A DNA stretch of 64,000 nucleotides from Raja brachyura (taxonomy: Eukaryota): assembly GCA_963514005.1 (NCBI GenBank), contig OY740811.1:16492001-16556000 (forward strand), read 5' to 3'. The position numbers and the translations under genes are program-made. Position 1 is the first letter of the stretch. The number at the start of each line of letters is the position of its first letter. The notes below the pieces were generated by a model. That model worked only from the letters and a program-made list of their open reading frames with translations, ran no database searches and had not been told where the DNA came from. Shown here one piece after another: positions 1 to 64,000 of the stretch.

Positions 1-62
1 GGGAGAACCATATAGGTAGCAAATTTCAGTTACTTATTGTAGTGACGGGTGATTCATAATAA

Positions 63-187
63 AGAAGGGTCTTGACCAAAAAATCACCCATTCCTTCTCT
101 CCAGAGATGCTACCTGTCCAATTGAGTCTTCCAGCATTTTGTGTCTATCTTCTGTTTAAACTAGAATCTGCAGTTCCTTCCTACACA
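63..187 (+). repeat. PLE-derived terminal repeat copy (degenerate hammerhead core)
   Basis: GAAGGGTCTTGACC...TCACCCATTCCTTCTCTCCAGAGATGC...TCTGCAGTTCCTTCCTACACA; same family as 44862. Confidence 0.7.
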
Positions 188-1599
188 TTCAAAATACAAT
201 GTCATCTTCAATTTGCTGTAATTTACGAGCTTCCCATCCACTTAGCAAAAGTGTAGTTCGTAAAATCTGTAACAACATTTGCAAGGTGAATTTTCACAAA
301 TGTGTATTCTGACTACAGGCCTCGAATTTTAGAAGGAAACCCAGAGGGAAGTGATCACCAATTTTCACAGGAATTAGGGTTTCAAAGGCCTTCTGCAAGA
401 TTTCCTGCAGGCCAAATCCTGGGGGAGATTTGTGCTACACTTGCCCAGCACCACTGGCTTTAGTGAAGTAAATAGCGACAGAAGTAAATAGTTAGGAAAC
501 TTTTTGGATTATTGAATTCTTGTTCATTAAACAAAATATTTACTTCTTTGCTCCTGTTTAAATTGCACCATCTGGAAACTCTTTGGCCATCAAACCAACA
601 TTGTAACATTTATTTTACACCATTTATTTTAGGTGAACTCGTCATCCAGACACACTTTTTATGAAATAGATATCCCTTATTTTTGAATCACATTAACAGT
701 AATAGTTTTGATGCTTATGACTCAGTGAAACCCAAGTTAACCTGTAAAATGCTCCTGCGTGACTTCTTCAATGTGCCTGGATGAAAACCATTAAAAACCA
801 GGCTAACGGAAGGCCAAACTTTTTTAGTTATAAATTATTCACCCAGACTAAGTGCTGTTCCAGGCATGTTATTGTAGATTAATAAAAGTTTAATCTGCAG
901 AAGAAGGCCATTCAGTCCATCATATCCCTGCTGGATAACTATGTATATTCCCAACGTTCTTTTTTGGACACATTTCTCAACAAGGAATTAGGATTTCTCA
1001 ACAAGGAATTAGGTATGGAATTCTGACTTTTTGAGCATTCAATAAACAATATCCAAAAGCTGAGAGAGTCATCTTATAAACTCCTTTCCTCTTCACCATT
1101 TCATACTATTGATTTTGAATGTTAAAGCAAAAATCGGCTGAATAATTCATTGCCTACTTCAAGCATTTAAACTTTTCCAAATGGGATTTTGATAGCTAAT
1201 TCAATTATTTAGATGCCTTACAATTGTATGAGACTACTTAAAATCTCCTGCTTTAATCGAACTCTAATGTTGGCTAACTTTACGGCCATCACCTTTCAGC
1301 CATTACAGACTCAAGTACTAATATTTACAGCCCATGCTTTCCTTTGCAACTTCAAATGAAGAGGGCTGAACTTCAGCACGATTATTCTCATCTTGCTGAA
1401 GCCGCTCAGTGTTGTTACATCTCCCTTCACTTGCTCTGCTTTTACTGTGTGCTGAATGTAATGAAGAAACATTTGAGGTCATGAATTGGTATGTGTATTG
1501 GTTTATTATAGTCTCATGATATATCGTCTCATTGTCTTTGATATTACGAAAAATTTTGTTTAGCGTGCTATCCAAGTAAATCTTCTTCTTCTTGCGTAT

Positions 1600-2930
1600 G
1601 GCGATCCGAGTAAATCACACCATACATGAGTACATCAGGTAGTACAAAAAGAGAAAATACACAGAGGGCAGTATATAGTGTTCCAGTTCAAGAGAGAGAG
1701 TGCAGATAAAATAAACTGCACAGACTGCAGTGAGGTAAATTGGAAATTGAGAATACATTCTTAGTTTATGAGAAGTCGTATCAAGATTCTGATAATTGTG
1801 GAAAAGAAGATTACTGATAGTACGTGCTTTCAATCTTTTGTATTTTCTGCCCGATGGGAGAGGGGAGGAAAAGGAATGACCAGGGTGTGAGTGATGTTTG
1901 ATTGTGTTGGCAGCTTTCTCGAGGCAGCATGAAGTGTGGTTTGAATTGGGTGGATGCTGGTTTGTGTGTTGGATGGAGCTGTATTCACAACTCTCTGCAA
2001 TTTATTTCGGTCCTGAGCAGAGCAGTTGTCACACCAAGCTGTGATGCATCTGGATCGGATGCTTTCTACAGTGCATCTGTAGAAGTTGGCAAGGGTCATT
2101 GGAGGCATGTTGAATATCCTTCTGATGAAGTAGAGGTGTTGGTCTGTTTTCTTGGCCTCAGCATCAGCGTGGTTGAACCAGGACAAACTGTTTGCAATAT
2201 TTACACGTAGGAATTTGAAGCTTTCAACCATCTCCACTTTGGTACCATTGATGTCAACTGTGGTGTGTATTCCACCCCATTTCCTAAAGTCGGTGACCAG
2301 CTCCATCATTTTGCTGATATTGAGGGAGAGGTTGTTGTCTTGGCATCATGTTAGTCAGCTATCTCCTTCCTGCACTCGGTTTTGTCACGCCTGCCGGCAG
2401 GCTGCAGAGCAGCCAAGGCCGGAGGCCCGCCGGTCGGAAGCCGCAGCCGGCGTGGTCGGCAGAGCCCGTGCGCCGCGAGCTGACGGAGCCCGCGGCCGAC
2501 AGAGCCTGGGTCGGCAGAGCCCGCGACTGGGGCCGGGGTTGGCGCCACAGAGGCGTCTGGAGGAAACCCGGCAGTGACAGTGGAGAGGTCGGTGTAGCGG
2601 TCGATGAGGACGCCGACCAAAAGACAAGGGCAGACATGTGGAAGTGAGGATGCCGCTGTAGAAGGAAGAGAACAAAGGAGGACCTGGCGCGGATACTCTG
2701 TAGCTTTGTCAGCACCCTTTGGGCGACTATTGTGGGTCAAGAGGCCATGAATTCAGTTGCAGAAGAGGGTGCTGATTCCTAGATCCATGAGTTTGGAGAT
2801 TAATTTGGTTGGGATAATAGGTGATGAAGGCAGAGATGTAGTCAATAAATAAGAGTCTGACAAAGGTATCCTTGTTACCCAGTGTAGGGCCAGCGATATG
2901 ACGTCTGCTGTGGACCTGCTCAGGGTCTGA
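1600..2930 (-). mobile_element. Rex1/Babar-type non-LTR retrotransposon remnant (RT C-terminal part), interrupted by a GC-rich segment
   Basis: Minus-strand peptides RSTADVISLALH, DTFVRLLFIDY and INGTKVEMVESFKFLRVNIANSLSW...FYRCTVESI...KLQRVVNTA; frameshifted. Confidence 0.8.
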
Positions 2931-3388
2931 TTCCAGCCCCCAGGACCGTGGGGATACTGACAACAGGCACCGTCTATCTGATGAGCCTGAAGAGGAAAGT
3001 GCATTCTATGCTGCTGTGTTAATTAGGGGAATATATTTCAAAAGGGTTGGCGATTGCTTGCCAAAGTTCACCATAAATATTGCAGGAACTGCAAGATAAA
3101 TTATTAACTGGAACTGTGGATTGTCAGTATCCCAGCTCAGTTCCTGCTGCACATCAAAGGAACCTGACGGGCGTGGATAATCTCTCTGGTCTTTCCTCTC
3201 AGATGGGCTCTGTTGTCTCAAGTGATGGAGTCTGTTCACTGTGGCATTGACTATTTGCTGAACAGACCATCCATGGAGGTCTTGACACAGCTGCCCATTG
3301 GGAGGAGATTGAATGGGAGATTGTTTGCTGTCCACATTTCCAGCCTTTAGATGCCAAGAACATACCTGGGATGAACAAAGGAGAGGTT

Positions 3389-3770
3389 GGCAGATGCTAG
3401 TTTACCAATGGAGAAACACACAATGTTGGTGTAACTCAACGGGACAGGCAGCATCTCTGGAGAGAAGGAATCTTCTTCAGACTCAGACTTCAGCCTGAAG
3501 TAGAGTCTGGACCCAGAACGTCACCCATTCCTTCTCTCCAGAGATGCTGCCTGTCCCGCTGATTTACTCCAGCATTTTGTCTCCATCTTCGATTTAAACC
3601 AGCATCTGCAGTTCCTTCCTACACACACGTCAGACAGCATCCTTAGTGATCATGGATAGGTGACAGTTCAGTTTGTGACCTTTCTTCAGACTGGTCCCAA
3701 CCCAAAATATCACCTATCCATGGTCTCCACCGATGCTGGCTTACCCGCTGAGTTACTCCAGCATTTTGCT
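3389..3770. repeat. Two adjacent head-to-head (inverted) pairs of the PLE terminal repeat
   Basis: GGGACAGGCAGCATCTCTGGAGAGAAGGAAT versus ATTCCTTCTCTCCAGAGATGCTGCCTGTCCC; CATGGATAGGTGA versus TCACCTATCCATG. Confidence 0.75.
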
Positions 3771-3799
3771 ACTTTTCAAAGTAGATAGGTTAGCATTTC

Positions 3800-4110
3800 T
3801 ATAACACCATTCACAGTCCTTTCTGGACATCCCAAGGCATTTTACTGCCAACAACTTGACTCTTGAATTGTAGCCATCACGATAATGTTGAGATCAATGG
3901 AAGCTGATTTTCACATGGTAAGTTTCCATAAGCCACAGTGTGATGGGGACCAGATAGTCTGTTGCAGTGACAGCTTTTTGAGGGATAAACATTGTCTCTG
4001 AACACCAGGGAGTACTCTCCTGATCTGCGCTGCGTTCATGTGATTGAATCAGAGAGCAGACAGACCCTCAGGTTACTGTACCCTCTGACAGTACAGTATT
4101 CCTGCTGTAC
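3800..4110 (-). mobile_element. Deu-domain SINE remnant (SacSINE1/AmnSINE-like)
   Basis: The reverse complement resembles the Deu-SINE body as recalled (GGAGAGTACTCCCTGGTG...TTTATCCCTCAA...CTGGTC...TTGGGATGTCC). Related fragments lie near 7250-7440, 27840-28240 and 31600-31780. Confidence 0.6.
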
Positions 4111-4249
4111 AGTATTCCTGCCAGAGACAGGGCGGATAGGAGGAACATTTTCTCCACAGCAAAACACATGTCTAAAATTTGGAAGGCATTCAGTTTGCAG
4201 TAAGGAGTAAAAGGTTTTGATTTGGGGAGAATTTCTTTCACCGATAAGT

Positions 4250-4570
4250 TTTAGTTTTAGTTTAATGTTTTTCATGGAAAGAGGCCCTTAGGCCCACTGA
4301 GTCCATACTGACCATCAAACACCTATTCACACTAGTTCTATGTTAGTCCACTTTCTCATACATTCTCTACACATCAGGGTCAATTTTACAGAGGCCAATT
4401 AACCTGCAAACCCACATGTCTTTGGGTTGTTGGAGGAAACAGGAGCAACCGGATGAAACCCATGCGGTCACAAGGAGAACAGGCAAACTCCGCACACATA
4501 GCGCCCGAGGTCAGAATCAAACTCGGGTCTCTGGCGCTGTGAGGCCTCAGCTCGACCAGTTGCACCACTG
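4250..4570 (-). mobile_element. tRNA-derived V-domain SINE (HE1-like, elasmobranch)
   Basis: Reverse complement gives tRNA-like head GGTGCAACTGGTCGAGCTG...GAGTTTGATTC, V-domain GGAGTTTGCCTGTTCTCC...GGGTTTC...TTTCCTCC, and a (TAAAAC)n tail. Confidence 0.8.
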
Positions 4571-5499
4571 TGCTATTCTTAAACGTGTTCAGAATCTGCA
4601 ATGCACTGCCTGAGGGGGTGGCAGAGGCAGAGATTCTCACAACATTTTGATGAGCAATTGAATTGTCAACCTGTGGAAGGGTACGCTCCAAGTGCTGGCA
4701 AACAGTATTGGTACGGATGGCATTTGATGGTCAGCATGAACATGATGGACTGAAAGGTCCGTGTTCATGTCTTGTGATACTTTGACCTGGTGATGCTATG
4801 AAATGTGGGTCTGGACTCTCACAACTCCTTGAGATCTTTAAATCCAAGCTCCTTAAATCTCTATCCTTTTATCTATTTTGCTTGTGTTGTGTGTGAAGAT
4901 TGTGGGATGGTGTGTCCATTAAGGGGATACATGTGAATTGGTTTTGAACGCTTGGTTATCAAGGTAGGTTTGGAGGATGATGTAAAGATACAAGAATCTA
5001 TATGAATTCCAGTGACTTATTTTACGGCCGAGATTGTAATTACTGAACTAAATTTCAGATATTAAACTGTCATCGGTAAGAACGCTTAAGATTTCCATTC
5101 TCCCAAAAGATTTCAACACCATTTCAGCTCCACCTTTATTCGGGAAGGTACAATACTTGAAATTCTAAAGGAAAACATAAGATCAAGAAGTTATTTATCA
5201 TTTCTAAAATCCTTGTCCACCTCTTTGTTACCTCTCAATTTGTCAGCTTTCCTGATTGCATCCTATGTGAACTTGGACTCATCTAGAATACTTCTGCCGA
5301 TACACTGACTGGCACTGTTCCATGCATCTGTGCTGTCTGACCTGCTTGACACATGCACAGCACTGCTGATATTTGTAATCTTCTACTCATATTCTACCAC
5401 ACCACCTCCTCCTGACCAGCACTCTCAGAAGATCTTGACACTTCTTGCCTGGCCTCTTGCTCATCTACAAATCTAATCCCATGACCACCATCACATGTA

Positions 5500-5952
5500 G
5501 ACATGAGGCCACACACAACTGGAGGAACAGCACCTCATATTCCTCATATTGGGTGGCTTACAACTCAACGGTATGAACATTGAATTTTCAAACTTCAAGT
5601 AATATCCCCCTTTCCTGTGCCCTCCAAGTCCTCTTCTTCCCAACCCCTCATCCCCTTCCACCTACATCCCTCCCTCTGGCTTTACAATTCACTCCTCGCC
5701 CCTCCTTTTTGTCTCTTTTTCATCTCTAGCCTTGGTCACTACCCATCTGTAAATCAAACCACTCCTCACTTATATCCACCTATCACTTGCCAGGATTTGT
5801 CCCCGCATTTTACCCAGCTTTCTGCCCTCACTTCAAAAAAGGGTCCCGACCTGAAACGTCACCTGTCCATTCCCTCCAAAGATGCTGTCTGACCCGCTGA
5901 GTTCCCCCAGCACTTTGTGTCTTGCTCTTGATTCCAGCATCTGCAGTTTCTT
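5500..5952 (+). mobile_element. Penelope-like element 3' end (end of GIY-YIG ORF plus terminal repeat)
   Basis: Encodes ..LEEQHLIF..LGGLQLNGMNIEFSNFK* (interrupted by a short duplication), then a pyrimidine tract and AAGGGTCCCGACCTGAAACGTCACC repeat. Confidence 0.75.
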
Positions 5953-7454
5953 ACATTTTCAGGCATGGCTTTAGTGATCTTGGGGCTAAATGCTGGTTTC
6001 CCCTCCCAACACTTCTCCCTCCCAACTGAACAACCCAGGGCTGCAGTTAATAGAGCTGGTACTCAGCAACTCCAGCAAACCCAATCTCTGATGGTGTCAT
6101 GTTCTCCCTCTGACTCAGTGCATTTGTGCCCACTGTTCTGGTTTCCTCCCACATGCCAAAGATGTGTGAGTTAGCAGGTTAGTTTGCCTCTGTAAAAGAC
6201 CCTCAGCGTGTAAGTGAGGGGTAGAATCTAGGGGGAGTTGATGGAAATGAGGGGTAAAAGTGTTAATGTAAGATTAATGTGAATTGTGGTAGGTTAGCAC
6301 AGACTCAAAGAGCTCAAGGGGCTGATTCAGTGCTGCATGACTCTATGACTTTAACCTTAACACACATATCTTTGCTCATGTTTTTTGATTATCTATTGGC
6401 CTATCTCCTTATATGGCTCAGGGCCATAGTTTGATTGTGCTCTCACTATGGAAATGTTTGCAATGTTCAAGGTGATAAGTAAATGCATGCTGTTGTTGCT
6501 TGTGCATTGTTGACTGCTTGGGAGGTCCCTGGAGGCATTTCATGTCAACGTTAATGAGGTTGCAAAACCTGCAGCCTCTGGCTCCCTGTGAAAGCGAGAA
6601 CACTGAAAGCTGCAACGTGCATCTGGGAGTGGGATCTCCAGAGACCACAGCCTTGTCCCTGGACAAGTCCATTGTGTAGATCACGCGATGCATCGACACT
6701 AAACGCAAAACAACTGAAGACACATTCTCAACTGCTCGCACTTGAAAGGCAGCTTTCAACCTATTAATCTCAATAACGCCAACTATAGATACGTTCTCAA
6801 GGAATATCTGAGAAATCAGACTGACGCTGGTAAGTAAATTCATGAAGAGAATAAAAGTCATATATTAGTCATTTATCAACGTTGGTTTGGATTCATTACA
6901 GGAGGTTTATTCAGAAACTATAGCATTAGTGCTGTGTACTATTTGGTATTTATCTGAAAGGTAAAACATTGATTGCACTGTTATCTCCGCAGGGGGATGT
7001 ATATGTTTTTAGAGTTTATGTACATTATATATAATATTGGCAGTTGGCATAACTATATTATTTGCAATAAACAAAGCCTCACACAGTCTTCCTCAGCTTT
7101 GCAGATGTCATGCGTTGATTCAGTGTTGGCTGTAGCTGCGTTTTTCACACTCTCACTACTCTACTAGACGGTTCACGTTCCAGACCAAAGCTTTTAGCAC
7201 ATAAACTCTGTCGGATTCCCCATTGCAGAATCGAACGTGTGCTGCATTGGTGATGGTGCTACGTTTTGGATGTGTTATTGAACTAGGGTCTCCTCGTTTT
7301 ACTCAGATGGATGCAAAATTAGCTAGGCCACTGAAAAAAACAATGAGGGGGTTCTTCCAATGTCCTGGGGAAATGAATTGCTCAGCTAACTTCACAAAAA
7401 AATGATCGTGTGTTGATTATTCTTTTCTATTGTGGGACCTTAAAGTGAGAAAAT

Positions 7455-7655
7455 GACACGGAGTGCTGGTGTAACTCAGTGGGTCAGCCAGCATCACTGG
7501 AGAACAGTGACAGGTGATGTTTTGTATTAGGACCCTTCTTTGGACTGGTTAATTCCTGATTTGCAATAAGCAGCAAAAAACAAACTGCTGGCGTAACTCA
7601 GCATCTGTGAGGGGGATGGACAGCCAACGTTTCGAGTCGGGACCCTTCTTCAGAT
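7455..7655 (-). repeat. Two PLE terminal repeat fragments
   Basis: GTAACTCAG...CAGCATC...GGTGATGTTT...GACCCTTCTT; ACGTTTCGAGTCGGGACCCTTCTTCAGA. Confidence 0.7.
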
Positions 7656-8039
7656 TTTTATTAATGATTACACTTCAATAAACCAGTTAATCAATAAATT
7701 TGCCTTTGGGTAAATTTGAAAGTGATATGAAAAGAGCAAAAATGTACGTGCACAGTTCCTTAAGGACAGTGTGTCAGTAAAAAGGTTGTAAATGCATACA
7801 GAATGCCTGCCATAACCAGCTGATGCACAGAAGATCAGGGAAGTTATGCTGGAACTGTAGACAACATTAGTAAGACCACAGGTTGGTTCTTTTGTTCAGA
7901 TGCGGAGAGATTGTAGGAGAGACAATGTAGGAGAGATGTGATTACAATGGGGTTGGTGCAGAGATTCACATACTCATGTAGCTTTTTCCAGATCTGGAAA
8001 ATTGCAGAGAGATTGAATATCAAGGGGATTGAAGAACAA

Positions 8040-8590
8040 CCACATACACCTCCTCTAACCACATCCTTTGCATTTGGTGCTCCCAATGTGGCCTGTTTTA
8101 CATTGGCAAGACCAAGTGTAGATTAGGCGACCATTTCAATGAACATTTGCTCTTGGTCCACTGGTCTGCTGGATTTTCTGGGTGCTAATCATTTCAACTA
8201 CACTTCTCATTCCCATACCAACCTTTTTGGCTTGGGCCTCCTCCATTGGAAGAGTGAGGCCACACACAAATGGAGATATAGCACCTCATAGCTTACAACC
8301 CAATGGTAGGACAATTGAAAGCTAAATTTTAGACAAAAAACTAATACCCCCCCCCCCCATTGCAAAACTCTCTGTCTCCCTCCCCCCACCCTTCCCCTGT
8401 GCCCAACCTGGATGTGCACCCATTTCTTCCTCTATCCTGCCTTTCCCTTCCCCATATCACCTTGCACCTAAATACCTTCACCTGGCTACAATCACTGAAG
8501 AATGGTACCTAACTGAAACGTCACATATCCATTCCCTTCACACAGGCTGCCTGACTCATTGAGTTACTCCAGTGTTTTGTATCTTTTTAA
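8040..8590 (+). mobile_element. Penelope-like element remnant with GIY-YIG endonuclease motif and terminal repeat
   Basis: From 8051: SSNHILCIWCSQCGLFYIGKTKCRLGDHFNEHL, then ANHFNYTSHSHTNL..LGLLH; CTGAAGA at 8495 and GAAACGTC at 8515-8522. Confidence 0.85.
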
Positions 8591-8639
8591 AAATAACATA
8601 GGGTTGTGATGAACTAGAAGCAGAAAGAATATATAATTG

Positions 8640-9130
8640 TCTGAAAAGTGTGCAGGGAACATTTACGAGCAAGTTACCAGGACATGAGGGCCTGAACTAT
8701 TGGGAAAGGCTGAGCAGGTTAGAACTTTATTCCTTGGAGTGCAGGATGCTGAGGAGTGATGTTATATAATTGTATAAAATCATGAAGGGGATAGATAGGG
8801 TGGGTGAATGCACAGAGATAGTTCCCCAGAGGTGAGGAATCAAGAAACAGAGGGCATAGGTTGAAGGTGATTGGGACAAGGTACCCAAGGGGCAACCTTT
8901 TCACAGAGGGTGATGGATATATGGAAGGAGCTGTAAGAAGAAGTCGTTCAGGCAGGTACTACAACAACATTTAAATGGCACTTGGATAGGTACATAGATA
9001 GGAAAGGTTTATAGGGATATGGCCCAGACGCAGGCAGGTGGGACTACTCTCAATAGGGCATTTTGGTCAGCATGGACAAGTTGGGTGAAAGGATCTGTTT
9101 CCGTGCTGTACAACTCTATGACTCTATAAT
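8640..9130 (+). mobile_element. CR1-clade LINE 3' fragment (HER1-like)
   Basis: Typical CR1 3' RT tail (ACTTTATTCCTTGGAGTGCAGGA..., GGGCATAGGTTGAAGGTGA) ending in CTCTATGACTCTA. Another fragment at 9435-9590 (FNPSKCTVLHFGKSN). Confidence 0.8.
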
Positions 9131-9601
9131 TTTACAAAATTGAGGGGCCTAGGTAAACAGGAAGACCTTGTTTCCTTTTGAGAGAGGCAAAAGAATTAAC
9201 TAAACATAGTTTAAAACTATTTGTTAGAGGTATGGAGATGTGATTAGGGGAAACGTTTTCATCCAGAGAGTATTGGGTGTCTGCAGGGTTGGGAAATTCA
9301 GGGACCCATGTTGTGGTTATTCACCACTCGTATGTGTAGCAGGAGGGCTGGGATCTGCAGGTTAGTGGGCCCAGTGGTATGCCGGAAAGGCTGTGAGGCT
9401 GATCAGCCGGCAGAGGCTGCTGCTAAGAATGTTCCCTGACCTGGAGTTTAATCCAAGCAAGTGTACAGTGTTGCATTTTGGAAAGTCAAATATCAGGGGA
9501 AAGTATATCGTTAATGACGAGACACTTAACAGCATTGATGTACAGAGCAATCTTGGGGTTCAAGTGTCTAAAGCTCTCTGAAAGTGACAGCACAAGTGAC
9601 A

Positions 9602-9830
9602 TGCAGCATCTCTGGAGAACATGGATAGGTGATGTTTCAGGTAGAAACCCTTCATTAGACTGATTATGGGCGGGAGAGAATTCTGAGAGGGAGAGAGGTA
9701 GGACAAAGTGTGTCAGGTAAAAAGTGTGGACACAGGCAAAGGGGGGTGGACACAGGGGTGGTTGATGGTTGGAACAAAGGGGAGGGGGTGTGGAGGGGGT
9801 TGAAAGTAGGGGGAGAAATGGCTGGGAGTC
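9602..9830 (-). repeat. PLE terminal repeat fragment abutting the CpG island
   Basis: GCAGCATCTCTGGAGAACATGGATAGGTGATGTTTCAGG...CCCTTC followed by a purine-rich tract. Confidence 0.7.
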
Positions 9831-9879
9831 TAGGTGGGGCACGAGCGCTTGCCCTGAGCAAATACCTCCAGAGCACTAG

Positions 9880-10800
9880 GGGCCGCTGTTGTCGCCACCC
9901 GGGTACACGTGACCCGCCACCACCCTCCGCTGTGCGAGTGCGTCAGGGCCGGCGGACGCGCGCTCGCGTACACGCCCTGATCCTGAGCCGAAAGCGGTGC
10001 GCGCGCGTGCACGAGGGTACGTGCGCGCGGGGGGCTCGAGGCGGGAGAGCGTGGGGTTTCCCGAGCTGCGAGCAGGGGCGAGTGCCGCACCGCGCCCATC
10101 CCGCCGGAGCCACTGTCTCCGTGTAATGGCCGCCGCCCGCCGCGCCTAGTCCAGTCCAGTCCGTCCCATCCAGCCGGGCAGACAGACTGACCCAGCCGCA
10201 CGCACCGCGCAGCCTTCACTTCATCCCCACCTGCACCGCAGTGCTCACAGCCGACGCCGAGGAGGAACGATAGCCACAGCGCAGTCGGCCCCGAAGCGCG
10301 ACGGTTGGCGCCGAGCCCCGGGCCGAGAGCGGTCAATGTGAGCGGCAGCCCGCCGGGTGAGTGAGTGAGTGTGTGTGGGGGTGGGTGGAGGGGCAGGGGT
10401 AGGCCGCGTGTGAGGGTGGCGAGGGGAGGCCGCCGCCATTGGGGGTTTGTCTGTCTCGGTGTGGGGTACAACTGGGGATGTGGGGGTAGGGATCGGCTGT
10501 GTGTGGATGGGATGCCGCCCTCCCTCCCTCCCTCCCTGATGAATGGATCCCCCGCCCTGGGCCCACTCGGCAAACATGGCGCTTGCCGCCGCCCAGCTTC
10601 CATCCTTCCCTTTATTCCCGATTTGGGGCCCAGGGACCGGTCCGACGGCCAGTGGTCGGTCGAGCCGTACGCTGCCTGGCTGGCCGCTGTTGAAGCTCCA
10701 TCACAACGGGGGGCTGTGACCGTGGCGTCGCCCACGGGCTTGGCCAGTCTCTGTCTCCCGACTGAGCCATCGCGATCGGGGCTCGGGGACTGTTGTATGG
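9880..10800 (+). promoter_or_regulatory. GNB1: CpG island promoter of GNB1
   Basis: Abrupt GC/CpG-rich stretch in an AT-rich, CpG-depleted background. It contains an E-box CACGTGAC (9906-9913), NRF1-like GCGC-rich palindromes (about 9997-10012), a YY1-like TAATGGCCGCC (10124-10134) and a strong donor at 10357. Confidence 0.85.
10110..10356 (+). other. GNB1: Probable non-coding 5'UTR exon 1 of GNB1 (start approximate)
   Basis: Lies in the CpG island and ends in CGG|GTGAGT (GT at 10357). Vertebrate GNB1 has a GC-rich non-coding first exon far upstream of the ATG exon. The TSS cannot be fixed from sequence. Confidence 0.7.
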
Positions 10801-11293
10801 GAATATCTCCATCTTCTTGTAAGAAGGAGTCGTGCCTTGCCCTGTTTTTGCCTTGTTAAAACTAGGTGGGGTCAAAGATTAGGAAAGGATTTTTCTTTAC
10901 ATCCGTGTAACATACACTGACGACCAAAGACGTTTCATGAAATGCCTAGTTGACGGCTTGAATTGGGTAATAGGAAATAGACAGGTGGGGTCCTGCTGCA
11001 TTTAAACCAGTCCTTTCTGTTTCTGAAATTGCATTACAATGTACTAGAAATTTCACGTATGCTTCACATAATTAAAGTCCAAAGAGCGAACGCAAAGGTA
11101 TATTGCTGGATAATTGTTCTTGATACATATACTAAAAGGTGGTTATAAATATACAGGGATAATTTTAGAAAATAAATCTTAACATCTGAAACACAATTGA
11201 CTTGTTTATTTTCATTCCTCATTCCCTTGGATGTATCACTTGCCACCTCTAACTGCTACCTATGTGATCCACCTCTAACTACTACCTATGTGA

Positions 11294-11512
11294 GGGTTAC
11301 ACAAAAAGCTGGAGAAACTCAGCGGGTGCAGCAGCATCTAAGGAGCGAAGGAGATAGGCGACGTTTCGGGTCGAGACCCTTCTTCAGACTGAAGAAGGGT
11401 CTCGACCCGAAACGTCGCCTATCTCCTTGGCTCCTTAGATGCTGCTGCACCCGCTGAGTTTCTCCAGCTTTTTGTGTAACCCTCGATTCTCCAGCATCTG
11501 CAGTTCCTTCTT
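11294..11512. mobile_element. Young non-autonomous PLE-derived insertion: inverted-repeat hairpin with two back-to-back hammerhead cores and an 18-bp TSD
   Basis: Arms 11292-11387 and 11389-11484 are reverse complements (one mismatch). TSD TAACTACTACCTATGTGA at 11276-11293 and 11513-11530. Confidence 0.9.
11389..11416 (+). ncRNA. Minimal type I hammerhead ribozyme core (PLE-associated); mirror copy at 11360-11387 on the - strand
   Basis: CTGAAGA-A-GGGT(CTCG)ACCC-GAAAC-GTC: CUGANGA and GAAA boxes, stem II, loop-less palindromic stem III and a GUC cleavage triplet. Stem I pairing is weak. Confidence 0.6.
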
Positions 11513-13599
11513 TAACTACTACCTATGTGATCTGCTTTTGTAAAGCTTTTTTTTAGGTGGTCTGAGGATATTCCAAGTGACTTATTTCCTTTCCCCATTA
11601 TTTATGAGTGCAGCGACTGGGAATATGAGAAAAGATGCCGTTAATTCGTCATTAAATATATTTGCGTCCAGGTTGTACCATTTATGAGACTTCAGATAAT
11701 TATGTTAATGTTGATATATCATTTATATTTTATATCATCTTCAGTATCAGAAGGGGGTACAAAAGACTGACCTGTAGACTTGGTTTCAAGCCATCAACTT
11801 GACAATTTTTGCTGCAAAATGTGTTCAGTATTAAATTGTCATCTGCAATTATGTTTCTCACTCAAAAAATCCTGCTAATCCGAATTAATTATAACATTTG
11901 GATATAGATTGTAGGATAAATCAAAGCCATGGAATGTTGCTCACAGCTGATAATTGGAATTTGTAGTACATGGAATTTAAAATACTCAAAAACATTGATA
12001 TACCAGGACTTAGCACAAGTAGTTTTAATGCAGAGTCTAATTTTCCAAAAATGGAATGGAAACTATTTCCTCCATCTTCGCCAAGAATCTGTAGTACGTT
12101 GATAGTTTTCTGGAAATTTTCTTTGTAGATGTTCACAACACGTTTTGACATATTTAAATTATGTATTATATACACTGTAGACTGCCATTTGCAGATTTCA
12201 AAAGTATTGGTAAAGAGTGCTCAAACCCATTTGCAATTATTCAATAAAATTATAGCATAGGAAGGCGGCATTGCAATCTGTCTGCAAGCCAAAAAGGGAT
12301 CTTTGGGGGCAAATTCCACTTCTGAGCTCTTGGTTTGTATCTTCATAGGTTGATGAGAGTTTTGTGCTGAGAGTTTCAGGTTCCATTTTTTCCCAGGCAG
12401 TAGCTTCCTGAATCTCATTCCATGGTGGAGGAATTTTATGCCACCCTTATAATTGATCTCCCGAAGGGAAGTGGGTCATGGGTGATACAGCATGGAAATA
12501 CCCTTCAGCCCAACTCATCCAGACCGATCTAAGATCGTCTCATTTGACCAATAACCTCAACATTTCCGATCTATTGACCTTTTAACTGCCTTGTTTTGAA
12601 GAATATCCACCTGCATTCATGGTGCTAATAATATATATCTAAAATTATATTCTTTGTCTTATTTTATTTTGATTTTTGTGACTATAATGTGGGGTTTTGT
12701 CTTGATTTAACAGAATAGTTGTAAATGCATTCTTTAAAACATCTTTTGGGGATTTATTTCTCTCCTTTTGCGAATATTTGGCTTCCCCAAACTACTAATT
12801 CCACTAATACATTTTATCCTCCTATCATTTATCAAATTGAAATGAAAATGATGATTGAACCAAATGTATCGTACACTCTCCAGTGATAATTTCTTCTGAT
12901 CCAGCTTGCTCTTTAATCAGTGTGGTCATTGATTTCAGTTGAATTTTTTCTTATCACAGGGTTACTTCTTTTTTATTAAATAACAGATAACTTGGAGTTT
13001 GGCAAAAACATGAAACGTCTGTGATGCCCAGGAGTGTTCAGCTGGTTCTGAACTTGGGAGTATGTCGAAACCTCAAGTCTGTTTTTATATTACTGCTTTG
13101 AGTTTATTCACTCTTCTTGCTATTGGCAAATAAAATTTTCATTTTTATATTCGGATGTCAATGCGGTGGGCTGTTTTCCTCTTTAAATTACATTGCTATG
13201 GTGTTCCAGGTTACATTTATCCCAAAATTAATCCCAAAATCCCATAGTGTAACCTGGAAGGGGCATGGACAATCTAGCTCCATGGATCTGTTCCACCATT
13301 CAGTTGATTGAAGCCAATTTTTCCTTTAGGTTTATCTTCCTATCTTTTATCCATATCTCGTTATGAAGGCATTGAATAATATTATTCTGTCTAATTTCAA
13401 TCAATTTGGGAGCTGCTGCTTTATGAGAGAAAATTCCAGATTTCTACTATTGTGAAAAGGTGTTTCCTGTTTATTCCTGATTTGATTTTAACCATTTAAT
13501 CCTTGACTTTATTGTAAGTCGATGCATTTCTCCCTTTGTATTTTGAGTACTGGACCCCAAAACTAAACAGTGCTGTATATTGGGCACTAATTTCTTAAA

Positions 13600-13705
13600 G
13601 TCACACATTCCTTCTCTCCATAGATGCTGCCTGTCCTGCTGACTTACTCCAGCATTTTGTGTCTATCTTCGGTTTAAACTAGCATCTGCAGTTCCCTCCT
13701 ATACA
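13600..13705 (+). repeat. PLE terminal repeat fragment
   Basis: CATTCCTTCTCTCCATAGATGCTGCCTGTCC...TTACTCCAGCATTTTGTGTC...AGCATCTGCAGTTCC. Confidence 0.75.
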
Positions 13706-16629
13706 TTCCTACTGATTTCTTAATGATGGATTGCTAATCAATGGAATATAAGTTCAGTTCTTGATATAGTGGGTTGAAATGATTGAGAATTTGATTTTGT
13801 TAAGAATACAAAAAGGCTTAAGGCTATCTGAAACTCTGTAATACGGAATTTCATCACCTCTGCTTCCTGAAATATGTTTGCCCACTTCAATTTCTCATCC
13901 ATATTTTCAAGCTACTTCATCAGTTCCTCCATTTCAGTAAAATTCTTCAAGTCAGCAATCTACATTTGTACATCATTGATTTTAATTATGACACCGTTGT
14001 TCACTTTACATTCAGCTACTGTGGCCTTGGGGTGTAGAATTGTCACAAATTCCCTCTTCCACAACGTCCCTGCAAGAGGGTCCAAAACCATGACTTTGCT
14101 TAAGAATTTGTCATCTGACGAGCAACTACTTATGTAGTTTGGTCTTTTAAAAGATAATACTTGGTATCTGCAGTGCTTTTATTAGTTGCAATATATATGA
14201 ATACAAACTGTTGTATGGAAGAGAATCTGGTCTGGCCTATTTCCTTCGCTGGTCTCTTCTCTCTTAACTCCCCAGTGTGGAAATTAACTTCATTGTATCA
14301 ACTGAATGTAACTAACAACAGTTAATGATTGCTGGCCTTGCCATTCACTTGATCTTAGTCTCAATGTGAATTCTGAAAGTGCATGATTCTTGGGTGGGGA
14401 GGGTGTTAAACGTCACTTCTACATTTTTTTGCAATGTGAAATGTAGGCTGGAGTTATTGATTTGGATGTGCAGGTTTGAGATTTTTTGCCTGTTTAAGGT
14501 ACCTTCATAGTTAAAACGCCAAACATTGAGACAAAATACCAGTAAAGGTTTTTTCCGTTCATTAGTAAGGTGAACATGTGACTTTCCACAGTGACAAAAT
14601 GGGATTATTCTTTGGCCATCTCAACCCATGTGAACCACATGTTCCAATGTGAGTTGGCAGGAGGAGTGTTATATTTGTCTCGAGTATGTGGGAAGTAAAG
14701 AGACCTTAGAAAAAAAAGCCTGCTGTTTTTTTATAGCAGTTACATCTCAGTTACAAACCATAACACAGAAATTAGGGCTTCTATTATCCTTCTAGGCTGT
14801 TAGTACTGAATGTACATATGTTGCCATCTACATCTGCTCAATAATAATGTACCTTCTAGATTAGGCAGGATATCTTTTAATCCTGATTATATCAATTCAT
14901 TTGCAGTATATCATTTCAAGCTTATCCTGTTTTCCAAAATGACATTACTTGCAATGCTGTGATGCTTTCTGTCTCCAGTTCCATTAAAAGTGCATTAGTT
15001 TTAAGAAGCTGATTATTATGGAACAATTTGTTATATTACAGATGTCCTTGTTTTTCTATGGGCGTCTGTGCCAGGGGAGATGTTTTTCCGCCTGAATCAG
15101 GGAGGTGGTTAGCTCACTTGTTAGTGTAGTGTTTCCACCGGGAGCAAATGAGCTATTGTCAGCACTGCAGGAAATGGATGGCGGTTCCAGGTTTTCTATC
15201 TGCGTGCCATTATTTGAAGCTATTTGAGGCCATTTATTGTGGCATTAATGCATTAATAGGATTTTATTATAAACATAAGTTGATGGAGACTGAAACAAAT
15301 ACAGATGTTGGACACCCTCAAGCTGCTTCAAGTTTTAAATATACCAGAATTAAGTACTTTCATTTAAGGTCCTATGATTTCCTGTCCTTTTCTGACTTGC
15401 ACATTAAATGCCAGTTAGCCATGAGCAATTAATGTCTGTTTTGTATTCTTTGCAACTCAGAATTTAGTTTGTCCTTGATATATATTTAAATGTTTTCATA
15501 ATAACTTTAACTGGTTTGTCATGAAAACGTTTCAAACAAAGTGGCTAATGAGAAATAAAAGAAAATAAGCATAAAAGGAACAAAAATACATTTTGACGTT
15601 TAAGCATTAAGCCTCTGATGTAATTTTTTTTTTGTCCTTCCTCTAGTCGGTCATTCTTTGCGAAGTGCTAACATTTGTGTTACAGCACTTTTTTGGCAAG
15701 CATAACATTGAAGATTAGGAAAGGAGAAGCAACCATTTTGATTTAGCGCAAGTTAATTTGCATTTCCGGAACATTCCTTCAAAGTGCAGTATTTTTTGGA
15801 CATTTTTTGCTTTCTATTGGTTATATAACCGTGTATTCAATTCTTAATGATACTTGGTTAATTTGATTTTTTTTTTGCCTGTACATATGAAATGAATGAA
15901 TTAGGTTATTAATTAGGAGCCGCATCTATTGCCCTTTTTGAATTTTTTAAAGTCCGCTGTATTAGCCATGTGGTATTTTTATCTGTGGAATGTACACACA
16001 AGGATGAAAAATATTTATTGAGATCTTTAGTTCCCCTGAGAACATTGAGTCAACTATGCAATGGGGACTGGTGTCCTGCATAGACCAGGCCAGGTGGTAT
16101 GGTTGGGAATGGTCTTTCCTCGAATTGGTGAATAAACTGCCTGCTTCCAAAATGATTGCATTTACATGAAATGAATCATATTAGCTGCTGAGATATGTAT
16201 ATACTGCCCGTCTCTTCCTCCCCTATAATTAAGTCCACTGCTATAATTTGTAGACATGGCCCTGTCCATTATTGAAAATGCACCATACTACATGGTTAAG
16301 TCACAATATCGTTTGCTGCAGCGCTGTGCATTTTTGTATATTGGAAGTCAGTGCCATGTGTTCTGACTGCTATTGAATCCAATCTAATTATGCACAAAAG
16401 CTGAGCATTAGATTTCAAGGTATGAAATGGTGAACCATGGCCACTGAGACTTTTCCTTATTGTCAGGTGCTATGTTGATTTGGGCTGATGTTGGTGCTAA
16501 GATGTATAATCAGTGAGCATCTTGATTTCTGGAATATTTGACAAGTAATTTTAAGTTCTTAATATCTTGTTTCAAGTTAGAGCTGATCATGTTGAACTGG
16601 TCTTGCTCAATCAATAGTGACTAGAATAT

Positions 16630-16796
16630 GTGTAAGAAGGAACTGCAGATGCTGGTTTAAACAGAAGATAGACATAAACGGCTGGAGTAACTCAGCAGGA
16701 CAGGCAGCATCTCTGGAGAGAAGGAATGGGTGATGTTTTGGGTTGAGACTCTTCTTCAGACGTTGGATTCCGTGCAAGATTCGGGTCGAGACCCTT
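16630..16796 (-). repeat. PLE terminal repeat copy
   Basis: AAGGAACTGCAGATGCTGG...GGAGTAACTCAGC...GAATGGGTGATGTTTTGGGTTGAGACTCTTCTTCAGAC. Confidence 0.8.
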
Positions 16797-17769
16797 TAGC
16801 CAGAGTTAATTACATACCATGCTGTGCAAGTGGCAAACTAAGACATTGTATGGAGGGAAATATATATATTTTTAAATGTTTTCAGCTTTACATTTTGAAT
16901 CAATGAGGAAAATGTTTTTGTAAGTTAATGGACATATCTGCAAATATTGGTTCTGATAAGGTGTAGCCTTGGCAACTGGAAACCTTAAAGATGATCTGTC
17001 ATTTGATTGTTCTGAATTTCTATAGATTAGAGTAATGGACAAACTAAATTTAATAAGTTTGAACAGACATTTTAGCAACCTTGAATTCGTGTTGAATGCA
17101 GGCAATGTGTGCATTTAATCTTGAGATTGTTGTAGTGCTTATGTAAATGAGTAAGTAGTCTATAATTTCCAGAGGAATTGTAACTTAAAGTATCGATGTG
17201 TCAGTAACTCTCTATGGACTTAAGAAATGTTGCAGCGTGTAAAGCTATTACATTAGTATTTGGGTTCATGCAGAAAATACGGATCAAAATTATTTATCCA
17301 TTCAAAAAGATTTCTAATCTATCATTTGAAAGAAACGCTTTGTGCAAGTTGTTTTGAAGTCCTTAGTGTGAATTGTGTACCATCTGCTTAGATGTGACGG
17401 GTGTGGCTTCCTTGAATCTGCAGGGGAAAAAACTGTCCTCAGAATGAAATGTTTTCTTCCACTGCAGATAAGGTATCTGATCAAATCTGATTTAGCTCAT
17501 GTAACAAACCAGAAATCTGAAAGCGATATTGGCAATTAATGTAACTACTGTTACATTTTAGTTGCTGAACTTGTATTTTTGTTTTTACCATTTTTGGATT
17601 ATTTTATTTTTAGCTATTGGATCTCTCTATTTGAAAACAGAGAAAATATTCACGTAGTTCTTAATTATTAACTGAAGGATTAACAGAATTTTACATTAAA
17701 AATTGAATAAACTAGTTAACCAGTTCAGAATATTTTGACAGCCAGAGGTTGAATCTATCAGATCATGCC

Positions 17770-18124
17770 ATCCATAAAGACTCCTCTCACCCTTGTAATG
17801 GACTGTTCGAACTACTCCCTTCCGGCAGACGTTACAAGGCCTTCTACGCCCGCACCTCCAGACTCAGAAACAGCTTAATTCCCAGAGCTATAGCGGCTCT
17901 GAACCATCCCTGCTGAGTACCCCCCACCCCCATGGACTGTCTCCCCCGGCCTCGCACTTTACTGGTGTTGATTTTACTGGTCTAATGTTCGTTTTTACAA
18001 ACCTTGTTCTCTGGGTATGTAAACCTAAGTTTTATTTGTCAATTAACTTATGACATCGGATGGAAGTTGCAAACTAAATCTCGTTACACTTATGTGTAAT
18101 GACAATAAAATTTATTATTATTAT
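17770..18124 (+). mobile_element. Rex1/Babar LINE 3' end
   Basis: Encodes KDSSHPCNGLFELLPSGRRYKAFYARTSRLRNSL; ends in AATAAA plus a (TTA)n tail. Confidence 0.8.
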
Positions 18125-18406
18125 GGTGGTGCAGCGGTAGAGTTTCTGCCATAGCGAATGCAGCGCCGGAGACCTAGGTTCAATCCCGACTACGGGTGCT
18201 TGTCTGTACGGAGTTTGTATGTCCTCCCAGTGACTTGCCTGGGTTTTGCATCGAGAACTTCGGTTTCCTCCCACACTCCAAAGATGTACATGTTTGTAGG
18301 TTAATTGGCTTGGTAAATGTCCCTAGTGTGTGTGGGATAGTGTTAATGTGCGGGAATCACTGGTCGGCATGGACCTGGTGGGCTATCTCTAAAACTAAAA
18401 CTAAAA
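18125..18406 (+). mobile_element. tRNA-derived V-domain SINE (HE1-like)
   Basis: A-box-like GGTGCAGCGGTAG, B-box GGTTCAATCC, V-domain GGAGTTTGTATGTCCTCCC...GGTTTCCTCCCACACTCCAAAGA, and a CTAAAACTAAAACTAAAA tail. Confidence 0.85.
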
Positions 18407-21400
18407 TGTTGGCTGCATTGATTGCGTGAGCTGCAATGTAACTAATTTGGAAATTTTAAATTATCTGTTTTTTTGTTGCTATATATTTTACTGTTGTACT
18501 TTGCCACAAATAGAAATCCTGAACATGTAGAAGTTCTATTCAGGAGTAAAATTAATTATTTGATAGAGCAATATTTTAACTGTCAGTTCTTTGTGGGGGC
18601 TAGTAAGGGTTAATGTCAGATTTGATATTGTTGAATGCATCAGATGAATATCTGGGTTGCTATTGCAACTTCAGTGTCAAACTGAGTACTGGGAATGGTA
18701 TAAATGAGATCTGCAAAAAATATTGTTTGAGAAATTGTGTAAACTGGGATTGCTTTGTTTGGAGAGGATGTGTACAATTAGACCTAGATGGGTGAGGACT
18801 AACCATAGGACTTGAGCAATGAACCTCCTCCCCTAAAGAGTGGAGGGGACCTCTCTTTAAACTCCAATTTTTAAAAAATGGAGAAACTCTTCATCACATT
18901 TTGAAGATATCTGAATGAGCTCTCTATGATGTAGCACATAGTAGCATGGACCAAAGTGGAATCAACCTAAAGATCATGACCATGGGCATTAATTGGCCAA
19001 AAATCTATCTCCTCTATCATATTTTTGAAAAACAGCTTTAAACTTTCATGTTCTCAGTGCTCCCAAAACGGTAATGGCATTAACATGCAAAAGAAGAAAT
19101 TGCGCTATGAATTTCTATTCACAAGAATTTGCTGTACAATTTGCATCACCTTATTGTCAGCTAATTCTCTGCCACCAATGTGGTTTGAAATTGCTGCATT
19201 TGCACATTAATTGCCAATTAGCTTGCTGCAGAAAGTATGGCTCTGACTACAAGATAATTACCTTTGCTGATAAGGTTTGTTATTGCAGTGGTACTCAACC
19301 TCTGGGGCAAAAGGGAACAGTTGAAGCTGCAGGCCCATTTCTATAAGTAGTAATTGAGATTTTAATTTTTATCGCTTTAACTTTATTTCCATTTAATCCA
19401 TCTTTTTCTTTTTAATTCACCTGTTCAATGGTACTTGATTTGACTAGCTTACCTGACTGTCTTTTGTTTAATCTCAGTGCAAATCTTTGTATTCACCAAG
19501 AACTCTGTTGCCATATTTTCTACTTGCTCATTATCAGCAATTATATGGGGCAGAAAATTTGGTGGCAAAGGGTGAAGAGAATATTAACAACGGGAAACTC
19601 AATGTTGAGCAAAATCTAGGTCATGGCCTGGAAATATGAATTTAATCTAAGTGCATGGGTGTGTCTTTGAAGGCATTTATTCTTATTTCTTTAATGCTAA
19701 CATTTTAGAATTTTACTGATGGGCACAAGTCTTGAATGTTGTTGCCTTGCATTACAGCAATTTGTTTTTGTGATTGTCCAAATTAAGAAAACAACTTTTC
19801 ATTGACTTTTCCTGTGTGCAAGTGACAGCTTGCAGCATTAACACGTTTCACACATGTAAGAAAAGTATTTAATTGTGAAATGCGGTCAAGACTTCCTGAA
19901 GATTTGCATTTATAAAATGTTTTGAGACTTTGATCCTGCTTATTACTAAACTGCAAAATCATCATTTTTAGTCTGAATGGAAAGCAAAAGACAAAACTTT
20001 GAATTGCACAGTTTGAAATTTGTCTCAAACCTTTTCGGAAAAATGACTTGATCAAAAGTCTACATGTCTCTGGACAGGGAAGAAAGAATAGCCATGTCAA
20101 AGAGCCTGACTGGAATTAGCATTGTAATTATTAATCTCTACAATGGATGTCAGGGCAATAACAGCATGTTGTACTCTTTAATGTACTTTACCTGGTGCGT
20201 AAATCTTACATTATTTGATAAATATGATTGTTCTTTGTAGCTTCCACTGTGCTTGATGTTCTCTCTAGGTTATTATGGATTGGAGTTTTCAAGAATTAAT
20301 GCATAGTTGTGCTCTGTGATGTTTGGTTTCATGTTGAGGGCACAAGATCCAGAAATAGAATGAGAAATGTGTTGGTAAGAAGTGGGTTGGTTGAACCACA
20401 CCCCCTTCAAATCCTTAATAAGATTGAGCAGTACAAGCACAATGTGATCGTGAAAGGACCAATGTGATATAAAGGGATTCGGATAATAACATCCTAAAAG
20501 GAATTGAGGATTGTGCCAGACTAGAAATAAACGGATGATTGAAAGCATTTTGTAAGTGTGTATCAACAAAGAAAGAGTGGGTATATTTCTAATGATACTA
20601 TGTTAGTCTTTCATACTTATCTTCAGACGTAAAAAATGTAGTGTTAATTATTTTAAGATGGGCTCCTGGCTCAAGGATTCTTTCACATCGTGTAACTTGA
20701 ATAATTGAGGTTATCAATGCCTAATTTAGTCTTTGAACAAATACTATACTTGTAGTTTTGTATTCAAGTTTTGTATTCAAGTTATCTAGTTTCTTTGCTT
20801 ATTAGAGTTAAGCTCAGGCATTTTAATGAGGTGAGAAAAAAACCATTGTACGGTACATTTTAGTATTAACTAGTGTCAATCCATTTGTACGGTTTCTATT
20901 CTTGAGCCAGAAAATTCTTGCTCAACATAAATGCAAGTTAAACTTTACATCAAACTGCACATTGAACAAATGTTTTCACAAAGTTCAATGCAGAAAGCCA
21001 GAGTAAAGATGACCCCATGTTACAGTGTTGGTGGAGGTGGTTGCATTCCTAGAAAGCTGTCCGTTTTGTGATTTTCTTTTCCATTACGCAAATCCGCATC
21101 ACCACATGCATCAAGGGAGTTGAAAAATATAACTTTCATTGACCTATTCACAAATTACATGAGAACTTTATTCCATATCTCAGATTTTTAGTTAGTGATT
21201 TGAGAATTCTGGCGTGGAGATTTTCCATAACCTGAATGGCTATAACATGGATTCGCCTATATTTAAGTAAATTAAGCTCGGCAGTCTGAATTTAGTGATA
21301 AAGGGCATGGGTCACTGTGAGCAGCTCCTACTCATAAAATGTACCCTCCATATAATACACCATTTAAAAAAAAAGTAATGTTTTAATGTGATGCTGACAT

Positions 21401-21751
21401 TCTCACTGGCGCAGCTGAATTGCTGTTGTGCTTTGAGACAAAGAAAATGGAAATACTCTGGTGTAACAGTGTGAGAAAGCAGAAGTAATCCAGTTTCCAA
21501 AATTGATAGTGACTGATTTTGCCCTGGTACAAATCTAATAAAATTCTGACGAATAAATAATCTGTTTTACATTATTGATTTATTAGTAAATTTGAAATTA
21601 GAATTATTTTAATTGTACTAAAATCCTAGAATTATGAAAAATTTGCAGTCTTGTGTTTACTTGGATTTGATGTATCAGTAATTTAAATAACCAATTGAGA
21701 GTTTTAACTTTGCCTCATATTGACTTAATGAGCTTCAACGTAAAATAGATA

Positions 21752-22033
21752 CAGACTACCCAAGTTATTACATACCTCTTTATAACAGATCTCTATTGTA
21801 GCAAATTAAATCTGTGTTAACCAAGGCATCCGTTTTTTATTGGGAACATGGACAATGTTTGCCGTTTCAGGAGTGACCGATAGGTCGTTGGAGTGAATCT
21901 TGTATCGGTCTCTGTTCGCCTGTCTTGTTTAGTGTATTATTATTGGCTGTCTATATATTTACTCCACTAACTCGATTATAGGGGACACCATTCTTCTCTC
22001 ACCCAATGGTCTGTTATAACGAGAGGCTATCTG
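21752..22033. mobile_element. Old Tigger/pogo-like MITE
   Basis: TA-CAGA...GTTATTA at the left end and TTATAACG...TCTG-TA at the right end; degenerate TIRs. Confidence 0.4.
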
Positions 22034-22573
22034 TATACTAACCTACAGTTCTTAAACATCAGTTTGTTGAAATGTGAGATTACAAATCGGCTGGAGGGAT
22101 CTGGGTATTGTGCATGAATCACGAGTTGGAAGTAGTTAGAAAACAAATGATATCGTGTTTCCACGTTTGGTTGATTCAACTACGTACCTGGCCACTTTTT
22201 AAAATGCTATGACTGTCTGATGGAGTGATGGAAGCAAGGGAAGAAAGTCTCCCTGAAATCCTCTCAATTTTTCAATCCTTTCTCCAGATCTGAGGAATCT
22301 CATTCCCAATCAAAGCTTCCTCTGCTCCATGGTAAACATACCCAGTTCTCATATCTGAAACTCCAGTTTCCCCTCAACTGAAATGCAACATCTTGACGAA
22401 TTTCCTCTGATCAATGTTTTGGAGCAAAGGTCCCTGCTATTGTGTTAATTGCCCTGACTAATAAAGGCCACCATCCCATATGTACCCATTATCACGTTAT
22501 GTACCTGTGCAGCCACCTTCAAGGATTTTTGGACATCCTTGCCAAGTTCCCTTTGTTTCTCAATACTCCCTAG

Positions 22574-23714
22574 CAAAGATCTTATAGCGAGCAAGATGGT
22601 CCACTCCACTAAAAAGCTGTAGTTGGGTCAAGGGTAATCTTCAGCGCCATTTCCGTAACCGGCTTCAGTCATGATGTCGTGCTAATTCAGGGAGATTCTG
22701 CTATATCGTGCTGAGAGATTAAAGGATAGACACAAAATGCAGCGGGTTGGGGCGGCATTTCTGGACAAAAGGAAGAGGTGACATTTCAGGTTCAGACTGA
22801 GTCTGGGGAAAGAGGAACACAAACCGTCCTCCCCCTCCCTGTGACGCGGACATGGAGCAATCGCCCCCCCTTTTTGTTAAGCATCCATTTCCTTCGGGGT
22901 TTTTTTTTAATTTCCCTCTTACCATTTCCGTATTTTTTCGATAGTTGCCATGACCCATTTGATGTCTTCCTTCGCCCTGCTCCTCAAAGATCTTAACGCG
23001 ATCTTTGCTGCTCCTGCTCTCTGCCCGCACTGATCTGCAAGACCTGCTGTGTGTGTGTGTGTTTGGCGGAGTCTGAGGGGAGAAGTGCCAGCACCAAGAG
23101 CGAGCGGACAGACGGACAAAAGCAACGATCATAGAGCGGAATAGGTGACCAAAGATCTTTGTAGGTGACATTTTGGGTCGAGGCCCTTCTTCAGACTGAG
23201 TCGGGAAAGAGGAGCAAGAGATATAGACGGTACTGCGGATGAATTAATGGAAGATGTGCCTATATTTCCCTTTCCCTTTACTGTCAGTCTGAAGAAGGGT
23301 CTCGACCTGAAATGTCCACCTATGCCGTTCTACGACAGTTGCTTTCGTCCGTCTGTCCGCGCGTTCGCTCGCTCTTGGTGCTGATGCTTCTCCCCTCAGA
23401 CTCCGCCAAAGAAACACACATACACGCACAGCATGTCCGGCAGCTATTGAAAAAGTTGACTCGAAATATCACCTACGCCTTTTGTGTCTGTCTTCGATTT
23501 AAGCCAGCATCTGCAGTTCCTTCCTATACAAGGTATGTGCCGTTTAAAAAGTAAATTAAAAAACAAACAAACTGTTCCCCCGCAACGCTGCGAGAGGCAT
23601 AACTGAAGTTGGGTCGGGGTTACTGAAATGACGGAAGGTACACTCGGTGCGTACTACACGTCAGTCCATTGTATTTCGCAGGAGTGGACCATCTTGCTCG
23701 CTATAAGATCTTTG
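22574..23714. mobile_element. Non-autonomous DNA transposon (P- or hAT-type) with perfect 34-bp TIRs and an 8-bp TSD, inserted in a CR1 remnant
   Basis: CAAAGATCTTATAGCGAGCAAGATGGTCCACTCC at 22574-22607 and its exact reverse complement at 23681-23714. Flanks are CTCCCTAG and CTCCCTTG. Confidence 0.85.
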
Positions 23715-24115
23715 CTCCCTTGCACCCTACCATCCATTGTCCTTCACACATTGGGGCTCCCAAAATATATCAATTTGCTTAATGGCAAGGGGGCTGGATT
23801 TTAGCAACGAGGACATTTTGTTACAATACTAAGTTTGAGTTCCCATCTTTGTGTATTATACACAGTTTGTTCTTATTTAAGAGAGGATTATACGGGCACG
23901 GGAGATGACCTATTATGCGGCTCAAGAAGTCAGCTCTATTCTTTTGAGTTTAGATGAATGGGATGGAAAATCCTGAGGGTTAGTTGAGATGTTGGCAAAC
24001 ACATGTTTCCGTGCCCTATAACTTTATGACTCAATGATTTTATGACTGGTGGGGAGAATATCGAACATGGGTACGTGGGTACAAGATAAGGGTGTGAACA
24101 TTTACAACTGAGGTA

Positions 24116-24565
24116 CAGGTCCACCAATGATTTTCTGGCACCCTTGGTTCCAGAGCTTTTCTGGATTATCTCTTTTGCCGAATCGGCAGAGGTCAAGGCC
24201 TCGGAGTTCACCAAAGCCACCAAGATAACCGCTCGCAAAGTCGGCTTCGGACGTTGGTTACGGGAAATGATCGGCCAGGCCGGAGCCCCAGCGGCAGGGG
24301 GAATTTGACCTGCCAATCAGCCATGGGAAGGTTCTGCTGGCTCCGACAAGGCTTGAGTTCCAGAACCCCGGCTGCAGGGTCTAAATACGGGCAGCTAATT
24401 GGCGTAGGAATCATGATGGGATTGAGATCGGCCACCTCGCTTGGTCTAGGCACCACGTTTTCATGGGGGGGGGGGGGGTTGGGGGATTTAAGCACACTCT
24501 TGTAATTTTGTCCGGCTTAAAGGAGGTGGCAGCCACCAGTTTCTAGAAAATCGGCGGTGGACTTG
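24116..24565. mobile_element. Tc1/mariner-pogo (Tigger-like) MITE inserted in a CR1 remnant
   Basis: TA TSD. Left TIR CAGGTCCACCAATGATTTTCTGG versus right (reverse complement) CAAGTCCACCGCCGATTTTCTAG; CpG-rich interior. Confidence 0.7.
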
Positions 24566-25145
24566 TACGTGGGAACGTTTTTGCAAAAGGTGGTATATCT
24601 CTAGGATTTTGTATTCCAGAAGTAGATCATTTGGGACATTATGGGAAACGGCAAGAGGCAGATCAACTATGATATTGAATTGTGTCAGGCTTGAGGGACG
24701 GGGGCTGTACATTCCTTTCTTTGTTCTTGTGTGTCAATTAAACTATTGATATTTCACTTTAAAAGTTTAGGAGGAGCTAAGTCACTGTAACCTCCAGAAA
24801 GAGATCTGCATGCTATTGTAAATGTCCTTGAAAGATAGCTTTTTTCAGTTTTTCTTAGTGCTGTGTTGCACAATCCATCCATAGAGAATTTGAGTATCAA
24901 AATCAGTCTCTCCAATGGCACACTGAGGAAACACTGCATATTGTATTATAGGCTGTAAAAGGCAAAATACATTTTAAATGTCTGAAAGATTAAAAATCAG
25001 TTCAAACCTAATTTAAGCAAAGCCAAAACAATTAAACAAGGAGTTTATCAAATTCTCCTTTGCTTCACAATCCTATAATGCTAATTTAAATCAGCAGAAT
25101 CAAGAATCCTGAGGCCATCCTAATCTTGCATGGACTCCAACATTT

Positions 25146-25215
25146 GAAGAAGGGTCTCGACCCGAAACATCACCCACTATTTATCTCCAGAGATGCTGCC
25201 TGTCCTGGGTTACTC
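25146..25215 (+). repeat. PLE terminal repeat fragment with near-intact hammerhead core
   Basis: TGAAGAAGGGTCTCGACCCGAAACATCACCC...CTCCAGAGATGCTGCCTGTCC. Confidence 0.75.
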
Positions 25216-26269
25216 CCGATGTTTACTAATAAATTCTTGACAGCTAGTGGCCAATTAGTCTGGATCTTCTGCATTCTGGATGTGCTTCCTAATAAATTAA
25301 AATAATTCTCTTTGGTCTTGATGGCCATTATCATTAAGGCTTTCGAAATTATTTATCGGTTTGGGTGACTAATAGCTGACAGTATGAAGAGGCTCACGTT
25401 TAAATATGTTGCTTAAGTTCAGTTTCCATAGTTTATTAGAATGGGCAAGAAATGTATTTGGCGATAAGTGGCTATGTATTTGAGGATGAACGAGTCATGT
25501 ATCCAAACTGCATATTGGATAGTGGCTCAAATTTAATTAAACAGGTTCTTGAGTCATTTGACATTTCATGTAGCATGGGAATGCAAGTTTTATGCCATCT
25601 CTGTCCATGGAACTGTTTCAAGTGTAAATGGACATGCTGAACTTTTATTGATTAGTTTCCACTGGCATTTTTAGTTTGGCATCTTGTGGCTTGTATCCAT
25701 CCTTGCCTTCCCCTTTTCAAAGTAAGCACTTCTTGAGATCTGAATGGACAAGAGACTGCAGATGATGGAATCTGAAGCAAAAAAACATAGATGTGTTACT
25801 TTAATACTACCATTGCTGTTTTGTATACAATACCAAACATCAAGTAATCTCATAATTAACCATAAAGTATCCTGCTGTTACATCTTTGTCAGTAACGCAT
25901 CAGTCTTGGACAATAATGTTTATAAGATTAGAATCAAGGTGTACGCGTGCTTATCTCTATTCACCTGCAATTACCATGCCCCAATGGATCTATCTAAGGT
26001 GCAGATTGGTTGATATAAAACATGGCTCTTTCATTCTCAACTACATATCTACTTCATTCCAACTATATTTTCTTGTCCAAATACCCATACTAATAAACTC
26101 AAATTGAACTTAAGCATCCCATTTAAATGTGGCATTGTGAAATCAATGTCCAAAAATATAATTTGAGCCTCTTCGAAGTTGGAATTTTCTTTTGACTTCA
26201 TGTTCAATTCCATACAGCTGTCTCATTGTTTAATTTAATAGTCATAGTAGTTAAATTAAAAGTAATCCA

Positions 26270-26580
26270 TGGAATCAAATTCAGATTCTACCGTAACACG
26301 TGAAATATAAATTCAGTTAACCTGGAACTTTTAGAACATAACTAGCCCAAGGTAACGACGACCAAATTACTGGATGGTTGTAAAGCCCCATCTGCTTCAC
26401 CGATATTGTGAAGGAGAGGAAATCTATCTTTCTGGTCTAGCCTATATAGAACTGTAGCAATGTGGTTGACAATGTAAATGGCTCCTGACATCACTTAGCC
26501 AGTAATCCTCTACAGGGGCTATTGGTGATGTACTATAAATGTTAGCTGTGGCCGTGATGTAATTAAAAAAAAAAAAAAAT
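26270..26580 (+). mobile_element. Ancient SINE remnant (Meta-domain-like)
   Basis: GTAAAGCCCCATCTGCTTCAC...GGAAATCT...CTGGTCTAGCCTA...AGCAATGTGGTTGAC followed by an A-rich tail. Family assignment is from recalled consensus. Confidence 0.5.
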
Positions 26581-26859
26581 GGTTCTGAAACATCTGTCAC
26601 GTCCCCATAATCTAGGTCAGTTGAGAATATATCTTGTTTTTTCTATAGTATCATTGCATCCAGTGAAAATACTTTTAAGTGCAGTCAGTGTTAAAGTAAA
26701 GGTCAGGAATTCCCTTGTGATTAGCTTTTAACACACCATCCTCCATGTTAAATGGATCATCTCTAATTTTCACCATTTCAACAATGTTCCCTTACAGGAC
26801 ATAACTTATTTTCCCTTCTATTATGCATTCCATAAAGACCATTACAATGGATTTTTTCA

Positions 26860-27390
26860 TCAACTTGGCCAGTGGGCTGAGGAATGGCAGATGGAGTTTA
26901 ATTCAGACAAATGCGAGGTGTTGCAATTTGGGAAGTCAATCTAGGGTAGGACTTGCACTGTAAATGGTAGAGCTCTAGCAGTTGTATAGAAAAGAGACCC
27001 AGTGGTGCAGTTACGTAGTTTGAAAGTGGTGATAGGGTTAAACATGATTGCCTTCGGCTAGGGTATTGAGTACAGACATAGGGATATTGTGTCTAGCTGT
27101 ACAGGTGACTGGTATGGCCACATTTGGAGCACTGTGTACAGATATGGTCTTTCTGGTTTTGGAAGAATGGAGACTGAAATGTTGAGAAATTCTTCAGAAG
27201 TTGGCGAATCCATTTGTTAAGCTATGAGTTGATCTCTATAAGTTGCGGTAAGCTATTGTTGGTTAAACTCAATGGAGATTGATTTCTGGATACTAGATGC
27301 ATCAATGCATTTAGGGATAGTGTGGAAGATTAACCATGATCTCTTTGCAGTGGGTGAGCAGGCCTGAGTGGCCTATTCCCATTTATTTCT
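26860..27390 (+). mobile_element. CR1-clade LINE fragment
   Basis: TGGGCTGAGGAATGGCAGATGGAGTTTAATTCAGACAAATGCGAGGTGTTGC = WAEEWQMEFNSDKCEVL. Confidence 0.8.
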
Positions 27391-28399
27391 CTTGACAGAG
27401 TATACAGGACCTTGCTTTCATATCTCATCTGAAAAGGGTTCATTTGACAGCACAGTAATCCCTTTAGAAAAAAAATATTTTCAATCAGATATGTTAAAAT
27501 CTTAAACAATTAGTTGGTAAATAATCTGTTAACATTTTAAATGCAGATTTTTGCAGGTGGCAACTCCATACAGATGTTGAGTAAACAACAGTATACACCC
27601 TCACTGTTGCTGTTGTAAAGGACCTTTGTTTCTATGAGATGACACCGTGAATTCATGCACACTGAAATGTCAGTTCAAGCTACTAAATAAATTGCAATTA
27701 TTCAGCCACTGTTTGTTCCTAACTGAATTTTGATGCAAAAATTACAATAATTTTCTTATTTCAAAGACTAAATTGCCAAGTTTAGAAATCCAGAATACAG
27801 AGGAACCTGCATATCGAAAGAGAGACATATTTATACAGTATCGTTTACTCCCCCTTCAGGACATCACAAAGCACACTGCAGCTTGTGCATTTTGAAAGAT
27901 AGACGCAATGCTGGAGTAGCTCAGCGGGTCATCTCTGGAGAAAATAGATAGGTGATGTTTTGCGTCGGGACCCTTCACGTTGATTGTAGAGAGGAGGAAA
28001 TGGAAGCAGGAAAAGGCTTTTGGAATATGGTTCAATGTTGTAGCGGTTAGTTAATGTAGATCACACTTGTATGTACATTCGTATGGTAGTCGTATGTACA
28101 TTCGTATGGTAGTACGATAACATCTTGCCTAATTATCTGTTCTAGTCAAGTTAGTGGATAAATATTGATCGGTTCATAAATTACAAATTTTCTCTTTTTG
28201 CATCCACCTGAAGGCATTCAAGATCTCAATTTAATGTTATGGATGGTTGAAATTAAATCTTGCCTCAAATCCTTCAGTTTGAAATTCCTTCCAATGATAA
28301 TAAAATCAGAATTTTACATAATTTACTTGTTACATTGATTCTAGCTTTAAAAATATGTTAAGTGAGGAATGATGGACAGGTGGGGTGGGTAGGAGTAGG

Positions 28400-28764
28400 A
28401 ACAGATATGGACGGGTATGCAAGTGATGACCAAATGGACTGATAGGAATGGGAAAGGAATACTAGATATGTGTACCTAAACCTGGAAAATGTTATGTTAG
28501 TACCATTGATGTGCTGTTCTAGTTTGCATTTAGCCTTTCTGCATTAGTGAAGAAGGCTGACAGCAAGCTAATATGCGAAGGTGAGTTGAAATGATATACA
28601 ACAAGATGATCACTGCAGACTGACGCCAGTGGCCTGCAAAACAGACTCCTAGGCTGGGCTTTGATTTTGCCAATGTATAGGGGATCCAATTTGAAGGTAC
28701 TGAATACAGGAGATGAGGTTGGAGGGCATGAAGGTTGGATGCATGTGAATCACTGCCTCAGCTA
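28400..28764 (-). mobile_element. PLE GIY-YIG remnant interrupted by the Tc1 element (continues after 30340)
   Basis: Reverse complement matches the 8040-8300 region (TCCAACCTCATCTCCTGTATTC...CCCCTATACATTGGCAAA = LYIGK). Confidence 0.6.
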
Positions 28765-30338
28765 CAATGCATTCAGAAATTATTCAGTCCCCTTCACGTT
28801 TTCCACATTTTGTTACGTTACAGCCTTATTTTAAAATTGATTAAATTATTTTGTTTTAATCATCAATGTACACACAATACCCCAGAATGAAGAAGTGAAA
28901 ACAGGTGTTCAGAAATTTTTGCAAAGTATTTAAGAAATAACTGAAATATCACATTTACATAAGTATTCAGACCCGTAGCTATTTAGCTTGGGTTCATCCT
29001 GTTTCCATTGATTATCCTTGAGATGTTTCTACAACTTGATTAGAGTCCACCAGCAGTAAATTAAAATGATTGGACATGATTTGGAAAGACACACACCTGT
29101 CTATATAAGATCGCACAGTTGACAGTGCATGTCAGAGCAAAAACCAAGCCATGAAGACAAAGGAATTGTCCGTAGATCTCTGACACAGGATTGTGTTGAG
29201 ACACAGATCTGGGGAAGGGTATAAAACAATTTCGAAGAGCACAATGGCCTCAGTAATTCTTAAATAGAAGAACTTTCGAACCACCAGGAACATTTATAGA
29301 GCTGGCCGCCTGGTCAAACTGAGCAATCGAGGGAGAAAGGCCTTGGTCAGGGAGGTGACTAAGAACCCGATGGTCACTCTGACAGAGTTCCTCTGTGGAG
29401 ATGGGAGAACCTTCCAGAAGGACAACTATATCTGCAGCACTCCACCAATCAGGCCTTTATGGTAGAGTGGCCAGACGGAAGCCACTTCTCAGTAAAAGGC
29501 ACATGATCACCCACTTGGATTTTGCCAAAAGGCACCTAAAGGACTCTCACACCATGAGAAACAAGATTCTCTGGTCTGATGAAACCGATTGAACACTTTA
29601 GCCTGAATGCCAAGCATCACGTCGGGAGGAAACCAGCTACCACTCATCACCTGGCCAATACCATACCTATGGTGCTGGCAGCGTCATGCTGTGGTGATGT
29701 TTTTCAGCAGCAGAAACTGGGAGACTAGTCAGGATCGAGAGAAAGATGAACAGAGCAAAGTACAGAGAAATCCTTGATGGAAACCTGATCGAGCGTTCTG
29801 GACCTCAAACTGGGGCAGAGGTTCACCTTCCAACAGGATAACGTCCCTAAGCACACAGGCAGGATAATGCAGGAGTGGCTTTGTGATAAGTCTGTGAATG
29901 TCCTTGAGTGGCCCAGCCAGAGCCCAGACTTGAAACCAATAGAACATCTCTGGAGGAACCTGAAAATAGCTGTGCATCGATGCTCCCCATCCAACCTGAC
30001 AGAGCTTGAGAGGATCTGCAGAGAAGAATGGGAGAAATTACCCAAATACAGGTGTGCCAAGCTTGTGGTGTCATACCCAAGAAGACTTGAGGCTGTAATC
30101 ACTGCCAGAGGTGCCTCAACGAAGTACTGAGTAAAGGGTCTGAATACTTATGTAAATAGGATATTTCAGTTATTTATTTTTTATTACTTTGCAAAAATTT
30201 CTAAACACCCGTTTACACTTTTTTATTATGGGGTATCGTGTGTAGATTGATGATTTTTAAAAATGTAATAAATTTTAGAACGTAACGCAACAAAATGTGG
30301 AAAAGGTGAAGGGGCCTGAATACTTTCTGAATGCACTG
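28765..30338 (+). mobile_element. Full-length decayed Tc1-family (DD34E, IR/DR-type) transposon
   Basis: TA TSDs; about 210-bp TIRs beginning CA(A/G)TGCATTCAGAAA.TATTCAG with an inner direct repeat AAGTATTCAGACCC. Transposase remnant 29151-30130 has WSDE, QQDN and SPDLKPIEHLW (34 residues between D and E), with stops and frameshifts. Confidence 0.95.
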
Positions 30339-33300
30339 TACAAGAGCTGCTTAGGTCCCTAGGTGGTGCTGGGGCAAATGTTGCACCGTCTACAGTTGCA
30401 CGGGAAAATAGTCTTTTCGTGCTGGCTGATGAAGCAAAATGGCTTCGTTTTTTAGGGGGAAATGAAGTGTTTTTGCTGAAGAATGCCTTTGGAACTGCAG
30501 AATCACTTATAGAACATTGCAGCTGAAAAGGAGCGTGGTGTTTGTGTTCATGGTAAACTTTGTATTAGTCAAATACACTCATTTCATCTGTTTATTTAAT
30601 TACAGTGCCGGAATTTTGAAATGTATAGAATTGTTTTTAGTTTAATGGAGGAATAAAGTTGTGTGGAAGGCAAAGCTCAAAATAGCTGGCTATCAAGAAT
30701 TTTCTGACATTTAAAGCACCTCTAAAGATTAATCCGAGTATATAGGAATACAGACCACATTTAGATCCACAATTTAAAATGGCGCAAGCACGAGGGACTG
30801 AGTGGCCGACTTTTCCCTTTTTATGTTTTGTCTGTGTACACTTTACTGTACTGTCATCTGAAGCTTTTTCTGCTGATAGTTTAGCTGCCTGTGCATTGTT
30901 TCTCCTGGCTTCCCTCAAATGTCTCTTCGGCCCACTGCATCCTCCTTCATCCATATCCTCCTTATATAAAGATCCAAGGCATCTTCATGTGCATTCTGAT
31001 GCTCAGCTTAACGTTTTTATCTCTGTGGCCCTTTGCAGTGCTCCTGTCCTATCAGTCTGTGTATTTTGTGTTGTATGAGCTAAAATTCCTACAGTAATTG
31101 TTTGGAAGATTATCATTTAGCCTCAAACTCTTGTCATTAACTCCATTCATTTCCTATGCCATAGATTGAATCACACTGCTATTATTGGAGCATCCTAATC
31201 AATACTGAAGAGTTTCCTATCTTTAACTTTTAATCATACTCTCCTCAGTAATAACATCTATCTCAGCCAATTGGATCAGAAATCTTTGTTCATCATCAGG
31301 TTGCGGTTTTGTTGCTCAGGTACTGAGCTGCCAACTTCCACTCGCCATTAACTGAAGTAAGGATACTTTATTTTTAAACACCAGTATCTGAGATCTCATT
31401 AATTGCAGGTTCACGCCTCAAATTACCAATTTATTTAGTGAACTAATCTTATATCCTAACAGCATCGTTAACAGTCTGTCTCGTCCTTTTCTCCTTGTTT
31501 TTAGTTCGTTGTTAAATGTATGTTTTAGTGTATCTTTAGTCTTGTATTATATGGGGTGGTGGGGGAAACTTTTTTTATCTCTGTAACTCTAGAAAACTAA
31601 CAGTTCCCTTTTGATATTGGTTCATCATTTCTAATTCCTGTTCTTATTCGACATTTCTGGGGTGGTTTATGTATCCAATTTGGCTGCAAAATTGTCTACA
31701 GAAATAAATTGTCCAAAGTAGCTCCTACATTACAAAGTGCCCAAGGATATCTTGAGGTATTAAAGTGGCATATTAAAGCAGAAATCCTTATAATAGTTCA
31801 GGGCAGGTAAGTTATCTTTGAGAAGTAGTTTGCACTATTTCATGACCTAAGTTTTATAATGCATTGCATATTTTAGTCTACAAAATCAAAAAAATGTTTT
31901 GGCAAACATGCAACTGTGTTTTTCCACTAATTCCATGTTTGTACATTTTGAGATTTACTTTATACAGTTCCTATTTTCTGTATATTGACACTTCTGGAGA
32001 GAAGGAATATGTGACGTTTTGGGTCTGGATCCCTTCTTCAGACCCTATTTCCTATTGCAGTTATTAATGCCCTTTTAATTGTATTACAAAAGAAAACATT
32101 TGCCTGTGAATTTTTGATGCAGTAACCATTACAAGATGTTTTTTTACACCAACTACATTTGTCTTTTCTGATTGATCTCCCAGAGTTGAGGTATAATTTG
32201 ATAGTTTCCAAATAGCACTTTCCAAATGACAATGACTTTATTTTTAGCAAAGGATGGCATGACATTGTGGTTAATATCTCTGATGATTAAAGAAATGTAA
32301 TCTGTTTTGAGATTACTGCAAAATCTCTAACGGACAACCATACACTTGTATTTTTGAATAATGTGATTTTGAAATAGTTTAATGACTGCTGAAAGCGAGA
32401 AAATAAATGTAAAATTTACCCAAATAATAATTTTTCCCCGTTTTAATTCTTCAAGGGTTTTTGATTATTGTTTGTCATCTTTGCACTCTTTCTAACAGTC
32501 ATATCTGTTCTGAATTTTGAGCCAAAGGGTGAATTTGTCTGGAGAGAGAAAAACTTTGCTCGCTAGGCAATTTAGTAGATGCAGGAGTAGCCCAATCCCT
32601 TGCCTCCTGTGCCATTCAGCAAGATCATAGCTGCTTTGCTTGAACTAATCCCATATCCCTTGATTATCTTAATACCTTAAGATCCATTGGCGTCATTCTT
32701 GAATATAGAATTTGCACCTTTGCAACCCACTCGGGTAGAGAATACCAAAGATTCATAATTTTCTGAGCGAATAAATTTATTCTCTTCTATCCTGAATAGT
32801 CATCTTCCTACATGACCTTCTATCCTAAATGGTCATCTTCTGCCATTGTAACGGCTAATACTATATATCCTAGACAATGGAACTTCATCCCACCATTTTG
32901 TTAAAGTCTGTAAAAAGCACTAACCTTAATCCTGCTGCTTACAATGATCACACTTGTTTTTCTTTCAAGATTGCATGGGAGATAAAGCTTGTATCCTCCA
33001 AATAAATGTGTTAAGCACAATGATCTTGTCAGTCACAAAATGGCTGTCACAGCATCTGGAGGGAAATCTCTGAATTAATAACTTTGGAAAAATTAGCAGT
33101 TTCTTTCAAACATGTTTTTTTAATCTGTTTCTGCCATGTTACTTTACTCCAAATGTTCCTACCATCACTTCCTGCATGGATGTGATTGTTCAGTAATATG
33201 CACATTTTGAAAGTCACGTACAACATTCTATAAGCAAAATTAATTTTGTGTGTTTGCTGGTTCAGAGAGTCAATAGAAAGAGGTCGCTCTGACCATCTCA

Positions 33301-34619
33301 TCCATGCCCATGCTGCACAACATGCCCATCTAAACTGGTCTTATTTGCCTACCTAAGTATAGCAGACAATCAGATGAATCAAACACTGTCTTCCCACCCC
33401 CCTGGTCCATTATAATGAGGGATTACTATGATCAGTAAACAATGATATGTAACTTCATTTCCCTGCGGATGGTGCAGGAATATTTGAGCTTTCTAACTAA
33501 CCCCTGATAACATTTCATATTTTGTTTTATTGCATTTGGGCATTTATTACCTGTCATTCTCCATAATCTACATGCATGTGCATGAACCATTACCATGGAC
33601 AGCTTGTCTGTTACATATAACTACAATTATTTCATTCAATTATTTGATTTTATTTGATGCTGGAATGTAGCAGTACTGGCAGATCTCATGTATCACCTAC
33701 CCCAAGATTGCGTTGAACCTAAAGGAAATTGGGGTGGTAGAAGTCAGCTTTTAGTAAATTTTGAGAAATACTGAAGTTTAGATTTTGTGGGGGGGCTCCC
33801 GTTCATTTGTAATGTGAAATTTAGTTATTAACCAATACTTGTATTTTGTAATATTTACTGCAGCAGATCTTTCCAAGTTTCATTAGAATCACAAGAACAT
33901 CATCAAAATAAAAATGGATGTTAGAAAGAATGACATCACATTTATGTGGATTTAAAATTGAGGTGTTGCTTAACCAGCAACCATTATAGTTCAACAAGCA
34001 TAATAATTACAGGCAAATCTGAATCTGTTTGAAGTTAGATCTTGAGCATTGGAATTTTGCATAGTTGTAATGTGTGGAGGGCACATTGAAGGATGTGGAA
34101 TTGAGTGTACTAACTTTATGAAAATGGAAATAGGATGAGTTAGTGATGGCACGAAGCTGAAGATTTTGACATTAAGACACCATAATTGCTAGCATGCTTG
34201 TTCAATTTCAGATAGTTGCCAGAGAGGGAATGAAGTCGTGTAAAGAGAGATTTGTTGCAGATTCTGAAGATGCATTTGACTTTTCCTAGTTTTTGCAAGG
34301 TATTTTCACTCATCCAATACTTTGTTGGATATTTTATAGACCAAAAGATCAGGCGATGGGGTGCAGCAGTGTGATATGGGAATTTGTGCACTGTAGATTG
34401 TTTTTTGGGTTGTTTAGAGGCAACATTTAGTTGCTTGAAAAGGTGTGCAGATTCTGATTGTTGTTGTGTTCATCAGAATGCAATAAAATGCCTTATCGCA
34501 TGAAATTCGGAGCATAAGTAGTAGACATGTTTACAATGTTTGCATAAGTAACAATGTTTTGCATCTGTTTTTGCATACAACAACAGATGCAAAACAGCAG
34601 AATATAAGTGCAATTCAGA

Positions 34620-35200
34620 TTATGGTGCAATCTGAAGTAGTGCAAGAAAGATAACTGCAGTAATAGAATAACTGAATGAGGTAGAGTTAAGAGTATGTGG
34701 CAGGACCATCAATGAGGTCCTATGAAAGATGTTTAGGAGTCTGATGGCAGTGAGAAAGAGGCTACTCTTAAGTCAGGATGGGGGTCGTTCAAGCTCCCGT
34801 AAATTCTCTCAGAATGGTGGCAGACTTCCTTGAAAATACTTCCAGCCTTCCTGACTCAATGCACCATGAAGATGGGCTGTGTTCACCACTCTAGGTTCAG
34901 GCGGTCAAGGGCACAGCATGTGCCATACCAGACTGAAGTGCATCTGGTCAGAATACTTTCTATAGTGCATCTGTAGAAGCTTGAGGTTCCTTGTGAGCGT
35001 CTCAGATTTTCTCAGCCACCTAAGAAACTAACTACACTGCACTTTCTTGATCACTTCATCAGTGCAAAGGCACCAGGTTAGATTTATTATGATTTCCCCC
35101 ATTTCCTTAGATGAACAACTAACTCTTTTGACTTGCTACTATTCGGGCTAGATGATTGTTCTGATGCCATTAGACAAGGTTCCTGGTCTCCTATACTGTT
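34620..35200 (-). mobile_element. Rex1/Babar LINE remnant
   Basis: TTTCTATAGTGCATCTGTAGAAG is shared with 2063-2085 (FYRCTIES on the - strand). Confidence 0.6.
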
Positions 35201-35919
35201 ACAATCATATTGTGTAAAGGGGTTGTGTAAAATTGGATCTATTTCTTAGTACTGAGAGAGCTATTTAACATTTGATACCAATCAAACTGTTGTAATGGTA
35301 TCTCAAGCTGTACTTAAATATGAGCCTGTTTTATGCTTAGATCTTTGTGGTGAAGCTTGAGCAACGTGATGCTGCTATTCTATGGGCACTAGAAGTGACC
35401 GTAGTGAAAAGCACTTGCATCCAAATATTTTTCCCCCAGAAATACAACATTTCCAAACGCAGAGCTGCCATGTAGTACAGACGTTCCGTATTTTTTACGA
35501 AAATGTGATGAGAATACTGATGTACGATTTTGCATTGTTAAATACAGATTTTTTTAAAATCCGACCATAGAAAATCGTAACGACGAGTCACCGTTGTACC
35601 AGCTGAGGTGCAGCAGGCAGGTGGGAACAACTGAGATCGGCCCAACTTCCTGTTTCATTAACATACGACTCGCCATTGGAAAAGTAATAACCCGGTGAAA
35701 TTGACTTTACACCTTACTGCTTAAAAAATGCAAGGACATAAAAAATCATACTGTACCTCAAGAAGTTATAGCAGGTTAAATTTATTAGTATTTTAAATTC
35801 CAAGTTATGGATGATTTTTTTTTAAGCGTTGATCTACCATGGAGTTTGGGGTTAAGAGGCTGGAATTTCTCTATCTCTTTTTTTCTTGCTCTCTCTCCCT
35901 CTCTCACTGTATCTGTCTT

Positions 35920-36066
35920 NNNNNNNNNNNNNNNNNNNNNNNNNNNNNNNNNNNNNNNNNNNNNNNNNNNNNNNNNNNNNNNNNNNNNNNNNNNNNNNNN
36001 NNNNNNNNNNNNNNNNNNNNNNNNNNNNNNNNNNNNNNNNNNNNNNNNNNNNNNNNNNNNNNNNNN
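35920..36066. other. Assembly gap (N run)
   Basis: Run of N characters. Confidence 1.
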
Positions 36067-36069
36067 GCG

Positions 36070-36530
36070 TTTTGCAAAGACAACTGCATCTGCAGTTCCT
36101 TCTTATAGAAGAAGAACCTGGCCCGAAACAACTCCTAATCCATTCCCTCCACAGATGCCGCCCAACGAATTGAGTTCCTCCAACACTCTGTTTTTTATTT
36201 AACTAAAATTGAAGATGGACACAAAAAGCTGGAGTAATTCAGCGGGGCAGGCAGCGACTGGAGAGAAGGAATGGGTCACATTTGTACAGAGTTATGCAAA
36301 GCAGCTTTCGTTGCCTCCAACAGCTTTCGTTATCTTTATTTTTTCGACCTGCTCTCATGTGTCTCTGCTCTCTCTCTCTCTCCCCCTTTCACTCCCTCCC
36401 TTCCCTGCTTCAGACAATCACAAGTACTCTCACCGACGAGAGTTCAGTTCAGTCTGAAGAAGGGTCTCAACCAGTAACGTCACCCGTTCCTTCTCTCCAG
36501 AGTCGCTGCCTGTCCCGCTCCAGGTTTAAA
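36070..36530. repeat. Cluster of PLE terminal repeats including a head-to-head pair
   Basis: 36241-36279 is the reverse complement of about 36480-36519; CTGAAGAAGGGTCTC at 36454. Confidence 0.75.
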
Positions 36531-38319
36531 CCGAGCGCTGTCAGTTTAACGCGTGGGAATTTAAACAAAGAGCTGTCGGCTGCAGCGCTATGGGTTCTAA
36601 ATGTAGCGCTACCGGCTGGAGCGCTATGGGTCACAGACTGTTAGGGAAAATTCTCGTATAACAATGAGTCTTTGAAATTTTCTTTCTCAGTGGAAGTTGA
36701 GCCTTTGATTATTTTTCAGGCGGCGGCAGAATTCTGGATAAGCGTAGTGGTGAAAGGTTACCAGTGGGATTGCAGTTACATTGGGATTGGCCTTGATTTT
36801 ACAGAACGGTGGGGTGGACTCAAGGAGAGAGGGAGGGAGAAAAAGGAAGGAGGGAGGCAGGGAGTGGGAGGAAATAAAATGGAAATGAATTGTTTGAATC
36901 TTTCAAGTAGGGCATTCCAGATCCCCACAATGTTCTGTGGAATAAAAAACATGCTGCTGTGGTTCAGGTCATGGAATCTTTTTTCCAGTCATATCCCCCA
37001 TTGGAAGTTTATTTAGCCCTATCAAAATCAAGTTGTGCCTAATCTTGTGATGCACTACTGCTTGCAGTGTATTTGCTGAAAATTGTAGAATCGTGTGCTG
37101 GATTCAATTGGTGATATTTGTCTAAGTTACGTAAGCTTATTTGAGCCTCAAGTTCAATACAGTAACATTGTGGGAAACGCTATTCTTGAAGATTCTTCCA
37201 GTTCTGTTTTTGTTGAATGGTAGTCTTGTATGGTTAGATGTATTTTTCAGTTACCCTGGCCAAATTGCAGTTGGTCTGTGTGGCATCTTGCTATTCAAGA
37301 TTGTTCTTGCCATGTTAAGAATGTCTCTGAAATATTTAAGAAAAAATAAAATTAATATCTATTCAGAAAATAGCCATGTGCAAATTGTACCCATTATTAA
37401 ATTTGCACACAATTGAACATTTTGCGGGGATTTCTGGGAATCGGTGTATGCTACGCTTTTTGCCATGAGTACTCCTGCCATAAAAATCTGTGTTACACAT
37501 GAGCTATTTAATGATTCGCAACTGTCACTGTCGTTGAACAGCTTTCGATGGTAGACCTGTTGTGTAACTAAGCTCAGTAAATGTGTTTTGCTTATTACAG
37601 CAACCAAGAATCTACCAGCAAAGATATTGGTTCTCAGGCTCATGTGATTTCACCAGAAGCAATCCTGGGTAGCAGTAACAGATTAGAGTTGTTACAAACC
37701 CTGGCTGAATGTTTGAGACTGGGATTAATCAACTCTGCAGTGCCAGCTGGTGCTTGCTGACAGAAGTAATTGAATGCTGCTGGGGAGGGTGGAATACAGT
37801 GTGTGTGGAGGAAGGTAATTGGCAACATGCTGCTTATTATTTTCTAATTACCTGAGGGGATCTGCAATTGTGTTGGATAATAGCTTCAGCTGTAGTTGAT
37901 AGAATAGAGTCATCTTCCTTTAATTCATGAAAAAAATGCATTAATGCTTTATATGGGAGACAAATGCAATTGTTTCACCTTTTGTGGGGACAGTATATTT
38001 AAGGCTCTATTTGATATTTTAAAGCACATAGTAACTGTGTGGTTTCCATTTTCTTTACACCTAATGAAACAGTATTTTTAAATTTGTTTCAAGTCAAAAC
38101 TGAGGTAGCCATGTGAATGTGACTGGAATGTGAGCTGAACTATTTGTTGAGTTGAAATACCCGATAGAGTAATGGGTAAATCTAGATGCCCCTAGTTTTC
38201 CAAAATTTAGACTATCTCTGGGTACAACTTTTCGAGCATATAACGCAATTTGTTCACTTGGATCGTGTTAGCTCTTCCAATGTTTTCTAATCTGCTCCTG
38301 TGTAAGTAAAATGTTTTAA

Positions 38320-38600
38320 CATTTAAGTGTATATCTTGGCAGGCAGATTTTCTCCTGCGGAGAGTTTACTCTAGATTGGCAGGGGAGTGGGATCCAAAGC
38401 AGAAGTGAGGCAGATCAGGCTGAAAATTGATAGAGAAGTTAAGGGTACCTTCAGTAGATAAGACAGACATGTATGCGGCATGGAACAAGGAAAGCGTGTT
38501 GGATTAATTTATTTATTTCAATGCAAGAGATCTGATGAGTAATGCGGATGAACTTGGGGCATGGATAGGTATGTGGGAGTGGGATGTTATGGCCAATATC
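38320..38600 (+). mobile_element. CR1 LINE fragment (start of the APE endonuclease)
   Basis: Encodes FIYFNARDLMSNADELGAWIGMWEWDVMA. Confidence 0.65.
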
Positions 38601-41600
38601 TTGTTTAGTTTATTATTATTGTCACATGTACCGAGGTAGAGTGGAAAGCTTTTTTTTGTTGCATCCTATCCATTCAGTGAAAAGGCTATATATGATTACA
38701 TTCAAGCTGTCCACAGTGTGCAAATGCAGGATAAAGGGTAGAATGTTTAATGCAAGATAAAGTCCAGCAAAGTCCAATTAAAGATAGTTTGAAGGTCTCA
38801 GTGAGGTACATGCATATCAGGACTGCTCCCTGGTCCTGATATGCATGTACCTCACTAATATTCAAAAAATATGACTTGAAATTTCCAATGTGCTACTTCT
38901 AAAAAATGAGCTATCAAATTAGAAAGCATAAACGACACTGCTGCAAGTTGTAAGCAGAAGAATCTTTCCTTAATCTTCTCCGTTGTACTAGTCATCGCTC
39001 GACATATCCGTTTATCTACGACTTGTGATTTATTGTGCCTATTTTTAAAGTTTATTTAACAGTCATTATATTTGAATATTCTGGCTGTATACACACACCT
39101 TTTCATATGGATGATAAAGTTAATTCCTGACCTATGCTGTCTCACGTGTTCTTATGCTTAAAATTCATAGGTAAATTTCATATGTTAAGTTGATGCAGTT
39201 TGTAAACTAAATTTACTTGACATTTGTGTCTACATCCATGCTAGGGTTATAAAATGCCTGAGCCATTTAAAAAAATAAAAATAAAGATATAGAGAAAAAG
39301 ATGTTAACATTTAGAATATTCTCAGTTTGTGGCATTCCTGCTATTAGTCAAGAATAAAACTTCACATTTTATTTCACTTTAACTAAAATGTCTCTGGTGT
39401 ACCACAGATCTTCTGTGTGTGAATTGAATAACGAGAACTTTTGGGTATTCTGAAGTTTAAAGTGAACCTTGAAAGGTGACGTTACCTGTAAATAACTTTA
39501 AGCATTGTTAGTTCCTGGCTTGAACAATGTCAATAGTAGTTCATTGACGTCAGGACGCTAAATAAATTGAAGACCTTTATTTACATCAATTTTCCAGTTC
39601 CACGGGACTTGAAATAATCAGTCTGTTACCCAGGAGCACATAACATCACAGTGGGTGCAGTTTGAAGAATAGGCTACCTTAGCCAATATGATTCAAATTG
39701 TTTGCTTTATATAGATTAGTTGCCAAGCACATCATTTGAAGAACTTTAATTAGCTAACCTCATGTGAAGTGTTGACACAAAAAATTCGAAGCAAATACAA
39801 GGCACATATTAGACTTGATTGCACGGTTTTATATATATTTGTCTGAGGAGTCAAGCATCCCTGGAAATTCTTATTGTTGATTTTCCTTTGTATTGAGTGA
39901 ATTATAAGATTCCTTCAGTGATCACTTGGAGTTTAATCAAACCATAGGTCTGCAATACGAAACACTGGGTTGTTGTTTAACACAAGTCTTGTTATTTAAC
40001 TGATTTGCAAGTCGTGGTGGGATGTGAACGTGTAGAATCCTCTGGATTTAAATGTGTTTATATAACAAAAACATTTAAAAAAGGATGCCGGTGCAAATCT
40101 TAGCTGGTAGCATGGCATCTTCAGAGAGAGACCGAGTTATACAAAATTAAGTGATGGTAAGAAAAGAGGCTCCGGAGATGGAAAGAAACCTCCATCCCAG
40201 CCGTGTTAAGACAGGAAGGCATGGGGTTATGGTGAGGATAAATAGATTTTAGAGGATGTCTGCGGAATTGTTATCACCCAGAGTTCCTTTCTAGAATACT
40301 AATGTTGGAGGCAGATACTCAACAATATAAGTAACATCTGAACAAGCACTTGAATCACCAAGACACCGAGGAAGACAGGCCTGGTAAATGGAATTAGTAT
40401 GTCATAAGCTGTATTAGTATGTGATATGGACTGGAGGATCTGTTTCTGGGCTGAGAATCTATTGTCACTATTTCCTGAATTTTCCCTCGTCCTTCGCACA
40501 TCGTTAGCAACACTTGCAAGTTGGACTACTTGCAAAAAAATTTACCAAGTTAGCCACAGCTACAGAGAGAGAGAGAGAGATAAGGGGAGAATCATATGAT
40601 CATTAATATAGCAGCATTGGTCAAAAGGAACAGGTATCACATTGTCAGTTTCTGATAAGTGTTGCTAGGTTCCAAAAAAATATTTTGAGCAGCATCAATT
40701 TGAACAGATCAAAATTGTTAACAGTGGAAAATTGAGTTATAGGTCAATTGTTTAAGATTTCTTGTAGGTTGGTGATGCAGCAGCTAATGAGATTAAATGA
40801 TCTAGGTTCACTCCTGAACTAGAAAGCTATTTATAGAGTTTTCCCAATGATCTTGTCGTTTTCCACTGGGTGCTCTGATTTCACCCACATTCCTAAAATG
40901 TGCTGATGGGTTAATGGCCTACGCTTAAAATAAAATCCTTGCTGGAAATAAGTGGCAGAAGAATCAAAGTAGAGTTGATGATCCAGCAATGGTGTAAGTT
41001 GAAGAGCCGCAGGGCAGCGCCAAGTAGAAATCAGATTGCAGCAGTTTCTAATGTATATCTGGATTACACTTACAATGATCAATGTGATTTTGTTCAAATT
41101 TGTATTGGGATTGTTGCTTGTTGCACACAGTGCTTTACTGATAGGTAGCAGAAAATCCCTCCCGTTATCAGTGTAAATACCAATGATTTTCACAACTCTC
41201 CTAGGATCATAGTAATAAAATAAACAAACAAAGGTTAATTCTCGGGAAAAGCAAAAAGATTGATGGATTTAAAATGTTTCACTAAAATATTCATATCCAC
41301 GATGGCATTTTAAGTACCGAGATGTTTTGTGGTATTCATAAGCATTTGCTTTTGAGTGATGCCATCAATGGATTGAATTACATGCAGATTAGATAGTGAA
41401 ATAGCATTCCAAAGAATATAACTTGTTAGCTTTATATGTATCATTTGTCTATCCTAGATATGAGACCAAAAACAACTTGGTTTATAAACCTGTAATCCTA
41501 AGAACAGAGAACCTTAAATTATTTATGTGTTCCTAATTTCAGTTCTCCATTTCTCAGCATATGTCATCTTATCTATTACTAAATGATCTATTGTGTACAA

Positions 41601-44430
41601 TCCAAGTTTACTAATTTGATTGGAGAAATGCAATGTTAGTGGCCCTGAATGACTCATTTTCGCACTCATTTTCGAGATGCGAAAGCCTGGTAGTGAGTTT
41701 AATCAATTGGCTGTATTTTTTTTAAATTGCGCATCACATTGCAACTCATGGGAGCCTTTTGTGTAGTTTGGCATAATTTCTTTAATAAAGTGTCCGTATT
41801 TTGAGGCATTTATTGGCGCTCAATGCTTTGCCTCCAATTGGAGTTGCCAAAAGCCATTTTACGCCAGTGTGGCCTAACTGCATGCAGCGATTTTTCAAGG
41901 TTCCAGATTTGTCTGCTATTTTTAGTTCCACTACTTTATTCAGTTAGATTAGAGGTACAGCATGGAAATGGGTCCTTTAGTTTAAAGGTGCAGCATGGAA
42001 ATTAGTCCATGCTGACCATTGATCGCCCATCCATACTATTTCATGCTATCACGATTTCCTTTATTTCTGTTAAACGTAACATAAGTAATATCAGGAAATA
42101 TAGTCTGACATCAATTTGGAGACTTAACATGAATATTTAAGAGCAGCCATTTTAAACTGGCAATTCGTTTGTGCACGTATGTTCATTGCAACTGCAATAC
42201 ACTATTAACATGTTCACGCTATATTATTATTTAAATAAGAATAACTCAAAACTATATCCAGTGAGTTGAGCGTGTTAAAGTACAATTATTATTGTACAAT
42301 GATTGATACATTTTTGAAAATTAATTAAAATGGTGTGAAAGCATTTATTGAAAATGGATATGAGGAAATGAAAATTAAAATACATGTCTACACAGCCTCA
42401 CTATTGTATGCAGGAAAACGGAAATACCAATAGTGCGATTCTTTCTTTATATCCATTTGCAATACATGCCCTTGCACTCCTTTTTAATTTAACTGTGGAT
42501 AAATAGACACATTGGAAGCAATATGTAGGCAAGTGGCAAGCATTTGGATACCAGCTGGTATCTGTACGTTTTGCCGATGCGTAAGTCTTTGCTAAAATTG
42601 ATGTCCATTTAGGTTGGTTTTAAACTTACTTCACAAGACATTTTGATATTGGATAATAAGTTCTTCTAATAACATGTTTTGGCAGCTTGTCGTGCAAATT
42701 CTGAAATTTTTTATCCTGTTCCTGAGATTCTCATTCTGAAAATAAATATACTTGCGCTCAAAATATTTAAAGCAGGTCTTAAACCATTGGGATAATATGC
42801 CTAACATCTGATTCAAAATGTACCATATAATTGGTCCGGTTAATGGAAGTTTATAGCATTAGTAACGAGACACGCCCCAAATTTGTTCATCAATCTATGC
42901 AAGAGCAGTGTAGATGTATCATTGAGGAAGTAAAAGTACCATTGCAACTGAGCAAATTGTGCGATTAAAATGAGATGGAGGTCATTTACTACAATGTGCA
43001 GTAAATGGTACTGACAACCCTATGGATTAGATTTTCATCTGATAGCTTTAACCCAGGCATGTTGTTTTATAAAAAGATTAAAGGATTTGATGTCATTCCC
43101 CTAAACACAAGCTTGGTTTAGAATGAGCCAATGAGTTCAGGATGGAAGATAGTTTGTAACAAAGGCTTAATTTCAGTGAAGTACTACTTAGTTGTTCGCT
43201 TCAAATAACACTGGCATCTAGGTGAGTAGGACGGTGATAGCTTGGTCAACCATCAAATTGTAAATTTCATTTGTTTTAGGCACATTCGCCTATTTTTTAG
43301 ATCTAAAATTGTTTTATCTAAAATTTAGTTTTATCTTCAGTTTAAAGATGGTTAAGTTTACCTTTGAAGTTTGATTATTTGAGAAAATGTTGAAAAATAG
43401 GTACCTTGTAATGAAAAGAGGTGTGGTATTGGTCCATTTGGAATTACACATGTCCTTTATGGTATGTATATTTAGATAAAGAGACTCTAGCAGAGTTGTT
43501 GGTTTCTCGGTGTTTAACAAAATGGCATACGTTTCTAAATTGATTAGATTATTTTCCGAAGTTTGGTTAGTTTGTCCAAAAATGATATTCAGTAATAGTT
43601 ATATTTAGGAGCCTTCTCATTGTTCCACCTGAATGCCAACTTTCATTTGTTTTGCCATAAAGAGAGAGTAAATATAAATTTAAGGCAATAACTGGATTTG
43701 GGTCATGGATTGCCACGTTTGTATAATCAGCAAGTTTTTGTTTAAACCGATTTGGCTTAACAGTGAAAGTGACAGCCCTTAACCTTGAGTGAATTATTGT
43801 TGAGAAGACTCTGCCATTCACACTTAGTGAATGCTCTAGACTATACAAAATTGTTGAACCATTGGGGTGAACTTCTATTTAGAACTCCATAAAAAGAATA
43901 GTAAGTATGTAACTAAGTTTACTCTGGTGAGGTAGAGGGAATCCTGATTCATATGGTGCTGGCACTGGATTGCACTCTTCTGCCCTTGACTGCCGTGCAT
44001 TTAAAGGAGCGTAATGTATAATTCTGGAATGGTTATGTGGTTCGTGTTATCTGCAAAATTAGTAATACATTTTAACTGCCTGGAAAATATGGAATCAAAT
44101 TTGCTCTCAGCAAAGCTTAAAATGTTGATTGTAATTTTACCCTTGGATTCTGTTTGCATTATTGATGACTAAAATTAAATATTTCCTACAGTACAACACA
44201 TTCCAATAAAATTCCATTAAATTAAAATGTTTTATAGTTTCATGTTTTTAACTTGATTCCCCTGTTTTACTTTTGTTAAAATAAAATGTAAACATGGAGT
44301 GAAAGGACAAGATTATATGAATTATCTAAATGTTTTTTCTAATCATTGATTATCTTCAGTTAGTAACTTGCTTCTGTTTATTTTTAAGATATTGGGAGTG
44401 TTGCAGTGGAGGCAAGCTTAGTGCAGGAAA

Positions 44431-44487
44431 ATGAGTGAGCTGGAGCAGTTACGTCAGGAGGCTGAGCAACTGAAGAATCAGATCCGA
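44431..44487 (+). CDS. GNB1: G protein beta-1, coding exon 1 (exon begins about 44389 with 42 nt of UTR)
   Basis: MSELEQLRQEAEQLKNQIR; acceptor TTTTTAAG ending 44388; donor GTGAGT at 44488; 57 nt. Confidence 0.97.
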
Positions 44488-44564
44488 GTGAGTATTATCT
44501 CTGGCATGTCAGCAGTTACGTTATGTTCCAATTTTTACAAATTAAATGAGTGGGAAAGTGATTG

Positions 44565-44780
44565 TAGTTTAGAGATATGGTGTGGACACTGGCCCGTCGG
44601 CCCACCAAGTCCACACCGACCATCGACCACCTGTTCACACTCTACTTCTGTTATCCCATTTTCTCATCCACTCCCTATATACCTGAGGCAATTTAGAGAC
44701 CAATTAACCAATAAACGTGTCTTTGGGATGTGGGAGAAAACTGGAGCACAGGCGGGAGAACATGCAAACTCCATACAATA
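44565..44780 (-). mobile_element. V-domain SINE (HE1-like) fragment in a GNB1 intron
   Basis: TCTTTGGGATGTGGGAGAAAACTGGAGCAC...GGGAGAACATGCAAACTCC; similar to 4250-4570. Confidence 0.75.
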
Positions 44781-44829
44781 CCTACAATACAAAGAATGTA
44801 ATCGGAGAATACTGTCTCCAACTACATTC

Positions 44830-44953
44830 TATCTTTGTCCCGCACCCTCCCTGACATCAGTCTGAAGAAGGGTCTCGACCCGAAACGTCACCCATTCCTT
44901 CTCTCCAGAGATGCTGCCTGACCCGCTGAGTTACTCCAGCATTTGTGTCTACC
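44830..44953 (+). mobile_element. PLE terminal repeat with intact hammerhead core (44862-44889), sense to GNB1
   Basis: CAGT-CTGAAGA-A-GGGTCTCGACCC-GAAAC-GTC-ACCCATTCCTTCTCTCCAGAGATGCTGCCTGACCCGCTGAGTTACTCCAGCA. Confidence 0.85.
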
Positions 44954-45133
44954 CAGGACAGATCATCCCGGATGTTAACTATGTTAAATCATGTTGGATT
45001 AATGCTATGCGATATTGATGTTTCTGTTTGGTGTATTATTATCACGTGTACCAAGGTACAGTGAAAAGCTTTTGTTTGGACTTTTATTGGAATGTGTTGT
45101 ATTTTTATTTACTGTCTTGTCATTCCTTTTCAG

Positions 45134-45172
45134 GATGCCAGAAAAGCATGCGCGGATGCTACTTTGGCCCAG
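45134..45172 (+). CDS. GNB1: G protein beta-1, coding exon 2
   Basis: DARKACADATLAQ; CCTTTTCAG|...|GTAATG; 39 nt. Confidence 0.97.
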
Positions 45173-46625
45173 GTAATGAGCTTAGAGATGCTCAGAATTT
45201 TGTTCCACGTTTTTTTAAATTTCGCACTTGTATTGATGCCTTTCCAGCCGTTGTCCAAATTTTTGTCTATTGTTAATTCTGGACACCAATTAGGGATGAC
45301 AAAATGTAAGGGAATGAAGATGCTGCACGAAAAATTAAAAATTATTTTCATGAAATAAATAATATATTTTAAAGTTGAATATAATGAAACCTAAGGCTCT
45401 TACAGTTGCTATTAAGAAATGCTACGTCATATGGGACATGAATCAGATTTTTTTCTTGGGGATATTAGCAAAAATGTTACTAAAACAAATATCTGTAAAG
45501 TGGCAATCAAGGCAGAGACTAGAATTTGAAATAATTGAATTATTAGTTTATGAAGAGGGAAATGGTGCAGTTTTATTTCCAAATGAAAATGACATAGTTT
45601 GCAGCTTGTCCTATAAATGGGAGTTATATAGGTCATACTGCTGAATTACCCAGATATTTAGAGGTTGGTGAAATATTTGTTTGTTTTCCTTTTAAAGCCT
45701 GGTTTTCTGGGAACACGCACAATATCAGCAACATTTTTTGATGTGTTCATGCTCTCGAGATATTCACTTCTTTCTGTATTAAGTCAATTTGCTATTTTCT
45801 TACCATCCCACTTTTAAATTGAATCTTGTGCGCTTTGAATCATAGCAGGAATATGTGGAGAAAATATATTTAGTTTCAATTGAATGAATTTTCACTTAGT
45901 AATGTGATGGGTCTTTTTTCCATGAAAAGTTTCAGGGTGCATAATGTTACAATTAATCTATTTCTGAAGTTATGAGTGAGTAATATAGGATAAGTTTTTA
46001 TGGAATGATTTTAAATGCCAAATAAAGACAGGATATGTTCAGCCAACATAGCCTGTCTAGTCCACTTAGCCACTGAAATTAACTTGCAGAAAAGAGCAAT
46101 GATTTAGAAATATTAAACTGCCAATCTCAGCATCAATCAGCCACTTGTTCCACAATTTTTCCAGCTTGCTGGGTTTCAATCATTTTGGTTTGGCTTTGTT
46201 ATTATCCTTGGGTGCTTAATGGTGTAATGTTCAATACACTAGGTCAAGTAACTTTCCTGCCATTTCTTTTAAACTTTCAGATTTGAGAATTGGATTAGGG
46301 AAAAATATTTTGAGTTTGATATGCAGTATAGTCTTAAAAGCTTGAATATGAAGAGTTATGGTGGTTAAAAAGATCAGCTGAAAGTCCATCAGCAAATGTA
46401 CATGTTATTCTTCCCATAAGGACCTATGTGTGGACAAATATGGCATTTTATTCGTAGAAATTTTGAATTTTTTTTTAAAAAAAGAAGAAAATACACACTT
46501 TTCTGACTGCTAAGACTCTTTCAGAAACTGGATGTTTATGGATTGGTGGGTATAGGGATGGCTAATAAATTGAGAAATAATTGATAAAGATTGGCTGATC
46601 AAAGGTTATTGTTGTTCCTTTGTAG

Positions 46626-46763
<138 letters not shown>

Positions 46764-48712
46764 TAAGATTGATTTAAATGAATATTGACCATGTAGAACA
46801 GCAGTGATGCATAAAATAAGTTAATTAGGGAAGAGGCTGCAAATAGTCTAGTCATTGGCACAGCAATGTTTTAAATGGAATTTTGTTGCAGGTAATATAT
46901 TCCCAAAAGGTCTCTCTTCATTACCTAATGACTGAAGGGAATCCAGTGCTCAACATCAACAATTACATGTTTTTTTTTGGTTGCAAAAACACATGAATTA
47001 TTAATCATATAATTCATAATGCAACACCACCAAGGTTTGAAATGATTGATTTAGAAGAGACGAAATGTACTTTTGTATAATCCATTTAAGTCCCTTTCTT
47101 CACGAATGATACAACAAAATGATTAAACCACAAATTTTCTGTATACATTGCAAGCATAGCAATGACGGGAAAGTCTAGTTGATAAGATCAATGCAATAAT
47201 TATTTTTAATGCAAAACTTGTTTGGTTGCATTCATATTTATACCTATTGTAGTAATCCATACCATCAAACCGGATTTGCTGAAATGGGAGATGGTAAATG
47301 AAGCCAAAGCTTAAATAACAAGTTTACTTCTAATGCTACATAACATGTTAGAATTTAATTTGGTTTGTCGTATTATGACATTTTATTCTTAACATATTAC
47401 TTCCTGGAGTCATATACGCGGTGATACATAAAATCTCTTCATCACATTGCTTTGTAGTCGTACAGCACATAAATGAGCCTTTAATCCACCACTTCCATGG
47501 TAAACATTGTCCATCTTCACAAATCCCATTTGGGTCTAATTGGACCATATCCTTTCTTTCCTTATGGAAGTGTGTGCAAATGTGGACTATTAAATATAGT
47601 GATTATATCTTATTCCGCTGTCCTCTCTGGTGGCTTTTCAGTTATCAATTACTCTGTACAAAAATGAATTGCCCAAAACTCCCATTATAAACCTTGTTTT
47701 TGCTATGCCCACCATGGGCGGAAAAGATTTTTGACCATCCACCCTATCTGTGCATCTCGTAATCTTGCATTTATCTGGTTGCCCATCAGCTCCTTCTCTT
47801 CAGGAACAACTTGATTGAGAGATGGCAGAGCTTTTTTGATGATTGTAACTTGGTCGAATCATGATTCGCAGACTTGCAGATTGTACTCTGAAGCTCAAAC
47901 TGCTCTGGAGTTACAGCAACTCCTTACGTCTTTTTATCAATACCTCTACCTTCCAGGCTAGCTTTGAGCATGGTTTTTCTATCTCTTTTTTATGAATATC
48001 AAAGCTTTCCTTGCTTTACATTGCTTTGAAATAGGATCTTCGGCATGTACAAACCTTGCATTCAGGTTCTGTGGCCAGCCATGCTGATAGAAGCACTGTA
48101 TAATACGTTACAACAGTAACCACGCTTCAGTAGTGAATTGCTGACTATAAATATCTCAATGACCTGATATCATGAAAGATGCTACAGAACTCAAAGTTTA
48201 TCTTTCACATAAAGAACGGTTAAGACATCCAGATTTAAATTGTAAATGCACAAACTAAATTGGCAGCTAATTAAAGTGAGGCAGGTGTAGATTGGTCCAT
48301 TGGGGAAACTTAACTGCTATGTGATAAGATGCACATGCACCTGAGAACTCAACAGGGAATGGGATTATCCATCTGTAAATAACCATTATGACCCAGCATT
48401 TCTGCAAAATTTAAAATAGCAATCAAAGTAATAAGCCTTGCCCTTATTGTGCAGAATAGATGCAATTTGGCTTCAATCTATCAATGGCTGCTTATTTTCA
48501 GTTGCAGAAAAATGGATGTTTCAAAATAAAAATCATGAATGCATCAGTTCCTTTCGAATACATTTTAATAAACATTCCATTGCTTGCTCAGCAGAGGCCT
48601 CTTGCACTAGGGTGATTTGCTGTTTACCCATTCAAGTTGTTTGTGGCTTTGTATCATGAAAATAACACATGACACACAAAGTGCTTTTTGTAAATCAGGT
48701 GTTTTCAATGTA

Positions 48713-50458
48713 CAGTGCCCTCCATAATGTTTGGGACAAAGACCCATCATTTATTTATTTGCCTCTGTACTCCACTATTTGAGATTTGTAATAGACAAAA
48801 TCACATGTGGTTAAAGTGCACATTGTCAAATTTTATTAAATGCCATTTTTATACATTTTGATTTCACCACGTGGAAATTACAGCTGTGTTTATACATAGT
48901 CCCCCCATTTCAGGGCACCAGATTGTTTGGGACACATGGCTTTACAGACGTTCGTAATTGCTCAGCTGTGGTTAATTTAATGCAGGTATAAGAGAGCTCT
49001 CAACACCTAGTCCTTCCTCCAGTCTTTCCATCGCCTTTGGAAACTTTTATTGCTGTTTATCAACATGAGGACCAAAGTTGTGCCAATGAAAGTCAAAGAA
49101 ACCATTATGAGACTGAGAACCAAGAATAAAACTGTTAGAGATATCAGCCGAATCTTAGGCTTACCAAAATCAGCTGTTTGGGACATCATTAAGAAGAAAG
49201 AGAGCACTGGGTAGCTTACTAATCACGAAGGGACTGGCAGGCCAAGGAAGACCTCCACAGCTAATGACAGAAGAATTCTCTCTATAATAAAGAAAAATCC
49301 TCAAACACCTGTCCGATAGATCAGAAACACTCTTCAGGAGTCGGGTGTGGATTTGTCAATGGCCATTGTCCACAGAACACTTGATGAACTGAAATGCAGA
49401 GGCTACACTGCAAGATGCAAAACGCTGGTTAGTGGGAAAAATAGGATGGCCCGTTTACAGTTTGCCCAGAAGTGCTTAAAAAAGCAACCGCAGTTCTGGA
49501 AAAGGATCTTGTGGGCAGATGAGACTGAGATTAACTTGTATCAGAGTGATGGCAGGAGCAAAGTATGGAGGAGAGATGGAACTGCCCAAGATCCAAAGCA
49601 TACCACCTCATCTGCGAAACACAGTGGTGGGCATGTATGGCTACTGAAGGTAATGGTTCGCATTTCTTCATTGATGATACAACTGCTGATGGTAGTAGCT
49701 GGATGAATTCTGAAGTGCATAGACACATCCTATCTGCTCAAGTTCAAACAAATGCCTCAAATCTCATTGGCTGGCAGTTCATTCTACAGCAAGACAATGA
49801 TCGCAAACATATTGCTAAAGCAACAAAGGAGTTTTTCAAAGCTTTAAAAAATGGTTGATTCTTGAGTGACCCGATCTGAACCCAATTGAGCATGCCCTTT
49901 ATATGGTGAAGAGAAAACTGAAGGGTACTAGCCCCCAAAAAAAGCACAAGTTAAAGATGGCTGGGTATTACAGGCCTGGCAGAGCATCACCAGAGAAGAC
50001 ACCAGCAATGGATGAAGTCCATGAATTGCTGACTTTAAGCAGTCATTGCATGCAAAGAATATGCAGCATAATACTAAACATGACTACTGTTGTTGACATT
50101 CAATTGCTGTGTCCCAAACATTATGGTGCCCTGAAATGGGGGGGAATACATAAACATTGCTGTAATTTCTGCATGGTGTAACCAAAATGTATAAAAATGG
50201 CCTTTATTAAAATCTGACAATGTGCACTTTAACCATGGGGGGGGGGGGTTTCTCTTACAAATCTCAAATTGTGGAGTACAGAGGCAAATTAATAATTTTT
50301 TAAGAAGGAACTGCAGATGCTGGAAAATCGAAGATAGACAAAAGTGCTGGAGAAACTCAGCGGGTGCGGCAGCATCTATGGAGCGAAGGAAAAAGGCAAC
50401 GTTTCGGAAGGAAACCCTTCTTCAGACTAATTAATTAAAAATTAATAAATGATGGGTC
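48713..50458 (+). mobile_element. Second decayed Tc1-family transposon (different family), right TIR interrupted and truncated
   Basis: TA-CAGTGCCCTCCATAATGTTTGGGACA; about 220-bp left TIR matched by 50108-50458. Transposase remnant 49065-50077 has ILWADE, QQDND and PDLNPIEH. Confidence 0.93.
50296..50438 (-). mobile_element. PLE terminal repeat inserted inside the Tc1 right TIR
   Basis: AAGAAGGAACTGCAGATGCTGG...ACGTTTCGG...CCCTTCTTCAGAC flanked by the 10-bp direct repeat AAATTAATAA (50286-50295 and 50439-50448). Confidence 0.85.
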
Positions 50459-51211
50459 CAGAACTGGACAAGTTTTTCCTATACAAAATGAAAATGAGCA
50501 ATGAGATTTTTTTTTAAAAGCCTACTAAGAATGAAATTAGTTTTGGTTATGTGTTAGTCCTTTGCTTTTATAACAAAATTTTAAACTCTTGATAATTAAT
50601 GACGCACAAGAGAAGATCTCTGGTGAACAGCTGCACATGTGGGAATTATTTACTGCTAAGAAAGTTTCTCTATTGTGATAACATTTGAATAAGAATGTGA
50701 TTAGTGTTATTCAGCGACATTAGTAAATTGTACTGCTGCCCGAATACCATGTGCAATAATGCACCAAATTCAAGCTGCCTAATTGCATCTAGTATATCGT
50801 TATTAAACATACATTTCTAGCAATATTTAGTATTTATGTTCAAAGCTTAACCTATTATTTAATACAATTTTTTTTAATAACAAATCTTTTAAAATCTAAT
50901 TCCAAGAGTTTGGTATTGAAATCCTTTAGTGTTGAATCGCATGGATCCTCGTTCACTGAATCTGCAATTGCAAAGATAAATTTGCCATGCGAAAGGCCAT
51001 TTTTCAAAATTGAGTTATTCAACATATTCAATTTTCGGCTTTTTTTGCCGTTGGTGGTGAAGAAAAATCATTTGGGTCAATTTGTGTTGTAACGTTCTAA
51101 CCTAAAGTAACACCAGATATCATTCATGTGATTTGCTATTAATTGAATGATAGGATATACATGAATTGTAAAAAAAAGGAATTTTAAAACATGATTAAAC
51201 AATTCAGATAA

Positions 51212-51328
<117 letters not shown>

Positions 51329-51766
51329 TGAAATTTCAAATTGAATTTGCTTTAAAGTTTCCAAGGCTACACTTTTGATTTTATATATAAGCTTTCAAAA
51401 TATGTCTTTGAATTATTAAACAATTTAAAGTGATCTCTGGAGACTGTCAGATGGAAAAATAATCGCCCTGGTATAAGTAAATAATAAAAACAGAGCATTA
51501 GATTTGATCCTTATCAGCAAACAAATTGACACTACATTTTTATGTAGTTGTGTGTCTTGTTGCTTTTTTTGGTATGACTATGGCAAAATCAAATTCTTTG
51601 TATGTAGCAAAACGGACTTGGCTAATAAATTAATTGCGATTATGATGAATGAGATCAGGCTAGGTTATCACCTCTTGCTTCCCCGTATTCTATAATGAGA
51701 AGTTTTGTTCATTTTTGATATAGTCCGACCCCCCCCTTTTTTTTTAAAGCTGTAATTACCTATAAC

Positions 51767-52374
51767 CAGGCATGATATTCTTACGATTTAAATCTGAATT
51801 CCGATTTTTTTGTTTTTGTTTTCCTATTTGTCCATTTTTTGTGCCTGATTATTTGGCGGAAAATCAACCGCTGTCTCTAAGGAGGGTGCGTCCAATCACC
51901 GACCAGCTTCCCTTAAAATTCCCATACAATCAACAAATTAGTCTCCCGTCCAATCAGCCGCTGTCTCCAAGGGCGTTGTGTCCAATCACATAATGTGCCG
52001 GTCACTCGGCAGCCAATCACCGACCAGCATCCCTTACTGAAGCAGAAGATGGCTTGTAGCCAAAATCAATTTTTCTGTGCTAGGTAAAGAGACATTTCAG
52101 GTAACATGTTTTGTAAAGATTTTTTTGCTGTATGAAGTCATTTATTTCATCAAATATTTACCTTTTCGGGGTTATTTTGCTGGTTGTGTGTTAGAAAAAT
52201 TCTAAACTTCTGTTATGTAAACTACCAGCAGAAAGCTTGGGAATCGCTTTCAATTTATTGAAAATCCAAGAGCCCCCTGAACCCCCACTGGTGGGGGGGG
52301 GGGGGGGCTAACCGGCTTCCTGGACCAGCAGCCAATATTTCCTACTTTTTTTATGGACGTGAATATCATGCCTG
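51767..52374. mobile_element. Non-autonomous hAT-like DNA element with 14-bp TIRs and a 6-bp TSD
   Basis: TATAAC-CAGGCATGATATTC ... GAATATCATGCCTG-TATAAC. Confidence 0.8.

Positions 52375-64000: not shown

Follow-up and report, generated by a model that had tools for sequence, protein, structure and literature searches.

A young palindromic insertion with two hammerhead cores, probably a twin-primed leader copy of a Neptune-type Penelope-like element

How can an insertion come to consist of a near-perfect palindrome with one hammerhead core on each strand? The window (the whole 64-kb stretch analysed) raises this question with two arms, at 11292-11387 and 11389-11484, each the reverse complement of the other along 96 nt but for a single mismatch (11347/11429), around a 1-nt centre at 11388. 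All of these features of the initial annotation were recovered. The palindrome is bounded by an 18-mer direct repeat on the + strand (11276-11293 and 11513-11530). The final 2 nt of the left copy are shared with the inverted arm and the first 4 nt of the right copy with the element template; this overlap gives a nick stagger of 12-18 bp and an element proper of 219 bp (11294-11512). The predicted RNA fold of the palindrome reaches -201.9 kcal/mol (z = -28.7, with 0 of 200 shuffles equally stable), and its predicted DNA hairpin -128.6 kcal/mol. Perfect inverted repeats of at least 14 bp with a gap of at most 10 occur once more in the whole window; a 24-bp perfect inverted repeat with a 9-nt spacer and no relation to the arm lies at 38800-38856.

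The insertion is young and its target-site duplication (TSD) genuine. In runs from three related organisms (X3, X8 and X11), one contig each aligns with 10850-11275 and continues unbroken at 11513, so that the orthologous site in all three lacks 237 bp, the 219 bp of the element and one 18-mer. The closest of them is X3, with 6 substitutions and 1 gap over 914 bp of flanking sequence. It had been predicted that an empty site would hold one 18-mer, and a single copy was found in 3/3 organisms, which is what supports both the youth of the insertion and the duplication of its target. The related older tandem copy noted before was located at 11243-11268 (+ strand); it is a host repeat of period 26 that predates the insertion, being present at 3/3 empty orthologous sites.

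We then asked which element the insertion derives from. The long arm of the window copy is identical at 125 of 129 nt to the leader of a parent locus, L088, whose 774-aa frame has matches under the curated Pfam cut-offs to RVT_1 (E = 4e-4) and GIY-YIG (E = 9e-4); the parent protein has atlas hits at 0.98 that carry HTH_animal/RVT_1/GIY-YIG. Its translation contains a C-x4-C-x2-C linker, DKG and a C-terminal LIYIG, the Neptune motif set, and a C-terminal EN, a CX2-5CxxC linker and a DKG motif are given as hallmarks of Neptune (PMC8557442). Tandem units forming pLTRs measure 4043 and 4051 bp in L088 and 3930 bp in L086. Judged by sequence, the parent is a Neptune-type EN+ Penelope-like element (PLE) and the arm is its pLTR/5' leader. 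The apparent ATG lies at arm position 164, so the insert is non-coding, and the earlier description of a 219-bp non-coding PLE derivative holds. The L088 frames lie on the - strand (an N-terminal 346-aa frame at 7044-8084 and the 774-aa RT-EN frame at 4408-6732) and are separate, with a low-complexity stretch between them; a frameshift or an intron may divide them.

Mapped on this parent, the inverted, tailless arm (11294-11387, - strand) corresponds to pLTR positions 1-94 and stops at the first of two clusters of 3' ends (site 1). The direct arm (11389-11484, + strand) carries a private C>G change at 11429 and is followed by the PLE 'tail' (11485-11512, + strand), which stops at the second cluster (site 2), according to our end mapping and to PMC11167929. 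The motif TAAC is found at both 3' end sites, 36 nt apart, at arm positions 89-92 and 125-128 (window 11477-11480 and 11513-11516). The TAAC pair flanks the predicted arm-tail stem, and TSDs often open with matching bases.

One core per strand had been proposed, and CUGAAGA...GAAAC is indeed present on both, in putative minimal hammerheads at 11360-11387 (- strand) and 11389-11416 (+ strand). Their positions confirm that the axis adjoins the CUGA box. Read against the features given in PMC4209133, the core boxes, a helix II with G10.1-C11.1 and the palindromic 15.2-16.2 are present, and helix II was recovered in single-arm RNA folds. On the - strand, helix I has 2 bp and a base U.G, as it has in the parent; on the + strand its closing pair is broken (A opposite G). 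A helix I of 2 bp is reported for the D. virilis hammerhead. The minimal motif requires a same-strand partner and cleaves poorly (PMC4209133). The two opposite-strand cores would, on our reading, be unable to form the required dimer, and the nearest intact core on the + strand within the window is at 44862. Single-arm folds show the arm-tail stem and are no better than shuffles (z -0.4 to -0.9), giving no evidence of selection. At gathering level, Rfam returned no match in the 64-kb window, hammerhead included. A miRNA identity was rejected, as Rfam at E up to 10 gave only generic miRNA-type hairpins far under thresholds.

The search for like-centred palindromes suggested by the initial annotation shows that the window copy is not exceptional. 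Genome-wide, we counted 50,608 exact matches to the 28-nt core, 3,952 head-to-head pairs separated by 0-13 nt and 1,060 exact 31-nt palindromic centres, of which 1,042 have A or T at the centre and 18 have C or G; reversed-pattern controls gave 0. Exact cores of an older type number 12,457, a count not comparable enough with those of palindromes to gauge loss with age. The locus in the window is an ordinary copy, and it is the large, young and uniform copy set that carries the interest.

The window itself holds 21 further matches to the arm. Direct copies lie at 5836, 13609, 16759, 25145, 44862 and 50425, and older subfamilies are represented by decayed copies, inverted or complex, at 3416-3768, 9603-9662 and 36219-36509. 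At 8041-8257, an old fragment is 66% identical to the 3' region (endonuclease) of the parent, and the remnant of a core accompanies it at about 8494-8580. At 23162-23316, an older head-to-head pair of the same family has a 94-nt spacer drawn from two different upstream pLTR variants, which suggests two templates within one insertion. Elsewhere in the genome, L127 is a tail-to-tail pair flanking a short inverted target, L061-L063 are small tandem, retrozyme-like derivatives of the family, and the palindromes at L005-L007 and L010-L011 ride in host tandem or segmental duplications, with identical flanks.

We sampled two sets of loci, both from a single contig (C1). The palindrome set has 48 members (50 listed loci on C1 and the window copy, minus 3 duplicates), with a TSD of at least 10 bp in 42, a shorter one in 2 and none in 4. 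The unselected set was anchored on the middle of the arm and comprises 70 loci within the initial 3.6 Mb of C1, most of 100 listed matches. It excludes palindromes L003-L007, L052, L053 and L055 and the final places of the list, and hence gives no estimate of the share of inverted copies. Mapping on the parent resolved 49 direct copies, 16 head-to-head pairs and 1 tail-to-tail pair (uncounted); the pair classes were assigned by hand from this mapping. Exact-match TSDs on direct copies were found at 6/30 loci in one set and at a minority in another, so that untemplated bases are readable at few loci.

The 3' ends fall into two clusters, at arm positions of about 90-97 and 127-132, in agreement with the two tail-flanking start sites described in PMC11167929. 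Among direct copies, 16/49 have the tail and 33/49 stop at site 1. Exactly one tail is present in 45/48 palindromes by pattern and in 47/48 after inspection of the three exceptions (two with one displaced tail, one rearranged), and there are no two-tailed palindromes. The other head-to-head pairs have one tail in 16/16 cases, against 44% expected from independent ends (p = 2e-6).

The centre and the arms are informative in other ways. Relative to the tail, the centre base is A in 21 palindromes and T in 24, both states occurring within each of two subfamilies. In the window it is A, and in the parent a T precedes the core. When the arms are unequal, the tailless arm extends further 5' in 9 pairs and the tailed arm in 2. 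The subfamily variant at position 42 is found on both arms in 7 loci, on a single arm in 2 and on neither in 28 (p = 6e-6). Across 37 young loci, differences between arms are mostly one-sided (57 against 22 symmetric), and 11 singleton variants are symmetric. The shared subfamily variants and the mostly one-sided differences indicate that the arms came from one source and then decayed separately. Spacers form a continuum from 0 to more than 150 nt, and most are ACT plus 0-2 nt plus AGT, or short stutters.

The position of the axis coincides with a hotspot of 5' ends. Among direct copies with a visible 5' end, 24/27 end within -7 to +7 of the CUGA box and 0/27 at the predicted cleavage site (position 28-29); the axis of the palindromes precedes the predicted GUC cleavage site by about 28 nt. 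Across the genome, departure from the native sequence occurs at -4 in 4,464 copies and at -9 in 216; chance matches of 3 nt and the older subfamilies within the -4 set inflate this contrast. A further 10,421 copies are native through -9. In a hand count of the first 100 listed, position -4 holds G in 54, A in 35 and T in 11, an excess of G (p = 9e-9) in a test that assumes a background composition. The count of A, far above that of T, is one for which cap copying gives no reason. The initiator consensus is YYANWYY, and the context of the hotspot fits it with A at -3. The hotspot thus reads as the putative capped 5' end of the RNA, at an A three bases upstream of the CUGA box. A stall or a splice-related end is possible, the latter because the hotspot bases are similar to a 3' splice site and helix I is where the D. 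virilis intron stops (PMC4209133). The L088 leader has, from -30 to -1, a pyrimidine tract, branch-like motifs and a CAG ending one base short of the core; no spliced copies were seen.

In L1 twin priming, the second target strand primes on the RNA, yielding an inverted 5' segment, a microhomology join and one TSD. We consider it probable that the window copy, as a young hammerhead-bearing leader insertion of a Neptune-type PLE, was built in situ by a comparable process, a reading based on genomic footprints. The enzyme of the element would nick both target strands with a stagger of 12-18 bp. One target 3' end would prime at site 2, including the tail, and the other at site 1, without it, both aided by 2-4 nt of homology. 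This is a caveat, as junctions often have such homology, in contrast with the homology-free priming observed in vitro (PMC11167929). Both cDNAs would run off the capped 5' end of the RNA at the A in -3, in a strong-stop-like manner, and their ends would anneal through a short self-complementary stretch around the T, with an A.A mismatch. Pairing by 2-3 bp on either side of this mismatch would give the observed 1-nt A/T centre, the mismatch being resolved to A or T at random; alternatively, the mix of A and T may come from later flipping of the centre by recombination between arms. The two cDNAs would thus be joined head to head. The product would be a dead end, because in its RNA the ribozyme core and the tail stem would both be hidden by a 96-bp hairpin. 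A stricter version, which falls a little short of being probable, takes the palindromes as direct footprints of PLE integration: a dimeric enzyme would invariably begin at site 1 on one target strand and at site 2 on its partner, and internal priming on the leader would yield a retrovirus-like strong-stop DNA ending at the capped -3.

The main rival is a self-primed hairpin. In this unlikely though serious alternative, the end of an (antisense) RNA or cDNA folds back near the CUGA box, and the endonuclease trims the full hairpin at one end on integration. Hairpin self-priming is the model of Arkhipova et al. 2013, and was proposed from palindromes at inverted junctions (PMC3846280); Craig et al. 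2021 view the tail as arising from resolution, which is ascribed to EN (PMC8557442). Such a hairpin accounts for the concordance of the arms, for the single tail and for either centre base. However, the tail ends were later found to be start sites of reverse transcription, with both strands extended (PMC11167929), and a 1-nt loop makes a poor self-primer. In addition, the stutter junctions and the 154-nt filler caught between two complete 5' ends at L054 resemble the joining of two free ends.

The initial annotation favoured target-primed integration with fold-back at the ribozyme, taken here as a single tail-primed cDNA folding back and copying itself. The PLE insertion with a TSD stands, but the fold-back step is contradicted by the data, barring frequent later flipping of the centre, and is very improbable. 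It would fit the near-identity of arms that have subfamily variants in common, and an axis adjoining the CUGA box. Yet it requires a T before the tailed arm, where the window copy and 21/45 sampled palindromes have A, and a tailed arm with the longer 5' reach, which is the minority state (2 against 9). Moreover, the inverted arm ends at site 1, as do the 33 tailless direct copies, and the axis is some 28 nt away from the predicted cleavage site. We give equally little credence to a ready-made palindromic master, MITE-like and non-autonomous, amplified as a unit. It would explain why 1,060 palindromes are nearly uniform, measure about 220 bp and have TSDs, but both centre states occur inside each subfamily, in old and young families, the spacers are continuous from 0 to more than 150 nt, and any one-sided variant recurs in at most 3/37 loci, most being private. 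Finally, an assembly or library fold-back artefact is the least probable reading: although no single record spans the palindrome or its centre, and the junction-bearing run X1 may be the assembly's own sample, X1 contigs traverse the two junctions (no difference over 10850-11314, one over 11492-12000), the flanks are unmirrored and collinear with the empty sites, and the TSD and one-sided tail recur at 47 other loci.

Parts of this architecture have precedents. An inverted pLTR set against a direct one, with junction palindromes, a tail at one end and a TSD, was described together with a proposal of self-priming on an antisense template (PMC3846280), and matching arrangements are given in the general scheme of PMC8557442 and for D. 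virilis Penelope in PMC2377424. As in Adineta Pen2a/Pen3a and D. virilis Penelope, the pLTRs are head to head, with a tail at one end (30-40 bp in those elements) and a TSD round the unit. Unlike them, the insertion lacks an ORF or upstream pLTR and is the palindrome alone, its axis is fixed just upstream of the CUGA box, and it has more than 1,000 copies. In Poseidon_Ac (PAc) from Anolis, the enzyme cut and extended both target strands, was predicted to be a dimer and could dispense with ribozyme cleavage (PMC11167929). Our copies resemble PAc in having a hammerhead close to where pLTR and ORF meet, a tail delimited by two internal start sites spaced about 35 nt, and both strands cut and extended, which was shown for PAc and is deduced here from genomic footprints. 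They differ in the Neptune-type linker, the clade and the placing of the arm upstream of the apparent ATG. The available text of PMC11167929 has no account of inverted copies and reports no 5'-end hotspot.

The cores themselves resemble the minimal type I hammerheads of metazoan PLEs in their boxes, the extra base between 9 and 10.1, G10.1-C11.1 and the palindromic 15.2-16.2 (PMC4209133). The dual motifs on opposite strands described there are 100-700 bp apart; here the spacing is 1 nt, with a helix I of at most 2 bp, broken on the + strand. Non-LTR retrozymes (bioRxiv 10.64898/2026.07.22.740005) are, like these copies, non-coding, hammerhead-bearing derivatives of a PLE pLTR. We rejected a retrozyme identity for the window copy: as described in that preprint, it requires a head-to-tail tandem with a hammerhead per unit, and the window copy is a single head-to-head pair. 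L1 twin priming differs in its variable second site and its segments without overlap, whereas here the sites are fixed and the same stretch is copied twice. Neither such a palindromic PLE stump nor this twin-priming model was described in the literature that we searched on skate and elasmobranch PLE hammerheads, Penelope twin priming and palindromic non-autonomous Penelope, a scope outside which lie subscription journals and Repbase/Dfam.

The host gene named by the initial annotation, GNB1 (G-beta-1), was corroborated by an exon matching GNB1 chains in PDB. Its coding exons lie on the + strand, from the first at 44431 to beyond 58432. A GC- and CpG-rich region at about 10000-10800, with a candidate splice donor at 10357, is likely the first exon of GNB1, the first coding exon being 34 kb downstream. 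The placement about 0.9 kb into intron 1 agrees with a distance of about 0.94 kb from this donor; that the intron is the first is deduced from the GC-rich region and the candidate donor. The insertion is most likely a neutral intronic passenger. ADAR or Dicer processing of its RNA and cruciform extrusion of its DNA would be physically plausible.

The life cycle of PLEs is termed still undefined in PMC8557442, and the copy set bears on how these elements form inverted repeats. The one-tail rule and the 5'-end hotspot each yield a sharp prediction for the in vitro system already established. If the stricter version is true, a single rule, needing no antisense template, would account in all EN+ PLEs for the tail, for the inverted pLTR and for solo copies of about 95 or 128 bp. 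PLEs would then have seeded more than 1,000 perfect hairpins of about 95 bp into one vertebrate genome. The load of near-perfect 95-bp hairpins, partly intronic, would constitute potential sites of dsRNA and cruciforms.
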